From IMG/VR virus record IMGVR_UViG_3300028304_000465: DNA of 64,000 nt; one strand, written 5' to 3'. Position 1 is the stretch's first letter. The number at the start of each line of letters is the position of its first letter. The notes beneath the pieces were generated by a model. The model did not search any database. It had not been told where the DNA came from and saw only the letters and a list, made by a program, of their open reading frames with translations. A program made the translations under genes and the position numbers. Source of the DNA: a virus. Positions 1 through 64,000 of the stretch are shown here, one piece after another.

Positions 1-67
1 CGGTGGAACTCCCTCGGTGTCCTGAATTCATCGCCGCTGTCCTCGTGGAACTCGTGAGAAAACAGGC

Positions 68-220
68 TCATCGGTACCCCTCCAGGGCGAACCCCATTTC
101 GGAGAGGCAGGCGTCGCAGAACTCTTCTCTCTCTACTCGTTTCACGGTGCCAAGCGGTTGCCCGCACCGCGAGCAACTGAACGGGTCGTCCTCGGGGTCT
201 GGTCGTTCAGTCCCGCTCAT
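68..220 (-). CDS. small CxxC Zn-finger protein (50 aa)
   Basis: MSGTERPDPEDDPFSCSRCGQ...FCDAC; acidic; ATGA overlap with the upstream methyltransferase ORF. Confidence 0.6.
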   Translation of the reverse strand: MSGTERPDPEDDPFSCSRCGQPLGTVKRVEREEFCDACLSEMGFALEGYR

Positions 221-969
221 GGGGACATCACCTCCCGGAGCGTAGCCTGCTCTCGACGCGGCGGCTCCAGATCCAGCAGAGGACAGAACGACAACAGCCA
301 CCGGACGTACTCGCTGGGAATAGCAGCGTGAACGGATTGCTCGGGCCAGTCGGTCGGAACGCCCTTCGCCTCCGCGAGTTCTTGGCGCTGGTACTCCGTG
401 TTGTTGTAGTTGTCGCGGGTCGACATGGTCAGATCGGGTCGGCCCTTTTCGACGGCGTCCGGGACGGGAAAACTCGTCTCGAAGTGCCGTTCCAGATCGA
501 ACGGGAGGTCGAACGCGAGCCCGTTCACTCGCGTCGGGTCGTCTAACTCCGAGCAGCGTGGAACGTTCTCGATGATGTGGTGGTCGGGGTCGAGAGCATC
601 GAGGACATCGCGCACGTTGAGCTCCTCGAAGCCCGGATACCGCTCCTCTATCTCGCCGTCGTCCCACTCCCAACGTTCGGCGTTGACCTTCGTCAGCGGA
701 CTCCAGCGCTGGCACGGCGGACTCATCCAGACGAGGACCGTCTCGTAGGCTGGAAGGTACGGCGCGAGCGCGTCAAGCAACCACGAAACGTCGCTCGCGT
801 CACCTTGGATAAACTCGCCGGGATAGTCGTCGGCGTAGTCTTCGATGTCGACGCCGACATGAGCCACGCCAATGTCGTCGAGCGTGTAGCCGACTCCGCC
901 GCGCCCCGAGTAGAGGTCGACCACGAGGACGTCGGATCGTTCAATCCCGCCTGTGGAGTGATCACTCAA
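217..969 (-). CDS. short DNA cytosine-C5 methyltransferase-like protein (TTG start, ~250 aa)
   Basis: Motif I-like VVDLYSGRGG, catalytic SPPCQ, motif VI IIENV; TTG start overlaps the upstream TGA. Confidence 0.75.
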   Translation of the reverse strand: MSDHSTGGIERSDVLVVDLYSGRGGVGYTLDDIGVAHVGVDIEDYADDYPGEFIQGDASDVSWLLDALAPYLPAYETVLVWMSPPCQRWSPLTKVNAERWEWDDGEIEERYPGFEELNVRDVLDALDPDHHIIENVPRCSELDDPTRVNGLAFDLPFDLERHFETSFPVPDAVEKGRPDLTMSTRDNYNNTEYQRQELAEAKGVPTDWPEQSVHAAIPSEYVRWLLSFCPLLDLEPPRREQATLREVMSP

Positions 970-1118
970 GACGAGCCACCTCCCGTGACGGGGCGACGCA
1001 CGAGCTGGTGTGACTCGCGGGGACCGCACTTCGGACAGATCGCGCCGCCGTCGGTCGCGACGCCGGGACCGCCGTCGGGAACGACGGCGGTCAGGCAGCC
1101 GATACAGATCGTTTCCAT
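966..1118 (-). CDS. small Zn-finger protein (50 aa)
   Basis: METICIGC...ATDGGAICPKCG, hand-translated; ATDGG motif typical of haloarchaeal virus/plasmid small genes. Confidence 0.55.
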   Translation of the reverse strand: METICIGCLTAVVPDGGPGVATDGGAICPKCGPRESHQLVRRPVTGGGSS

Positions 1119-1123
1119 CCGGC

Positions 1124-1570
1124 TCACCGTCGCTCACCTCCCTCAATCCCGTCGACGAACTCCTCGGCGAGCGATTCCCACCCGCGCTTGTCGTCGACGT
1201 GCTCGATCCAGAGAGCGAGCACTTCGTCGTCGGCGATCGCCTGTCGGTGCTCGGGATCTGCGCCAGGCGCCTCGACGACATCGAGGACGCGCTCGCCGGC
1301 GAGGCCACGCCGGAGCAGGTGGTACGCGCCGCACTCGTCGCGACCGACTAACCGGTCGTAGCGGGTCACACACTCGATATCCAGCGCGGCGCCGAACGCC
1401 GGGCTCGGGTAGTCAGGGCCGACGAGCCGCGATCCACGTTCGTCGATTGCGACGACGGTCGCGAAGGTCTTCGCCGTGATCGAGCCGACCGAGCGGTCGA
1501 CGACGACCACGTCGCCAACTGAGAGATTTTCCGCGGCGACGCCATCGGGTGTGGTGGCGTCGACGCTCAT
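1124..1570 (-). CDS. hypothetical protein (~148 aa)
   Basis: Acidic ORF; ATG at 1570 overlaps the upstream stop. Confidence 0.65.
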   Translation of the reverse strand: MSVDATTPDGVAAENLSVGDVVVVDRSVGSITAKTFATVVAIDERGSRLVGPDYPSPAFGAALDIECVTRYDRLVGRDECGAYHLLRRGLAGERVLDVVEAPGADPEHRQAIADDEVLALWIEHVDDKRGWESLAEEFVDGIEGGERR

Positions 1571-1677
1571 GGCTGGCACCTCCCATCATCGAGTGCTGGA
1601 CAGGCTTGCTCGTCGTCGGTGATTTCGAGCCCGCAGTACTCACAGATCTGGCGTGGGGTGCCCAGATCGATACTCAC
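1567..1677 (-). CDS. small Cys-rich protein (36 aa)
   Basis: (M)SIDLGTPRQICEYCGLEITDDEQACPALDDGRCQP; GGAGGTGA SD upstream of GTG. Confidence 0.55.
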   Translation of the reverse strand: MSIDLGTPRQICEYCGLEITDDEQACPALDDGRCQP

Positions 1678-1846
1678 CGACCGTCACCTCCCTCGGAAGG
1701 GCCACCAGCAGACACGTACCCGCGCCGGGTAGCCTGCGCTACTCGCGTTCGCGAGGGATGCTCGAAAAACAGATTCCGTGCTCTCGACGTGTTGAAAACA
1801 CCGAAAACAACAGGCAGCCGTCCCTCGGGACGGACTTTATTTCGGA

Positions 1847-1878
1847 TGGACTCGCCGGGATTTGAACCCGGGGCCTTC
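1847..1878 (-). other. att core: 3' fragment of tRNA-Ala (T-arm plus acceptor 3' strand)
   Basis: Minus strand GAAGGCCCCGGGTTCAAATCCCGGCGAGTCCA matches the haloarchaeal tRNA-Ala 3' end; no 5' half present; 130 bp from the integrase start. Confidence 0.8.
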
Positions 1879-2008
1879 GCGCCTCGCTCCGCTCGGCGCG
1901 ACACCGCAACGCAAAGGCTCCCACTCGGGCAGGTAGTGCTACGCAGGTATCTCCTGAATGACGCACCGGAGTGTACCCCCGGTACGTTAATCACTTCTTT
2001 CTTCGACC

Positions 2009-3028
2009 ATGACAACGCTCGACCAAACTTCCCCCGAAGAAGCAGTACAGATGTACCTCAAGTACCGTGAACCAGAAATCAGTCAGACGACACTCTACGA
2101 ACACAAGTGCCGCCTTAACCGCTTTCTGGAGTGGTACGACCGCGACGACATGACCAAGATGACTCGGAAAGTCGCCGCGAAGTATCGCTTTTACCGAACC
2201 GATGAGGTCGCACCGACGACGCTGGAGAACGAGATTCGCACCTTCCGGCTGTTCATCCGATTCTGTGAGGACTTCGGATGTGTCCCTGAAGGTGTTGCAA
2301 AGCACATCGACGTGCCAACGGCGTCCAAGGACCATCGCTCCCGAGACGTGAGCCTTGAAGAGTCAGAGGCCGACGCTATCCTCGACTACCTCGGAGAGTA
2401 CCACTACGCTTCGTTCAAACACGTTCTCTTCCACCTGATGTGGAACGTTGGAGCGAGAATCGGTGGTGTCAGAGCGCTCGATGCAGGTGACTTCCGAGAG
2501 AGTCCCGACCCCGGCGTAGACGGGTGGTTCCTCGACTTCCAAGACCGCCCCGAGCAGGGGACACCGTTGAAAAATAAATGGAAGTCCGAGCGGAGAGTGC
2601 CAATCGGTGACACCCTCACTCAAACAATACAAGATTGGAAGGAGCATCATCGCCCCGATGTAGAGGACAATGAAGGGCGCAAACCGCTTCTTGCTACCGA
2701 ACAGGGCAGACCACACAAGACCACTATCCAGCGCCACATCTACGGGATGACGCGACCCTGTTGGTACGGCGCAGACTGTCCTGAAGAGCGCGACCCCGAT
2801 GAGTGTGAGGCCGCCGGGCCGAAGCAAGCCGCGTCGAAGTGCCCCGCGTCTCGCTCGCCTCATGCCCTTCGACGTGGTAGGGCAACAGCGAACCTCAACA
2901 AAGGGATGACGAAAGACATGACCAGCGAACGCATGGACATGTCTCGTGAAGTGCTTGACGAACACTACAATAAACAGACCGAGGAGGATAAGCGACGACT
3001 CCAGCGGAAGTTCCTTGACGGGGACTAA
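2009..3028 (+). CDS. int: tyrosine integrase (SNJ2-like haloarchaeal family)
   Basis: Catalytic R (GARIGG), HxxR (SPHALRRGR), Y (VLDEHY); N-terminal SAM-like domain; adjacent to tRNA fragment. Confidence 0.92.
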   Translation: MTTLDQTSPEEAVQMYLKYREPEISQTTLYEHKCRLNRFLEWYDRDDMTKMTRKVAAKYRFYRTDEVAPTTLENEIRTFRLFIRFCEDFGCVPEGVAKHIDVPTASKDHRSRDVSLEESEADAILDYLGEYHYASFKHVLFHLMWNVGARIGGVRALDAGDFRESPDPGVDGWFLDFQDRPEQGTPLKNKWKSERRVPIGDTLTQTIQDWKEHHRPDVEDNEGRKPLLATEQGRPHKTTIQRHIYGMTRPCWYGADCPEERDPDECEAAGPKQAASKCPASRSPHALRRGRATANLNKGMTKDMTSERMDMSREVLDEHYNKQTEEDKRRLQRKFLDGD

Positions 3029-3222
3029 GGCTCTTCCCCTTCAGTCCCCGTGAGGACACGGAGCATTTCGACTGTTGTATCTTTGTTCTCTCTATCAAGA
3101 GATTTCACATCCTCGATTACTGATTCGATAATTTTCTTATCTACGCCTCCATCGGTAACTTCATCGAGGTCAACCTGATGCTCTTTCAGTAATTCATGGA
3201 TTTCATCAGGTAATTCGCTCAT
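3025..3222 (-). CDS. hypothetical protein (65 aa)
   Basis: Acidic ORF convergent with the integrase. Confidence 0.6.
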   Translation of the reverse strand: MSELPDEIHELLKEHQVDLDEVTDGGVDKKIIESVIEDVKSLDRENKDTTVEMLRVLTGTEGEEP

Positions 3223-3279
3223 GGTTACGCTGTCCTTCTATTTCTGCTACTTTAGGTTTTCTGGATTTGTGCATCCTTC

Positions 3280-3957
3280 TCACTCGTTTTCTTCTCTTAC
3301 GCTGTCACGAAAGTTCTTTCGCCCACCACCCTTCGCGCTTTGTTCTTCGAGGAATTTTTGATACTGCTTTCGGGCGAAGCCTACCTTCTTGTTTTCCAGA
3401 GTTCCGTCCCACTTCACCAACTCGCGGATGTCTACTTCTCCGACGACAGCGAGGAAGTGAGTCACCATGTTCTCTGGCCCCCACAGGTGTTCTTGCTCGG
3501 CCATGATTTTTTGGAGGTCCCAACTTTCGTGAGGAGTGATGCGTTCGGACACCTCGTAGGGGTCCCACGGTATTCCGTTATCTCGGCCCGAGATGTCTGT
3601 TACTTCTACGTCCCGCATCGTTTTACCTTTCTCCAACGTGAAGTAGATATGAGCTTCAGCGTATCCTTCGCAGGGAAAGAATAGCCGTTTCTTGGAACAG
3701 TTAGGGCAGTACGTAGCCAGCGGAACGAGTGGCCTTTCACGATGGATATAGTCCGGTATCTGTGTACTTCCTTCGAAGGTGTCGTTTATCACATCGTCAG
3801 CCACATAGTGAGCAACACGGGGATGAGAAGTGTAGTTAACACCTTTCGAGCAGAAATCACAGACAAAGTGTTCCTCACCGGGATCATCGGGGTTGAACTC
3901 TGACCCCTCGAACTCTTCTTCTATCTCTTCGTCGGTGAAGTGTGGGTTGAATCTCAT
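3280..3957 (-). CDS. hypothetical protein with two CxxC motifs (225 aa)
   Basis: CDFC and CPNC; acidic. Confidence 0.75.
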   Translation of the reverse strand: MRFNPHFTDEEIEEEFEGSEFNPDDPGEEHFVCDFCSKGVNYTSHPRVAHYVADDVINDTFEGSTQIPDYIHRERPLVPLATYCPNCSKKRLFFPCEGYAEAHIYFTLEKGKTMRDVEVTDISGRDNGIPWDPYEVSERITPHESWDLQKIMAEQEHLWGPENMVTHFLAVVGEVDIRELVKWDGTLENKKVGFARKQYQKFLEEQSAKGGGRKNFRDSVREENE

Positions 3958-4412
3958 GCGTGTATCTCCTCATGGTCGTACTGTTCGTGTAGTGCCTCGA
4001 TGTACTTTTCTCTATCTTCATCACCCTCAAACTCTTCTCGGATGTTCTCTCCACTCTCGCTTTGATCGTGTCGGAGAAGATCGAGACAGGTGTTGCACAG
4101 CCCTGCTGATACTTGGTCCATCTCGCCGTGACACGTATCGAAGAACTTACACTTCAGTTCTTCATCGTCAACTTCGGGCGTCCAGTTCTCGTGTGCTTTA
4201 TCCATCCAGTAGCTTATCTTCGAGGGAGTTGTCCCGAGGACGTGGGCTACTTCGTATTGGTACGTGTGCTTTTCGTCTAACTGGACCATCAGTTCATGGT
4301 CCTTCCACGGCTCATCTCTGCTCTTGAAAGCGGGATGGGGTGACGGGCCGAGTTCGTCTTCGAGGTCGCGTTCAGTCTTGGCTGTCATGAGTACACTCTT
4401 CTCCATTTTCAT
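3954..4412 (-). CDS. HTH plus Cys-rich protein (152 aa)
   Basis: PWKD...EVAHVLGTTPSKISYWMDK HTH-like segment; CxxxxxC...CNTC. Confidence 0.7.
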   Translation of the reverse strand: MKMEKSVLMTAKTERDLEDELGPSPHPAFKSRDEPWKDHELMVQLDEKHTYQYEVAHVLGTTPSKISYWMDKAHENWTPEVDDEELKCKFFDTCHGEMDQVSAGLCNTCLDLLRHDQSESGENIREEFEGDEDREKYIEALHEQYDHEEIHA

Positions 4413-4944
4413 CTATCGGTACGACCCCGCCGCCGCAGTGGGGACATGAACCGAGAGCGAGTATTGGCTTGCCAACGTTGCCACAGTTACAACACCGGGA
4501 CTTTACAGCATCTTCTGGAAGTAGGCCAGTCATGTTCCTGTTTCCAGAGTCCGGCCGCAACCCTCACAGGTAAACTGAGACTCGGCGTATTCGGCCATGA
4601 GCGTGTAACTCGCCCCTTTTCGCCAATTCCTGTGTTCACACTCCGTACAGATGATGCAGATTGCTTTCTGTTGGGACTCCTCTGCCTCTTGCTCGTCGGG
4701 GTGGTCGATGTCAACCATTCTTCGGATACTGTTCTTCGAGACGAATATTAGCGAGCGTTACATCAGCGTCTTTCTGGTTGTCAACAGTTTTGATAACCGA
4801 TGAGTCGTCGTGTTTTGCCTCGACGCAGAGGCGAACGTCGTAGCCCCGTTCTTCGAGTTTGTCCCGAAGAGCGAGGACTGTTTCTTCATCCATTGGTTCT
4901 GTTTCCCACGTATCCGCCGCTCTCGTTGCACGACGGTCATTCAT
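4372..4944 (-). CDS. three small overlapping ORFs (4372-4560 and 4530-4718 Zn-finger; 4711-4944 hypothetical)
   Basis: CCNCG/CPHCG; CTEC/CEGC; acidic; start-stop overlaps. Confidence 0.6.
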
Positions 4945-5161
4945 CGGTCTGGAGCTTGTCAGCGGCCTCGTTCAGCGTCTCTGCCAATCCACGGGCTTGC
5001 TCGGGTGTCATACTCAGTGATGTTTTTCGTGTTGGGTCATCTTGTGTAACATACGACACGTTCTCAGGCACTTGTTCAACCGAGTGTAACTCAACCACAG
5101 GGTTGTCAACGGTGTGGTGAATTGCTACCTGAACGTGACCGTTCGTTGCGTCGTCACTCAT
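4937..5161 (-). CDS. hypothetical protein (74 aa)
   Basis: MSDDATNGH...; acidic; overlapping gene junctions. Confidence 0.6.
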   Translation of the reverse strand: MSDDATNGHVQVAIHHTVDNPVVELHSVEQVPENVSYVTQDDPTRKTSLSMTPEQARGLAETLNEAADKLQTDE

Positions 5162-5378
5162 TGTAGGGCCTCCGCTCAACTTCGACCGTTTCTGCGAGTT
5201 CTTTGATGTGTTCTCGCTGTCCCTGTTCGGAGAGAGTCTTGTGTGAGTTCGTTGCGTATCCCTTGATGATGTCCGCGGCTCGCTTCTCCGAGAGTTCGAT
5301 TTTCGTATCGACTCGGGCCATCCCGAAGTCATCGTGCGGTTCGACGTGTATCCATTCTACCGTGATTGTGTCTGTCAT
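5154..5378 (-). CDS. hypothetical protein (74 aa)
   Basis: MTDTITVEW...; acidic. Confidence 0.6.
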   Translation of the reverse strand: MTDTITVEWIHVEPHDDFGMARVDTKIELSEKRAADIIKGYATNSHKTLSEQGQREHIKELAETVEVERRPYNE

Positions 5379-5481
5379 GAGTTTTCCTCGTCTCCGGGTT
5401 CGTAGTCGCACCATAGATGTCCTCCAGTTGGGGGAAGCAGACCTCCGCAGTCGGGACAGCGGCCGTCGTCGGGGTCATCAG

Positions 5482-5772
5482 TCATGGCTCGTAGTCCTCC
5501 GATGCGACCTTTGGGTCGATGTCGAATCCCCCATCTATGAGAGCCTGTTCGACGTGTTTCACTATAAGCGCCTGTACTTGTTCGTCGGCGTAGTCGTCTA
5601 TCTGTCCTTTAGCGTACCTGTACGTCCCGTCTCCGTCAGCATGGAACACAAGCTCGATGTCGTCCAACGAAACGCCGGTTACACTACCGACGAATCGGAT
5701 GGATTCACCGGAGCGAATTACAAGTTCGCCCTCTGCCCATGTTCCATCAATGGTTGTTTCGTACTGAGTCAT
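5482..5772 (-). CDS. hypothetical protein (96 aa)
   Basis: MTQYETT...; acidic. Confidence 0.6.
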   Translation of the reverse strand: MTQYETTIDGTWAEGELVIRSGESIRFVGSVTGVSLDDIELVFHADGDGTYRYAKGQIDDYADEQVQALIVKHVEQALIDGGFDIDPKVASEDYEP

Positions 5773-5774
5773 TG

Positions 5775-6206
5775 TTATGGTCTGAAGTGTAACTGCCAGC
5801 CTTCGAGCGATATAGTTACTTGCCCACAATCCGGGTCGGGATCTACATTCATTACCACGTCCTCGTTCCCGGCGTGGAACTCTTCCTCGATGTGGATGAC
5901 CTGTTCTGCCACGTTCTCGTCCACCTCATCCCAAGAAGAGATGGTGGGTAAGTCGATTCTTTCACCGCTTGGAGTACATAGACTATCATACTCGAAGCGA
6001 TACGTGCGTGTCTCATCACAGGACCACTTCTCGCCGTACTCGCCCTCTGCGTAGCGACACTGAAGATGGAAGATAGCCGCTCCATCCTCAATGACGGGAT
6101 TATCTTTACTCTGACACGGGTCGAACTCGTGTTCGTGGTCGTGAGGCTCGATGATGCCGCCTCGGATGAGGTCGCGTCGGGACGTACCGGGAGGGTAGCC
6201 GCCCAT
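5775..6206 (-). CDS. hypothetical protein (143 aa)
   Basis: MGGYPPGTSRRDL...; acidic. Confidence 0.65.
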   Translation of the reverse strand: MGGYPPGTSRRDLIRGGIIEPHDHEHEFDPCQSKDNPVIEDGAAIFHLQCRYAEGEYGEKWSCDETRTYRFEYDSLCTPSGERIDLPTISSWDEVDENVAEQVIHIEEEFHAGNEDVVMNVDPDPDCGQVTISLEGWQLHFRP

Positions 6207-6565
6207 TAGTCCCACCCGAGTTCTTTTGCTACCTTCTTTCCAGCCCGAGCCGCCGAGGGAGAATCAGACTTCGCTTCAATAGCCTTCATCCAACACTCAC
6301 GGGCTATTTCTTCGTCTACTACGCCGGGAAGGTATCCACGAAAGGACAGGGAACTATATATTTCAGTTTCTTTCAGGTTCTCGATGTTTCCGCCATCCCG
6401 TTTAAATAGTTCCAGCGCAACATAGTTGTCGTACTGGTCTGCGATTTCTCCGAAACGTAGCTCTGGTTTGTCATCACCTACGGGTTCAAATCCGGCTTGT
6501 GAAGCCGGACAATTACAGTCCTCTACCTGATTTTTTCCGTATGCGAATTGTCTTTCTTCACTCAT
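6206..6565 (-). CDS. hypothetical protein (119 aa)
   Basis: Acidic ORF with coupled start/stop. Confidence 0.65.
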   Translation of the reverse strand: MSEERQFAYGKNQVEDCNCPASQAGFEPVGDDKPELRFGEIADQYDNYVALELFKRDGGNIENLKETEIYSSLSFRGYLPGVVDEEIARECWMKAIEAKSDSPSAARAGKKVAKELGWD

Positions 6566-6651
6566 GGCGTAAGCACTCCCTCGTCACAAAGAGAGCAGTC
6601 AGTGCCTCGATTCCTTACATCGGTGTAACCGCAGTTTGTACAGGTGTTCAT
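6562..6651 (-). CDS. micro Zn-finger protein (29 aa)
   Basis: MNTCTNCGYTDVRNRGTDCSLCDEGVLTP; preceded by the GGGACACAACC leader; TGA overlaps the next ATG. Confidence 0.6.
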   Translation of the reverse strand: MNTCTNCGYTDVRNRGTDCSLCDEGVLTP

Positions 6652-6712
6652 GGTTGTGTCCCGCCTCGTTTGGCGGGGAGGCCGACGCCGGGGGATGACC
6701 CCGGGGCGAGCG

Positions 6713-6970
6713 TTACTCTTCGTCGGTTTCTACTTGCTCTGCACACCGTTCGAGCATCGCGGCTTGATACAACTCGTCGTTGTTCTCGCCGTGACGCTCC
6801 GCAGAGAGCCGCATCGCTTCAGCCATCTCTCTGGCTTGTTCAGCACCGAGCGTTCTTGCTCCCTGACCTTCGATGCTCACGAAGACGTAGCCGTCCTCGT
6901 TCCACACTTCCATCTCATTCTCTCTCCGCTTCAACTCGAAGTCGTCATCGTCATCGAATAGCCGACCCAT
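6713..6970 (-). CDS. hypothetical protein (85 aa)
   Basis: Acidic ORF. Confidence 0.65.
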   Translation of the reverse strand: MGRLFDDDDDFELKRRENEMEVWNEDGYVFVSIEGQGARTLGAEQAREMAEAMRLSAERHGENNDELYQAAMLERCAEQVETDEE

Positions 6971-6975
6971 GATTG

Positions 6976-7746
6976 TTATACCATCTTGTCTCTTTTACGT
7001 GTTAGTGAAGGCTCTGTGTCTTGTCCTTCAGGGTACAGCCAATCCCTGAACGTCCGTTTCTTTTCTCCGTAGAACGTGAGACGATAGATTTCTGACTCGT
7101 AGATGGGTGGGTCCATCGGAAGCCAGTCTGCTACCTTCTCTAACTGTTTCTCGGAACTGCTTGCTATTTGTATGTGTTCAGGGACAACAGTGCCATCTGC
7201 ATCGAAGAGGCCCCGAGTGAACGCCACTCTAAGTTCCTCACCGATGAGGGGTGGTAGTGCTTCACTTGTCGTCTTATCCCTGTCACATCCGAGTTCAACT
7301 AATGACTCTACAAACTCTTTGTTCCCAATCTTCACCCGATAACCGTCTTTGGGTTGTTGGAGTTTGTGACCGCTATCTATCGCGTCTATGAACTTTTGGA
7401 TATGAGACTTGTCGCTCTCTTTCAGGTGAAGCACACAGGAAGCGTGGTCATCGGTGAGCGAGACGTAGCCGTCACCGTAGAGGAACCCGAGCCAGTACGC
7501 CTTCTCGGTCGTGTCCACCTCATCGAAGTACGACCTGTTGAGTGGCTTCTTGCGCCATTCGCTTGTCTGTCTCGACTCTAACCCTACGGCTTCTTTTGCT
7601 TCTTCCCACCCTCCCCACCGCTTCGCAACGGTCTTACGAGAAGGTAGTTCATCGAACTGCTGGTACTCTCGTGCGGTCGGGGAGTCACCGACTCTCCGAG
7701 CCGCCTCAAGCAACGCCGCCTCGCACTCTTCCTGTGTGTAACTCAT
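6976..7746 (-). CDS. free-standing LAGLIDADG homing endonuclease with N-terminal helical repeat domain
   Basis: AYWLGFLYGDGYV and AFTRGLFDADGTV motifs; N-terminal EECEAALLEAARRVGDSPT..Y...PS..T...RWGGWEEAK. Confidence 0.85.
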   Translation of the reverse strand: MSYTQEECEAALLEAARRVGDSPTAREYQQFDELPSRKTVAKRWGGWEEAKEAVGLESRQTSEWRKKPLNRSYFDEVDTTEKAYWLGFLYGDGYVSLTDDHASCVLHLKESDKSHIQKFIDAIDSGHKLQQPKDGYRVKIGNKEFVESLVELGCDRDKTTSEALPPLIGEELRVAFTRGLFDADGTVVPEHIQIASSSEKQLEKVADWLPMDPPIYESEIYRLTFYGEKKRTFRDWLYPEGQDTEPSLTRKRDKMV

Positions 7747-7753
7747 TACCTAC

Positions 7754-9139
7754 CTACTCCGATTCTTCTGTTTCAGCAGTACCAGCAAGCATCGTCTGAA
7801 GTTCGTCACGGCGACTCTCGAACTCATCTCGTTGGTCAGACAAGTCTCGCTTGGCTTTTTCAACCTTTGCCTCGAAGGAGAACTCATCCAATTCTCCTTC
7901 TCCGCCCTCTCCATCCTCGCCAGTAGCCGCACGCCTCTGTCTCTCTGCCCGCTGTTGGGCGTTAGCGTCGATGGTTTCGAGGGCTTGGGTCGGGTTCATC
8001 ACGAAGTCGTTAGCGGTTTGCACGAGTTCGTTGAGACGGCTCGTGTTTTCTCCGCCTCGGTAGTGGTGAGTAATAGCGTAAGTTGCCCCGGAGTGAACCT
8101 CCCAACAGGTAGGTAAGAACTGGTTCTCGGCACGACTCCGAACGTGCGAGGCGGCTTCGCGGGCGAGGTAGGTCGGGAACCCCACCATCTCGAAGTACGC
8201 CTGAAGGTCGTCGGCGTGGTCGAGGACTTCGCTGAAGTTGAAGTCGAGGTAGTCCACCTCGATTTCACCAGCGGCCTCGATGAGTTCCGCGAGTTGATCC
8301 GTCATCAGGTCCATCTCGCAGAGAATGTCGTCCCACCACTCTCGGGTTTCCGAGGGGTCCCCGACGTGGCGTCGGGTCTTTTGATCTGTGATGTTCCGAA
8401 TCGAGTTGGAACACCATGTATCCTGACCGAAGCCCTCGGCGTAGAGTGCAGTCCCGCCGAAGTAGTCGTACCCCGTGCGGACACCGAGGAGGATGGGGTT
8501 CGAGGAGCCACCGTCTGCGGCTACCTGTTCGTCATCCTGCTCGCCGGGGTTGTCGATGCGGAACTTGTCGAACAACATCTCGATGTGGACCTCGCCACCA
8601 CCCTTGTACTTCTTGAGGGTGCCGAATACATGGTCCCCGAGGTCTTCGTCACGAATCGCCTCTTCGAGCGGTTCGTAGAAGTCCAGCGGCGACACTACGG
8701 CGTAGTCCGACGTGGGGTTGTGCCATAGGGCGTCGAGGAACTGCTCTTCCTCGTTTCGGTAGGTGCCCTGAATCCACTGTTCGAGCTTATCAGGGGAGAT
8801 GACCGACTGGAAGCGGTCAGTCTCCACGAACAGCGCACCGTCACGAGTTTGGTGGAGCGTGACCCCATCGGGGGCCTCTTCCTGTACCGCTTTCACATCG
8901 ATGCGCTTTGCCACCTTGTCGGGAACACGCCATGCGTTCCCGGTCGGCTCTGCACCTTCGAGGGAGCGAATTGCCGACGCGAGAGACGTATCAGGCATGT
9001 CGTCCGGGTAGATGCCTTCGTCCCGTGAGTGGTCCGACGTGGCGGCAGTTTCCGCCTTCTCAGAGAGCGTCACGTTGTTGTGGGTAGTCAGACCGGCGAA
9101 TTGTACGACTTCACACGGTTCCGTAGAGCGTCCGTACAT
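7754..9139 (-). CDS. DUF932-like phage/plasmid protein (461 aa)
   Basis: Pattern Y.VVSP.DF ... G...NxxxG..AL...G....WC.NS recalls DUF932; acidic coiled-coil tail. Confidence 0.6.
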   Translation of the reverse strand: MYGRSTEPCEVVQFAGLTTHNNVTLSEKAETAATSDHSRDEGIYPDDMPDTSLASAIRSLEGAEPTGNAWRVPDKVAKRIDVKAVQEEAPDGVTLHQTRDGALFVETDRFQSVISPDKLEQWIQGTYRNEEEQFLDALWHNPTSDYAVVSPLDFYEPLEEAIRDEDLGDHVFGTLKKYKGGGEVHIEMLFDKFRIDNPGEQDDEQVAADGGSSNPILLGVRTGYDYFGGTALYAEGFGQDTWCSNSIRNITDQKTRRHVGDPSETREWWDDILCEMDLMTDQLAELIEAAGEIEVDYLDFNFSEVLDHADDLQAYFEMVGFPTYLAREAASHVRSRAENQFLPTCWEVHSGATYAITHHYRGGENTSRLNELVQTANDFVMNPTQALETIDANAQQRAERQRRAATGEDGEGGEGELDEFSFEAKVEKAKRDLSDQRDEFESRRDELQTMLAGTAETEESE

Positions 9140-9259
9140 GGTTGGTTGTGTCCCGTCGTTACTTAGATCGAGCGCCCGACAGGTGGCGCAAAGCCTGCTT
9201 CGGGAGTCGAACCCGACGCACGCATTACGTTCTTGTAGTGCGCTCCCCTCGGAACAGAC
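9140..9259 (-). ncRNA. tRNA-like element plus pseudoknot leader cassette A
   Basis: 7-bp acceptor GTCTGTT/AGCAGGC, T-arm TCGGG-TTCGACT-CCCGA, then GCGCC-ACCTGTCG-GGCGC...CGACGGG-ACACAACCAACC-ATG. Confidence 0.7.
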
Positions 9260-9263
9260 ACAA

Positions 9264-9296
9264 TCAAAGAATAGATAGGCTAATCCTTAATTCTTT
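9264..9296 (-). promoter_or_regulatory. early promoter, class AAAGA(A/T)TTAA-N~12-TCTTTGA
   Basis: BRE/TATA-like AAAGAATTAAG about 27 nt upstream of the cassette A 5' end; same class at 11049, 16777, 18321, 19388, 60220. Confidence 0.7.
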
Positions 9297-9484
9297 GGGA
9301 TCGTTCTGAAAAATTTGCTCAGTCTCGTGAGAGTTTCAGCGAACCGGAACGTGTACGCAGTTCGTGTCGCAGGAGCGGCAGAACAGTGTCTTTCCCCACT
9401 CCGAGTTCTGTGCTTGTTCACGGGTGTCGTACCCTCTGTCGCTTAATTTCTCGAAGTCGCATTGGGTACAGAGATACATCGTTA

Positions 9485-9874
9485 TTACTCGATGCGTTCT
9501 CTGTTTTGGTTAATGAAGTTCAGTACCTTTTCAGGATCAGGAGCGCCGCCAGTTCGCTCCATCACCCGACCGAGGACTTCATGGTTGGACATGGCTTCTG
9601 GTGTTCCCTCCTCGAAGACCTCCTCGACCGATTCTGCAAAGTCAGGCATCTCTCGGTCGAACACCTCTTCGAGAGCGATGCGGTCCACGGTAGCCTGCGG
9701 AACATCGAGCCGTTCCGAGATGCTTGGCGTGTCCACATCAGGGATGTCGATTTCGATTTCCGAGTCGATACACAATTCGAAGGGGCCGAGGTCATCTGGT
9801 GCAGTCTTCCGCGACCGAACTGTTTCGTCTTTCCAGTCTACGATGAGGTAATAGTTGAGCGTTTTCGTTGTCAT
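9485..9874 (-). CDS. hypothetical protein (129 aa)
   Basis: Acidic ORF. Confidence 0.7.
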   Translation of the reverse strand: MTTKTLNYYLIVDWKDETVRSRKTAPDDLGPFELCIDSEIEIDIPDVDTPSISERLDVPQATVDRIALEEVFDREMPDFAESVEEVFEEGTPEAMSNHEVLGRVMERTGGAPDPEKVLNFINQNRERIE

Positions 9875-10041
9875 GGGTGTTGGCAGTTGTTGTTAGTGTG
9901 TCTTCTGACTGTTCTCTTGTCTCGCTCCATCATGAACGCAATTTCAGGTACACTGCGCCCACTCATATGGAGGTGTCTCATCGCCTCGCACTCGTGGTAT
10001 CCGACGTAGTTCTTCGCCCTTTCAGCGAAACTGCGGCTCAT
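9871..10041 (-). CDS. small HTH protein (56 aa)
   Basis: GRSVPEIAFMMERDKRTVRRH HTH-like. Confidence 0.6.
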   Translation of the reverse strand: MSRSFAERAKNYVGYHECEAMRHLHMSGRSVPEIAFMMERDKRTVRRHTNNNCQHP

Positions 10042-10499
10042 GCGTGAGCCTCGCTCCACTCGAAATACTCTGACCACCTTTCACGTAGAGATGGCTCAGA
10101 TTCTTTGCGCTTCTTCTGTTTGTTGAACTCTTCTACCATGTCCAATTTCTCGTTTGTCCATCGGTTTGACTGAAGCGCCGCCTCTCGGTCCCGAAGGTAC
10201 GGCCACGCGCTTACCACTACACGGTAGCCATCTACGTGGTAGCCAGCGATAAGCCAGTATTCTATGCCACCGAACCGCGACCAATGAAACGCGGCGCATC
10301 CATCTTTGTTATCCTTCAGATGTCCCTCACTGATGAGTCGTGCAATAACCTCACCATTAAGGAACCGCTCCGGCTCCTTCATTCGCTGAAGGAAGTGAAT
10401 GTGTAGATGGTACTTGTGGGGCTGGTGCGGGTAGTCCTGCTTACAGAACTCCCGTGACCTATCGAGGTCGATGCCACCCCCCTTTTCCCACTTGTTCAC
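10038..10499 (-). CDS. hypothetical protein (153 aa)
   Basis: Coupled ORF, aromatic-rich. Confidence 0.65.
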   Translation of the reverse strand: MNKWEKGGGIDLDRSREFCKQDYPHQPHKYHLHIHFLQRMKEPERFLNGEVIARLISEGHLKDNKDGCAAFHWSRFGGIEYWLIAGYHVDGYRVVVSAWPYLRDREAALQSNRWTNEKLDMVEEFNKQKKRKESEPSLRERWSEYFEWSEAHA

Positions 10500-10780
10500 A
10501 GTGGAATCACCCGTGCTTCCTTATCCAACATCGCCCGCTCGATGAGGCTACGAAGCACGATGCCCTCCGAAAGCGTGTCCTCGAACGCCGTGTCAGCGGC
10601 GAGTCCTTCCTCGCCCGGCGAGATGGAGACGCCGAGTTTGACTCGCTCGACGCCGTTACTGAACTCGATACGCGCCTCGTCGGGAACTTCATCGAGGTCC
10701 GTATGAGGGGATTCAGTGGCGTCTACGGTATGAGCGTAGAACGCTTCGACCGCATCGCTGAACTGCTGTACCCCACTCAT
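10496..10780 (-). CDS. hypothetical protein (94 aa)
   Basis: Acidic ORF; ATGA overlap. Confidence 0.65.
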   Translation of the reverse strand: MSGVQQFSDAVEAFYAHTVDATESPHTDLDEVPDEARIEFSNGVERVKLGVSISPGEEGLAADTAFEDTLSEGIVLRSLIERAMLDKEARVIPL

Positions 10781-10908
10781 CGGTTTAGTATCGCGTCGTG
10801 GTATCGGCCCATGATGGCACGCAGGTTAGTCGTGTTGTAGTTCTCGCGGATTCGGTCAACGTAACTTTTCTTTGCTTTCTCTCGAACGTTATTGGATACG
10901 TTTCTCAT
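10777..10908 (-). CDS. small basic protein (43 aa)
   Basis: MRNVSNNVREKAKKSYVDRIRENYNTTNLRAIMGRYHDAILNR; directly after cassette B leader. Confidence 0.55.
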   Translation of the reverse strand: MRNVSNNVREKAKKSYVDRIRENYNTTNLRAIMGRYHDAILNR

Positions 10909-11023
10909 GGTTGGTTGTGTCCCGCCGTGTTGCAGTCATCACGCCCGACAGGGTGGCGCTCAAGGAGGCCAGCATGGAATTGAACCATGCTTAGACCACT
11001 TGGCCCCGTAGGGTGTCCCTCCC
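10909..11023 (-). ncRNA. tRNA-like element plus pseudoknot leader cassette B
   Basis: GGAGG/CCTCC closing stem, T-arm AGCATGG-TTCAATT-CCATGCT, then AGCGCC-ACCCTGTCG-GGCGT...CGGCGGG-ACACAACCAACC-ATG; promoter at 11049-11058. Confidence 0.68.
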
Positions 11024-11085
11024 TATCAAACAATTGATCCGGAGAGGGTTAAATCTTTATGCCATAACCCGATGAGGGGGTTGTG

Positions 11086-11862
11086 TTATCGCTGACGAAG
11101 CTCCGCTACTAACTCCTCCACCTCATCGCGTTCTTCCTCGATGTCGCTCTGCGTTTCCTGATGGATGGGAGCGTTCGACGCGGCGTTCTTGATAGAGAGC
11201 CACCGCTCGAAGAACAACGCGAGATCGCGGTGGAGATCACGCGGAACCTCGTCTTCGAGGCCAGCTTGTCGGATGACGACAGGGATGGTGTCGCCGGAAC
11301 GACGCCGCCGCATGATCTTCTGGAGAATTTTGTTATCGAGTTCCAGCACTCCCTCGAAGTCGTCCTGATCCTCGAAGAAGACGAGTTCTTCTCCGAGGAC
11401 ACCGAAGTAGTCCACGAGCATTGCCAGTTCCACCACCCCGCAGTGACAGTAGGGACAGAACTCTGCTACCTCCGTGAGTTCGTCCGAGACGGAGAAGGCC
11501 GAGCGGATGTCGTGCTTACTATCGGAGTGTCCGTGGTTGAGGCCACACACCGGACACTCGAAGCCGCTAACCGAGGTCTGAGAAGTCATCTGTGCGGCCT
11601 CTTCGAGCAGTGCCTTCATTTCGCTGTCCACGTCTTCGTCCATTCCATCGAGGAGTCGGTCGAAGTCGTCCTCCGAAGGACCGCCGCCGGACGAGTGGTT
11701 GCCGAGGCCCCACCGCTGGATGTCGCGGCTGTCTTCGTTCACCTCGATAACGTTACCTCGTCCGTCGTCTCCCGCGAAGCGGTCACGGACGTTCTCTACG
11801 AAGTTGAAGCCGGTTTCTTCGCTCTGCGTCTCGTCGTTGCTCTCGTCGTTGATGTCGAACAT
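11086..11862 (-). CDS. acidic Zn-binding protein (258 aa)
   Basis: CPVCGLNH and CPYCHC motifs. Confidence 0.75.
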   Translation of the reverse strand: MFDINDESNDETQSEETGFNFVENVRDRFAGDDGRGNVIEVNEDSRDIQRWGLGNHSSGGGPSEDDFDRLLDGMDEDVDSEMKALLEEAAQMTSQTSVSGFECPVCGLNHGHSDSKHDIRSAFSVSDELTEVAEFCPYCHCGVVELAMLVDYFGVLGEELVFFEDQDDFEGVLELDNKILQKIMRRRRSGDTIPVVIRQAGLEDEVPRDLHRDLALFFERWLSIKNAASNAPIHQETQSDIEEERDEVEELVAELRQR

Positions 11863-11957
11863 CGGTTAGCTGTGTCCCGTCGTGATTTTATCATCACGCC
11901 CGACAGGTTGGCGCTTGAAGCCCCGGAGAGGAGTCGAACCTCCCTGCTCCTACGGGG
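11863..11957 (-). ncRNA. tRNA-like minihelix plus pseudoknot leader cassette C
   Basis: CCCCG/CGGGG stem, T-arm GGAGG-TTCGACT-CCTCT, then AGCGCC-AACCTGTCG-GGCGT...CGACGGG-ACACAGCTAACCG-ATG; starts right after the upstream stop codon. Confidence 0.68.
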
Positions 11958-13676
11958 TTAGAGGTTCTTTGCCTCTGCCGCAAGAATCATGATTCCCTGT
12001 GTTTTTTGCTTGAAGGGAGGATGACCCTCTCGCTCTTCCACTGCGTATTCGCTCTCATATCGCTCGTTGAAGAGGTCACGGACGGCGTGGGCGTTCTCCC
12101 TGCTGTCGAAGGCCGCCAACCCGTTTTTAGTCGAATCCTCGTTCCAGAGTTGGTAGTATATCATGACATTGAGGCGGTCTGAGGCTGGTTGTCCGGCTTC
12201 AGATGTTCCCACTCATACGGCTCGAAAGAGAGATTTCTCGGCGCGGCTTCTTTCTCGGTCCCCTCGACCACGGCGTCCACGTTGTTGAGTAGGCCGAGGT
12301 TCCGCATCTGTTGCTTGTTACACCCCCCTGAGTGGTGCCGCTCGTTGTCGGGGTTATACCACCCTCGGAAGCCTATCGTGAAGCCATCGGGGAAGCGGTA
12401 TCCGTAGACCGCATGACCGTAGGCTACGAGCATCGTTCCGCCCCACTCGTGTTCTTCGACTCTAACTCGTGAAGCCGAGCCGCGCGTGCTGTCCTCTCTC
12501 CACCGTCGTCCGAGTTCTGTGTAAGAGTAACTCATGTGTTTTCAACGGCCTTCTGTTTCGCATGATCGTCGTGTTTTGCTATCTTTAGGTGAACGAACCT
12601 ACCGAACAACCGAGCCGCGAATCCAACTAATTCTCGGAACTCAGACGAGTTCCGGTAGATGTCGAACATCGGTTCCTCGGGACTTGGGTGAACTGTGAGT
12701 CTGACTTCGTATCTCATGACTTAACGACCCCCGGTTTGATTGTTTGGCGCTTGTTTAATTGCCCACAGTGACCGGGCCACGAACTCCATCTCTGCGTCTG
12801 TCAGTCGGTACGTTTCACCATCGGCGGTGATGGTGCGGTTCTCGTTCCCCACATGGCTAAGGCTCATCTGATAGGCAGGCTCTGAAGAGCCTGCCCGAAC
12901 TGCGCTACCGGAGACTGTACGCGAGGTAGTCCCCGGATGAATGAACTCGTTGTCCCACGTCAGAAGCAAGTGGCCGTTGATGAGCCACCCATCATCACGC
13001 ATTTCGATACTATTTCCGAGGGCGGCGCTTTCACCGATGTAGTTCACGACTCTCTGTCGAACCACATTAGCTCGGAGCCTATCGTAGAGTCGGAGGAGCG
13101 GCGCTGGATTGCGTTCTCCATCATTTCCGTAGCAGTCCATGAGAGCATCCACCAACTCCGACTTCTGGTGTTCTCCGATGTGAAGTGGCTCCGTCTCGTC
13201 CACTTCCATCGTGTACTCCCGAGCGTCCTCACCGGGGATGAGGGTAACTCCTCGATCCTCACCGTCCAGTTGGAGGATTTCACTTCCGTCTCGAAGCACA
13301 CCCCACAGGCCGTGGTCGAAGAGCAGTCGGTTGAGGGGGGAGAGTGAGACGTTCTCAACACTCCCATCCTTGTGCTGTACCAGCATGTTCGTGTCCGTCT
13401 TGTCGAGGACTTTGTTGACGCTCATCGTTCTACCTCGGACCAGTTACCCCGAAGAACAACCTTGGTTGTGAAATGTGAGTCTTCTGGAAGTCCGCTTACG
13501 TAGTCCACTCTGTAAGGACGTATCTGCTCTACGTTGAACGGGACCGAACTGTACTCACTCAAGTACAGATGAATCTCGCTGTTACCACATGCTCGGACTG
13601 CATTATACTTCGTCTGTGATTGCAGGTACTCAACCGCTTGCCGTTGATGTTCGTTTGAGTAGGCTTCTTCAGTCAT
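11958..13676 (-). CDS. five hypothetical ORFs (11958-12212, 12161-12535, 12532-12717, 12721-13425, 13422-13676)
   Basis: Tightly coupled ORFs in the ORF track with plausible composition. Confidence 0.6.
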
Positions 13677-13680
13677 AGTT

Positions 13681-16479
13681 TTACCATGTGAGTTCGAGGC
13701 AGTTCGTAACGTTCGAGCGCAGTTCTTCGAGGTCAACCCCCTCGTCGGTGGGGTCGATACCTGCATCGTGAAGTGCGAGCAGAATCTCATTAATGCCGCC
13801 GCTGTTGTAGCTCTCCATCCAGTCGTACACGCCACTCTCGTTGTCCCACTTCGGCGTCTCTGCCTTCTGTTTGAGTTCACGCCGAGTGGAGCCACTGATT
13901 TTCGTTTCCGAGCCGGGGAAGCGAATGGGGATACGCTTCGTACTGAACCGAACAGTGAGCATTTCTCCGCTGTCAATATTGAGTAAGTGACTTCTGAAGG
14001 CGTAGGCGGCCCGCTCGAAGGTCCGAGAGTCGATGACACCTACTGTGAACTCGTCATCTTCGTTGAAAGAATAGGACAAGCTAAGTGCCTTCTTCGCGTA
14101 GAGGTTACGGAGTCGGATTGTCGTGTCGTCATCCTGAAGGAGACGCTTTTGCTTCTTCGATGTTGCGTAGAACAGCACGATCTTCTTGTTATGATTGGCC
14201 ATTTCCCCCACGGTGAGCGGTCCACCGGCCGTTGCTATAACCGTGTTTTCTGACCACTCCGTGAACTCTTCGTAGGTCATGACCCGAGGAGAGTCGATGA
14301 GAGCATCGTATTCATCGGTCGTGACCGACGTGATGGCGGCAAACCTCTGCATCGAGTAGTGGTCCGAGATGTTCTCATAGTCAGCCCCTCGGGGAAACAC
14401 TACGAAGAAGTTGTGACCGTCGATGGGATTCCCCGCCTCGATGCGGCCGTTGATCCTTTCAATAGTCCAACGATGGTCTATCTTCTTGTTCTGTGAGTTA
14501 GACCGAATCTTCAGTGTACTCTGTTCGAGAGAAGAGTTACTGCCGTCTCCCCCCTCATCGGTTTTGACAGTTTTGGTGTGTCTCTTGTGAATACTATCAG
14601 AAACGTCGAAGTCATGTTCATCACTCTGTTCCAACGGCACTTCTTTCAGGTAGCCGAACCCGAAGTGTTTCTCGTAGAAGTCGTACTCCGAAGCACTACC
14701 TAACACGATCACAGCGGCGTTGTCGTAGGTATCGTTTACAACTTGGTACTGATCCGTGAAGTTGCCTCCTGACGAGGCCGCCATGAACGTTTCATCGAGG
14801 TCGGCTTTAGCGAGGATGTTACCGAGCAGTTTCTCGGAGCGGCGCTTCTTCTTTGAGGGGTCGTGGGAGTCAGGGACAGCGTAGTCCACTTCCTCGAAGA
14901 GCTTTGCCACCTTCGCGCACATTCCGTCGTCCCAATCAGGCAGGTAGTCGCTATCCTGAAGGTAGTCCGTGATGTTATCCACGTCCATCGAGTAGGGGCC
15001 GTGGTAGTCCACCATACGGTAGAATACCACCCACTCGTCCTGATTGTCGTTCACCGCTATGGCGGGATGCTCTGCCTCCTCCATCTTCTCCGCAAAGACT
15101 CCTGCTTGTTTCTCTTCCTCGGCCTCCATCAACTTCGTTAGATACTGGAAGAACTGCTTGGCTTGACTGTCCTTCTGAAGCCTGTCACGATCTCCGGTTG
15201 GCTCGGGAAGCACGATGTCGTCCTCGTGGACCTCTGCGATGGCCTCTTCACGAGGATCGTCGGAGGGGTCTGCCACGACCATGCCGTCCTTGAAGTACAG
15301 CCCACGATGAGGGCCGTGGACAATACGGCGTTGTTCGTCGTGAATCTGAATTGCTGTATTCCAGAGCGACTTCACGTTGTGACCTGTATTGCGGTCGATT
15401 CGCATAGAGACGAGCCATGTATTTGGAGCCTTGTACGACGAAGCCACGTCAGGCCCGGCAACGATGCTGAACTCACCGGGACGGTCAACTTGGATGGGTG
15501 GGTTATTATGGTACTCTGCGATGTCGGTTCCTCCGTACTCTTCCTTCTCGATCACTCGACCGTTTTCGTGTTCGCGGTACAGCACCGGAACCCGAAGCAT
15601 CTCAGAGTACTTCGCCACCCAATCTTGGATGTTGTCGATGTTGATGCTATCCTGAATCGGAATCGTGAACCGAGTCCCTGTGAACTCTTCAGGGTCGAAC
15701 CCGTCGGGAGTTTCATCGAGTTCCTTCACACCACCGAGCTTGGCGTAGAAGTGGATACCCGAGGCATCCTTTGGTGTCTCGGGATTTACGCTTCGGGTTA
15801 GCACGTTCATGCCACCTTGCTTCCCCGTAATGTTACCGAAGGTCAGCGCTCCCATCCCCATCCGACCGCCCGTGTCGCCGTCCACGATGGCTCCGCTGTT
15901 AAGGGTCGTGTTGTAGGCTTCGACCACCTCACGGCCCGTCATGCCGATGCCGTTGTCCTCGGTCACGATCTCTCGCCCGTCTCGGTAGAGGTCGTAGGTG
16001 ATGGTGGGGTCGTACCCGATGTCTCGGGCCGCTTCGACCACAGCCGAGAGGGGTTGTGGAACCTCGATCTTCTTCAGGTCGCCCATGTCAGTTTCAGCCC
16101 ACTCCTGAAGCACCTTCTGTGGGTCGTCGTCATTCGTTACTGTTTCGCCAGTCTCGGCATGAACCCACATCGTTTGGGTGAGCGAATCAGCACCGTAGTC
16201 GGGGTGATTCCGGAGCAGGAACCGACACTTTCGAATACACGCTGTCTCGTGGTTCTGCTGGTGTTCTCGCGCCCATGCTTCGTCGCTGTCGTAAATCATG
16301 TCCGACAGCATCTCCGTAAGGCGTTCGTTGGAACTCACTTCACGCTCCACGAAGCCTGTTTCACCAGTATGCTCTTCAATCGCGCCTCCACTCTCCATCT
16401 CGAAGTCGGCGGTTCCGACGTTACCCTCTGCTTCTTCGATACGATTCGGCTCGGTCGTGTCCGGCAGGTTTTGACTCAT
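13681..16479 (-). CDS. GHKL (Hsp90/MutL-type) ATPase-domain protein, rIIA-like (932 aa)
   Basis: N-box AWAREHQQNHET, G1 TEDNGIGMT, G2 GRMGMGALT, G3 GTRFTIP. Confidence 0.75.
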   Translation of the reverse strand: MSQNLPDTTEPNRIEEAEGNVGTADFEMESGGAIEEHTGETGFVEREVSSNERLTEMLSDMIYDSDEAWAREHQQNHETACIRKCRFLLRNHPDYGADSLTQTMWVHAETGETVTNDDDPQKVLQEWAETDMGDLKKIEVPQPLSAVVEAARDIGYDPTITYDLYRDGREIVTEDNGIGMTGREVVEAYNTTLNSGAIVDGDTGGRMGMGALTFGNITGKQGGMNVLTRSVNPETPKDASGIHFYAKLGGVKELDETPDGFDPEEFTGTRFTIPIQDSINIDNIQDWVAKYSEMLRVPVLYREHENGRVIEKEEYGGTDIAEYHNNPPIQVDRPGEFSIVAGPDVASSYKAPNTWLVSMRIDRNTGHNVKSLWNTAIQIHDEQRRIVHGPHRGLYFKDGMVVADPSDDPREEAIAEVHEDDIVLPEPTGDRDRLQKDSQAKQFFQYLTKLMEAEEEKQAGVFAEKMEEAEHPAIAVNDNQDEWVVFYRMVDYHGPYSMDVDNITDYLQDSDYLPDWDDGMCAKVAKLFEEVDYAVPDSHDPSKKKRRSEKLLGNILAKADLDETFMAASSGGNFTDQYQVVNDTYDNAAVIVLGSASEYDFYEKHFGFGYLKEVPLEQSDEHDFDVSDSIHKRHTKTVKTDEGGDGSNSSLEQSTLKIRSNSQNKKIDHRWTIERINGRIEAGNPIDGHNFFVVFPRGADYENISDHYSMQRFAAITSVTTDEYDALIDSPRVMTYEEFTEWSENTVIATAGGPLTVGEMANHNKKIVLFYATSKKQKRLLQDDDTTIRLRNLYAKKALSLSYSFNEDDEFTVGVIDSRTFERAAYAFRSHLLNIDSGEMLTVRFSTKRIPIRFPGSETKISGSTRRELKQKAETPKWDNESGVYDWMESYNSGGINEILLALHDAGIDPTDEGVDLEELRSNVTNCLELTW

Positions 16480-16505
16480 GTTTGCCTCGGTAGGTTGTGT
16501 TCGTA

Positions 16506-16649
16506 TTAGTCTTCGCTCGGTTCGTGGTGGAACAATTCGACGGAGAGTTCATCCCCGGTATAGGACTCGATGAGGGTGCCGTCTTCACCGAATACTTGTA
16601 CCTCGTCTAATCCCTCGACTATCATCCAATCGTGTTCTTTGGTTTCCAT
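16506..16649 (-). CDS. hypothetical protein (47 aa)
   Basis: METKEHDW...; preceded by CACAACCAACCGAGGCAAAC leader. Confidence 0.55.
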   Translation of the reverse strand: METKEHDWMIVEGLDEVQVFGEDGTLIESYTGDELSVELFHHEPSED

Positions 16650-16873
16650 GTTTGCCTCGGTTGGTTGTGCGCCTTGGGCATCTTCCGACGGTGGTGAACC
16701 GTCTTCGAGGCGGGGGCGGCGACCTCCCCGCGAGGGGTGTGTACCCCTTTCGCCCTGAAAGACAAGTCGCACCGTGTTAATTCTTTGGGTTCTATGCTGA
16801 AGTCCTATCCGGCGCTCGTTCGTAGGTTGCTTCCTCGATGATGCCAGCGTGATATTGAGAGTAAACTTATTGT

Positions 16874-18265
16874 TTAACTCCACGTCTCGTGTTTTTCCGC
16901 GATGTGTTCGTTTCCGTCGTACTCTTCGATGGTGAACTCCACGCCGTCAGGAATTTCGACCACCTTTAGCGACGACGTTCGGGTGTTTACGTCTTCTCCA
17001 AGTGCTTTCACACAGTCGATGAGGTCGGGGTTCTGCCGAAGTTCGATGTTCCGGTGGGTGTCATCGACAAGGCGATAACGACTCCCGCGAGTTTTCCCAT
17101 ACTTGGAACTTTGGCTATCCACGAGTTCAGCGTTTGGGTCGGCTATACTACCGTTATCGTACTCCGTTACTTTCCAGTCACGGTTCTCAATTAGCCACTT
17201 GCCCGCTTCGGTACTAATTCCAAAACCACCGAAGCAGTTGTTGATGACTACTTCAGTCATCGCTTTCCTCCGGCTCGAACTTCATCACGATGCGCTCTTC
17301 TTCGTAGTCGTCATCGAGTTGCCACACGTCAGCTACGCGAAGGCCGACTTCCTCGGCGGCCTCGATGACCTTGAAGGTCATTCCCTTTCGGGGAACAGAA
17401 ACCCGAAGATAGCTTGGGTCACGGCGGTTCAGTTCAGGATTGTTCACGATGGGCCTCGACCGACTTCCGTCAGGGTGAAGCCATTCGTGGGAGGTGACAA
17501 TTGCGTGCGTTGCCTCGACATAGTTCTCAATCCGTTGTTCGGGTTGGGTTGCGCTCATGTTAGATTACCTTGAACTCGTAGCCGTTTCGCCACACGTTCT
17601 GTTTCTCGACACTCATCTCGACTGTTCCCTCGAAAATGGCGATGGTATAGCGGTCGCCGTGAATCTCTTTCACGACACCATCGACCATCTCGCCCGGATT
17701 GACACGGGCCAGTACCTCTTCGCCTTCTTGAATCGTTTTGATGCTCATGATACCCGCTCCGAAGGGTTCCGCCGATTACCGGCGTGAACGATTATCTTCG
17801 CGTTCACCCAATTCTCGAACTCGACAGGCTCCGTTTTGCTTGTCAGGAGAAAGGCATCTCCTAACTGCTCACCGTAAACCTCAGCCCGAACCACATCACC
17901 CTCCCTGCTGAAGAGGATGCCTTCGATCCGTACTACGTCGTCGCCGTTTCGATTCCAGAGGTTCTTTGCACGGTTCCGTTGTCCACTGTCGAGGGGGCCG
18001 TCCATTTCGGGCATCAGGCCACCCCATACTGCTTGTCCTTCGCTTCAAGCCAGTCCAGAAGGCCCGTGAAGTTCTCATCGGTCACACGGAACCGACCCCC
18101 TCGCTGGAGGCCACCCTGCGTGACCACCACAGAGCTGTTAACGCGGTGAAGGATGAAATCACGCCACGCTACTGCCTCGAAGTGGCCGTCAACGAGGCCC
18201 GCCACGAGGCCGATCTCTTGTTCGTCCGTTGCGTCGTCAATCCGTGAGACGTTGGTTTCCGTCAT
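16874..18265 (-). CDS. five small ORFs (16874-17260, 17253-17558, 17560-17748, 17745-18014, 18014-18265)
   Basis: Coupled acidic ORFs; 16874-17260 starts with the phage-common VINNCFGGFG motif; the operon starts at a GGGACACAACC leader. Confidence 0.65.
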
Positions 18266-18338
18266 GGTTGTGTCCCGCATGGTTGGTGCCTTACTGTCGT
18301 CAAAGACGGTCATCGGCGTATTAATTCCTTGAGCGATA

Positions 18339-19290
18339 CTACGGCGGCGACCCGGCTCGGTCGTACCTCTCGTTCAGTTCACGAAGGGTCAGTTCGTCGT
18401 TGTAGGTGTTCCCCGTGAAGGGCATCTTGATGCGACCCTCGATGATGCTGTCACCATCATTCGGGATGACCACCTCATCGACGGCAAGGGGTTCATCAAT
18501 CGAGGCCAGTCCATCCACGATGAACTGCTCACACTCACCTTCGGCCTCGAACTCTCCGAGCCATGTCTCTCCGATGCGAAGCCTCATGGTTTACACCGAT
18601 GAGGTGGGTTCCGCAATATTGTTGATAGCCCTCCCTATAGCCTCGAACTCTGCCTGTCCATCCTTACAGCCGAAGGAGTGACCCCATACTACTGTCTCCC
18701 ACGTCGGTTCTTCGAGGTTGTAGAGCAGTATCTCGGCACACTTCACTTTCTCCTCGAAGTGATGGATGTCAGGAAGCACCTCCTGATAGGCTTCGGGATC
18801 GCCCATCTTCTCCACCTCATCGGGGTCAGCAAGTTTCTGGACTTCCTCGAACACTTCGAGGGTGACTTCCGCGCCGTTCAACAGTTCCGAAGGCAGTTTG
18901 AACTCACTCATGATTAGCCCCACGTTAGGTCTACTTCATCGTTCGCTCTGGTCGGTTCAACATCCGAGAGGATGTGCGCTTCTTCGTGGCGGTCCACCCT
19001 CTTACCCTTCTTACGCTGGTTTACAGCCTCGGTTACGCTGGAGGCATGGTCGCCGTCGTAGTCGTTGAAGTTCGAGCGATGGTCCCACTCGTTTTCCTCA
19101 CTCATAGGGCAACCTCTTCGTCCCACATCGCTACTTCCGCCGGGGTTTTCGGCTGTGCTTCGAGATCGCGGTGCCGCTCCTCGCGGTGTTCGCCGCCGTC
19201 TGCCTGCGTCCCTGAAAACATGGGGTCGATGGTGAACTCGGGTTCATCTTCGCGCTGTTCTTCAATCGGGACCGCCGCGATTTCATACAT
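18339..19290 (-). CDS. four small ORFs (18339-18587, 18591-18911, 18914-19105, 19102-19290)
   Basis: Acidic coupled ORFs downstream of promoter at 19388. Confidence 0.62.
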
Positions 19291-19320
19291 GGTCTTACCT
19301 CACCTTGCACTGCACCACAA

Positions 19321-19367
19321 GCCGAGCAGGGGGCGCGATCCCCTCGGAGTCGCTAACTCACTCGGTC
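19321..19367 (-). ncRNA. mini tRNA-like element D
   Basis: CCGAGT/GCTCGG stem, GAGT-TAGCG-ACTC hairpin, AGGGG-ATCGCGC-CCCCT T-like arm; begins at the expected TSS. Confidence 0.5.
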
Positions 19368-19403
19368 AAAGAATAACCCCCAAAGGGTTAATTCTTTTGG
19401 GGC

Positions 19404-20459
19404 TTAGAGGCCGACCATCTCCATCGCTTCGTCCTCGTCGTAGCCCATCTCCATGAGGTTCCCTGCTTCCTTCAGTCGCGTTCCTCGGGAAGCGTCCTCG
19501 GGAATGTCTACGCTCACCTCGACCGTGACGCCGCTTTCCTTCGTGACTGCCTCACCCCCCTCATCGGTGTCTTCCGTGGTATCGTTGTCCTGCTCGCTTC
19601 CTCCATCGCTTGCCGCGAGATAGGTCCCTTCACCTGCTCCGCTGATGGTTTCGCTTTTTGCGTCGCTTTTGATGGCGTTGATGCGACCTTCGAGGGCTTC
19701 GATGGCGGTCTTTCGAGCATCGCCGTGTTTCTCGACAGCGAGCAGGGCTTGCGCTTCTGTGAGGTCCGTGAGCCGTGGTTCAGCATCACGAGAACACCAC
19801 CCTCGGATCGTCCCAATCGTCACCCCTTCGTCGGTGGGGTTCGCCCACTTCTCGACTGCGGCCTCGATGTCGGCCATGATGACCGTGCCTTCATCGGCGG
19901 CTTTTTCGAGAGCGTTCGTTTCAGGCTCCGGCTGACCAGCCGCTTCAGGCTCGTCGGGAACCTCTGCGAGAAGGGCCAGCGCGTCGTTCAGCGCGTCCTC
20001 GTTGTTGACCATCACCGGAAGGGGTTCGCCGTTCACTACCGGGACTTGAAGCTTCCTAAGCTCATCAGCGTTGCCGTAGCCCGCGCTTTCGAGCATGTCG
20101 ATGACCCCTCCGTCAATCTCCTCACTCTCGATGCACGGGAGTTCGTTATCGAACTCGTCACTGTACTCCTCCATGTTGAAGGGGTTCTCGTTGCTCTGAA
20201 CCGCACCGATGGCGTTCCGCTTCTCGTTTAGCGCGGCAATCCACTGCACCTGCGGGGACTTCGTGTCTACGTTGTCGGAAGTCCACTGCGGTTCGTCCGA
20301 AGGGTGGGCTTCCACCGCCGCCCGACCTGCGTTGAAGGCGTTCCGAACCCCTCCGTAGTAGGAGGACGCTTTGTTCGCTTCGACTTCAGGCTCGCTTTCT
20401 TTGTTCGCGTTTTGGTCCTGCTCGGTACGTCGGTCGAGGTACTGCTGTCCCTTAGACAT
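19404..20459 (-). CDS. acidic hypothetical protein (351 aa)
   Basis: Long acidic ORF with GC3-biased codons. Confidence 0.8.
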   Translation of the reverse strand: MSKGQQYLDRRTEQDQNANKESEPEVEANKASSYYGGVRNAFNAGRAAVEAHPSDEPQWTSDNVDTKSPQVQWIAALNEKRNAIGAVQSNENPFNMEEYSDEFDNELPCIESEEIDGGVIDMLESAGYGNADELRKLQVPVVNGEPLPVMVNNEDALNDALALLAEVPDEPEAAGQPEPETNALEKAADEGTVIMADIEAAVEKWANPTDEGVTIGTIRGWCSRDAEPRLTDLTEAQALLAVEKHGDARKTAIEALEGRINAIKSDAKSETISGAGEGTYLAASDGGSEQDNDTTEDTDEGGEAVTKESGVTVEVSVDIPEDASRGTRLKEAGNLMEMGYDEDEAMEMVGL

Positions 20460-20642
20460 CGTTGGAATCCTTCGCCACTAACGCAGGCGAGCTTCGCACC
20501 CGTTTGTTTCCAGCGCGGGTGAGGCTGGCGGGGGGAGTGAGCCAGTTGGTGACTCGACCCCCTTACCCGAAACGCTCTGCTGGGGGCGAGTTTTAATTTT
20601 TTTTTTATTTTTTTTTTACTGTAGAGGGAGGGGTGAACTCCC

Positions 20643-21524
20643 TTACAGAAGGTCGCCGCAGGCCGTACAGAAGTGGACCACGTCGATACCCGGAAGGCCT
20701 TCGGCCAACTTCACGTCACTCGAAGGGTGGTCGCACTCGTTGATAGCCTCGATGCGCTCTGCTTCGCTATCGTAGGAGGGGAGGGACAGGGTTCGCGGGT
20801 CGTGAATCTCGGGCGTAGCGCTCATGCCTCGACCCCTTCCAGCGCCGCTTCAACTTCTTCGTCGGTCGGAACTACACTCACGCTAAAGTTCGTGAGCGTT
20901 TCTTCGCGTTCGTCCATCGCTCCGGGGATGTAGAACTCGAACTCGGTTTTCATCCCTTCGAGGCGACCCCCTTCGCGCTGGTCGAGCGTAACTTCGACGT
21001 GACCGGGAGCGCCTTCAACGTCTGCGTCTCCATAGACCGTCATGGAGACGATGTTCTTGTGAAAGAACTCGTCTCCAGCGGCGGCCAGCATCTTTCGCGT
21101 TTCCTGTGTGTTCATCTGCGGTTCGCTCTCGATGGAAAGGGTGATGTCACTCATGTTAGAATTCTCCGTGGGGGCTTTCCTCTTCGTGCTTTGCGGCGTT
21201 CCGAATCGCTCGAATTTGCGCTCGCTTTGCTTCCCACTCTATGTGGTTCACGGGGTTCACGACTGCTTCGGTGGTGTGGTCGGCCATCTCTTGCGCTTTG
21301 CGCTCCTTGTAGCGCAGGAAGGGGAAGAACGAGAACGGACCCCCTCGAAGGGCCTCTTCGAGCGTCCGTCCGATAACGAGTTCAGCCGTACACTCTCCGA
21401 GAATCAGTTTCGCTTCAGCCGCTTCGAGCGCTCCCGAAACTTCGTCCTCGATGAACTTCAGGGGGTTGATGTGATCCGCGTATTTCTTGGGAGTAACGTG
21501 GGAACCGTCGTAGGTTTTCGCCAT
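20643..21524 (-). CDS. three ORFs (20643-20825 with CTAC, 20822-21154, 21156-21524)
   Basis: Coupled acidic ORFs. Confidence 0.65.
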
Positions 21525-21525
21525 C

Positions 21526-21698
21526 TTAGCCCCACTCCTCGATGGTGTCCTCGTCTTTGTCTTTCAGGGCCAGCCGCCCTTCGACGCCCGCCGCTTCGTT
21601 TAAGGGGACCTTCATCGGCCACCCCGTCGCCGCGCTTCACGTTCGTAAACTGTCTCGACCCTCGTGCTACCCTTATAGGTAGTCAAAAATCCCTTCAT
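21526..21698 (-). CDS. two micro-ORFs (21612-21698, 28 aa; 21526-21615, 29 aa)
   Basis: MKGFLTTYKGSTRVETVYEREARRRGGR follows the GGGACACAACCT leader; MKVPLNEAAG...EEWG is coupled by an ATGA overlap. Confidence 0.45.
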
Positions 21699-21699
21699 A

Positions 21700-22742
21700 G
21701 GTTGTGTCCCGCCACTTTCGCAGGCGGCGTCTCGCACGCTCTTTAACCCGAGCGTGAAGGGTCGTCAGGGGCGCTTCTCACTAACCACGCGAAGCGCCCT
21801 TACTGACGTGACCGCGAAGGGTTCGTTGTCAGGATGCGGGTCGTCATTACTCGTGAGCGTGCTTCCCGGTCGCGGTCGTCGTGAAGGACGACCACTTAGG
21901 GGATTTACACGCCGTTACGCCATTTGTAAGCGAGTTCCTTCATGTCGCTAACTGCCTTCCGAAGCAGGATTCAACAGAGGGTGTCACGCTGTATCGCTCG
22001 CATCCACGCCTTCTCCGAAGGCCGGTCGCCCGGTTGGTCTTGTGAAGCACGCTTCGTCGCGTCGATTTCCGTGGCGGGAGCTTGCCGTGACCCGGTGGTG
22101 TCATGGGATTCCAATCGTCGGTCGGCCTTCGTCGGGTCATCGAGAGCGCTTCGGAACCCTGCGGGGGGTCGCTCTCTCGCCTTCCATCCTTCGGTCGATT
22201 CACTTCTTCCGCTCCCTTAAGGGAGGCTCACCGTGAGGCTCGACTACCCTTTCAGGTGGGGGGATTAGTGCGTCATTAGCGTCTGCGTTTCTCCCCTATG
22301 GGTCCGTTCAAGCCCTTCTCGGTTGTAGCCTCGAAGGGGGAACACCCCTGAAGGGGCTTGACGGAGGGGCAGACGCGCTTTCACATCCACGCTTTGTGTG
22401 CGCTTCGACATAGCCCGAAGGCCGCGACGTGGCGTACTGAAGATGATGCGTTGGGGGATAGGGTCGAACTTGGCGCGGGGGTTCGCGCCTTTAGATATTC
22501 GGCGGTTCTTCACCACGAATCACGTTTTAATACGCGATTCCAAACGAACCGTCCCGTCAATTGGCCCCCCTTACCCCGGTCTGACGCACACGTTTTTAAT
22601 TCGCGTGTGGCCCGTTTAACGAGTACCGAGGGGCCTCCCATCACCTTTCGCGCCTTTAATGACGCAAAGCGCCTCCGTTCGGGGCGTGGCGGGGAACACC
22701 CGGCGAGACAGATTCCGTCTCGCGCCCCGAGTGAGGTATCAT
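21700..22742 (-). ncRNA. candidate ~1-kb structured non-coding RNA or giant 5' leader
   Basis: No acidic ORF; dense hairpins whose G-U pairs and GAAA loops favour the minus strand; TATA TTTAAGTA at 22760-22767. Confidence 0.6.
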
Positions 22743-22776
22743 AGCCAACGGCCGACTTATACTTAAATCTATCGGT
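22738..22776 (-). promoter_or_regulatory. promoter, near-duplicate of 24445-24483
   Basis: Plus strand ATCATAGCCAACG-N9-TACTTAAATCT-NNCGGT, ungapped match to 24445-24483. Confidence 0.7.
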
Positions 22777-23516
22777 CACTCCGGGCGACGCGCAAGCGTA
22801 GTGCTACGCAAGCGCGGACGCAGAGTGACGAGCGGCAATATTCGCCGGTGGTAAACTCGGTGGTAATCGCTACTCTGCCGGTGACAAGGTAGACAAGATA
22901 AAGTGCCGAAAACAGTAGTCTCACACCCTCTATGCTGTCGATTCTTGATTTGTCGAATCAGATCAAAAACCCAATTTTGCCGTCCGTCGGCCTGTACCTA
23001 CTGATTTCGGCAGTCTAAGCGACTTTGAGGTTGACCTAAACTATGGCAAAATCGACGCAGAAAAGCGACAAAACTTGCCGGATAAGGGTCGGGCCGCGAC
23101 GCGCTTGTGCGAGCGCAGGGGGGCGCAAGGGTGCGCAAGGGTGCGCGGAGGGTCGAGCGAGCGCACGGTGGTTTTTCGGCGCGGGCGGTGGCGGCGCGCA
23201 TAACGCGAGAGCGTAGCGCGAGAGCGCGACGCACTGGAGCGCGACGGGCGGGGCCGAGGGTCCGCGAGAGTCCGCGAGCGACGCAAGTCCGGGCGCTATC
23301 GGACGAGACGTGTCGTAGCGAGAAAGGGGAAACCCTTCCTACTTCCTTCACCCTTACTGGATAAACACACCTCATCGGGTTATGGCCGAGAGGTGAGGTT
23401 ATGAGGGCATCACAATAGTAATCCCTCTTAGGTAGTAACCCGATGAGGGGGCGGCTTTACTGTCGCGTTAGGCTCGCGCCTTGTGGGCGTGAGTGACCCG
23501 TAAAGTGCGCTCGCGC

Positions 23517-23545
23517 AAAAAAAAAACGCCCGGCCGAACGGGGGC
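23517..23545 (-). terminator. hairpin plus T10 terminator
   Basis: Minus strand GCCCCCGTTCGGCCGGGCG-TTTTTTTTTT right after the stop of 23546-23668. Confidence 0.65.
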
Positions 23546-23668
23546 TTACTCGAACGTCGCCTTCGGGGCGCACTCGATCATGCAACCCCCCGGGCAACTC
23601 CCGAAGGCTTCGATGTAATCCTCGGCGCTATTCAATTCGCGTTCGTCGTTTCGCGTGTTTCCGTTCAT
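23546..23668 (-). CDS. small Cys-containing protein (40 aa)
   Basis: MNGNTRNDERELNSAEDYIEAFGSCPGGCMIECAPKATFE. Confidence 0.5.
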   Translation of the reverse strand: MNGNTRNDERELNSAEDYIEAFGSCPGGCMIECAPKATFE

Positions 23669-23739
23669 AGGTATTGGCGCAACCGCGTTCGTGTGCTTCG
23701 CCCGCTTAACGCGGGGCGTGAAGGGGTGTGTTCCCCCGC

Positions 23740-24441
23740 TTAGGCTTGTGCCAGTTCCAGTGCCTTCGCGTGGCCCTTCGAATCGCGCATGGCTTCGAAC
23801 GCTTCGCGGTTGTCGTCCGAGAGTGCGTCTATCGCGTTAGCGTGTGACTGGCAGTAATCAAGCACTCCCTCGGGAGTGACGGCACGACCCATCTTACGCC
23901 CCCCGTGCGATTCGTCGCAGAATGGACACGCCCCGGCGAAGGCAACGTAGTCCTCCGCCGCCTTAAGGCGGCGCATGACCCTTTCATGTTCTTCCTCGGG
24001 GTTTTCTTCGAAGGCTTCGCGTAGGTCGCCCCGTGCCTGCTTGTTCATGTCCGAAGCGGGGGTAGGCTCGCTCTCGCTTTCGTCGCTCTCGCTCGCTTCG
24101 CCCGCTTCGAGCGTGTCGCCGGGCATGACGGGGCCTCTTCCGCCGTCGCAATCCCCGTTCTTGTGTCCGTGGAACGCCGATTTCGAACTTTTCAGAGTAT
24201 CGTGGGCGAAAATCTCGCCACACGCCTCACAGCCGACCGCGCCTTCAGGCACGTTCATGCTCTCGCTCGCGCCCGACCCTTCGCCGGAAGGGGTTTCAGG
24301 GTGGGTTGCGCCTTCGCCTATGCGCACCTCTCGCGTAACCCCGCTCTCGAAGGTGACGGTGAGGGTCGCCCCCTTCACGTCTCCGCTTTCGCACATGTTT
24401 TCGCACTCTGCCACGACCGTTTCGGCAAGTCGGTCAGACAT
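23740..24441 (-). CDS. Zn-finger-containing hypothetical protein (233 aa), first gene of the leftward arm
   Basis: CEACG..H, CPFC...C..H; acidic linker; promoter 24445-24483 directly upstream. Confidence 0.8.
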   Translation of the reverse strand: MSDRLAETVVAECENMCESGDVKGATLTVTFESGVTREVRIGEGATHPETPSGEGSGASESMNVPEGAVGCEACGEIFAHDTLKSSKSAFHGHKNGDCDGGRGPVMPGDTLEAGEASESDESESEPTPASDMNKQARGDLREAFEENPEEEHERVMRRLKAAEDYVAFAGACPFCDESHGGRKMGRAVTPEGVLDYCQSHANAIDALSDDNREAFEAMRDSKGHAKALELAQA

Positions 24442-24444
24442 TGC

Positions 24445-24483
24445 ATCATAGCCAACGACTGATTATTACTTAAATCTGGCGGT
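24445..24483 (-). promoter_or_regulatory. promoter for the 233-aa ORF
   Basis: AGATTTAAGTA about 25 nt upstream of the ATG. Confidence 0.7.
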
Positions 24484-24988
24484 TGATGTGTGCGCAGGTC
24501 GCGCAAGCAATTGGCGTGCGCGTCGCAGGCATCAACACTCCCCTTTCTTAGCTCCCCTTGTGAGTTGAAACGAAGCGTTTTTCGAGAGGGATTCGCCGCA
24601 GGGGGCTACCCTGCTCCGCAAGCGCGTCGCGCAAGCAATTCGTGCGCGGGTCGCGGGAAGCAGGGTGTGCCTCCGAAAGGGCGAACGGGCGCGTCTGTCC
24701 AGAAGCGTGGTACAGAGGTTTTACACCGAGTATTTCCGTGATTAGGGTAGTGGGAAGAGTCAATTCGCGTAGTAGAATTGGAGGGTAGAGTAGGCTGAAA
24801 CCCTCGATTCCAAACCCTTCATGAAACACTGAAATCACACGGCATGAGTTAGTCCCCGTCAAAGGGTCCAAAACGGCCGGCTGACTGACACCAAGTGCCG
24901 AACTCCCAAGGCGTGTGCGCCAGTACAGGCGGGCGAGCGGGGAGGCCCGTGACGCGAAGCAGTGAAATCGGAGGGATTGAAGGGGTTT

Positions 24989-25020
24989 ACTTCATGATTT
25001 CATGACTTCATGACTTCAGG
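24989..25020. repeat. tandem 8-mer repeat x4
   Basis: ACTTCATG ATTTCATG ACTTCATG ACTTCAGG. Confidence 0.8.
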
Positions 25021-25496
25021 CAGGGTAGGGCAGGAGAGCGAGCGTAGGCACGAGCGAAGGCACGAGCGGGGGCGGTACTGCGCGGGTTGGCACACGAGGG
25101 CGCGGGCGAGCGTGTGTGTTTTGGTAACTTCACCCCCAAGACCGTGCCGAGCAGAGCAGAATTTCCACGATTCGGGGTGTGGGGGTCCGTACAGAACAAA
25201 TCTGAAAAAATCTCACCCCCCAAAATGCCTGAATTTCACCCCCCTTTTTGGAGAAAATGGACCACGCACACCCCTCAAAAGGCCAAAATCGGCGTTTTAG
25301 GTCAAAAATTGCGCTCCGATACGGGTTCAAAGAAGAAATAAGGGCAAAATTACCTATCTTTCAGATAAAATCACCCTAAAATAATGAATTAGGCCCCCCT
25401 CTGGAGCAACCCTATATAAACCTTTGTGCTTTCATAGTGGTGAGGAAGTTTGCCTGTGTTGGTGTACTAAACATAGGCATCAGTGGTAACGTTCTG

Positions 25497-25535
25497 TGTT
25501 AGCTAACAGAGTAAAGTTATCGCTGTTAGCTAACA
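25497..25535. promoter_or_regulatory. two copies of the perfect palindrome TGTTAGCTAACA upstream of the late operon
   Basis: 25497-25508 and 25524-25535, flanking AAAGTTAT. Confidence 0.6.
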
Positions 25536-25585
25536 TTGAATGCGGAACACCCACCTCATCGGTTTACGACCGATGAACTGTAAAA

Positions 25586-26443
25586 ATGGCAAGTGGAGAA
25601 ATAACTGGCGCTTCTGAGGAAGAACTTCAGAGACTACGACGAGATTTTACAGGTACGCCACCGGACAAGGCAGGTATTCCGTTCGAGGTAGTCTACTGTC
25701 TAACGGAAATAGCCAAACAACCTGACGACTACGACGGTCCAACGCGATACTGCAAAAATTACGCGGCAAACCTAACTGAGGACGAGTGGGATGAGCAGTA
25801 CGACGATCCGTTCGATTCTGACGACCCTCGTTCGAAACACCCGGCTTGCCGGTTTCACGGTAGGTCCTGCAACTCTCAATCGCCTGACCATCTCGATCAA
25901 GGGATGGCGGGCATGACTCACGGCATGTACGCTGAAAACCATAGACTTCGCGCTGACTTTTCGGAAGCAGACGCCAAACTTTTTGACTGGATTCTCTCGT
26001 GGGCTGACATCTACGGTTGGCCCCCTGAAGAAGAGGACCCGGCGCGGTACGACCTTCTCGAACAGTTTGCGTATGACCGTGTTCGGTCTGTACGCGCAGA
26101 GCGATACTTCGAGGATGTTGCCGAAGAAAACGATGGGCAGTCCGAAGTCGAGTACCGAGACATCCGCGACGACGAGGGTGTTGTAGTAGGCGAAGTTCCC
26201 GTGCCAAACACACTCGCGGAGGAGCTTCGCTTACTCCGCAAGGACCTACGGAACCAGATGAAAGAGCTTGGACTCACACCCAAGTCTCGCGGCGAGATGG
26301 ACCTCATGGAGTCGGAAGCAGATGCCAACGAGGCTGTGGCTGAAATCGCTTCCGACGCTCTCGACGGGGATCATGAATATGATCCGTCTCGGTTCGGTCC
26401 TGATGCCGACACCGATGAGGGTGTGGAAGAGAGCGATGGTTAG
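25586..26443 (+). CDS. terminase small subunit (putative)
   Basis: First late gene; C...C.FHG plus THGMYA motif typical of haloviral TerS; helical C-terminus. Confidence 0.7.
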   Translation: MASGEITGASEEELQRLRRDFTGTPPDKAGIPFEVVYCLTEIAKQPDDYDGPTRYCKNYAANLTEDEWDEQYDDPFDSDDPRSKHPACRFHGRSCNSQSPDHLDQGMAGMTHGMYAENHRLRADFSEADAKLFDWILSWADIYGWPPEEEDPARYDLLEQFAYDRVRSVRAERYFEDVAEENDGQSEVEYRDIRDDEGVVVGEVPVPNTLAEELRLLRKDLRNQMKELGLTPKSRGEMDLMESEADANEAVAEIASDALDGDHEYDPSRFGPDADTDEGVEESDG

Positions 26444-27571
26444 CAATTTTTCTGCTGGATACGTTCTACTGGAAAGCATCGAAATCCAACGCTGGCCGAA
26501 AGAAGAGGCAGTGATGCCGTGTGATCTGTACGATAAGCTTACCTACATGATCGGTGAGCCGATCATCGCTATGATTGATGGCGTCCACTACCAGTTCAAG
26601 CCAAAGCCTGACCTTCCGAGTATGTCTGCTATCGTGCCGGAAGTAAATCACGGCAAAGAGCCGGGCGGATTCCTGTTACAGAAACCATGAGCGACACGAC
26701 TGACTCTGAACCCCGGTTTATTGTTGAAGACGGGAAACTGGAAGAAAACGAGGATGCGGCGGTGGATTTCGAGGAAAATCTGACTTTTGATTAACATGAA
26801 CGTCGAACCTATTACGCTCGCTGTTGGCGCTGTTGCAGTGCTGGAAACGGGCTATCTCATTCATGGCTACCTCTCGAATCAGGTGGACATGAGTGAGATT
26901 CAGAAGCATCACAAGGCGAGAATGGCCAACCGTGCGCTCCAGCAGGACGTGAACGACACGGAGAGTGAGTAATGAAGGCGATCAAGCGCCTTGAAGAAGA
27001 CGTTCAGTGCCACGGTGAAGTTCATGCCGTGATCGAAGAGCCGGGAACGGGCGAGTTCAGCGGTGAAGAACTGGAAATCCGGCTCGGAACTGCGGAGTTC
27101 GACTACGAAGCCGGATTCGTCACTATCGAAGGCGGCGACACGCTCCATCGTGTGATGATGGACAGCATCATCCGCTGGTATCTGCCGGTCGAACCTACTC
27201 ATGGATGACAATTACAACTCCGGCGAATCGTTTTTGATGGGCTTCTGTTTCGGTATGATGCTCGGTACTACTTTGACCGAACAGGGAAATCCTCCGTCGG
27301 ATGAATAGCTTTTTTGGCTGACAACACCCTCATCGGTGCTTTCAATTTTAGCATAATGACCTCGCACGACAATAATCCACATGAGAGTGTAAAACGAAGC
27401 CGTGCGGGGCCGGGTGTTGTTTCAGACTCGCTTTCAGATGGAGAACTTCTTGCTGTTCCTGTAAAAAACGCCGAGAATGAACCCGAAGGCTTTCTAATAG
27501 ACTGGAGAGCGTCAGAAGGCGAGTGGCTGTACGCAGAGACGTTCGATTCTTACACGCCTCTTATTCCCTAA
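26436..27571 (+). CDS. small ORFs between TerS and TerL (26436-26690, 26796-26972 with N-terminal TM helix, 26972-27208, 27356-27571)
   Basis: Coupled ORFs, hypothetical. Confidence 0.55.
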
Positions 27572-27573
27572 CA

Positions 27574-29328
27574 ATGGAAGAACTGGCACAGCAGGTTGCA
27601 GAGGCCGACACTGGCCTCGATAACGAAGAGGTTTTAATGGAACGCTGGCAGGGCCGTCCTGATCTCGTTATTGAAGACCTGTTCCAAGTACGCGACCTCG
27701 AAACAAAGTCTGTCGAGAATCTGAAACTGACAGACTACCAGCGGCAGTTTGTTCATGCTGTTTGGTACGGTGATGAGGGAACCACGGCAGTCCTGAAGGG
27801 CCGCCGAACAGGATATTCTTTCATTACCTGCGCGACAATTCTTACATACTGCCTGCTCAACCCACACGCTTTCGTCGCAATCACTGCTCCGTCGAAGTCA
27901 CAGGCAAAAGACCGTATTGAGGACATCTACGATCTCCTCGATTGGTTTCGCTTAGAGGTCGAGCCACCCGTTGACAACCGAGACGAGATTCAGTTGCCTA
28001 ACGGGGCGACGATGATGGCTTTCAGCGGCTCTCCCGACACTTCTCGGGGAGCAGATAGCGCTGACATCCTTTTTGTAGATGAAATGGCCTTTATTGAGGA
28101 CCAAGAAGAGGCGATGCGGGCATTTAGCCCGTTCGTGGCGCTTGGTGATGCTCAGACGGTCCAGATTAGCACACCAAATCGCTCAAACGACCTCTTCATG
28201 AAGGACATCGAGCGTGGGTCGCCTACGGGTGAGAACGGTATTATTGCTATTGAGCAACCCGCGTTCAGGAATCCCGATGAAATTGACATCCACCGCTCGC
28301 TTTTCGAGCAAGATGTCGAGGCGGTCATGCCGTACCTCAACATTGAGAAGGCTGAAAAGGACCGTCTTCGGGACCCAATGGGTTTCCAGCAGGAGTATCT
28401 GTGTAAGCCCGTCTCTGACGAGTACCGATTCCTCTCGAAAGATAAGATAGAAGATGCTCAACGGCGTGGGGCGGCAAATCCCGACGCCTTCGAGAACGGT
28501 ACTGGTGGCGGCAAAGCCACAAATGAGCCGCACTACTGGCATCCTGCAACACACGCCCGTGCTGGTGGGAAGATGGTAATGGGCGTAGACATAGGTGTCA
28601 GTGGCGGTGACGACACCGCTGTTGCGGTCTTTGAACACGCGGGGGATAGACGGTTCCTCCGCTTCCACACGACTCTCGGGCGCGAAGACCTGCGTGCGTT
28701 GGACGTGTACCCGAAGAACCCGTCGAACCCCGAGGCGGTCGGGAACTACATCTACCGCCTTGCGAACAACATGGGGGTTGAGAAGGTCTTCTTGGACATG
28801 ACCGGCCCCGGTGAGGGGTTCCAGCAGACAGTTCAGCAGAAACTCGGCAACCGCGCTCAAGGATTCAACTTCAGCGACTTGGATGAACTGGAGCGGATGT
28901 GGGGCGACCTGAACTTCGCTCTTCACAAGAATCTCATTCATTTGGTCCCCGACGAGAAGATTCACGATCAACTTGCGGCTATCGTGAAGGACCAGTCCTA
29001 CGAAGACACGAAACCGCGTTTCTCGGGGAAAGAACACGCTCCAAACGGCAAGGACGACCTTGCGATGGCGATTCTGCTTGCGGCCTACCCGCCTAACTTC
29101 AAGGCAGACCGCTCGACGGACCTTCATAGCCGAGATGGGGCCTACGGAGACGGTTACACCGACGAAAACACCCCAAAACCCGGAGAAGGCGAGCGCAAAT
29201 TGCGCGGAGCCACTGTTCAATCCGATGAGGGGGGTGGAAAGGCAGTCAAAGTTCGTGGCGGTGTATCGAGGCGGTCACAGAAGGACTACAAGGGGCGTCA
29301 TAAGCGGTCTTCAGGGCGTCGCAGATAA
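27574..29328 (+). CDS. terL: terminase large subunit
   Basis: Deviant Walker A LKGRRTGYS, Walker B ILFVDE, QISTP, FQQEYLC, RNase H-like MGVDIG...KDDLAMA. Confidence 0.93.
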   Translation: MEELAQQVAEADTGLDNEEVLMERWQGRPDLVIEDLFQVRDLETKSVENLKLTDYQRQFVHAVWYGDEGTTAVLKGRRTGYSFITCATILTYCLLNPHAFVAITAPSKSQAKDRIEDIYDLLDWFRLEVEPPVDNRDEIQLPNGATMMAFSGSPDTSRGADSADILFVDEMAFIEDQEEAMRAFSPFVALGDAQTVQISTPNRSNDLFMKDIERGSPTGENGIIAIEQPAFRNPDEIDIHRSLFEQDVEAVMPYLNIEKAEKDRLRDPMGFQQEYLCKPVSDEYRFLSKDKIEDAQRRGAANPDAFENGTGGGKATNEPHYWHPATHARAGGKMVMGVDIGVSGGDDTAVAVFEHAGDRRFLRFHTTLGREDLRALDVYPKNPSNPEAVGNYIYRLANNMGVEKVFLDMTGPGEGFQQTVQQKLGNRAQGFNFSDLDELERMWGDLNFALHKNLIHLVPDEKIHDQLAAIVKDQSYEDTKPRFSGKEHAPNGKDDLAMAILLAAYPPNFKADRSTDLHSRDGAYGDGYTDENTPKPGEGERKLRGATVQSDEGGGKAVKVRGGVSRRSQKDYKGRHKRSSGRRR

Positions 29329-29334
29329 TTTGTC

Positions 29335-30843
29335 ATGCAACAACAAAATTTCGTAAGCCCATCTGAAGAGGAATCTTCGCGGGACTTCTTTAGCGATTCT
29401 CCGAAGGGCGTCATTAAAAGTACGCAAAATACCGGAAGTGGTAGTGGGTCTGATCGTGGCTCTGAGTCTCCCGAACAGGAGATTCAAGCGCACCGCGAAA
29501 TAGCGTATACTGATCCTCACGTTCACGAGGCAGTTTTCACTCTCGTTGATTGGATTGTCGGTGACGGCTTTAACATCCAGCCGCGTTCCTTCGAGACAGC
29601 GTTGGAGCAAGGTACTGGAGAGGTTGCCGCTGACATCACGCAAGGAGGAGATATGCAGAATCTCTCGCCTGATGTTCAGAAGTCCGTTGCAGGCAAACTG
29701 AACGTTCTACTTCAGCCCTCGAAGTTCTGGACAGTATTCAACGATTGGGTCTATTACGCTATCGTTGACGGTCACGCCTTCATGGAAGTCGTCGTTGAAG
29801 ACGGGCAGTTCGAGCCGCGTCTACTCCCAACGGAGAACATGATGCGGAAGACGGACGAATACGGTCGAGTCACGGAATACCAACTTGATCCGCCCGCTGG
29901 CGCTGGTGGAGGCGCGACTTCAGGCCAAGAAAATTACATTTCCTACGAACCTCACGAAGTCGCTGAACTCTACTTCCGCAAGGAGCCAACCGAGGACTTC
30001 GGACGCTCCTTTATTGAACCCATCTCTGAAGTTGCGGACATTCTCCGCGACATGGAGTTGGACTACGCTCGGTTCGTTGCGACGAAGGCGTATCCGCCGA
30101 TTCTGTGGAAACTTGGAACAGAAGACGAACGATGGACTCCAGACCAGATTGACGGATGGCTCGATACGGTCGAAACAATCGAGCCGGACTCGATGCTTGC
30201 GGCGGGCCATGATGTAGAGAGCGAGGTCGTGGGAACGACTTCAACTTCCAGCACTGCTGGTGCGATGAGGCTCGAAGAGACGTTCCAACACTTCCAAGAT
30301 CGCATCGTCACCGGGCTTGGGGTTCCTGCTCTCATCATGAACATGGAGGCAAGCGGGCAAGGTGAAGCGGTCGCCACGATGCCCTCTTATAAGCGTCGCG
30401 TTCGACGCCTTCAGAACATCATCAAGGAGAGGGTTGAACAGCAAGTTCTGAAGTCTCTCGTCTTCGATTCGCTTGAAGAAGCGCCGAATACCATCCCTGA
30501 GTTCGAGTTTGGAGAGTATTCGAGCGCAGAAGAGCGGTTGGACGCGGATACGGCTATCAATCTGCTCAACAACGGTCTTCTCAAGCCCGAAGCCGCCGCA
30601 CGGCGGGCGGGCATCGACCCCGACTCCGAACTACCGGATGTGTGGGACTCTAATGATCTTATGACAGTTCTCAACGTTCTTGCTTCGACTGGTGACTCGA
30701 TACAGAATCCCGATGGAGGTTCCCCAACTGACACAGGTGGTGGGGCTGAGTCCTCCGGCGGTGAAGTAACTACTCGGCAAGACACCGGGGCCGACTCCTC
30801 GAACGGACGAAACAAGAAATCGGTGACGGAGGACGAAAGCTAA
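29335..30843 (+). CDS. portal protein
   Basis: Follows TerL; 502 aa; FG.S.I.P....D, GLGVP..I motifs. Confidence 0.85.
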   Translation: MQQQNFVSPSEEESSRDFFSDSPKGVIKSTQNTGSGSGSDRGSESPEQEIQAHREIAYTDPHVHEAVFTLVDWIVGDGFNIQPRSFETALEQGTGEVAADITQGGDMQNLSPDVQKSVAGKLNVLLQPSKFWTVFNDWVYYAIVDGHAFMEVVVEDGQFEPRLLPTENMMRKTDEYGRVTEYQLDPPAGAGGGATSGQENYISYEPHEVAELYFRKEPTEDFGRSFIEPISEVADILRDMELDYARFVATKAYPPILWKLGTEDERWTPDQIDGWLDTVETIEPDSMLAAGHDVESEVVGTTSTSSTAGAMRLEETFQHFQDRIVTGLGVPALIMNMEASGQGEAVATMPSYKRRVRRLQNIIKERVEQQVLKSLVFDSLEEAPNTIPEFEFGEYSSAEERLDADTAINLLNNGLLKPEAAARRAGIDPDSELPDVWDSNDLMTVLNVLASTGDSIQNPDGGSPTDTGGGAESSGGEVTTRQDTGADSSNGRNKKSVTEDES

Positions 30844-30849
30844 TAACTC

Positions 30850-31113
30850 ATGGACGAAGCAGAAAACGAACAACTTTCTGAAATCCATGAAGAAGTCCAA
30901 GGCTCTCACGCTCAGTTAGGCGCAATCAACGAACGAACGCGAAATATCGAGCGGAAACTGGAGAACGTGGAAACTGAGATAGACTCTAACACAGAGGACA
31001 TTAACGAACTTCAGGACAGCGTTAAGCGCAACACAACTATTCTCACTGGCTTCACTGGTGGAGTCAGCATGGTTCTGTTGTGGCTTTCGGACAAAATAAC
31101 GAGGCTATTCTAA
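30850..31113 (+). CDS. coiled-coil protein with C-terminal TM helix (XhlA/holin-like architecture)
   Basis: Heptad-rich N-terminus; ILTGFTGGVSMVLLWL. Confidence 0.6.
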   Translation: MDEAENEQLSEIHEEVQGSHAQLGAINERTRNIERKLENVETEIDSNTEDINELQDSVKRNTTILTGFTGGVSMVLLWLSDKITRLF

Positions 31114-31114
31114 C

Positions 31115-31858
31115 ATGGATAAACTTAATCTCGACCCTGAACTGTCGTTTGCCGCTTCTGCGGCGGACGCAACTGATGACCTCGATTTCGACTCCGAAGA
31201 GTTTCAGCGACACGCCGGAACTGGCTTCAACAAGTACGGTGTCCGTGAGAATTTTGATGAGTCGGGCGACATCGACTCCGTAGATGTCGTCTTTGAGGCA
31301 ATGGAACCCGGTCCCCCCGACAGACGGAACGGCGTTCGTATCACTGAGTCGTTCTTGAAGAACGTCGGGAAGAAGAACTACGGAAACCAACCTCCGCACC
31401 TGCTCGACCACAAGGCACAGGAATCCTTTGCCAACATCGGTCATGTCCGCGAGGTCTGGTTCTCGGAACAAGCCGGGAAGCTGGCTCTCATGGTTCGCGT
31501 CCCGAACACGGGCGCTCCGACGCACGATGAAGCCATCGCCCGGTATTCCAACGAGCCACCCGCGCTACGTAATGGCTCGGTGGGGTTCGGGAACAACTAC
31601 GAAGCAGTGCGAAACGACGACGGCGAACCTGAACTCGTGGACGGTACAATGCGCGAGTTCTCGACTGTAAACTTCCCCGGAGGCTACGATGAAGGGGGAG
31701 TCGCGGCGGCCTTCGCTGAAGCGGCGACAGATGCAGTGCTGGAGTTCGATGAAGACCCCCAAGGCGAAACGTCCGATCAGGGCGGGGATGGGTCAGAGAA
31801 CTCGGCGGCAAGCGACAACAAGACGTTCTCGACCACAATCGAGACGCGCACTTTCTAA
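31115..31858 (+). CDS. prohead protease (HK97-type)
   Basis: LLDH...IGHV, SVGF, REFSTVNFP. Confidence 0.8.
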   Translation: MDKLNLDPELSFAASAADATDDLDFDSEEFQRHAGTGFNKYGVRENFDESGDIDSVDVVFEAMEPGPPDRRNGVRITESFLKNVGKKNYGNQPPHLLDHKAQESFANIGHVREVWFSEQAGKLALMVRVPNTGAPTHDEAIARYSNEPPALRNGSVGFGNNYEAVRNDDGEPELVDGTMREFSTVNFPGGYDEGGVAAAFAEAATDAVLEFDEDPQGETSDQGGDGSENSAASDNKTFSTTIETRTF

Positions 31859-31861
31859 ATA

Positions 31862-32353
31862 ATGCAACTCAAGACTGTTACCTTTGAAGGCGATCTCGAA
31901 GATGCCGATGAGGGGCAACTGCGCTCCGCCATCGAGGACTTCGAAAAGGCACAGGAAGCGAACGCCGCCGAGTTCGAGGCGGCCAAGGAACGACTGGAAG
32001 ACACACTCGGTGACGACGCCGAGTTTGACGAGGTATTCGGTGAAGTCGAAGACTTCGCGGAAGCGAAGGAATCTCTCATCGAGACTATTACAGAGTTCGA
32101 CTCTTTTGAGGAAGCTCCAATGGCGGAGCGTGTTCTCCGCGATTCGGATTTCAGTGAACTCCGCGACTACGAAGCCTACTTCGCGGACCTCGACGCTGAC
32201 AACACCGATGAGGGTGGTGAAGGCGACGGGGATGGTGAGTTCAATGACATGGGCCAGCGTGGTCCCACGAACCCCGATGACGGTGACGCGGACGCAGAGT
32301 TCGCGCAGGAACATCTCTCCGGAATGCCGGGCTTCCAGCGGGGCGGCAACTGA
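31862..32353 (+). CDS. capsid scaffolding protein (putative)
   Basis: Very acidic and helical; between protease and capsid genes. Confidence 0.6.
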   Translation: MQLKTVTFEGDLEDADEGQLRSAIEDFEKAQEANAAEFEAAKERLEDTLGDDAEFDEVFGEVEDFAEAKESLIETITEFDSFEEAPMAERVLRDSDFSELRDYEAYFADLDADNTDEGGEGDGDGEFNDMGQRGPTNPDDGDADAEFAQEHLSGMPGFQRGGN

Positions 32354-32364
32354 GGTAATCTATC

Positions 32365-32913
32365 ATGACTGACTGGAACCTTTCGACTGGTGCTGAACAG
32401 CCCATCAACCGAACGGGCGCTCCTGAAGTGCAGGTCGTCGGAGACGACGTGCAGGGAACGCTCGTTGGCGTTGAGGACGATGGAAGCGGTAACTACCAAC
32501 TCGTCGCCGCTGACGCGCAGGCGGAGTCCAACGGCGGAGATGAGGTTGCCGCTCTCGGTGTTCTTCTGCCGGAGCGTATTGTGGACGAGACTGCGCTCGA
32601 TGAGACGCATCCGCTCTACGACCAGACAGAGCAACTGACGATGGAGAACCGCACGCTCAAGGGTGATCGTGCGGTCTTCGTGGCCTACGGCGTCGAAATC
32701 GTCAACGACGATGATGACACGTCGTTCGAACCGGGTCAGCCGGTGTATCTCGACGTGGGTGGTGGCTTCACGCAGACGAAGCCGTCTACTGCCGGGGACA
32801 TTCAACAGGCGGTCGGCGTCTGTCTGCCCCCGAACGACGACGCAGGCATCGGTACTGAGCAGGGCGACCGGCTTCTGCTCGACGTGGACCTGAAGAACTG
32901 GACTACGGCGTAA
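32365..32913 (+). CDS. head decoration/cement protein (putative)
   Basis: GQPVYLDVGGGFTQTKP..G...QAVG motif; directly before MCP. Confidence 0.6.
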   Translation: MTDWNLSTGAEQPINRTGAPEVQVVGDDVQGTLVGVEDDGSGNYQLVAADAQAESNGGDEVAALGVLLPERIVDETALDETHPLYDQTEQLTMENRTLKGDRAVFVAYGVEIVNDDDDTSFEPGQPVYLDVGGGFTQTKPSTAGDIQQAVGVCLPPNDDAGIGTEQGDRLLLDVDLKNWTTA

Positions 32914-32920
32914 TTCCCCC

Positions 32921-32932
32921 AAGGAATTAATT
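32921..32932 (+). promoter_or_regulatory. internal promoter for a probably leaderless MCP mRNA
   Basis: AAGGAATTAATT about 20 nt before the ATG at 32950. Confidence 0.5.
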
Positions 32933-32949
32933 TTAGGAGACTTTAATCT

Positions 32950-33921
32950 ATGGCAAGCCCCCGACACGGTGTCAAGACGAAGGACGGAGTTCCGCTGGAA
33001 GACCTTCTGGAACAGTCCCGGCGTCTCATCGACATCTACAATGACGCAGAGCGTCCCTTCGCGGACATGTTCGCAGAGTTCGTTGACCAGCAGACCTTCT
33101 ACAACGAACCGCAGAACGCGGACGTGTACTTCGAGGAACTGGCTGAAGGCGAACACCCGCGTACTGTCGTTCGTCAGCCCGACGACCAGCAAATCTTCAT
33201 CCGCGACAAGAAGTACGGTCGGTCGGTCGGCATGACGCAGGATTTCGTGGAGAAGAACACGGAACAGCGCGTCCTGCGACAGATTCGCACGATGCTGGAA
33301 GGCGCTGATAACACTCAGCGTGAACTTATCATGTCCGCGCTGGAGTCTGGCTACGCGCAGGGTCAGGAACTCTGGTACGACGTGCCTGACTACGGTGAAC
33401 ACTCGTTCACGCAGACGCACAGCCACCACTTCGAGGACACTGACGCGCTCTTCGATAACGACGGTAACGACGACACGGCCTACACGCCACATCGTCATAT
33501 CGAAGAGTCCAAGCGGGAACTCACGCACCACGGCTTCGACGGCCCCTTCGCGGCCCTCATCTCGACAGACTTCAAGTACAGCCTTCGGGACGAAATCTCG
33601 TGGGATGCGCAGTACCACATCCCGATGGCGAACAACATGCGGTCGGCTGACATCCACGATCTCGACATCGTGATCGACAACGTTCGGATGATCGAGTCGC
33701 CGTGGATGACCGGCAACCAGATGTGGGTCACGCAAGTCCAGAACGAGTCGCCGGTCAAGGTCTACGAAGACCAGCCCGTGCGTCTCCGGCAGGGTAGTGA
33801 GGGTGGTGGCCCCGTTCTCTCGCCCGGCGATCTCATGGGCGCGAACGCCGCCGCCCGTTGGGGCGTGAAGAACGTGGACCCGCTCCGCGCTGTCAAGGTC
33901 AACGCGACGCAACTCAAGTAG
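32950..33921 (+). CDS. major capsid protein (HK97 fold, putative)
   Basis: 323 aa, position in the head module, strongly optimized codons, KYGRSVGMTQD pattern. Confidence 0.8.
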   Translation: MASPRHGVKTKDGVPLEDLLEQSRRLIDIYNDAERPFADMFAEFVDQQTFYNEPQNADVYFEELAEGEHPRTVVRQPDDQQIFIRDKKYGRSVGMTQDFVEKNTEQRVLRQIRTMLEGADNTQRELIMSALESGYAQGQELWYDVPDYGEHSFTQTHSHHFEDTDALFDNDGNDDTAYTPHRHIEESKRELTHHGFDGPFAALISTDFKYSLRDEISWDAQYHIPMANNMRSADIHDLDIVIDNVRMIESPWMTGNQMWVTQVQNESPVKVYEDQPVRLRQGSEGGGPVLSPGDLMGANAAARWGVKNVDPLRAVKVNATQLK

Positions 33922-33933
33922 AGGTAGTCTGAG

Positions 33934-34386
33934 ATGGCTACCTCGGACAGCGAACTCATCGCAGAACTTCGCGTTCAGACCGGCTATTCGAGCCGAACGC
34001 TGTCCGACCCGGATTTCGAGTCTGTTATCGACACCGCGAGGCGTCATATCACGACTCGTCTTACAATCGGCTCGAATTGGACGGACTCGGAGTGGTACGA
34101 CGAGCCTGCTCGTGAAGAGGCCCTTTTCTGGACGACTGCTCTGTTTGCTCTCGCGGCAACAGGTGAACTCGACCGGAACGACATTCAGGTCGGGGGAATA
34201 GACACGAAAGCGCTTCTCGCCAACGACGACGGCGACATCACAGAGTGGTATCGGAACTCCGAGCAGGCAATTCGAGCGCTCTCTGCTGACCCCGATACAG
34301 GAACAAGTTACGGTATCACATCTGTCACGCGCGAAGACCAAGAGGACACGAACGAGCGCCCCACACGAGACGACGGAGGGGTCTAA
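33934..34386 (+). CDS. head-tail adaptor (putative)
   Basis: Position after MCP; gp6/gp15-like helical start. Confidence 0.6.
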   Translation: MATSDSELIAELRVQTGYSSRTLSDPDFESVIDTARRHITTRLTIGSNWTDSEWYDEPAREEALFWTTALFALAATGELDRNDIQVGGIDTKALLANDDGDITEWYRNSEQAIRALSADPDTGTSYGITSVTREDQEDTNERPTRDDGGV

Positions 34387-34389
34387 CGC

Positions 34390-34773
34390 ATGGTCGCCCG
34401 AGATATCTCCGCCTACATCGAGCGCATCGGCGGGCAACTCGTCACGGTCTACGAGCGTTCTGCTGAATCCGTAGACGAGTTTAACAACACCGAATGGGGT
34501 TTTGACGATGACCTCGACGGTGATGGTGAACCAACAGAGGCGCTTTGTGCCCGAACCTACCCAAACCGCAATACCGAGGCTGAAGGGGTCGAGGGCGACC
34601 GAAAACAAGACGTTCCACTATTCATGTTTCCACTCGATGAGTGGGAGAAAGTTGGCCCTAATGCCCGTATTGGTTACACAGAACACAACGGGTCGGAGAC
34701 GGTGTACGAACTGAAGTCACCGACGAGGTGGCCGACCCACGTCGAAGTGTTTGCTGAAGAAGTCGTCAATTAA
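34390..34773 (+). CDS. head closure/stopper protein (putative)
   Basis: Position; beta-rich, 127 aa. Confidence 0.55.
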   Translation: MVARDISAYIERIGGQLVTVYERSAESVDEFNNTEWGFDDDLDGDGEPTEALCARTYPNRNTEAEGVEGDRKQDVPLFMFPLDEWEKVGPNARIGYTEHNGSETVYELKSPTRWPTHVEVFAEEVVN

Positions 34774-34781
34774 TCTACCTT

Positions 34782-36815
34782 ATGCGCTTCGAGTACGAAT
34801 TTGAGGGTATTGAGAAGACGATTTCTGCTATCCGCCGTGGCATCACGGATGGAATGGAAGAATCGGCTGATTGGCTTCTCGATGCCGCTCAAGACGAAGC
34901 GCAAGACACCATCATGCGGAAGCGCCGCGTATGGCGTCACGAAGTTTACTCGTCTTTTTTCTCTGATGTCGAGCGAGAGAGCCCGACAAAAGTTTCGGGC
35001 AATCTGACTAACTACGCTCCACACGCTGAAGTTGTCAACGACGGACGAACGCCCGGCAAAGAAGCCCCGCAAGTTCAGCACATCATCGAGTGGGTCGATG
35101 ACAACATCAACGGAGGGTGGTCTAACTCTGGTGATGACCCGATGAGTGGGGGTGGTGAAGTCGATCAATCCCGCATAGTCAATTCCGGTGGTGATATTAC
35201 GGTCGAGTCTGAACCGACCGGGTTTAAAAACACCGAAGAGATACAGGAAGAGTTTGGCCTGGACTCGACGTACTACGTTGACGACCCTTCTCCATCTGGT
35301 TTTCGAAAAGGGAACGTCCACGTCGGGCAGAAGGTCGTTGTCTACGACGAGATAAACGCTACCTACTTTGACGGTGAAGTCACTCGCGTAACGGGCGCGG
35401 GACAAGTCGAAATCGATGATGGAGTCGTTACGCACACTATCAACGGTGGACCTGATGGTATTGATGACAAGTTCATCGTGGCTGGCGAAGAGTGGACGCA
35501 TCTCTCCTACGAAAACCAGATGGACGTGGTGAGCCGGGAGTTTCAGAGTGTTCCGCGAATTAGTAGTTACCCGGACTACTACAAGGAGGACCTGAACGAT
35601 GTCATCGCGGAGTACATGGCTGTTGTCGATGACCCAACCGAACTTCGGACGATGGCACAGCCTATTAATAAGTTCGGTACTCCAAGCGATTCACCAGCTA
35701 ATTCCCCATATGCACACGCCACTACAATAGACCAATATCTTGAGAAGTTATACGTTGCGTTCAGGCTCCCTGACGATGACGACCCAACAAAGCGCACTAA
35801 AGGTCGCATCAAAACTCTTCGGCACGAACTCGGTCACGTCTACGGCACATCGAAGGGATGGAACTACATGTCCGGTGCGCGAGACTCGTCAAAGGGCTGG
35901 GACCAAACCAAATCTTACAAAAACCGCAGGACAGTAGACTTCAATTACATTGAACAAGGCGGTCCCGGCAACCTCGTTCGGGATGAAGACGAACCTGTGG
36001 CCCCGCCGTGGGTCTACATGATGCTCAACGAGGAAGAGCGCGACAACGACAAGTACCCTGCGTATGAAGCGTGGAAGGACCACATCTACGAACAGACCGT
36101 CGTTGAAGCCCGAAGCACGCAAAAATTCAACTACGACCCGTACTACGATGGTCGCCCTGATGCCACATTCAACGCCGGTCCGTCGCCTGAAAAAGGAGAT
36201 TGGGTAAAAGTCTTCGACAACAAAGGTGGCGTAGAGCGCGACACTACTATCGAAAAGTTTGAACGTATTGACCCAGTAACTCGTGAACTTACAGTCACGT
36301 TCGATGACAATGGCTCTACGGAAACCATAACGCTTAACGAAGACGGAACATTCGATGATAGCCGGTATCACTACTCCAGATACGGAGAAAAAGATGCTGG
36401 ACGTGACGACCCTTCGGTCGATGAGGATAATATTGCTCCTGATCCGGGTTTCCAAAGCGACACCGAATCGGCCATTTTCCGCGAAGGCTTGAATAGAGCG
36501 CTCTTCAGGATGATGATTACCAACGAGTCGGGAACCAAAGAAGAAAAAGCCAAAACATTCCTGAAACGCTCTTACGCCGCCGCAAACGGTCAGGAAACAT
36601 TAGCTATCTTTATGGAAATTTTCCTTGAGCGTGGCAACAGCGGAGAGACAGATATTGAGGATGACGCACTGGACCTCTACGAACGTCACCCGGACTTTTT
36701 GTGGGCCGCGCATCAAAAGTTCGGTGTCCCACCGTGGCTTCAGAACCGAATGTCAACCGCAACCGGAAAGACGTGGCCTGAAATCGTGAACGAACTGGAG
36801 AACAAGTACGGATGA
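34782..36815 (+). CDS. HK97-gp10-like neck/tail-completion domain fused to a long extension with a zincin motif (677 aa)
   Basis: N-terminal ~110 aa with NYAPHAEVVNDGRTPG; RHELGH; distal YAAANGQETLA. Confidence 0.7.
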   Translation: MRFEYEFEGIEKTISAIRRGITDGMEESADWLLDAAQDEAQDTIMRKRRVWRHEVYSSFFSDVERESPTKVSGNLTNYAPHAEVVNDGRTPGKEAPQVQHIIEWVDDNINGGWSNSGDDPMSGGGEVDQSRIVNSGGDITVESEPTGFKNTEEIQEEFGLDSTYYVDDPSPSGFRKGNVHVGQKVVVYDEINATYFDGEVTRVTGAGQVEIDDGVVTHTINGGPDGIDDKFIVAGEEWTHLSYENQMDVVSREFQSVPRISSYPDYYKEDLNDVIAEYMAVVDDPTELRTMAQPINKFGTPSDSPANSPYAHATTIDQYLEKLYVAFRLPDDDDPTKRTKGRIKTLRHELGHVYGTSKGWNYMSGARDSSKGWDQTKSYKNRRTVDFNYIEQGGPGNLVRDEDEPVAPPWVYMMLNEEERDNDKYPAYEAWKDHIYEQTVVEARSTQKFNYDPYYDGRPDATFNAGPSPEKGDWVKVFDNKGGVERDTTIEKFERIDPVTRELTVTFDDNGSTETITLNEDGTFDDSRYHYSRYGEKDAGRDDPSVDEDNIAPDPGFQSDTESAIFREGLNRALFRMMITNESGTKEEKAKTFLKRSYAAANGQETLAIFMEIFLERGNSGETDIEDDALDLYERHPDFLWAAHQKFGVPPWLQNRMSTATGKTWPEIVNELENKYG

Positions 36816-37090
36816 CAGGTATACTCTTTCTCGCCGGACCTGACAACGAGAAGTATGGAACGGTCGAGATTAATTCCGATAGCGTTGACTGGACCTACAC
36901 CGGCCCTGACCCTGATGGGCGGGTCAAAGAATACCTGAAACGAGTCGAAGACAAGGACGCTTACGACTGGCATCCAGAAGTGGACCCGGACGCAACAGAG
37001 AAACAGTTCAACGAAATGTACATTCTTGAAATCTACAGGACGCTGGAATATTTTGACCATCCGGCTCGTGTTGTGACAAAGGGCCTCTGA
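36812..37090 (+). CDS. hypothetical protein (92 aa), coupled to the zincin fusion
   Basis: ATGA overlap. Confidence 0.7.
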   Translation: MTGILFLAGPDNEKYGTVEINSDSVDWTYTGPDPDGRVKEYLKRVEDKDAYDWHPEVDPDATEKQFNEMYILEIYRTLEYFDHPARVVTKGL

Positions 37091-37115
37091 CCACCCACCC
37101 TCATCGGTGCTAAAC

Positions 37116-37328
37116 ATGGCAGAAACAAACCCCGAAATAGAGGCGTTGATAGCGGAATACGGCGAGGAAACCGTCCGCGCCGCGTTCGCTATCGCTCAAT
37201 CAATCGGTGATGAAGGCTTTCCGGGCATCTATTTTAAAGAGGACGCAGAGCAGAAGATGCGCGAACGGAAGTTCATCGTTCACCGAAAGTGCGAGAAGCA
37301 CATCAACCGAAATCTTCGGACAGTCTAA
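37116..37328 (+). CDS. hypothetical protein (70 aa)
   Basis: MAETNPEIEALIAEYG... Confidence 0.6.
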   Translation: MAETNPEIEALIAEYGEETVRAAFAIAQSIGDEGFPGIYFKEDAEQKMRERKFIVHRKCEKHINRNLRTV

Positions 37329-37334
37329 TTTCAC

Positions 37335-37844
37335 ATGGACCTTACGGATGTAATTACAGAGTTCGTTAGTCACTTCGACACGAACGTATCGGCTCCTGTT
37401 CGTGTCTCTGGTATGGAGGACGAGCGGCCCGTTCCGCTTGTTCTCATCGAAGACTGGAACACGACGGACTACACATGGCACAACTCACAGTTCGCCGGTC
37501 AAGCTGTTGACCCCGATGATGGTGTGGAGAAACGCTACTTCCGCTTCTACTGGTCCATGCGCGTAGACCTGCTCATCCGTCATCACGACGACGTGCAGGC
37601 GCACCGGCTACTCGATGAGGTTCGGAAGGCGCTCATCGACGTGAAGCGCGACCCGCTGGCCTTCCACGGAGAACTGAACGCTCTCGATCTTCGCGGCTCT
37701 GGTGGCATCCAACACCAGTTCCTCGAATCAAAAGAAACGGAACTTCAGCAATCGTTCCGCGTTACGTCGTTCCACGAAGTCAAGGACGACAACTACGACA
37801 CGCTCGAAGAGATAGTCAACGACTTCACCCTCAAAGAAATCTAA
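37335..37844 (+). CDS. tail terminator protein (putative)
   Basis: Position before sheath; RPVPLVLIE motif. Confidence 0.6.
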   Translation: MDLTDVITEFVSHFDTNVSAPVRVSGMEDERPVPLVLIEDWNTTDYTWHNSQFAGQAVDPDDGVEKRYFRFYWSMRVDLLIRHHDDVQAHRLLDEVRKALIDVKRDPLAFHGELNALDLRGSGGIQHQFLESKETELQQSFRVTSFHEVKDDNYDTLEEIVNDFTLKEI

Positions 37845-37847
37845 CTT

Positions 37848-39158
37848 ATGGCAACTGAATACGGCGACGACACTGAACCCGGCACCATTACAGCAGAAAG
37901 CTCTGCTGAAAGTATCGTTACTTCCACCGAAGCACCGTCCGACATTTGCATCATTGGCCCTGCTGATCTCGGAAATGCGACTAATCCAGCAACCGAAGAT
38001 CAGGTCTATGAGGTTCGGCGGGACTCGACTGCTATTGATCTGTTCGGCCCGCAGTCGTCCAGCCTTCTCACAACAGCTCTGATTGACCAGATTCGAGAAG
38101 GCGCATCTCCGATCTACGCCGTTGCTCCTACCTCATCGAATGTGGACGCCGAGGATCACAGTTCGGTGAGTGAAACCACGGTCAGTCTCGCTAATTCGCC
38201 TTGTTCCGAAAAGTATACTGATACCCATGTGACGCTTGATGGGACAACGCTCACCGTAAATGTTACTCGGGAAGACGTTTCGACGCTCTCTCCTGAAGCG
38301 GGTGAGTGTTACTTCAACCCGGTAGAGGGTCGAGTCGAGGTTCCGACTGCTCCGAGTGCGGGTACAGGGATGACGGTGGATTACACGCACTTCAACTACG
38401 ACTCTGCTCTCACGTCCATCGAAGGTAATCAGGAAGCGAAAGAAGAGATTGACTTCCTGATGCCAATTCAGGAGACGCAAGCTGTTCAGGAGAGTGTGGT
38501 TTCGACTGCCAAAACCCTCTCTGCTGACCAGTATTACATGATGGCGTTCATCGCCCCGAACGCCGCTCGGATCGACCCGTCGAGCTTCACGAACCCGTAC
38601 GACTCTTCGCGGGTTCAGACGATCTACCCGACTCGGTTCGCTGACGGTTCGTCCGCTCTCGCGGCCTACGCTGGTAAGCGAGCGGACCTCGGACTGGAGC
38701 GCACGGCGATTCGCCAACGGCTCGAAACCGAAAAGGAACTCGCTGTCACGCTCGACCGGGCGGATCGTGGGACGCTCATCGACAAAAATATCGTTCCGCT
38801 CGGAAACAGTTCCAGAGGCGCAGTTATCCGCGACGATCCGACGACGCTTCAGACCGACAGTGGAGAGTCTACGATCAACTACGGCTTCAAGAGAATGGCT
38901 CTCGACTACGTGTACGCCGTCACCGAGGAAAACGAACAGCCGTTTATTGGACGGCTTCACAAGCAAGCAGTCAGGAACGCTCTTGCTGATCTGATCTCGG
39001 ACCAGATGACTGCAATGAGGAAGTCGGACATCATCGAGGCGTACAACGTCCGTATTTTTGAGGAGTCGGCAACTCGGGCGCGGCTCGAACTGGACATAGA
39101 CGCGCCGGAACCGCTCCGCTTCATCAAGAACGACGTGCGGATCGGCTCCTTTGACTAA
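37848..39158 (+). CDS. tail sheath protein
   Basis: 436 aa; C-terminal RLELDIDAPEPLRFI sheath signature; IRDDPTT. Confidence 0.85.
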   Translation: MATEYGDDTEPGTITAESSAESIVTSTEAPSDICIIGPADLGNATNPATEDQVYEVRRDSTAIDLFGPQSSSLLTTALIDQIREGASPIYAVAPTSSNVDAEDHSSVSETTVSLANSPCSEKYTDTHVTLDGTTLTVNVTREDVSTLSPEAGECYFNPVEGRVEVPTAPSAGTGMTVDYTHFNYDSALTSIEGNQEAKEEIDFLMPIQETQAVQESVVSTAKTLSADQYYMMAFIAPNAARIDPSSFTNPYDSSRVQTIYPTRFADGSSALAAYAGKRADLGLERTAIRQRLETEKELAVTLDRADRGTLIDKNIVPLGNSSRGAVIRDDPTTLQTDSGESTINYGFKRMALDYVYAVTEENEQPFIGRLHKQAVRNALADLISDQMTAMRKSDIIEAYNVRIFEESATRARLELDIDAPEPLRFIKNDVRIGSFD

Positions 39159-39164
39159 CGCCTC

Positions 39165-39175
39165 AAAGATTTAAG
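39165..39175 (+). promoter_or_regulatory. internal promoter for the tail tube gene
   Basis: AAAGATTTAAG about 20 nt before the ATG at 39193. Confidence 0.55.
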
Positions 39176-39192
39176 TTACAGGTAATTAATTC

Positions 39193-39672
39193 ATGTCTGC
39201 AAGCGCCCCCGACTCCGTTGACCGTATCGAATCCGCCGCAAATATCTCTCTCGTTGTTACAAAAGGCGCAGATCGGTCTACTGGCAGTTCTGCCGAAGTC
39301 GAAGAAGTACCGATCTCGCGTCTCGATACAACGAAGGAAATCGACATCACCGAGGTTCGTGAATCGAGCCTGAAGGCGACCGGGTACAGCATCACGGCGA
39401 TCTCCTACTCGGGAACGATGATGTTCAAAGGGTCTACGCTTACCCGAGTCTTCGGTGGTCGAACGTTGAGCCTCAACGATCTACTCTACGACGAGTCTGG
39501 TGTTCCAGAGCCGGTCAGCATCACGATCACTCACGACACTAACGGAGAGTCCGAAACCTACACGACAGTTCTTGTCACTTCCGAATCCTATGAGGTGCGG
39601 TCGGAAGAGGTGACGGAAACTGCCTACGATTGGGTAGCGATGAACCGCTCGACGGACAACCCGGATCGGTAA
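39193..39672 (+). CDS. tail tube protein
   Basis: Follows sheath; 159 aa; beta-rich. Confidence 0.75.
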   Translation: MSASAPDSVDRIESAANISLVVTKGADRSTGSSAEVEEVPISRLDTTKEIDITEVRESSLKATGYSITAISYSGTMMFKGSTLTRVFGGRTLSLNDLLYDESGVPEPVSITITHDTNGESETYTTVLVTSESYEVRSEEVTETAYDWVAMNRSTDNPDR

Positions 39673-39704
39673 CGCCCGCTAACTGAACCTTTCTTTCTGT
39701 ACTC

Positions 39705-40253
39705 ATGACTGAACCCACCACCGACACTGCTGACGCTGAAGAAGAGAACGACGTGAACATCTCCCGTCTCCGTGAGATGGCACTTCGGGGTGACAACTAC
39801 TCCGAACCCATCGAGGACTTCACTTACTACGGGATGGAGGGCGACCTGTATGTGCAGGGCCTCTCGGACCCCGTGTTCCTCCCCATCGCCGCTGTGCTGG
39901 AGTCGCGCCTCGATATTGATCCCGAAGAAGCGCAGGAGATGTTGGAGGAAGAGAAGACTGTCGATGACGAAACCGGAGAGCGGAGCATCGACCCCGAGCA
40001 GTTCGATGACGAGTTTATCCTTGTCATGAGTAAGGCCGCTGTAAAGGGTATCGACACCTCACAAGGCATCGCAGAAGGCGAGACTGAAGAGGGTCTTCGT
40101 GAAATCTTTGCTGTAGAGAGAGACGAGAACGGCAATCCTGTGGGCATCGGGCTTCAGGGCGGTAAAACACTCGTTATTGCAGAGCGCGTCCTCTCCATCT
40201 CTTCGGACGCTGAGAAGGCCGAATCCTTTCGCAGAGATGGGGGCGGCAAGTAG
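39705..40253 (+). CDS. tail assembly chaperone (G-like)
   Basis: Between tube and tape measure; ends over TCC TTT CGC. Confidence 0.7.
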   Translation: MTEPTTDTADAEEENDVNISRLREMALRGDNYSEPIEDFTYYGMEGDLYVQGLSDPVFLPIAAVLESRLDIDPEEAQEMLEEEKTVDDETGERSIDPEQFDDEFILVMSKAAVKGIDTSQGIAEGETEEGLREIFAVERDENGNPVGIGLQGGKTLVIAERVLSISSDAEKAESFRRDGGGK

Positions 40254-40536
40254 TCTCTACGACAACCTAAAAGAGTTCGACATGGGGTTCCGGGGTACCG
40301 ACGACCAACGAAACCTCACTCCATTTCAACGACAGATTCTTGACGCAGAACGCGGTCGCCGCGCCAAGAAAAAGAAGGAACAACGCGAGAAGATGCGGAA
40401 AGAAGCCCGACCTAATGGGCAAACTCCTTCTCGACCGACGAACAGCAGAGCGGGCGGTTCAAGCGGTAATTCGCAAGAAGAGACAGTCCGCTACATCAAC
40501 AAAAACGAGAACCCCGATTTCGAGGCTCCAGAATAG
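40230..40536 (+). CDS. tail assembly chaperone extension (T-like), +1 frame
   Basis: Overlaps the previous ORF in the +1 frame and ends at the tape measure start. Confidence 0.6.
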
Positions 40537-42558
40537 ATGACAGTCGATATTTCCGTTGATCTTAAAGCGGGAGAGGCTTACGCTGAACTCGCTAAACTCG
40601 AAACGCTCCTCAAGTCGATGGGGAGCGACATGGAGAGTGTTAATTTTGATTTCGGGGACTTCGATGTTGATGACCTTGCTGATGGGATTGACGACCTCAT
40701 AGACAGTCTCGAAAAAGCCGACAAAAAGATGTCGTCCATCGGAGATGAGATACGCGACGCGGCAAACTCTCTCGATGAAGTCGGCGCTATCGACGTAAAT
40801 CACCATACTGACAACGGGGGTGGTCGGAGTGGCGGAGACAACTTCAACATTGACCTCCCCGACTTCCTCAACGCAAATGGAGGAGGTGGAGGTAGCAGTG
40901 GAGGCGTCATGGGAGATGGCGATGGTGACGCGCCCGCTCTCGGTTCAGCGCAGATGGTTCGTGCCATCGAGCGAAGCTTCGGTTTCGACAGAGGTTCACT
41001 AAGCACTGAACTCGTAGATGCAATGAACGTGGATGAAGTCAACGAGGCTATTGCTGACTTCTACCACGATAAACACGATTCTTCCCAACGTGAACGAAAT
41101 CTCGGAGTCGCTTCCATCCCCGGTGCGTTCCGTCTTCCGAAGTCTGATTCGGTCGGCCAAGACCGTTCTCTCCGCGATGTGATGGAGATTCAGGACCGAC
41201 GGAACCGGCTTCAGGCCATGAATCTCGATACCCCGAGTATGGACATGCGAGATGCATACTCCACAGGATTCTTCGGAAGGATAAGCGGTCCTGATGACGA
41301 CCGACTCGAAGGTGTTCGAGAGAGGGTTAATGGGTTCGAGTCGAAACTTAGCCGATTGAAGCCGACCATCGGAAAGTTCTACACCCTGCTTGGCCTGCTC
41401 TCGCCTCTGCTCATCGCGGCTGGCGTACAGGCCGCAGGTGTCGCCGCGGCCTTCGGTTCAATTGCTGTTGCAGGCGGCGCAGTCATCGGTCTTGGCCTCA
41501 TCGGTCATGCTGATTCGCTTCAGGGGTCGATGCAGGCCGCAAAGGAAGAGGCGCAAAAACTCAAACAAGACCTTTTCAACGTCTTCCAGCCTACCGCACA
41601 GAGCTTTGCGCCCATCTCTGCGGAGTTTCTTGATTTCGCACCTGAAGAACTGACAAGAACGTCCCGTGAGATGCAGGGCCTCGTGCAGTTCTCAGACACA
41701 CTCTTCAATCTCTACGAAGCTGGTGTCGGCGGAGTCACAGAGTTCTTTGCCATTATCAACCGTAACGGGCCAGCCGTCTCTGACCTCACAACGCGCTTCG
41801 CGGGTCTGTTAGGCTCTGGTGCGTTGGACTTCTTCGAGTTCCTGTTGCAGAGCGCCGCAGACAATCAGCGCCTTCTCATCTCGCTCGGTGAAACACTGGT
41901 GAGTGTTGCGGTCATCATCTTCAACGTCTCGATGGCCGTAGGGCGGCTCGCAACGACATTCCTTCCGTTTGTGAAAGTCGTCGCGTTCCTCTCTGGACTG
42001 CTGAACAACAAGTTCGGCATGGCCCTCTTGATGGTCATCGCTTACACGTACATTCTGTCGAAGGCAACACTCACACTCGGAGCGGCATACAGCTTCATGC
42101 AAACAGGACTCAAGAAGGCAATCGCGTTCTTGGGACTCTACGAAGCGAACACATGGCGCTCTGTGGCCGCGACTCTTGCCCTTGCAGGCGCACTCTCGTT
42201 GGTCACGTTCGGTATCTCTGCGCTTGCAGGCGGCCTCGCGTTCGGCTCAATCGACCACGACGTGAAGGGCGGAAACTACGGCCCCGGCAGTGGCGGACCT
42301 AACTTTGGTGGCGGAGGAGTCGGCGGTGCCGCTGGCATGAGCGGTGGCGGTGGCAGTACAACAGTCGTGAACAACTACAACTTCGAGAATCACGGCTCGA
42401 TGAATTCAGACACGGAACAACGGTTCCGATCTGAATTCAAACGAATGGGAGGTGAAGAGAGCGCGAAGAACCCACCGTCTCCGTCTTCCCCCTCATTGGA
42501 TTCTACTACGAAGAAAGACGGAGGTAACAGTGCTGACATGCCTTCAAAAGTCAAATAA
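40537..42558 (+). CDS. tape measure protein
   Basis: 673 aa; Ala/Gly-rich helical with hydrophobic segments; position. Confidence 0.85.
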   Translation: MTVDISVDLKAGEAYAELAKLETLLKSMGSDMESVNFDFGDFDVDDLADGIDDLIDSLEKADKKMSSIGDEIRDAANSLDEVGAIDVNHHTDNGGGRSGGDNFNIDLPDFLNANGGGGGSSGGVMGDGDGDAPALGSAQMVRAIERSFGFDRGSLSTELVDAMNVDEVNEAIADFYHDKHDSSQRERNLGVASIPGAFRLPKSDSVGQDRSLRDVMEIQDRRNRLQAMNLDTPSMDMRDAYSTGFFGRISGPDDDRLEGVRERVNGFESKLSRLKPTIGKFYTLLGLLSPLLIAAGVQAAGVAAAFGSIAVAGGAVIGLGLIGHADSLQGSMQAAKEEAQKLKQDLFNVFQPTAQSFAPISAEFLDFAPEELTRTSREMQGLVQFSDTLFNLYEAGVGGVTEFFAIINRNGPAVSDLTTRFAGLLGSGALDFFEFLLQSAADNQRLLISLGETLVSVAVIIFNVSMAVGRLATTFLPFVKVVAFLSGLLNNKFGMALLMVIAYTYILSKATLTLGAAYSFMQTGLKKAIAFLGLYEANTWRSVAATLALAGALSLVTFGISALAGGLAFGSIDHDVKGGNYGPGSGGPNFGGGGVGGAAGMSGGGGSTTVVNNYNFENHGSMNSDTEQRFRSEFKRMGGEESAKNPPSPSSPSLDSTTKKDGGNSADMPSKVK

Positions 42559-43079
42559 TGAGTATTCGAGATTCTGATATTCTTCCTACACAGGAAGTCG
42601 GAGACGCGCTCTACGATCTTGACATTCCCGATGACCCTGCCGCTGAACTTCCATTCGAGATCGCACCAGAGAAAGAGGACTGGTCGTTCACTCCGTTCTA
42701 TTATCCTGATCGGTTCCCACAAACCAAGGAGAAAGAACTGAATCGGAGTGGACATCAGTGCGACGGTGAAGACATCTCGATCAAGACAATCAAGAACGAG
42801 GAATTTCACGTCTCCGGTGTCATTCTCGCAGAAGAAGTTGGAACGTTTAAGAAACTTCGTGACTACGGTGATCGTGTAAACGTCTTTTCTCCACTCAACC
42901 CAACTGGCGGAATAAAATGTATCGTGAAAAACGGCGAAGTGGACGCTAACCCCGAAGGATTCGATGCACGGTTCCGACAATGGCGTTTCGAGTACACACT
43001 CGACTTCGTAAGTACCGGCTACGACGAGTACAATCGCAGTGAAAACGCTATCATCTCTGCGATCACAAATCAATCATGA
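42558..43079 (+). CDS. baseplate/tube-initiator protein (putative)
   Basis: Position after TMP. Confidence 0.55.
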   Translation: MSIRDSDILPTQEVGDALYDLDIPDDPAAELPFEIAPEKEDWSFTPFYYPDRFPQTKEKELNRSGHQCDGEDISIKTIKNEEFHVSGVILAEEVGTFKKLRDYGDRVNVFSPLNPTGGIKCIVKNGEVDANPEGFDARFRQWRFEYTLDFVSTGYDEYNRSENAIISAITNQS

Positions 43080-44572
43080 CGTGTGGTGATTCAAATTGGA
43101 CGTTTCGGTTCCCTCACACTTCCGGTCCTAATGGGCCATTCGAAATTCGTCCATTTGAGATGACGTTCCAGATGGAGCGGAAAAAATACGACTACGCAAG
43201 GGCGGAGTTCGATTATTCTGTCGGGGAGCAGATGAAGGAACACACCCATGAGAAGGGTGGGCAACTCCGCACTCCACAACCCGTTGAAGTGTGTCTCGGT
43301 GGAGAAGTAATCAAGATTCTATACTTCAAACCTGATTACGTCACCTACGGAGATCATGGGACTTACATCAAATTCCACGACTTGCAGGAGTCGATGGACA
43401 GCGGAGTCGTGGACACGCAGTGGGAACGTGTCGAACTAAAGAAGGCATACAAACACGCCTTCGAGAAACGAACAAATAATCTCATTAATGAGATTAAGTT
43501 CGCAATCCCCGACGACATCGAGACTGAACTTGTTGGTCAGTCAATCTTCGCTGTAGATCAACTTGTTGACACACGTGTCAAGGAAGTAGATTCTATTCGA
43601 GATGAAGTTCTTTCTATCACAAAGAGCGAAGAAATAGCTCGGATAGAAGCAAATTCCAACAAAAAACTCGTTGATTCGTACTACGCTATCGACTTCGAGC
43701 AGGTTTCACCCACGAAAGCTATCTGGAAACTCAATGAGATGTTCAACATAGATACATGGGTGGACAAAAATCGAACACTATGGGTTGGAACTCCCGAAGC
43801 ATTAGGCCGTGGTCATCTTGCGGCTCCAAATGATAATCGAGTATGGCGGTACAACGGTGATAAGGTAAACATCCGCCACGCTCGGGAACCTATTTTTGCC
43901 GTTATCGTAGAAGGAAGATGGATAGACGAAAATGGGATCGGAACTCCCGAAGACGTTATCAACTGGTTCGATACCAGCGACGATAACAGTCAAGGGTTCG
44001 GTGACTACCGAGCAGAAGGCGTTGCACTTCGTCCAAATGTAAACCCCGATGAGGGGAGGATCATCAAGCGAAAGGACACAAAAGCAAAGAAAGACGCGCT
44101 TGATGAAGTTGCTCTGAAGTATCTGCGCGAAGCATCGAAAGATCAGAACTCCGGTTCTGTTCAACTAATTCCAGAGCTATCTGGTGAAGAGATTAGCAAG
44201 TTTTCCGAACTAAGAGTCGGTGACGCACTTCGGCTTGTTCCAAACGACAAATGGTTCGATAACCCCTCCGCCTCATCGGGGCAGTTAGGTGATCGTCCAG
44301 ATCGTCGGTTCAACTGTGGATCGTTCATCTATAACGAAGTCTATCATGTCCAAGGCGTCACTCATGATGTGACACAAGGAGACTGGAAAGTGAACGTTTA
44401 CTTGGGGATGTTCCCCGACTTCGAGGCGAAGAAATATCTCCGTTTCTTCGATCCGAGAAGCGGAGAAGTTGTGTCCGAGGAAGACGTGTACCCCAAGATC
44501 GAGAACGGCAATCCAATTATCGAAACTACAGGCGAGACGGAAGACGAATACGGTCTTAGCGGTGGCTCATAA
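43076..44572 (+). CDS. baseplate hub protein (putative)
   Basis: 498 aa; C-terminal YHVQGVTHDV motif of gpD/gp27-like hubs. Confidence 0.65.
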   Translation: MTCGDSNWTFRFPHTSGPNGPFEIRPFEMTFQMERKKYDYARAEFDYSVGEQMKEHTHEKGGQLRTPQPVEVCLGGEVIKILYFKPDYVTYGDHGTYIKFHDLQESMDSGVVDTQWERVELKKAYKHAFEKRTNNLINEIKFAIPDDIETELVGQSIFAVDQLVDTRVKEVDSIRDEVLSITKSEEIARIEANSNKKLVDSYYAIDFEQVSPTKAIWKLNEMFNIDTWVDKNRTLWVGTPEALGRGHLAAPNDNRVWRYNGDKVNIRHAREPIFAVIVEGRWIDENGIGTPEDVINWFDTSDDNSQGFGDYRAEGVALRPNVNPDEGRIIKRKDTKAKKDALDEVALKYLREASKDQNSGSVQLIPELSGEEISKFSELRVGDALRLVPNDKWFDNPSASSGQLGDRPDRRFNCGSFIYNEVYHVQGVTHDVTQGDWKVNVYLGMFPDFEAKKYLRFFDPRSGEVVSEEDVYPKIENGNPIIETTGETEDEYGLSGGS

Positions 44573-44961
44573 TGGAACACGGGATCATTACAGCAACTCG
44601 GTACGAACAGGGTGTAATCCTGTGTGACGTTCAGCCGATAAGGGTGAACGATGAATACGAAAATATCCCTGTGATGAAGCCGTTCGATGGATTCCACGCT
44701 GTTCCAAAAATGGGACAAAAAGTCGGAATGGTCCAACTCTCGGACGATTCTCGGTTCATTACGAAAATCATAGCCCGTAACCCCGATGGACATTACCCTG
44801 ATTCGATGGAAGAAGGTGAACTAACGATCCAACTCGATTCCGAGACAAAAATCGCCTTCGAGAAAAACAACAGCGGGGAGTATGACGTGACGCTCGGCGC
44901 ATCAGGGCATCTTCAGATCAACGCTGATTCGGTTGACATCGACACAACAGAAGGATCATGA
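44572..44961 (+). CDS. baseplate spike (gpV-like OB-fold)
   Basis: G.ITA.....VDVQP...VPKMGQKVGM pattern. Confidence 0.65.
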   Translation: MEHGIITATRYEQGVILCDVQPIRVNDEYENIPVMKPFDGFHAVPKMGQKVGMVQLSDDSRFITKIIARNPDGHYPDSMEEGELTIQLDSETKIAFEKNNSGEYDVTLGASGHLQINADSVDIDTTEGS

Positions 44962-45320
44962 GTAAGCTAATTGCTCTTATCGGTGCATCATGTGAAGCGA
45001 CTGGGCATCCATCCGAGTGTCAGGAACCAGCACTGGGCGACACCGATGAGGGTGGAGATGAGTCAGTTACGATCAACGGGACTCCGATAGCTACCCACGA
45101 AGACTCGATGCATTTCCCCGATCACGCTCATGCGTACTCGTCTGACAAAGGGTGCTACGATGTACAATCTCACGATCTGGTTCCTGACGAGACACCACAG
45201 ATCACAGTGAACGGACAGCCGGTCATGCGCGTCGGAGATAGCACGACCGATCCGGGTAGTGGTGGAACAGCAGAAATAGTTGATTCAGGCGGTAACAGCG
45301 CGGTTAGTCATACCCCATAA
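44958..45320 (+). CDS. PAAR-like spike tip protein
   Basis: VTINGTPIAT.ED...H, ITVNGQPVMRVGDST. Confidence 0.75.
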   Translation: MSKLIALIGASCEATGHPSECQEPALGDTDEGGDESVTINGTPIATHEDSMHFPDHAHAYSSDKGCYDVQSHDLVPDETPQITVNGQPVMRVGDSTTDPGSGGTAEIVDSGGNSAVSHTP

Positions 45321-45327
45321 CAAATGC

Positions 45328-45645
45328 ATGGACTACAAACTCAATAGAGATTTTGACATCGAGTTCACCGAGTGGGGAGATTTTCAGACTGTCGAAGGAC
45401 GTGAAGAGTTCGAGCAGAAGTTGATTGTTCGTCTTCATGCGAACGAACGCCCCCTCATCGGTGCAAACAGTACGTCCTCATCTGTGAAAGAAAAAGCTCG
45501 ACAGATAATCACGCGAACAGCAAGAGAGTTTGAAGTAGTTGATACCATAGCGCAATTGAACATCTCCACTGAAACTCCAGTGGGTCAAACACTGAAGATT
45601 ACAGTCGCATACGATACCGGCAATTCATTCACGAGGTCTATTTAA
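45328..45645 (+). CDS. baseplate wedge gp25-like protein
   Basis: DIEFTEWGDFQTVEG; position before baseplate J. Confidence 0.65.
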   Translation: MDYKLNRDFDIEFTEWGDFQTVEGREEFEQKLIVRLHANERPLIGANSTSSSVKEKARQIITRTAREFEVVDTIAQLNISTETPVGQTLKITVAYDTGNSFTRSI

Positions 45646-47457
45646 ATGCCAATTACAGATGACGGATACGAAAAGTATTCGTGGGAAGAAATCTACGACC
45701 GCTTGAAATCTGACTTCGAGGAGACGTTCAACGAAACTGTTGAACCCGGAGACATCATCCATCATCAACTTGAAGCAGAAGCAAAGACGCTCGCTGAAAA
45801 CCAAGAGGAAGCTCTTGAGCGAGTTTATCGTGCCGCGTATCTAAGCGATGCTGAAGGGAAAGAGCTTGACAAGCTCGTCTCTCTTATTGGTCTTCAACGA
45901 CGTGATGCCGTCGAAGCAAGCGGTGTAGTCGAGTTTATCACCGATGATCCGCCGCTTGCTACCTACACTGTCCCAAGTAGCACTGAGCTTCAAACTCGTG
46001 GCTCTGATCCTATAGAGTTCGTCACGACTGAAACAGCTACTATCGAGTATATTGATGGGTTCGAGGAAAATCTGAACGGATGGAGTGGTGATAAATCATC
46101 CTTCTCGATCAACACGACCTCTCCAATTAATGGAGATGGATCGCTTGAGGTTCCAGCTACGTCCGATGTTGAGATCGAAACGGACAACACCTACAACATC
46201 GGGACTCACTTCAATCTCGACCTCTCCCCCTCATCGGGGTCGGTAAAGTCGGTAAAATTCGGAATTAAAGACAATTCTAACTACCATGAGGTGATTCTCG
46301 ATACTGTTTCGGATCAGATCACTTTATGTGTTGTCAAAGATGATGTTGAAACTGCATCGAAGACGACTTCAGTGACGTTCCCGACTGGTGAAGTCAGTCA
46401 CCTCGAAATTCAGTGGACGCTACACGGCGATCTTCATGTCGGCCTTTACGATTCAAGTGATCGTGAGACGCAAATAGCCGAAGCGAATCTCTCCTACACT
46501 CGTGATTGGGAAACTGGTTCTCTCGCCATCGCTTCTAACGATGCGAATGCGACGATGTTGGTGGATGATCTCTGCACTACGCTCGTCACTGCCAACATCG
46601 AAGCAATTTACGGTGGAGTAGAAGGAAACGTCGGTCCTGACACAATCAGGGTTGCTCCAAGTGGTCTAACGGGGATTCAGACGGTCACGAACCCCATTCC
46701 GACTGGTGACGCATCATTCAACGACACGAACCTCAACCCACTTGCTCTTGGTCAAGATCGAGAGAACGACGAAGAGCTACGTGATCGAGCCTTTGAGAAC
46801 AGTAGTATCGGTGGTGCCGCATCGTTAAGCGCACTTGGGACTGCACTTGGTAATATTGATGGAGTGCAGTCAGTTACAGTTAAGCGCAACAGGGAAGATT
46901 CCACCGTAGATGGGCTTCCTCCTCACTCCTATGAGCCGATTATCTATGGTGGCTCGAAAGAAGAGGTGGCATCGGTTCTACACCAAACTGCTTCTATTGA
47001 CTCTACTGACGTAGGCGGCGTTCATGGGTCTGAAGTCACTTACGGGATCGAGTCTGACATAACTGGACAGACTGAAACATACCACTGGTCTGTGCCGATA
47101 GAAAAGACTCTCAACATTACGGTCGATCTTGTCGTTGACTCGACCTACGTTGGCGACGAAGACATCCAGTCGATTATTGCTAACTACATCGGTGGCACTG
47201 ACATTGATGGATCACAAGTCGGCGGCCTCGACAACGGTGAAGACGTGTACGAAGCAGTGCTGAAAGGTAAACTGGTTGACCCCGATGAGTTGGGGGTTTG
47301 GGAAGTCGATTCAGTCACAATAGACGACAACGCGGACGGTACAGACGACACAACCGAAACTTCGAGCGGTGCAGATGTCTACGCAGTGAGCGACGATCAG
47401 GTGGCAGTAACGAACGCCCGTGACGGCTCGATCACTGTCAACACTACTTCCAAATAA
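45646..47457 (+). CDS. baseplate J-like protein with inserted beta-sandwich domain
   Basis: AEGKELDKLVSLIGLQR, GGVEGNV, G.DRENDEELRDR, PPHS. Confidence 0.85.
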   Translation: MPITDDGYEKYSWEEIYDRLKSDFEETFNETVEPGDIIHHQLEAEAKTLAENQEEALERVYRAAYLSDAEGKELDKLVSLIGLQRRDAVEASGVVEFITDDPPLATYTVPSSTELQTRGSDPIEFVTTETATIEYIDGFEENLNGWSGDKSSFSINTTSPINGDGSLEVPATSDVEIETDNTYNIGTHFNLDLSPSSGSVKSVKFGIKDNSNYHEVILDTVSDQITLCVVKDDVETASKTTSVTFPTGEVSHLEIQWTLHGDLHVGLYDSSDRETQIAEANLSYTRDWETGSLAIASNDANATMLVDDLCTTLVTANIEAIYGGVEGNVGPDTIRVAPSGLTGIQTVTNPIPTGDASFNDTNLNPLALGQDRENDEELRDRAFENSSIGGAASLSALGTALGNIDGVQSVTVKRNREDSTVDGLPPHSYEPIIYGGSKEEVASVLHQTASIDSTDVGGVHGSEVTYGIESDITGQTETYHWSVPIEKTLNITVDLVVDSTYVGDEDIQSIIANYIGGTDIDGSQVGGLDNGEDVYEAVLKGKLVDPDELGVWEVDSVTIDDNADGTDDTTETSSGADVYAVSDDQVAVTNARDGSITVNTTSK

Positions 47458-47460
47458 TCC

Positions 47461-47832
47461 ATGTCAGAGCTAACTACTGAAGGCTACCAGAGTTTCCGTG
47501 ACTTCGTGAACAGCAGTACAGCAATCCCGAACGAGTGGGGCTACGTCGAAATCTACGACGATGCTCAAAACCCGGTAACTCGTGTTTCTATCACCGGAGA
47601 TTCCCGATGCCAGTGGCTGGACGACGACGGCGATAAAACGCTCAAGGTAGAGTTCGATGTGACTGGTGGAGATAGTGACATCACGCTTCCAGTTACTATT
47701 CAGTATTCTGCAATTTGGGACGCTTCAACTGGTGGTCGTCAGGTTACGGCAAAGGAGCAGTTTGCTTCTGCAACACTGAACCAAAGTGGTGACAACGTGA
47801 CGATCACTCACAGTATCGACATCCCGCAGTAA
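47461..47832 (+). CDS. virion structural protein (123 aa)
   Basis: Position; FDVTGG...YSAIWDASTGG motif. Confidence 0.6.
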   Translation: MSELTTEGYQSFRDFVNSSTAIPNEWGYVEIYDDAQNPVTRVSITGDSRCQWLDDDGDKTLKVEFDVTGGDSDITLPVTIQYSAIWDASTGGRQVTAKEQFASATLNQSGDNVTITHSIDIPQ

Positions 47833-47842
47833 ATCAAAATAT

Positions 47843-48619
47843 ATGGCTCTAAATTGGGATACTGAAACAGACTGGAATAATGCTCGGTCTGTGAACAATA
47901 TATCGATAAATGGGAGTACGTTTTCGTTATCTGAAAGCGATATATTGAGTAGCGTTTTACATCGCCAAAATCCAGACAATTATACTACGTCAAATTGGCC
48001 TGATGAGATCGCGTCGATGGACATGGACACGGTTTCGGGATCATATGACGGAAATAAGTTTAATGGTGCCGGTGGGGTTTATTTTGCAAGTGCTGAAGAA
48101 GCATATTCTTCAACCGGTCCTGATTACGTAGGCGAAAATATTACCTCTGGTTTCTCTGTTAGTGTTCCATTCCAATTTTCGACTCTTGATGGTGGAAGTG
48201 GTGATATACTTTTGCAAGGTTATGGAACTGGTTACTTCAGAATTACCATGAATGGATATTCGTGGACTGGAGCAAGTGGAATTACTGCTAATATTAACGA
48301 TGATGACGGAAATTCTTTAATAGAATACACGGGCAATAGACATGATGACGGAAATCCTCATCACTTGATTGTTAATTGTTATGGTATAAATTCTGGAGAT
48401 ATAGAATTTTTTGTTGATGATATGAGCAATCCTGAACCGAATTACAATAACCGTGATGAAGGACTGTCCAGTTCAAAAATTGGTGAATTTACCAGTTCTA
48501 CTTACGTCATGGATAACACAGATTATGGTGCAAGTGGAACAGTTGGAAATATTCGATGGTTCAGCGAAACGCTCTCTGAAAGTCAACGAACAACGGTTGA
48601 TGACTCTCTGCCGTGGTAA
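47843..48619 (+). CDS. low-GC LamG/concanavalin-like putative adhesin (258 aa)
   Basis: AT-rich DNA; PHHLIVN...IEFFVD...GNIRWFSETLS pattern. Confidence 0.6.
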   Translation: MALNWDTETDWNNARSVNNISINGSTFSLSESDILSSVLHRQNPDNYTTSNWPDEIASMDMDTVSGSYDGNKFNGAGGVYFASAEEAYSSTGPDYVGENITSGFSVSVPFQFSTLDGGSGDILLQGYGTGYFRITMNGYSWTGASGITANINDDDGNSLIEYTGNRHDDGNPHHLIVNCYGINSGDIEFFVDDMSNPEPNYNNRDEGLSSSKIGEFTSSTYVMDNTDYGASGTVGNIRWFSETLSESQRTTVDDSLPW

Positions 48620-48625
48620 TTAAAA

Positions 48626-51250
48626 ATGGCATATTATAGTAGCGGGTATCTGGTTACTGATGCACGGCAGTCGGATGCAGAAGCATCAGAGCTGACGACT
48701 GAAATTAGTTCCCTCCCGACTAACACTTCAGTCGACGTAACTGTTTACCAAGACAAATCTGGAGGCACTACTGCTGACAACTCTGAATCTTTTTCTGTTA
48801 GCGATGGCACGACTAAATACTCATTAAGTAATTTCACCGCTTCTTCGGGAGCGAACTATTGGGCGCGATTCGATCTCTCTACGTCTGATTCATCTTCTAC
48901 GCCGTCAGTTGACGCTGTTACATTCAACTTCAAGCCTGAACCGCCGTCTTCTGTCTCGCTTTCTTACGTCGCTGATGACAGCCTCGACCTCACGGTAGAC
49001 GCCCCGAGTACGTGGGGAGATTCGATTGGCTCCTACGAGATTCGCATGGAACGTGATGGGTCTGGATACAATACGACACACGGGGGGCCGTCGAATCCAA
49101 GTGGGTCTACTTCGACGCAAACCTACAACTACGGCCCTTCTTCCGATTCTGAATATCAAAAACAGGTCGGTATCGACTCCTCGTTCAAGTTCCGAGTTCG
49201 AGCAAAAAACTCGGCTGGCACGTCAAGCTGGACGACTTCAGAGACGATTAGAACCACTCCTGCGCCGCCGACCGACGTAAACGTAAACCGTCCTGACGCG
49301 AATACGCTTGAGATTACCTTCACCGGGGGTGCTGATGCTTCGTCTAATTGGCGAGTGTTGGGCCGTGAGGATACTGGTAGCGGGTATAGTGGTTGGAATG
49401 AGTATGCGTACGATTACGGAAGTGCAGGCAAAGGAACAACGAAAACTGTCACTCTTAGCGTTGCGAACGGTGATATAAGCAAAGACGCTCGGTACCAGTT
49501 CAAAATCAAGCATTTCTTCTTCCAAAACTCAACCAGATTCCAGTCAGATGCAGTCTACGCCGACTACGGCAACAAAAACAACGTCTTCTTTGAGGATGGT
49601 TTAGAATCTGGAGACTTGAGCGCATGGAGCGGAGATCGAAGATTGGATGATGCTGATAGTGGTGTCCAATCAGGCTCACACAGTGACTTAGGAATTAATA
49701 GTGCTGATGAAGGAACGTACTACCTTCGTCTCGATGCTACTGACTACGTAGCAACGCCTGATTTCGATGGGACAACTTCAAGCAGTTCGCTGATCGTCCG
49801 TGCTGTCGTTGCCACGGGATCGATGGATAGTGCTTCGCAAAACACGAAAGTCCAAGTCATAGACCGAAACGACGGAGACGGGTGGCACACCATCGAATCG
49901 TTCTCTCACAAGTATAACAAGCAAGGCTGGACACAGATCACGACGATCATCCCATCGACACACGTCTCGTCTTCGATGTCGGTACGGTTCAAAGGGTATA
50001 GCGATGAGGGAGATCACTTTGCTGTTGACAGCGTAGCTGTCTCTGACATTCTTCACGAGTACACGAAGCCGGCCGCACCAAGTGCCTTATCGCTGGATAC
50101 GTCTACAAAACACGAAATTAGTGCTACGTGGACGGCAAATGCAAGCCTACATGGTGTCGATAACTGTTCTGACCGAGCGTACCTCTATCTCGATGGAACC
50201 CAAGAGAAAAAGAACTACCCCGGATTAACTGAATCTGAAACGTTCAATAGTCTCTTAGACGGGGAAGAATACGAAGTTATCATAACTACGGTACAGCACC
50301 AAGATCGTCATGGAGCAGGTGGCAATAACTATTGGACTTCTAACCAGCTAAATGGATTTGCTACAACCTTTTTCCCAATAGATACCCCATCTGCATCCGC
50401 TGACAGCGACACCAGCCTCTCGGTGTCGTGGTCTGACGTTTGGAACAACGAGGACGGCATTCGCGTTCACTATTCCAGCAACAGTGGCTCTACGTGGACG
50501 CAATTTAGCGATCTTGCCGCTGGAACTAATTCCGAAGTGATTACCGGACTCACACAAGACACGGAATATACGATCAAAATAGAGCCGTACACGGAACACG
50601 TCTCGAAAGATAGCGGAACGGACACAGCTATAACGTACCTCAACGAATTGAGGTTGACATCCTCTCATTCGTCATCTATCACGTCTGGTGTAGAGTCCCT
50701 AATTTCGCTTGACGTAGATGCCAGTTCCTATTCCAAACCGATGAGGTCGGGTAGTGCAAGGATTGTTAATCTTCTTGCATTGCCGTCTTCCCACACCACC
50801 TCATCGGTGTCGGCAAGTGAGCGTTCTTCTGTCGGTTACGAAGGACGTGAACCGAACTCTCACTGTCAACCGATCAATCACACGATCTTCAACGAACGCA
50901 CGTCGCTTGAAGTAGTCGATTACAACCTCAATTGGAACCGTGATGAAGTGGCGTGGTACACCGAGTGGTTCCAAGAAGAACGTATCATGGGCAACGAAGA
51001 CGTGCTTTCGGTTCGCTCTCTCGTGGTTGATGATGCAAAGGAACCGGCGGCAACCATCACCGTCCAATACAACTCTGACGGCGATGGGATAGTTGATGAC
51101 GAAAGTGAACCGATAGACACCTGTCAGGATGAAGAAGTCCACGACGTGCGGGGTGTTCCGGTGGATGAAGGCGGCTGGTATCGGCTGAAAATCACGAACT
51201 ACACCGGCTACAACGAAATCTACACTCTCGACATCGGGATGGTTAGATAA
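48626..51250 (+). CDS. large Ser/Thr-rich tail protein with FN3-like repeats (874 aa)
   Basis: PPSSVS, FRVRAKNSAGTS, PAPPTDV, PAAPSAL, YTIKIE motifs. Confidence 0.75.
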   Translation: MAYYSSGYLVTDARQSDAEASELTTEISSLPTNTSVDVTVYQDKSGGTTADNSESFSVSDGTTKYSLSNFTASSGANYWARFDLSTSDSSSTPSVDAVTFNFKPEPPSSVSLSYVADDSLDLTVDAPSTWGDSIGSYEIRMERDGSGYNTTHGGPSNPSGSTSTQTYNYGPSSDSEYQKQVGIDSSFKFRVRAKNSAGTSSWTTSETIRTTPAPPTDVNVNRPDANTLEITFTGGADASSNWRVLGREDTGSGYSGWNEYAYDYGSAGKGTTKTVTLSVANGDISKDARYQFKIKHFFFQNSTRFQSDAVYADYGNKNNVFFEDGLESGDLSAWSGDRRLDDADSGVQSGSHSDLGINSADEGTYYLRLDATDYVATPDFDGTTSSSSLIVRAVVATGSMDSASQNTKVQVIDRNDGDGWHTIESFSHKYNKQGWTQITTIIPSTHVSSSMSVRFKGYSDEGDHFAVDSVAVSDILHEYTKPAAPSALSLDTSTKHEISATWTANASLHGVDNCSDRAYLYLDGTQEKKNYPGLTESETFNSLLDGEEYEVIITTVQHQDRHGAGGNNYWTSNQLNGFATTFFPIDTPSASADSDTSLSVSWSDVWNNEDGIRVHYSSNSGSTWTQFSDLAAGTNSEVITGLTQDTEYTIKIEPYTEHVSKDSGTDTAITYLNELRLTSSHSSSITSGVESLISLDVDASSYSKPMRSGSARIVNLLALPSSHTTSSVSASERSSVGYEGREPNSHCQPINHTIFNERTSLEVVDYNLNWNRDEVAWYTEWFQEERIMGNEDVLSVRSLVVDDAKEPAATITVQYNSDGDGIVDDESEPIDTCQDEEVHDVRGVPVDEGGWYRLKITNYTGYNEIYTLDIGMVR

Positions 51251-51837
51251 TGCACGTCGGAACACACAATAACGAAGCGGACATCATCGAGAATTGGGAT
51301 TACCCAATCTCAATCGAGGAGGATGACAATCTCTATAAACTGCTGGAGGTACTTGCCAGCGAAAATCGCCGCCTCGATCTCGAAATAGAGTCTATTTACG
51401 AAAACAGATTCGTAAAAACGGCAACTGGAAACGAATTAGAAAAGCTCGGAGAGTACGTTGGTATCACTCGGAAGACAGGTGAACCCGACAGCAAGCTCCG
51501 ATTCAGAATCACGGGCGGATTCATTTCACAGGCGAGCGACACCACCTACGATGCGTTTGCATCGGCGGCGCTCGTGATCTTGGACACTAATTCCGGTGCA
51601 GTCGAGTTCATTACACCACCCGATTCTGTCGGCCCCAAAATCGTAGAACTTCGCGTCGACGGGTCGATTATCGACAATCACCCACTGACGTTGGATGAAC
51701 TTCAGGTTCTCTTGAACGGCGCTCTTAGTGTTGACGCCCGTTGTGAGATCGTCGTCAGTGGAACGTTCGCGTTCGGTGGCGACGATGCGTCCCTCAAAGG
51801 GTTCAACGAGGGTACGTGGTCGTCCACACTCAACTAA
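51250..51837 (+). CDS. baseplate wedge protein (gpI-like)
   Basis: TATGNELEKLGEYVGITR..GEPDSKLRFRI. Confidence 0.75.
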   Translation: MHVGTHNNEADIIENWDYPISIEEDDNLYKLLEVLASENRRLDLEIESIYENRFVKTATGNELEKLGEYVGITRKTGEPDSKLRFRITGGFISQASDTTYDAFASAALVILDTNSGAVEFITPPDSVGPKIVELRVDGSIIDNHPLTLDELQVLLNGALSVDARCEIVVSGTFAFGGDDASLKGFNEGTWSSTLN

Positions 51838-51850
51838 TCTTCACTAAACT

Positions 51851-52492
51851 ATGGCCCGAGATAAATTCAACTATACCCACGGAGACAACGGTAAAGCACC
51901 TGCATCGTCGCTCAACTTCGAGAAAAACGAACGCCCTGACGCACAGCACTTCGACTGGTGGTGGGCAACAGTCATCAACAAGATCAACAAAATTTGGAAC
52001 GAGTTTTCTCGGCTTGATTCCGATGACGACGGTGTTGTTGACGCCGCTGACGACGCCGACACGGTAGACGGGAAGCACTACTCCGACATTCAGTCGTGGG
52101 TGAACAACAACGCAGACGTTCCAAACGCAGATCAAGCTGATTCTGCTACCTCTGCGGGTGATGCTGATACCCTCGATGGATTCCACGCAGAAGACCTCGA
52201 CATGGAGATCGAGGACGACGGGACAGAAATAGCAGATCATCCTACTATCCTTAATGTTGGTACGAATCTGTCTGCCACCGATGAGGGGGGTGGAAAGACT
52301 ACTATCGGCGTATCGGGGAAAGTAGACTCTGCAAGTAATTCTGATACCGTCAGTGGGAAAGACGGAGTAAATCACCCTGCTGGTTCAGTTCCAGAGTTCG
52401 CTGACGTGTCTACTGGAGAGTCGGAAATGGACCGTGGTGAACGGTTCGTTGTTAAACAATCTGACGGCTACCACATCTACCTTGTAGAATAA
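51851..52492 (+). CDS. tail fibre protein
   Basis: Repeated DADTVDGKH/DADTLDGFH motifs. Confidence 0.7.
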   Translation: MARDKFNYTHGDNGKAPASSLNFEKNERPDAQHFDWWWATVINKINKIWNEFSRLDSDDDGVVDAADDADTVDGKHYSDIQSWVNNNADVPNADQADSATSAGDADTLDGFHAEDLDMEIEDDGTEIADHPTILNVGTNLSATDEGGGKTTIGVSGKVDSASNSDTVSGKDGVNHPAGSVPEFADVSTGESEMDRGERFVVKQSDGYHIYLVE

Positions 52493-52980
52493 TGACTGTT
52501 AACGATCTCACTGAAAAAGAAGCTCGGATTTTCGTCAACGGGACACATCACACATCTTACGATCAGCGAGCAAATAGCTCAGACTACGATGTTTCTGTAT
52601 CAGATAATAAAACAATAGTCAACGGTGTACTCCAAAGTGAATTTGGATGGGATAAAACTTCAGATACACCGGAATATCTAACTCTAAATTTCGACGTTTT
52701 ACATGATGGAATAAGTGGAATTGACACAATTGAGGTTATTCTTAGAACGATGCCCGGAACAGTAACAGAAGAATTGTCTGTTAATGGTTCTCTCGTTGCT
52801 GATGGCTCTATATCTGGAACACACAGTGTTTCGTTATCAGACGGTGATACAATCGAGGCTTACGTAGAAACGGACGATCCGTCTAATAACGACGAAAGTG
52901 TTATCTCTCTCACCATAAATTTGCATGGAGACTATAACACTTCTACTGGATTTTCTGTTGATGGAGTAACACAGTCTTAA
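52492..52980 (+). CDS. low-GC tail-associated protein (162 aa)
   Basis: AT-rich, beta-rich, coupled to the fibre gene. Confidence 0.6.
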   Translation: MTVNDLTEKEARIFVNGTHHTSYDQRANSSDYDVSVSDNKTIVNGVLQSEFGWDKTSDTPEYLTLNFDVLHDGISGIDTIEVILRTMPGTVTEELSVNGSLVADGSISGTHSVSLSDGDTIEAYVETDDPSNNDESVISLTINLHGDYNTSTGFSVDGVTQS

Positions 52981-52981
52981 A

Positions 52982-53161
52982 ATGACTTCCGAGAAAGAGA
53001 CGATGCTTTCTCTGCCCATCATGGGCGATCTCACGTTCCGCGAGTGGCACGCTGTCGTGGATGGACTCTACTGCGGCTATAATGACATCCACGAAACAGA
53101 GTACACACAAGAAAAACACTACTGGCGAACTGGTTGGCTGATCGGTAACTATCTTCCCTAA
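52982..53161 (+). CDS. hypothetical protein (59 aa)
   Basis: Hand translation MTSEKETMLSL...GWLIGNYLP. Confidence 0.55.
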   Translation: MTSEKETMLSLPIMGDLTFREWHAVVDGLYCGYNDIHETEYTQEKHYWRTGWLIGNYLP

Positions 53162-53163
53162 TC

Positions 53164-53277
53164 ATGGCCGAATATATTCAATGTCCTAATCCCAAGCTTC
53201 CGGCGTGTCCGGGTCAGGTATTCGTTGGCGGTGGGTGTCCCGTCTGTCCTGAATGTGGCTGGTCGAAGTGTGGATAA
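53164..53277 (+). CDS. micro Zn-ribbon protein (37 aa)
   Basis: MAEYIQCPNPKLPACPGQVFVGGGCPVCPECGWSKCG. Confidence 0.55.
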   Translation: MAEYIQCPNPKLPACPGQVFVGGGCPVCPECGWSKCG

Positions 53278-53280
53278 TCC

Positions 53281-53622
53281 ATGAATCCAAAAACGTACCC
53301 GGCGCAAATCAATCGCGTTGTCGATGGTGACACATTAGAAGTTGAACTTGATCTCTTTCCCGGCATCGAATATAAAATCACAGTTCGACTTCTTGGCGTA
53401 GATACACACGAAACATACGGGACAAAACATGAGAGTGAAGAGTATCAATGCGGTATAAAAGAAAAACAATTCGTTGAACAGTGGATTGAAAACACCGATG
53501 AGGTGAGAGTGAAAGTCCACGGTCAAGGCAAGTACGGTCGCTATCTCGCAGAAATCATGGATGGCGAAGACTCTGTTCTCAACGACCAGCTAATTGATCG
53601 GTTCGACGGCGTAGCCTACTAA
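53281..53622 (+). CDS. thermonuclease (SNase-like)
   Basis: VVDGDT, VRLLGVDTHE, GKYGRYLAEI. Confidence 0.85.
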   Translation: MNPKTYPAQINRVVDGDTLEVELDLFPGIEYKITVRLLGVDTHETYGTKHESEEYQCGIKEKQFVEQWIENTDEVRVKVHGQGKYGRYLAEIMDGEDSVLNDQLIDRFDGVAY

Positions 53623-53674
53623 CCGGACGAGTTTTTGAACCGAGTGGGATAGCGCGGTGGGTTCAGTGCAGTGG

Positions 53675-53818
53675 TTACTCGGTGAGTGTCTTTTCTGCTT
53701 TCCGGCGGAGTCGCCGTGCCTCATGACGGGCAGACGTTGGACGAGACTCGTCGTTGGCGATCTCGTCCATCTCGTCTAACAGAAAGGCGGCTTCGCGGGG
53801 GTTCAGTCCAACGTCCAT
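53675..53818 (-). CDS. small protein (47 aa), convergent with the late operon
   Basis: MDVGLNPREAAFLLDEMDE...; TTTTAAG about 25 nt upstream. Confidence 0.5.
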   Translation of the reverse strand: MDVGLNPREAAFLLDEMDEIANDESRPTSARHEARRLRRKAEKTLTE

Positions 53819-53877
53819 ACATTATGCTTCTGAAGCTGATAGCTTAAAACCGGTCATCAATTCTTTGTTAGCTTTGT

Positions 53878-53920
53878 CCCCTTACAGTGGTTCTTCCACT
53901 GTGAGGGGCCTTTTTTTTTT
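53878..53920 (+). terminator. strong hairpin plus T10 terminator at the late/replication boundary
   Basis: CCCCTTACAGTGG-TTCTT-CCACTGTGAGGGG followed by T10. Confidence 0.75.
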
Positions 53921-54018
53921 GGCTTAAACATACTGCCACTACACCCCCTCATCGGTTTTAACAGTTCTATAGTTAACAGTACAGTATAACACTTCGCGCA
54001 CACACGCGAGACGCAACC

Positions 54019-54201
54019 CTACTGGTGCGGGCCTCGCACCGACCACGCTGGAATCCGAACTTTTCTGTCGCAAACGCGGGTCCAGAACAGGAGCGCCGCC
54101 AGCACAGCCAGCAGGCCCGCCACGGGCGCTGTGAGGCCCAAGAGGATGTTTCCTACCAGCACGACCAGAAACGTCACAGCGTAGCGATTAAGGCGGCTCA
54201 T
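54019..54201 (-). CDS. small membrane protein (60 aa)
   Basis: Two hydrophobic segments. Confidence 0.55.
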   Translation of the reverse strand: MSRLNRYAVTFLVVLVGNILLGLTAPVAGLLAVLAALLFWTRVCDRKVRIPAWSVRGPHQ

Positions 54202-54485
54202 GTTGATTCTTTGGTTTCCTCAAAATCGAAGAGCGAAGTTTGCTCTTCGTCGTCGCGGGGGTGTGCTATTTTTGTGTGCGGCTTGGCCGAACTCGGGGAG
54301 CGCGGGGGCATCAATCTGCTATTCCTTCTAAGTCGAAATTAGGCGTCCGTAGTTTCGTCCACGTCACCGAGTCGATGTCGCCCTCGAAATGAAGGCGGAA
54401 CGTCAACCATGTGGGTTCCATGATCCCGCTCTCACCCTCCGGGCCGAAGTGGTAGTCGATGGTAGTGTGAGAGTATGTCATAGTT

Positions 54486-55055
54486 TTAACTCGATAAGAC
54501 TTCTTCTTTGGCCGCGCTCCAACTACTAAATCTTTCATACATTGTAGTCATGCTTGGTTCATTAGTTCTCCACTTTTCGTATGAGCGCACCGTTGGCTCT
54601 TCTCCGTTCTCGAATACATACTTTCTAATTGCTTCTTTACACTCTTTTTTTGTAACTCCACGATGTTTCATCTTATGTTCTGATCCTGTAAGGGGCTTCA
54701 AGTTCTCCGGTCTATTGTCTAATAGATTGCCATTCTTATGGTGTACTTCTTTGTCCTTTACCTCTTCAAAACCATACTCCGCGACCGCGATAAGTCTATG
54801 AATGCTAACGCATTTTCGACCCTCTTTAGCGGATACGCTAAATTGTGAATATTCACGTCTACTTAGATTTCCCAAAGAAAAATGACCATGTTTCTTTTTG
54901 CATGGTTTTGATCTTTCAATTCCAAACTTCTTCATCCAATAGCGAGCAGTTGAACCAGAACAACCTAATTCATCTCCAACATCTCTTGTGGACTGTAATC
55001 TCCCATATGCTTTACGGAGCTTTTCCTCATCTCGCCACGGTTTCTCTTCGCTCAT
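54486..55055 (-). CDS. HNH homing endonuclease with N-terminal HTH and C-terminal helical repeat
   Basis: HRLIA...VHHKNGNLLDNRPENL....SEH..KH. Confidence 0.88.
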   Translation of the reverse strand: MSEEKPWRDEEKLRKAYGRLQSTRDVGDELGCSGSTARYWMKKFGIERSKPCKKKHGHFSLGNLSRREYSQFSVSAKEGRKCVSIHRLIAVAEYGFEEVKDKEVHHKNGNLLDNRPENLKPLTGSEHKMKHRGVTKKECKEAIRKYVFENGEEPTVRSYEKWRTNEPSMTTMYERFSSWSAAKEEVLSS

Positions 55056-58000
55056 TAGCAGAACCCTCCGAGTGTCGCCTGAGTCTCAACTTGGCCCCGG
55101 AGCGCGGCTTGTGTCTCCACACCGAAGGCGTCGAGGATGTCGTCCATCGGGTTCACCAGCACTTTCCTCTGCATCTTCCCCGCGTCCATCCTCAGTTCGT
55201 CTTCGATAGGTTCCAAGTCGCTTCCATCGTTGAACGTGATTACATCTACCAGTTCACCGTTGACCGTGAGATTCGGCTTCAGATAGACTCGGCTCGGCTG
55301 GTCCCCTTCACCGATGTCCACGTCGAGGAGGTGATTTGCGAACCACGCCCCTCGTGGGTGAGCGCCTTGTGGGTGGTCGCCGCTCGTGGACCAAGTGTAG
55401 TAGTTTTCCTTCTCTGATTTCTGTTTCGAGATTTTCTGACCGAGGCCCTGCGGCATCCCGATACGGTCCCAATCGGGGTTACGGGCGTCGATGGAAGACG
55501 CGGCTTCGTGCATGATGTCGGAAACATCCTGTTTTGAACCATCTCGAAGGATGGTGTGAAGGATTTCACGCTGTGTGTCTTTCGTGATGGGAGCGAAGTT
55601 TGACTTCACGCAGGCGTAGCCAGAGATGGAGATTTTTCCCTCGCCGCCGTTGACCTGTTCATCGAAGTCCATCCCTTCAGCCCACTGGCTTTTATAAGCG
55701 TAAAATTTCTTGCTTCCGCTCTGAAACATCGTTGCCAGCATCTCTAACTCGATGAACCAGCGGTTGTCTTCCTCGGGGATGTTGAACTCCGAGCAAAGCG
55801 CAGGGTACACCTCTTCGTTGAGATCGTCGCAGACACCCTGTGCATATTCCAGCACTCGCTCTTGCTCCCACTCCTCGGGGTACTCGACGTAGTTTGAGTC
55901 CGTATTGTGGACAGTCAGTCGGCCAATTCCTGCGTTGAAGTGTTCATTTTCAGTTGATAGGTCATACACATAGTCACCGTCGTACTCGACTTGTTCGACC
56001 GACAATACCTCTGAACGGATACCGTCATCTTCTCTGGAGTGTATTCTTGGGTACTCCTTCCCATAATTGTCTCGGAAGTTTACACCAGCATCCATTCCAA
56101 GTCTATCAAGTAGATAGGTTAGACCTGCACCGAGGGTGTGACTGTTTGTGTAGGACCGATGGAATAACTTGTCGTACCGTTCATCGTCATCCCCATCACC
56201 AAATTGATACCCGTCGAGGAACGCCCGCATCACACTTTTGGTTCCGTTCAAGACATCCTCGGGGACTTTTTTCTTTCCGTCTGAAGCATAGAGCTTTGGT
56301 TGTAACTTAGAGCAAAGCTTGGAGACAGCACCCCACTCATTATCACCAGAACGTAGCTGGAGACACCCACTCGATTCTTTGTAGTCCTTAACTTCAGTAT
56401 CGAACCCAAACACACGCTCCATTGCGTATCCTATCTGCGTCAGTACGCTTCGGTTGTTCTTGGTGACTTTGAACTGTGAGTCAATAGCTGTCCCGTCAGC
56501 CACGAGAACACCATACATCCATGCTTTTTCGTGGCTTATTTCCGACGTATTTCCCACAGCATCAGCAAGTTTCGTGTGCATCAACGTGTCTCCCTCTTCA
56601 ACTTCCGTTGGAGGAATCTCGTTTCCAGACTCGTTGAGTAGTCCGTGGTCCTCTGTTACGTGTACCACACCGTTTCTTGTCCGAACGCGGTACATCTGTT
56701 TCCGGTTTGGTTTTCGGATAGTGTCAGTACACGTTACCCATCCATCTTCAGACCACACCTCGAACTCTCCCGAGTCGTACTCATTATGCAACTGTTCTAT
56801 CGGAAGAATATTTACTTCTCCATCTTCCCTCACGTACACTGGCTCGAAGTGGGGTACAGAATCTCCATATGCCACGGACCCTTCTGTCTCTTCGTCCACG
56901 TACCGCGCCGTCTCCTTGATGACAACCTGACCAGTCAGGGTGACAGCCGCCGCGATTTTCGGATTGTAAAGCGGAGATTTATCATATCCAGTATATCCGT
57001 AATAGGAATTGAAAATTGTTTTTGTTGTTCCGTAATTCTCCGACATTTGTTCATATTTTTCTGTACCATACTCTAATTCTTTTAATTCTCTCTTGTACTC
57101 CATCTTCAGTTCATCGTACTCTTCCACGAGTTCCTTGATGATGGAGTCCTTGTCAGTACGGAACGTGACGCCGTTCTCGGCTACGACGTGAGGGATGTCT
57201 TCCTTCACGGCACGCTTGCGGTCGATGAGCGTGTCAGGCGAGGCGTTGAGCATCGCCTGCGTCATCGGGTAGAGCGAGGCGAGGTCCTTCCCAACGACGT
57301 TCTTCTTAACTCCCTTGAACGCAGGGAAGACGAACGCGCCGTCGTAGTTCACGTCACTGTTCCCCTCCATCGCCTCGATGACGTGAGGGTTGTCGTAAGC
57401 AGTGACCATCACAACCTCGTGGTCGTGACAGGCACGTCGGACGGACATGGATACGAAGTCTTTGTTCATCCGGGTCTGTTCCCAATCGACCCCAATCATG
57501 TCTTTCAGGCGTTTCTTGAAGCCGAGGACGTTTTCCTCGCGGTTGATTTCGACCGTGAGGCGCGTGTCCTTGGTGTTGTAGTCCACGAACTTCGCGGGGT
57601 TGTCCCGGTAGAGTTCGTAGAACCCCTTGTCCGTGTGTTCTATCTTTGCGTCTTCCAGTTTGTCTTGCGCTACGTCATCGAGCCGCTTCGAGTCGGGTTT
57701 GGTGAACTTCGTACTGACCCATGTATCCATGAGATCGAGGGTCGTGCGGCCACGGATGGAGGTACGGTATCCATCGTCGCCCTTCCGCTTATTCTTCACA
57801 TAACCCTCACGAGAAAGGCGAGACGTAGAGACGTGTTTATTCTCCATACGCGCCACGATGTGCGGCAAGTCGAACCCATCCGTTCGACTGTCACCGCAGT
57901 TCCACCCCGTGATGATGTCCGGGTCCTTCTGCTGGACCCACTGCGCGAACTTCATCAGCATCTCCCGCTCCGACATGAACGTATTCAGTGCGTCAGGCTC

Positions 58001-58651
58001 AGTAACACCGAGGTCTGCCATGCTCTCCGGGTCTTCTACGCCGAAGAACTCTGCATCCTCCACACCATCGGTGTCGAGGAACGTGACGTACTCATCATCG
58101 TAAGAATCGTGAACCGCAACGGAGAGAATACGCGCCCCTCCCGGTGCGGGGAAGCCCGAACCACGGTCATCTGTCTCGATGTCCAGAGTCAGTACGCGCG
58201 GTTCTACGTCCATCTCGACAGGTTCTACCTCGTCAACTGAACAAACCGATGAGGGGGCGGAAGCACCAGTGACGAGTTCCTTATCAATACGAAGCCGGTT
58301 CGTGAACACCACGTCGGCTCCCCATGTCTTTTCCCATCTGTCGCGGAGGTCACGCACCGCTCCGGGGTGGGAAGCTACGACCTTCACGAGTTCCGTCGGG
58401 TCATCGCTGAACCGCTCTCGGAGCGGCATGAAGTCTGACCCTTCGTACCGAACGAGTTCGTCGTGGTCAGCCGGAGCAAGGTTGTCCTGCTCGTCGGCGG
58501 GGATGTAGAAGTAGGGTTCAAAGCCAGTCACCGTGATGGACTTTGCCACCCCCTCATCGGTGCGACCATAGAGTCGGACAACAACCTCGTCCAGCTCGTT
58601 GAACTCGTTCGGGTACAGCGTCTCTGTGTTTTGGATAGCAATTTCTATCAT
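55055..58651 (-). CDS. polB: family B DNA polymerase (intein-containing)
   Basis: Exo I DIET, Exo II GWN..FD, DLASLYP, K...NSYYG, YGD|TDS split by an intein. Confidence 0.96.
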   Translation of the reverse strand: MIEIAIQNTETLYPNEFNELDEVVVRLYGRTDEGVAKSITVTGFEPYFYIPADEQDNLAPADHDELVRYEGSDFMPLRERFSDDPTELVKVVASHPGAVRDLRDRWEKTWGADVVFTNRLRIDKELVTGASAPSSVCSVDEVEPVEMDVEPRVLTLDIETDDRGSGFPAPGGARILSVAVHDSYDDEYVTFLDTDGVEDAEFFGVEDPESMADLGVTEPDALNTFMSEREMLMKFAQWVQQKDPDIITGWNCGDSRTDGFDLPHIVARMENKHVSTSRLSREGYVKNKRKGDDGYRTSIRGRTTLDLMDTWVSTKFTKPDSKRLDDVAQDKLEDAKIEHTDKGFYELYRDNPAKFVDYNTKDTRLTVEINREENVLGFKKRLKDMIGVDWEQTRMNKDFVSMSVRRACHDHEVVMVTAYDNPHVIEAMEGNSDVNYDGAFVFPAFKGVKKNVVGKDLASLYPMTQAMLNASPDTLIDRKRAVKEDIPHVVAENGVTFRTDKDSIIKELVEEYDELKMEYKRELKELEYGTEKYEQMSENYGTTKTIFNSYYGYTGYDKSPLYNPKIAAAVTLTGQVVIKETARYVDEETEGSVAYGDSVPHFEPVYVREDGEVNILPIEQLHNEYDSGEFEVWSEDGWVTCTDTIRKPNRKQMYRVRTRNGVVHVTEDHGLLNESGNEIPPTEVEEGDTLMHTKLADAVGNTSEISHEKAWMYGVLVADGTAIDSQFKVTKNNRSVLTQIGYAMERVFGFDTEVKDYKESSGCLQLRSGDNEWGAVSKLCSKLQPKLYASDGKKKVPEDVLNGTKSVMRAFLDGYQFGDGDDDERYDKLFHRSYTNSHTLGAGLTYLLDRLGMDAGVNFRDNYGKEYPRIHSREDDGIRSEVLSVEQVEYDGDYVYDLSTENEHFNAGIGRLTVHNTDSNYVEYPEEWEQERVLEYAQGVCDDLNEEVYPALCSEFNIPEEDNRWFIELEMLATMFQSGSKKFYAYKSQWAEGMDFDEQVNGGEGKISISGYACVKSNFAPITKDTQREILHTILRDGSKQDVSDIMHEAASSIDARNPDWDRIGMPQGLGQKISKQKSEKENYYTWSTSGDHPQGAHPRGAWFANHLLDVDIGEGDQPSRVYLKPNLTVNGELVDVITFNDGSDLEPIEDELRMDAGKMQRKVLVNPMDDILDAFGVETQAALRGQVETQATLGGFC
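55904..56860 (-). mobile_element. intein (319 aa) with LAGLIDADG domain in PolB motif C
   Basis: Begins S after YGD and ends VHN before TDS; YGVLVADG and FLDGYQFGDG; lower GC. Confidence 0.92.
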
Positions 58652-59064
58652 GCGAATTTTTCAAGAGTAGCGTTATTACCGGAAAGAGTGTCTGGTGACT
58701 CGATTCCACGAATAAACTTATGGAGTAAAGCGCCGTGAGAGCGTTCTATCTCTCTCCAAGAGACTTCTCTTTTCTTGCTCGCTCCTTGTGACGGGTCTGC
58801 TTGTTTCCGAACGAAGTCTCCATCAAAGATAGTGTATCTATCGTCGTCAGCGCAGTAGAAAATAAAGTCGAAGTCCTCTGGTAGTGTCTCAACAAGTCGA
58901 GCCATAAAGGATGCCATGTTTTCGTAGGCGTACTCCTTTGCCACGAGACAATATCTTTGGTTCAAGAACGAGAGGGCATATCCAATTGTCCCACAGTCGT
59001 CCGTTAGCTGTTGGATAATAGTGAACCCCCGCTCATCAAGTCGAGTAGCGGCTTCGTGAATCAT
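58648..59064 (-). CDS. hypothetical protein (138 aa)
   Basis: Coupled to polB. Confidence 0.65.
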   Translation of the reverse strand: MIHEAATRLDERGFTIIQQLTDDCGTIGYALSFLNQRYCLVAKEYAYENMASFMARLVETLPEDFDFIFYCADDDRYTIFDGDFVRKQADPSQGASKKREVSWREIERSHGALLHKFIRGIESPDTLSGNNATLEKFA

Positions 59065-59402
59065 CGGTTATCTCCCTGTCCGGTCAGCACGTCCCGCTCC
59101 TTGCGGTCGAGCAGTTTGTCGAGGTTGTCCTCGGCTATCTCACCGAGTTCCCATCCGAACTCTTCACAGACCTGTGAGAGATACCAGAGTACGTCACCGA
59201 CTTCAGCACGCATCTCTTCGATGTACTCGGGATCGTCTTCGCGGATGGCCTTCTTCAGCTTCTCCTCGATTTCACCTGTCTCCCCGCCCGCTCCGAGAAC
59301 GGTGTAGACCTGTCCGACTTCGATGAACTCGGGGAGCGTGTTCGGGAAGACAGCAGTACGTTTTGCCTGACGCTGGTACTCGTTCAGATCGTTTTCAGTC
59401 AT
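59061..59402 (-). CDS. MazG-like NTP pyrophosphohydrolase
   Basis: LNEYQ..A..T, GETGEI.EK.KK..R, EVGDVLWYL. Confidence 0.88.
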   Translation of the reverse strand: MTENDLNEYQRQAKRTAVFPNTLPEFIEVGQVYTVLGAGGETGEIEEKLKKAIREDDPEYIEEMRAEVGDVLWYLSQVCEEFGWELGEIAEDNLDKLLDRKERDVLTGQGDNR

Positions 59403-60130
59403 GGTGAACTCCCACAGTGACGCCTTCTTTGTAGTTGATTACGTGCTTCTCCAGCAGGTCGCAGTCCTGACAGTCGTACCGGATGTTTCCCTGTTTCCGC
59501 GAGATGCGGAGCAACAGGTCGCCGCCGCACTCTGGACACCAGACCCGGACCTCTCCGGGGTCAACTACTTGGTTCATCAGTTGCCGACCTCGACAGAATC
59601 TCGAACCCACTCTTCAAGATCGTCAACTGACACTTTTCGTCCCGTAACTGTCTCTCCACGCACATCCCCGGTATGGACAGTGGATTGCTCCAACACCGTG
59701 AACGGAACATGATAGACGAAGTTCTCACCGAGGATGTAGAGCCGTTTGTCCGCAGAGTCCAGCACTTCGTCAGCCTGTTTCTCGGGGACAACGAAGTGAG
59801 TCACCGCAGGGTTCTCACGGATGTTCGGAATTTCCTCTGCTTTCAGAACCAGCGAGTCTTTACCATATCGGGTGTCCCGAGCGTTGAAACCGAGGACGAT
59901 AGCCGGATCGTTTGGGTGTGAGAGCGTGGTCCGCAGTCGGATATGGGGTGTAGCGTTAGCACTCATGGTTACTCGGTCTGCACCGCGATTTCTTCCTTGA
60001 TGTCGTTGATGCGCTCTGCCGACGCAGGGGTCCAGCGTAGGGAGTCGCCCTTGTTGACCGCCTGCGTGTTTTGCTCCAGTACAAAGAGTAACGTTTCGAC
60101 GTTTTCCGCTTCGAGGCTAATTTCCTGCAT
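59395..60130 (-). CDS. three small ORFs (59395-59577 Zn-finger, 59577-59966, 59969-60130)
   Basis: CPECG...CQDC; coupled ORFs under the promoter at 60220. Confidence 0.6.
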
Positions 60131-60234
60131 GGTTAGGTTGTGTCGGCGGATGCCGTCGCCCCCGGCAGGACACCAGAGGCGATTCCGACTCCGTGACACT
60201 AAAGAAGAACCGACAGGAGTTAATTCTTTCGGGA

Positions 60235-61041
60235 CTACTCCGATGAGTGGGGGGTTCGCTTCCGTCGGTGGCTCTTTCCACCAACCGGAGGCAAGAGGGG
60301 TTCGGGGTTCTCCTGCTCGAAGGGTAGGTTCTCGTTGACCAGCGAGGCCATCCGCTGTCGGAGTAGCCCTTCTCTTCGGCCGTTGGTCAGGGTCAACATG
60401 GGTGGGTCGAACACCAGCAACTCACTGTAGCCGAGGCTGTTGAGTTCGTTCTCATCACGTTCTGCGAGGTCTACGGCATCGAACTCATCCTCGCCCTCTC
60501 TGCCGCGCTCTTGGAGCCTTTCAAGCCGAGTGTAGAACGGAGCTTTTACACGAATGAGGTACACATCGAAGTAGTCCGCCAGCACTTCATAGTCCGTTGT
60601 AGAGCGCACACCATCTACAATAGCGACATTGGGGTGAGAGCCACGTACCATCTCGACGGCCCACTTGGGTATCTGTTCGGCATCGTCGTCTCGGGTTTGC
60701 GCCGCCCACTCCCCAAGTTCGGCAGATTCGAGGCCGTCCGGTGCGTGTCGCCGGATGGCGTCACCCATCGAGAAAATTGGACAATCGTAGACTCGGCTAA
60801 GTTTGTCCGCGACGTAGGACTTCCCCGCTCCGGGGAGGCCACAGAGAGCTATTATAGCGTCAGGAGCTTGGCTCGGTCGAGCGGGTTTTTGTGAGCGAAT
60901 AGTTCCACCGATGGTTCCGAGTTCCGCCGCGTGTTCTTGTGTCGCTCTGTATTTTCCTGTCTCGCTGATAGTGTAGAGGACTTTGATGAGCGTTTCTACT
61001 GATTCGTCGTGGAGGGTGAGTTCGGTGTTGCCTTCAGTCAT
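60235..61041 (-). CDS. P-loop nucleoside monophosphate kinase-like protein (dephospho-CoA kinase/UPF0200-like)
   Basis: CGLPGAGKS, FSMGDAIR, IVDGVRS, R..RL..RGR. Confidence 0.8.
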   Translation of the reverse strand: MTEGNTELTLHDESVETLIKVLYTISETGKYRATQEHAAELGTIGGTIRSQKPARPSQAPDAIIALCGLPGAGKSYVADKLSRVYDCPIFSMGDAIRRHAPDGLESAELGEWAAQTRDDDAEQIPKWAVEMVRGSHPNVAIVDGVRSTTDYEVLADYFDVYLIRVKAPFYTRLERLQERGREGEDEFDAVDLAERDENELNSLGYSELLVFDPPMLTLTNGRREGLLRQRMASLVNENLPFEQENPEPLLPPVGGKSHRRKRTPHSSE

Positions 61042-61189
61042 GGTCGAGCATTTTGGAACCGCGTCAGCATCTCGTCGTACTGTTCTTGTTTCTCTTCATC
61101 GGGGGCGTCGATGTGGTAGCCCGACGCGAGGGCTTCGAGAAGTTGCTCGATATGGTCTGCGTCGTCTTCATCGAGAACCATTGGGACTC

Positions 61190-62215
61190 TCATCTGTTAA
61201 GACCCCAATTAGAGTCACAAATATTGAACATGTGACAATTACCGCCGTCGTAGTTACAAAGCGGTTGCGGCTCCGAGTCGAAGTTCTCGGGAGGGCCGTT
61301 CCCCTCAACTTGCTCGGGCATCTCTTGCATCCCCGTAACTGCCTCACAGATTGTTTCACGACGCTCTACATCGGGATAGGGAGACACGATGAGTTCGTCA
61401 GCGCCGGGGTAATACCCCGCTACGGCATCAACATCGAAGAACCTCTCGAAGAGCCACCCATAGTATTCCCCCTCAAGAAATATACCAGTATCTCGATACT
61501 TCTCATCGGGGATGCTTCCAGTCTTGTAGTCGATGATGGTTACGCCGTCACCGTCAACACCGATGAGTGAGCGGGAGTCCACGATAAGGTCTGCTCGCCC
61601 CATCCACGGCGCACTGCCGACGGGCGGCTCACCACTCACGTAGTCTGGATTGCCCCGGTCTTCGACCCACGACTCCGGGGGCTGTCCGAGCCACGCTTCG
61701 GCCTCGACCTCAACGGGGAGCCACAGGTCTTGACCCATCTGACGGGCAACCCGAGCGTCGTGGTCTGAACGGAGTGGGCCGTGAACGTCGATGATGTGGT
61801 CAGCGACTTCGTTCCACCTACGCTCCTCGAACCGGATGAACGAGCCGATCTGCTCAATCCACTGCGTGTAGTTCCGCCAGTGGGGAAGCAGGTCAGCGAA
61901 ACGCTCTGGTCGTTCTCCGTTTTCCTCCACGTAGTCCATCAGGTTGAGGTGGAACACCTCAAACGTCTCGTGGAGCCTGCTACCGCGTTCCATATAGTAA
62001 TTAGTAGGAGCGCGTTCTCCACAAATATAGGTCCAGTAAAATTTGGCTGGACATTTGAGATATTTCTTCACTCTCGACTTGCTGATGTATGGAAGTCCAT
62101 TTTCCAGCACTTCCTCGTCGGGCTGAAGAACCCTCTCCGGGTCAATTCCTTCGAGACGTGTCGGTTCTGGACGGTCAGCACTCGGGTCTGCTTCGTTGTT
62201 ATCGTATCTACTCAT
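61190..62215 (-). CDS. Cas4/RecB-like PD-(D/E)XK nuclease
   Basis: ISKSRV..YLKCP, G..LH, GRAD, IIDYKTG, C-terminal C..C...C (Fe-S). Confidence 0.85.
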   Translation of the reverse strand: MSRYDNNEADPSADRPEPTRLEGIDPERVLQPDEEVLENGLPYISKSRVKKYLKCPAKFYWTYICGERAPTNYYMERGSRLHETFEVFHLNLMDYVEENGERPERFADLLPHWRNYTQWIEQIGSFIRFEERRWNEVADHIIDVHGPLRSDHDARVARQMGQDLWLPVEVEAEAWLGQPPESWVEDRGNPDYVSGEPPVGSAPWMGRADLIVDSRSLIGVDGDGVTIIDYKTGSIPDEKYRDTGIFLEGEYYGWLFERFFDVDAVAGYYPGADELIVSPYPDVERRETICEAVTGMQEMPEQVEGNGPPENFDSEPQPLCNYDGGNCHMFNICDSNWGLNR

Positions 62216-63011
62216 GCTCCCCTCCACTTCTTGATTGTAGAAAGGGTAACGTGTTCGAGAACGTTCCTCATGACAGAGCGATTACCGCTGTGAGCAAGTT
62301 GTTCGTCAGTCAGAGTTTGGCGCTCGACTTTTGGTTCCTCATCCGGGGGATTGATAACTACGTAGATTTCAGTAGTACCACTCCCGAGGGGAGGCCTTGT
62401 CCGAAGTCCGCTAAGTACCGTAGTGATTTTCTTCATCGTTCTGGTGTTGTGTCTAATTTCTCTTCAAGCTCGCACACATGCTCTGTTATCTCAAGCGCCG
62501 AAGAGAAGTGAGTACGACCGCTCGCTGTCTCTTCGGTTTTGAACTCGATGACCGTGCGCTCCTGCGTAGCGGCGTGGGCCAGTATCTCCTGAAGCGTGTC
62601 GCGGAACGTCGGAGGGACGCCCACGTTTTCATCGTTCTCGCTCATTTCAGAGAACTCCCAAGATACTGCCGTGCTTGAGTACGGCGAGAACGCCGAGACT
62701 CAAAAGGACCAACGCTATCCAGAAACTCTTCGGTGGATTGGATGGTCCTTTCGATTTGCACGGCCAGTTGGTCGATATTTTCATCGAGGTTTCTGCCGTC
62801 ATCATCTTTAGTCATCCTCGACTACCTCGGCCACCTCCTCGATGGCACGGTTCAAGTCTTGCTCATCGAGTTCGAGTTTCATCTCGAACCGACGCATCTC
62901 TTTGGGAGTTTCCTCGTGGTCTTGCTTCACAAGAATAAGGTCTTCGAGGAACTGCGCGGGTTCATCTTGTGCGAGCGCGATTCGTTGGAGTGTAGTGTGT
63001 CGTTCAGTCAT
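62212..63011 (-). CDS. three small ORFs (62212-62436, 62433-62645, 62808-63011)
   Basis: Coupled acidic ORFs. Confidence 0.55.
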
Positions 63012-63598
63012 TGGTCATCTCTCATTTGTTCAATTTCGTGGGGCGGTCCAGAGATGGTGAGGCTCTTCTCGTCATTCCGAAGCAGTACCTCAGATTCATC
63101 CATTCGAAAGCCCAACGAGACAGAGGTGACGTGGTACTCGATTCCACCTATAGGAACCGTATCACCAATACAGTAGCCACCGACGACCATCCCATCTTGG
63201 GGTTCTTCTCGGCTCTGGTCATAACCCGATAAGGGGTCTTCTTCTGAGGCAACAGACTCCGCAAGTTCTGTGTGCATTGCTCCATATGGAACATCGTCCT
63301 GATGGGTTTCAGCAATGGACTCGTCCACGTTCATGTGATCGAGGACGAACCAGCCGTTGAATTCCCGACAGAACTTGTCGCCCCGCCTGAAGAACAGACC
63401 GAGTGAGTTCAGGTTCTCCGGGGTTACAGGAATTTCCAGCGTCTCCACGCCCTGATGTTCGAGTATCATGGCGAGAATTTTGCCGACCAGTTTCCACGAA
63501 TCTCCGTAGTCTTCGTTCTTTCGTTCGTACAGATCAGCAGAGTCAGCGAGAATTTCTAATGCCTCGCGCCCCCCACCCTCATCGGTTTCTTCAGTCAT
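63008..63598 (-). CDS. DUF1599-like (nucleotide-modification-associated) protein
   Basis: LYERKNEDYGDSW motif; ACAACC leader before the ATG at 63598. Confidence 0.6.
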   Translation of the reverse strand: MTEETDEGGGREALEILADSADLYERKNEDYGDSWKLVGKILAMILEHQGVETLEIPVTPENLNSLGLFFRRGDKFCREFNGWFVLDHMNVDESIAETHQDDVPYGAMHTELAESVASEEDPLSGYDQSREEPQDGMVVGGYCIGDTVPIGGIEYHVTSVSLGFRMDESEVLLRNDEKSLTISGPPHEIEQMRDDQ

Positions 63599-63788
63599 GG
63601 TTGTAGTTGGATGGAATTCGTTCATGCATCACTGTGCTTGATCCGCATAATGTCCGCTTTAGGAACTTTCAGTTCAACTCCCTCAGCGGTCACTACGCGA
63701 ACTGCTCCCGTGGGTAGGTTCATTGCGTCTCGAACATCCTCGAACTCGCGGAGGGTGCCGTTACCGCGCTCTACCCATACTGTGTAGG

Positions 63789-64000
63789 TCATGGTTGAAG
63801 GAACTCTTCAGGACGATACGCCTTGTCATCGACGTAGACGCCCCCTCCTCCTTTGTTCATCTTTAGCCCCTCAAAGGGAACATGATGTCGTGTGAGGTAC
63901 CCTGCGACCGAGGCCGCGTGACTCCACGGGCGAGCCGTCCAGACGATGATAGTGTGTCCCTGCTCCGTAAGGCTACGAAGCCGAGACTGCATCTTCGAAT
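63789..64000 (-). CDS. HAD-family phosphatase, C-terminal part (truncated by window edge)
   Basis: IIVWTAR, K...YVDDKA (HAD motifs II-IV). Confidence 0.7.
   Translation of the reverse strand, partial: SKMQSRLRSLTEQGHTIIVWTARPWSHAASVAGYLTRHHVPFEGLKMNKGGGGVYVDDKAYRPEEFLQP

Follow-up and report, generated by a model that had tools for sequence, protein, structure and literature searches.

A gene-free kilobase on the minus strand of a haloarchaeal tailed virus holds a multi-domain structured RNA of ~1043 nt, the helices of which, some of them spanning ~190-250 nt, are maintained by compensatory changes across five clades of homologues. The window, i.e., the whole stretch of DNA that was analyzed, comprises 64,000 nucleotides of the IMG/VR record IMGVR_UViG_3300028304_000465. 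With high confidence, the RNA represents a real structured RNA family that is new and common to Hafunaviridae-like haloarchaeal tailed viruses. The initial annotation, which was made from the sequence of the window, had interpreted this place as a large archaeal-virus RNA with much structure and no earlier description, acting in trans or as a giant leader, and this interpretation is supported by covariation, folding and an RNA library. The features of the RNA and of its surroundings are collected in Table 1.

Table 1. Features of the kilobase RNA and of its neighborhood, in window coordinates.
Feature	Position	Strand	Details
233-aa gene after the other promoter copy	23740..24441	-	phrog_29328, E = 1.8e-8
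Early promoter	22738..22776	-	TATA-like box ~22755-22768; predicted transcription start near 22742
Structured RNA, ~1043 nt	21700..22742	-	nhmmer E = 7e-180 to family profile; no conserved ORF; no Rfam match
5' three-way junction	22680..22729	-	closing helix 22729-22723 with 22686-22680; pairs verified in sequence
Hairpins inside 5' junction	22722-22704 and 22702-22690 (UGUUC loop)	-	
Long-range-helix domain	22441..22646	-	closed by 22646-22639 with 22448-22441, 8 bp
Contents of 22441..22646	22635-22630 with 22568-22563 (helix); 22540-22517 (hairpin)	-	
Conserved helix	22502-22497 with 22469-22464	-	beside CGYCGAAYAYCUAAA block
Most conserved block, CGUCGCGGYCUUCGGGC	22400..22429	-	cUUCGg tetraloop hairpin; invariant run 22429-22413
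Long stem	22278..22379	-	22376-22366 with 22296-22279; hairpin 22349-22335, UGUUC loop
Variable hairpin GAGAGCG...CGCUCUC	22141..22176	-	beside conserved GACGAAGGCCGACCGACGA block
Long-range-helix domain	21837..22094	-	closed by 22094-22089 with 21842-21837, span ~250 nt
Inner helices of 21837..22094	22076-22072 with 21922-21918; 21913-21909 with 21860-21856	-	
3' module, three hairpins	21709..21808	-	21808-21763, 21756-21735, 21727-21709 (GAAA loop)
GGGACACAACC leader motif	21700..21710	-	one base before ATG at 21698
28-aa ORF after the RNA	21612..21698	-	unconserved; T5 tract 9 nt past its ATG
Diverged second copy of three-hairpin module	20460..20590	-	immediately before gp101 homologue
351-aa homologue of mincapvirus gp101	19404..20459	-	tblastn identity 32-38%; phrog_32210, function unknown

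The window belongs to a haloarchaeal tailed virus with minus-strand genes running from 24441 to 1, plus-strand genes from 25586 on, and an AT-rich gap at ~25.2-25.65 kb. Its large terminase shares 54% identity with those of the mincapviruses (HRTV-7, HSTV-2, HCTV-6/15, and HRTV-2/11) and 45% with those of the HF1/HF2 group; judged by these identities, the window is therefore a new Hafunaviridae-like virus. The record is circularly permuted relative to the linear genomes of the cultured relatives, with termini at ~24.5-25.5 kb, which places the RNA on the minus strand of the “early” arm, 2-3 kb from the inferred genome terminus. It lies between gp107-like and gp101-like genes, after an early TATA box and a few nt before an ORF start, and in the window 3 or 4 additional small genes stand between the RNA and the gp101 homologue. 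The 233-aa gene is the counterpart of a mincapvirus gene of 253 aa, and the gene order is as in L001. No function could be assigned to the neighboring proteins from Pfam or PHROGs. The region upstream of the promoter (22777-23739) shows no conservation between clades and was therefore placed outside the RNA.

Conservation runs from the predicted transcription start to the ATG of the following ORF and ends there exactly. All five clades agree at 210 of the 1043 positions of the RNA and at least four of them at 425, while invariant positions outside the RNA amount to 0 of 152 upstream of the promoter and 1 of 99 downstream. In the promoter, four or more of the five clades agree at 15 of 37 positions, and the TATA-like box occurs at an equal distance before the first conserved hairpins in all five, the start of the RNA being located ~25 nt after it. 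The promoter matches a second copy at 24445-24483 with 82% identity, and this copy adjoins the 233-aa gene. At the 3' end, the RNA closes with a hairpin and GGGACACAACC, one base ahead of the ATG. A terminal hairpin followed by an ATG within a few bases occurs in every clade, with the start codon 1-14 nt after the last hairpin. A leaderless mini-ORF was considered as well and rejected, as an ATG at the transcription start is present in the window, clade C, and HF2 but absent in clade A and L154. The gene-free kilobase, the promoter duplicated in front of a real gene, and the 3' end made of the leader motif, an ATG, and a 28-aa ORF had all been described correctly in the initial annotation.

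Homologues were identified by pattern scans of viral, metagenome, and genome collections, and candidates were sorted with nhmmer. The scans yielded 24 non-identical homologues in five clades, which are 45-60% identical between clades and measure ~830 to 1220 nt from the predicted start to the next ATG. They include the cultured mincapviruses HCTV-6/15, HRTV-2/7/11, and HSTV-2 as well as hypersaline metagenome contigs. Clade A consists of the mincapviruses, clade B of L009, L037, L043, L067, and L074, clade C of L014, L019, L072, L080, and others, in which some domains are absent, clade F of L154, and clade E of the window alone. Blastn against phage records returned a 165-nt match in HCTV-6/15 and HRTV-11, and collinear blocks extend across the entire kilobase in all six mincapviruses, immediately upstream of gp101. 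The family blocks present in the window are CGYCGAAYAYCUAAA, UUCGMCCC, CGUCGCGGYCUUCGGGC, CCGCCRCGGAAAUC, ACAAAYGGCGYAACGG, and the 3' module, and the covariance model of this module (R1) matches the window with 88 bits (E = 2.3e-17). The search pattern that recovered the family was the most conserved block at 22400..22429. A scan of viral contigs with GACGAAGNCCGACCGACGA returned six chance matches in an unrelated phage gene (L003-L008), which were discarded, and L009 as the only genuine one. The gapped pattern scan of the metagenome and genome collections gave ~170 loci, mostly by chance, of which ~25 were retained by nhmmer. Among the genome contigs, the sole genuine locus was L154, a contig that is 61 kb long and listed with a Halomonas MAG. 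Used as a single query, the 351-aa protein had no match in the viral contigs; an alignment of its homologues as a query added L014.

On sequence grounds, the RNA is non-coding. No ORF longer than 96 aa occurs in 21700-22742 on the sense (minus) strand and none longer than 130 aa on the other strand, and no ORF conserved in position with a codon-like substitution pattern was found in the RNA region across the homologues. The relatives nevertheless carry short annotated ORFs over parts of the homologous region (HCTV-6 gp102, HRTV-11 gp105, HRTV-7 gene 105, and HSTV-2 gene 103), and the region could accordingly be read as a set of small protein genes. This reading is extremely improbable: all six frames contain stops (5-23 per homologue in each frame), the position of the ORFs is not conserved, and the conserved blocks yield equal short “protein” matches in every frame. 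Indels in the RNA are not multiples of three, and one insertion of 23 nt falls inside “gp102”. The predicted products would be basic and rich in Arg, Ser, and Pro amid an acidic proteome, and base-pair covariation crosses the annotated ORFs. Several of the “hypothetical proteins” annotated in published genomes are thus probably not genes.

Comparison with known RNA families gave no match anywhere in the window for Rfam 15 at the gathering score. At E-values up to 10, six chance-level matches were obtained over 21000-25600, all far under their cut-offs, and the only one touching the RNA was a 53-nt “serC leader” at 21662-21714 with 19.8 bits against a cut-off of 35. The unmatched families include GOLLD, ROOL, OLE, HEARO, raiA, and group I and II introns as well as RNase P, SRP, rRNA, and the hammerhead. 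An Infernal-type comparison with Rfam, which the initial annotation had suggested as a check, therefore leaves the RNA without a family. The literature on these viruses and full-text searches gave no description of the RNA, and no giant structured RNA of any archaeal virus was found described in the literature searched.

The full-length RNA folds with a minimum free energy of -433 kcal/mol compared to -390 +/- 10 for 32 dinucleotide shuffles. This corresponds to a z-score of -4.15 on the sense strand; the antisense strand reaches -3.19, and a coding control matched in length reaches -1.21. When the RNA was divided into segments of 200 nt, only both ends were clearly under the shuffles and the middle was not. 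A consensus fold of 20 full-length sequences contains 193 pairs, 91% of which are canonical. Changes on both sides occur in 80 of the 193 pairs, compared to 15-25 when the 3' partners were slid by 1-3 columns and 56 +/- 3.5 (maximum 64) when partners were shuffled. In the central conserved region, 6 of 29 pairs covary against 0-2 when slid. The global alignment is imperfect: MAFFT misaligned the window strand of the helix closing 22646-22441, which was therefore placed by eye, and the helices reported for the window are those checked in its sequence. Compensating variants of the window include CGGGUC/GACCCG, CACGCUC/GAGCGUG, and AGGUGAUG/CAUCAUCU.

Among four-base loops, 32 of 152 are of the GNRA or UNCG type on the sense strand, including the invariant cUUCGg, compared to 9 of 157 on the antisense strand, and the sense strand is A-rich and U-poor. 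These tetraloops identify the minus strand as the sense strand, as do the lower z-score, the conserved TATA box ahead of the RNA, and the orientation of the genes on either side. The initial annotation had stated that G-U pairs and GAAA tetraloops work on the minus strand only; for the G-U pairs this was upheld only in part, as the RNAalifold consensus energy is equal on both strands. The other structural statements of that annotation were borne out. All stems that it listed exist (21769-21799, 21874-21893, 22279-22376, 22517-22540, and the three-way junction at 22680-22729), GAAA loops are present at 21716-21719 and ~22250, and two outcomes that it had named in advance as refuting, a lack of covariation among homologues and a folding energy no better than that of dinucleotide shuffles, did not occur.

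The domains differ in how they are conserved. The closing helix and the two hairpins of the 5' junction can be read in clades C and F and less cleanly in clade A, each with different sequences, whereas clade B has a different and shorter 5' domain; because of this difference, the covariance model of the 5' domain (R2) was built from sequence only, without base pairs. In the helix closing 22441..22646, as aligned by eye, the window has AGGUGAUG/CAUCAUCU where other clades have AGGUACG/CGUAUCU, and hairpins of other sequence occupy the place of hairpin 22540-22517 in clades A and B. In the long stem, 7 of 12 bp covary with zero non-canonical cells. The stem of the variable hairpin is wholly different in sequence in HCTV-6 and HRTV-11 and still paired, with an additional insertion of 23 nt in HRTV-11. 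In the domain at 21837..22094, 5 of the 6 closing pairs covary across clades, and the hairpin at 21893-21874 is specific to the window. Over the region 22102-21832, 22 of 50 pairs changed on both sides compared to 2-9 when slid, and none of 500 shuffles reached as high a number. The 3' module is paired in 99.7% of cells under model R1, with two-sided changes in 13 of its 19 pairs, a count matched by 0 of 500 shuffles, and all seven pairs of the helix 21756-21750 with 21741-21735 covary.

The tetranucleotide UUAA occurs six times in the RNA of the window against 1.6 times expected from composition, giving a density of 5.75 per kb, compared to 1.21 per kb elsewhere in the window. Predicted hairpin loops, with ~13% of the bases, contain half of the sites, in line with the A-rich loops of AUUAAA type noted in the initial annotation. 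An enrichment of about 1.3- to 6-fold was found in the ten representatives examined. As the loop motif is self-complementary, it could possibly mediate loop-loop contacts or bind a common protein ligand.

The leader motif at the 3' end is part of a repeated arrangement. The window carries five exact copies of GGGACACAACC, every one of them on the minus strand and 0-4 nt ahead of an ATG (ATGs at 6651, 9139, 10908, 18265, and 21698); the GGG closes a predicted helix in four of the five, and the motif also precedes gp101 in the mincapviruses. The second module copy at 20460-20590 aligns hairpin by hairpin with 21700-21810 and with the mincapvirus module; it was recognized by alignment only and was not detected by model R1 at E-values up to 1. 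A set of small genes seems to have entered between the RNA and gp101, and the module to have been duplicated in the process. Which ORF follows the RNA varies by clade: it is gp101-like in clades A, B, and part of C and one of at least four others in the remainder. In the window (+9) as well as, at +33, in clade B and L014/L085, the RNA is followed by a T5 tract, a possible archaeal terminator; this tract is absent in clade A and the rest of clade C, so that no terminator downstream of the RNA is conserved across clades.

The RNA is probably expressed. In the RNA runs, no match to the virus of the window itself was found; relatives were present in the hypersaline-lake metatranscriptome X4, as low-depth contigs from one run without ends or strand. 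On L014 (clade C, RNA at 4052-4956), contigs covered 4288-4536 and 4869-5045; apart from some 30-nt fragments at 2994-3027, the rest of the 4.7 kb compared was uncovered. On L037, which belongs to clade B and has the RNA at 3356-4430, contigs covered 3513-4263 and none fell on the 3.3 kb of downstream genes. This confinement of coverage to the RNA in two viruses, with the flanking genes missing from the RNA library, argues for accumulation above the neighboring mRNA and against DNA carry-over, and the lack of transcription that the initial annotation had named as refuting was not what this library indicated. One contig passes the 3' end of the RNA by 55 nt, and some transcripts therefore continue into the next ORF.

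We lean slightly towards a multi-domain RNA that is both the leader of the early operon and a stable body with a role of its own; whether leader and stable RNA would serve a role beyond the next gene is, in our estimate, an even question. The host RNA polymerase would transcribe the RNA early, the early operon beginning with this kilobase. Together, the 3' module and GGGACACAACC would form a cassette by which the next ORF has its start codon presented without a Shine-Dalgarno sequence, as the cassette ahead of four other early genes and the second module copy ahead of the gp101 homologue would do. The remaining ~850 nt would persist as a stable, compactly folded RNA, which may serve during takeover as a scaffold for viral or host factors or as a decoy for them, and its numerous hairpin loops of UUAA type might allow it to self-associate. 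That at least five different ORFs follow the RNA indicates its independence from the next gene. A purely cis-acting giant 5' leader with no role as a free RNA, which would protect the early mRNA from 5'-exonucleases, time or tune translation of the first ORFs, or render RNA polymerase resistant to termination, is rather unlikely. The close spacing of the last hairpin and the start codon in every clade speaks for it, as do the lack of a visible separate promoter for the next gene in clades A-C and the recurrence of the terminal cassette before other early genes and of the 3' module before the gp101 homologue. With no conserved terminator and one RNA contig crossing into the ORF, a pure leader fits as well. 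However, ~850 nt of conserved junctions and long-range helices far exceed the needs of known leaders, the downstream ORF is not conserved, being in the window an orphan of 28 aa that has a T5 tract after 9 nt, and the RNA contigs of two viruses lie on the RNA and not on the downstream genes.

A role in replication or packaging, or as an element of the DNA, is highly improbable. It would include a primer or R-loop RNA at an origin near the genome end, as for ColE1 RNA II or the T4 origin transcripts, a phi29-pRNA-like packaging RNA, and an origin or pac site with hairpins acting in DNA, and it would suit the distance of 2-3 kb from the inferred terminus, the early-type promoter, and the folding of the other strand below its shuffles. 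However, a terminase and direct terminal repeats are present in these viruses, and no RNA is known to take part in their packaging. The GNRA/UUCG loops and the A-rich, U-poor composition are strand-specific, helices closing domains of ~200-250 nt with conserved junctions are a trait of RNA tertiary structure and not of DNA cruciforms, and conservation stops exactly at the transcription start and the ATG. Going further than a leader with a stable body, the RNA may tentatively be seen as the first giant ornate RNA class of archaeal viruses, a stable ~1-kb particle acting in trans, with the corresponding HF1/HF2 region as a second form. Such a particle would be released or terminated from the early transcript to act in host takeover, by sequestering a host defense or translation factor or as a homo-oligomer formed through UUAA loops.

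Among known RNAs, GOLLD and ROOL resemble the RNA in size class (0.6-0.8 kb compared to ~1 kb here), in their many domains with conserved junctions, and in their carriage by tailed viruses, often phages and prophages, with a function that was unknown at discovery. They differ in that no Rfam sequence or structure match exists, in their bacterial instead of archaeal hosts, and in the fixed place of the RNA described here, which heads the early operon and adjoins a start codon. OLE assembles into a homo-oligomer. GOLLD and ROOL are reported to form homo-oligomers (PMC12286853), and the UUAA loops might permit the same here, which is a guess. Viral leaders such as the picornavirus and HCV IRES, the HK022 put RNA, and the flavivirus exonuclease-resistant RNA likewise lie 5' of genes and next to a start codon, and by analogy ribosome recruitment, RNA polymerase modification, or an exonuclease block are candidate activities; those elements are 65-450 nt long, come from eukaryotic or bacterial systems, and show no sequence relationship to the RNA. 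We know of no elements of the IRES, put-RNA, or exonuclease-resistant-RNA type in archaea. The phi29 pRNA and ColE1 RNA II are similarly structured and transcribed early, with promoters close to an origin or the end of a genome, but they measure 120-555 nt and have defined packaging or priming roles, whereas the virus of the window has a terminase and terminal repeats, and no similarity to them was found.

A closer parallel may exist within the family. HF2, VOLN27B, HRTV-8, and HJTV-2 carry an ORF-free, conserved, and hairpin-rich region of ~1.45 kb at the same genomic place. In the Haloferacalesvirus genomes (HF1/HF2), GAUAUGUCGC follows the TATA box at the start of the region, as it does in clades C and F, and the region ends in GUGACACCCAACGAACU ahead of the first ATG. 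The terminal region of this group shows compensatory changes of its own. Family profiles matched the HF1 group only marginally, in short stretches at the promoter and the very beginning of the RNA (nhmmer E = 7.5e-4 to 3.5e-3), and the sequence-only model R2 gave no match; homology of the two regions is therefore plausible rather than established. The papers on the HF1 group (PMC7230728, PMC8707807) go no further than promoter repeats, tRNA-like sequences, and a hammerhead. With the HF1/HF2-group region as a second form, the RNA class would be a hallmark of the whole family Hafunaviridae.

Large multi-domain structured RNAs are rare, and the ribosome, RNase P, the introns, OLE, GOLLD, and ROOL each taught new RNA biology. 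To our knowledge, very few large structured RNAs apart from the universal ones occur in archaea. The RNA stands at the very start of the early program and is better conserved than any adjoining protein gene, and it must therefore matter to the virus. As it is present in viruses grown in the laboratory (HRTV-7, HSTV-2, and HCTV-6), its experimental study is feasible now. The cassette of helix, GGGACACAACC, and ATG also offers a handle on the translation of leadered haloarchaeal mRNAs that have no Shine-Dalgarno sequence.

Five exact copies of GGGACACAACC were found in the window, all of them on the minus strand and located 0-4 nt upstream of an ATG, compared with about 0.03 expected by chance. 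In 4 of the 5 copies, the GGG of the motif closes a predicted helix. The motif is a candidate start cassette that lacks a Shine-Dalgarno sequence, or else a candidate processing site.

The promoter of the structured RNA is separated from the 233-aa gene by about 960 nt (22777-23739), in which no acidic ORF was found. The composition skew is reversed in this region, with A > T and G > C on the plus strand, and GC reaches up to 0.68 at about 23100-23400. Palindromes occur near 22930-22990, and at 23300-23600 the folding z-scores are about -3. The region shows no conservation across the clades of the RNA. It might have a regulatory role or be transcribed from the plus strand.

At about 20590-20625, the second copy of the three-hairpin 3' module is immediately preceded on the minus strand by a long A-run (A10-T-A10-TTAAAA), which may be a promoter of the gp101 homologue or a scar left by the insertion. 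An acidic ORF of 29 aa (MKVPLNEAAGVEGRL...; 21526-21615, minus strand) ends 2 nt upstream of where the 122-aa gene starts. This ORF had no PHROGs match and is plausible as a small gene. At 15994-16087, within a 932-aa ORF (13681-16479, minus) and on the opposite strand to it, ARAGORN called a tRNA-like gene whose anticodon has four bases; this likely reflects either a spurious prediction or a tRNA-like element. An 8-nt unit (ACTTCATG-like) repeated three times in tandem at 24989-25018 and an AT-rich stretch with a GC of 0.42 at 25200-25650 lie at the site of transcription divergence, which is probably the junction of the genome termini in the window's record.

Among the homologues, four mincapviruses carry an annotated “hypothetical protein” CDS inside the conserved RNA, all four of which are very unlikely to be real genes. 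Clade F is represented by a complete copy of the structured RNA in L154 (NZ_JBDNGD010000196.1, 61 kb). This contig is filed as a Halomonas sp. MAG and probably comes from a haloarchaeal virus, having been assigned to a bacterial MAG in binning.

Viruses of the HF1/HF2 group were found to have a conserved region of their own at the early terminus, which spans about 1.45 kb without an ORF and contains many hairpins. Its start and end motifs are similar to those of the window's RNA. The HF1/HF2-group region probably represents another form of the class to which the window's structured RNA belongs, but sequence profiles of this RNA gave only marginal short matches to it, over the first bases.

Coordinates of motif copies, annotated CDS inside the conserved RNA and ORF-free hairpin-rich regions
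Feature	Sequence	Coordinates	Strand
GGGACACAACC copy	window	6652-6662	minus
GGGACACAACC copy	window	9144-9154	minus
GGGACACAACC copy	window	10913-10923	minus
GGGACACAACC copy	window	18266-18276	minus
GGGACACAACC copy	window	21700-21710	minus
CDS gp102	HCTV-6 (L001)	3977-4174	
CDS gp105	HRTV-11 (L002)	3777-3980	
CDS gene 105	HRTV-7 (L010)	3026-3169	
CDS gene 103	HSTV-2 (L012)	2489-2632	
ORF-free region	HF2 (L189)	about 545-1969	
ORF-free region	VOLN27B (L190)	4754-6300	
ORF-free region	HRTV-8 (L191)	4590-6150	
ORF-free region	HJTV-2 (L192)	4572-6100
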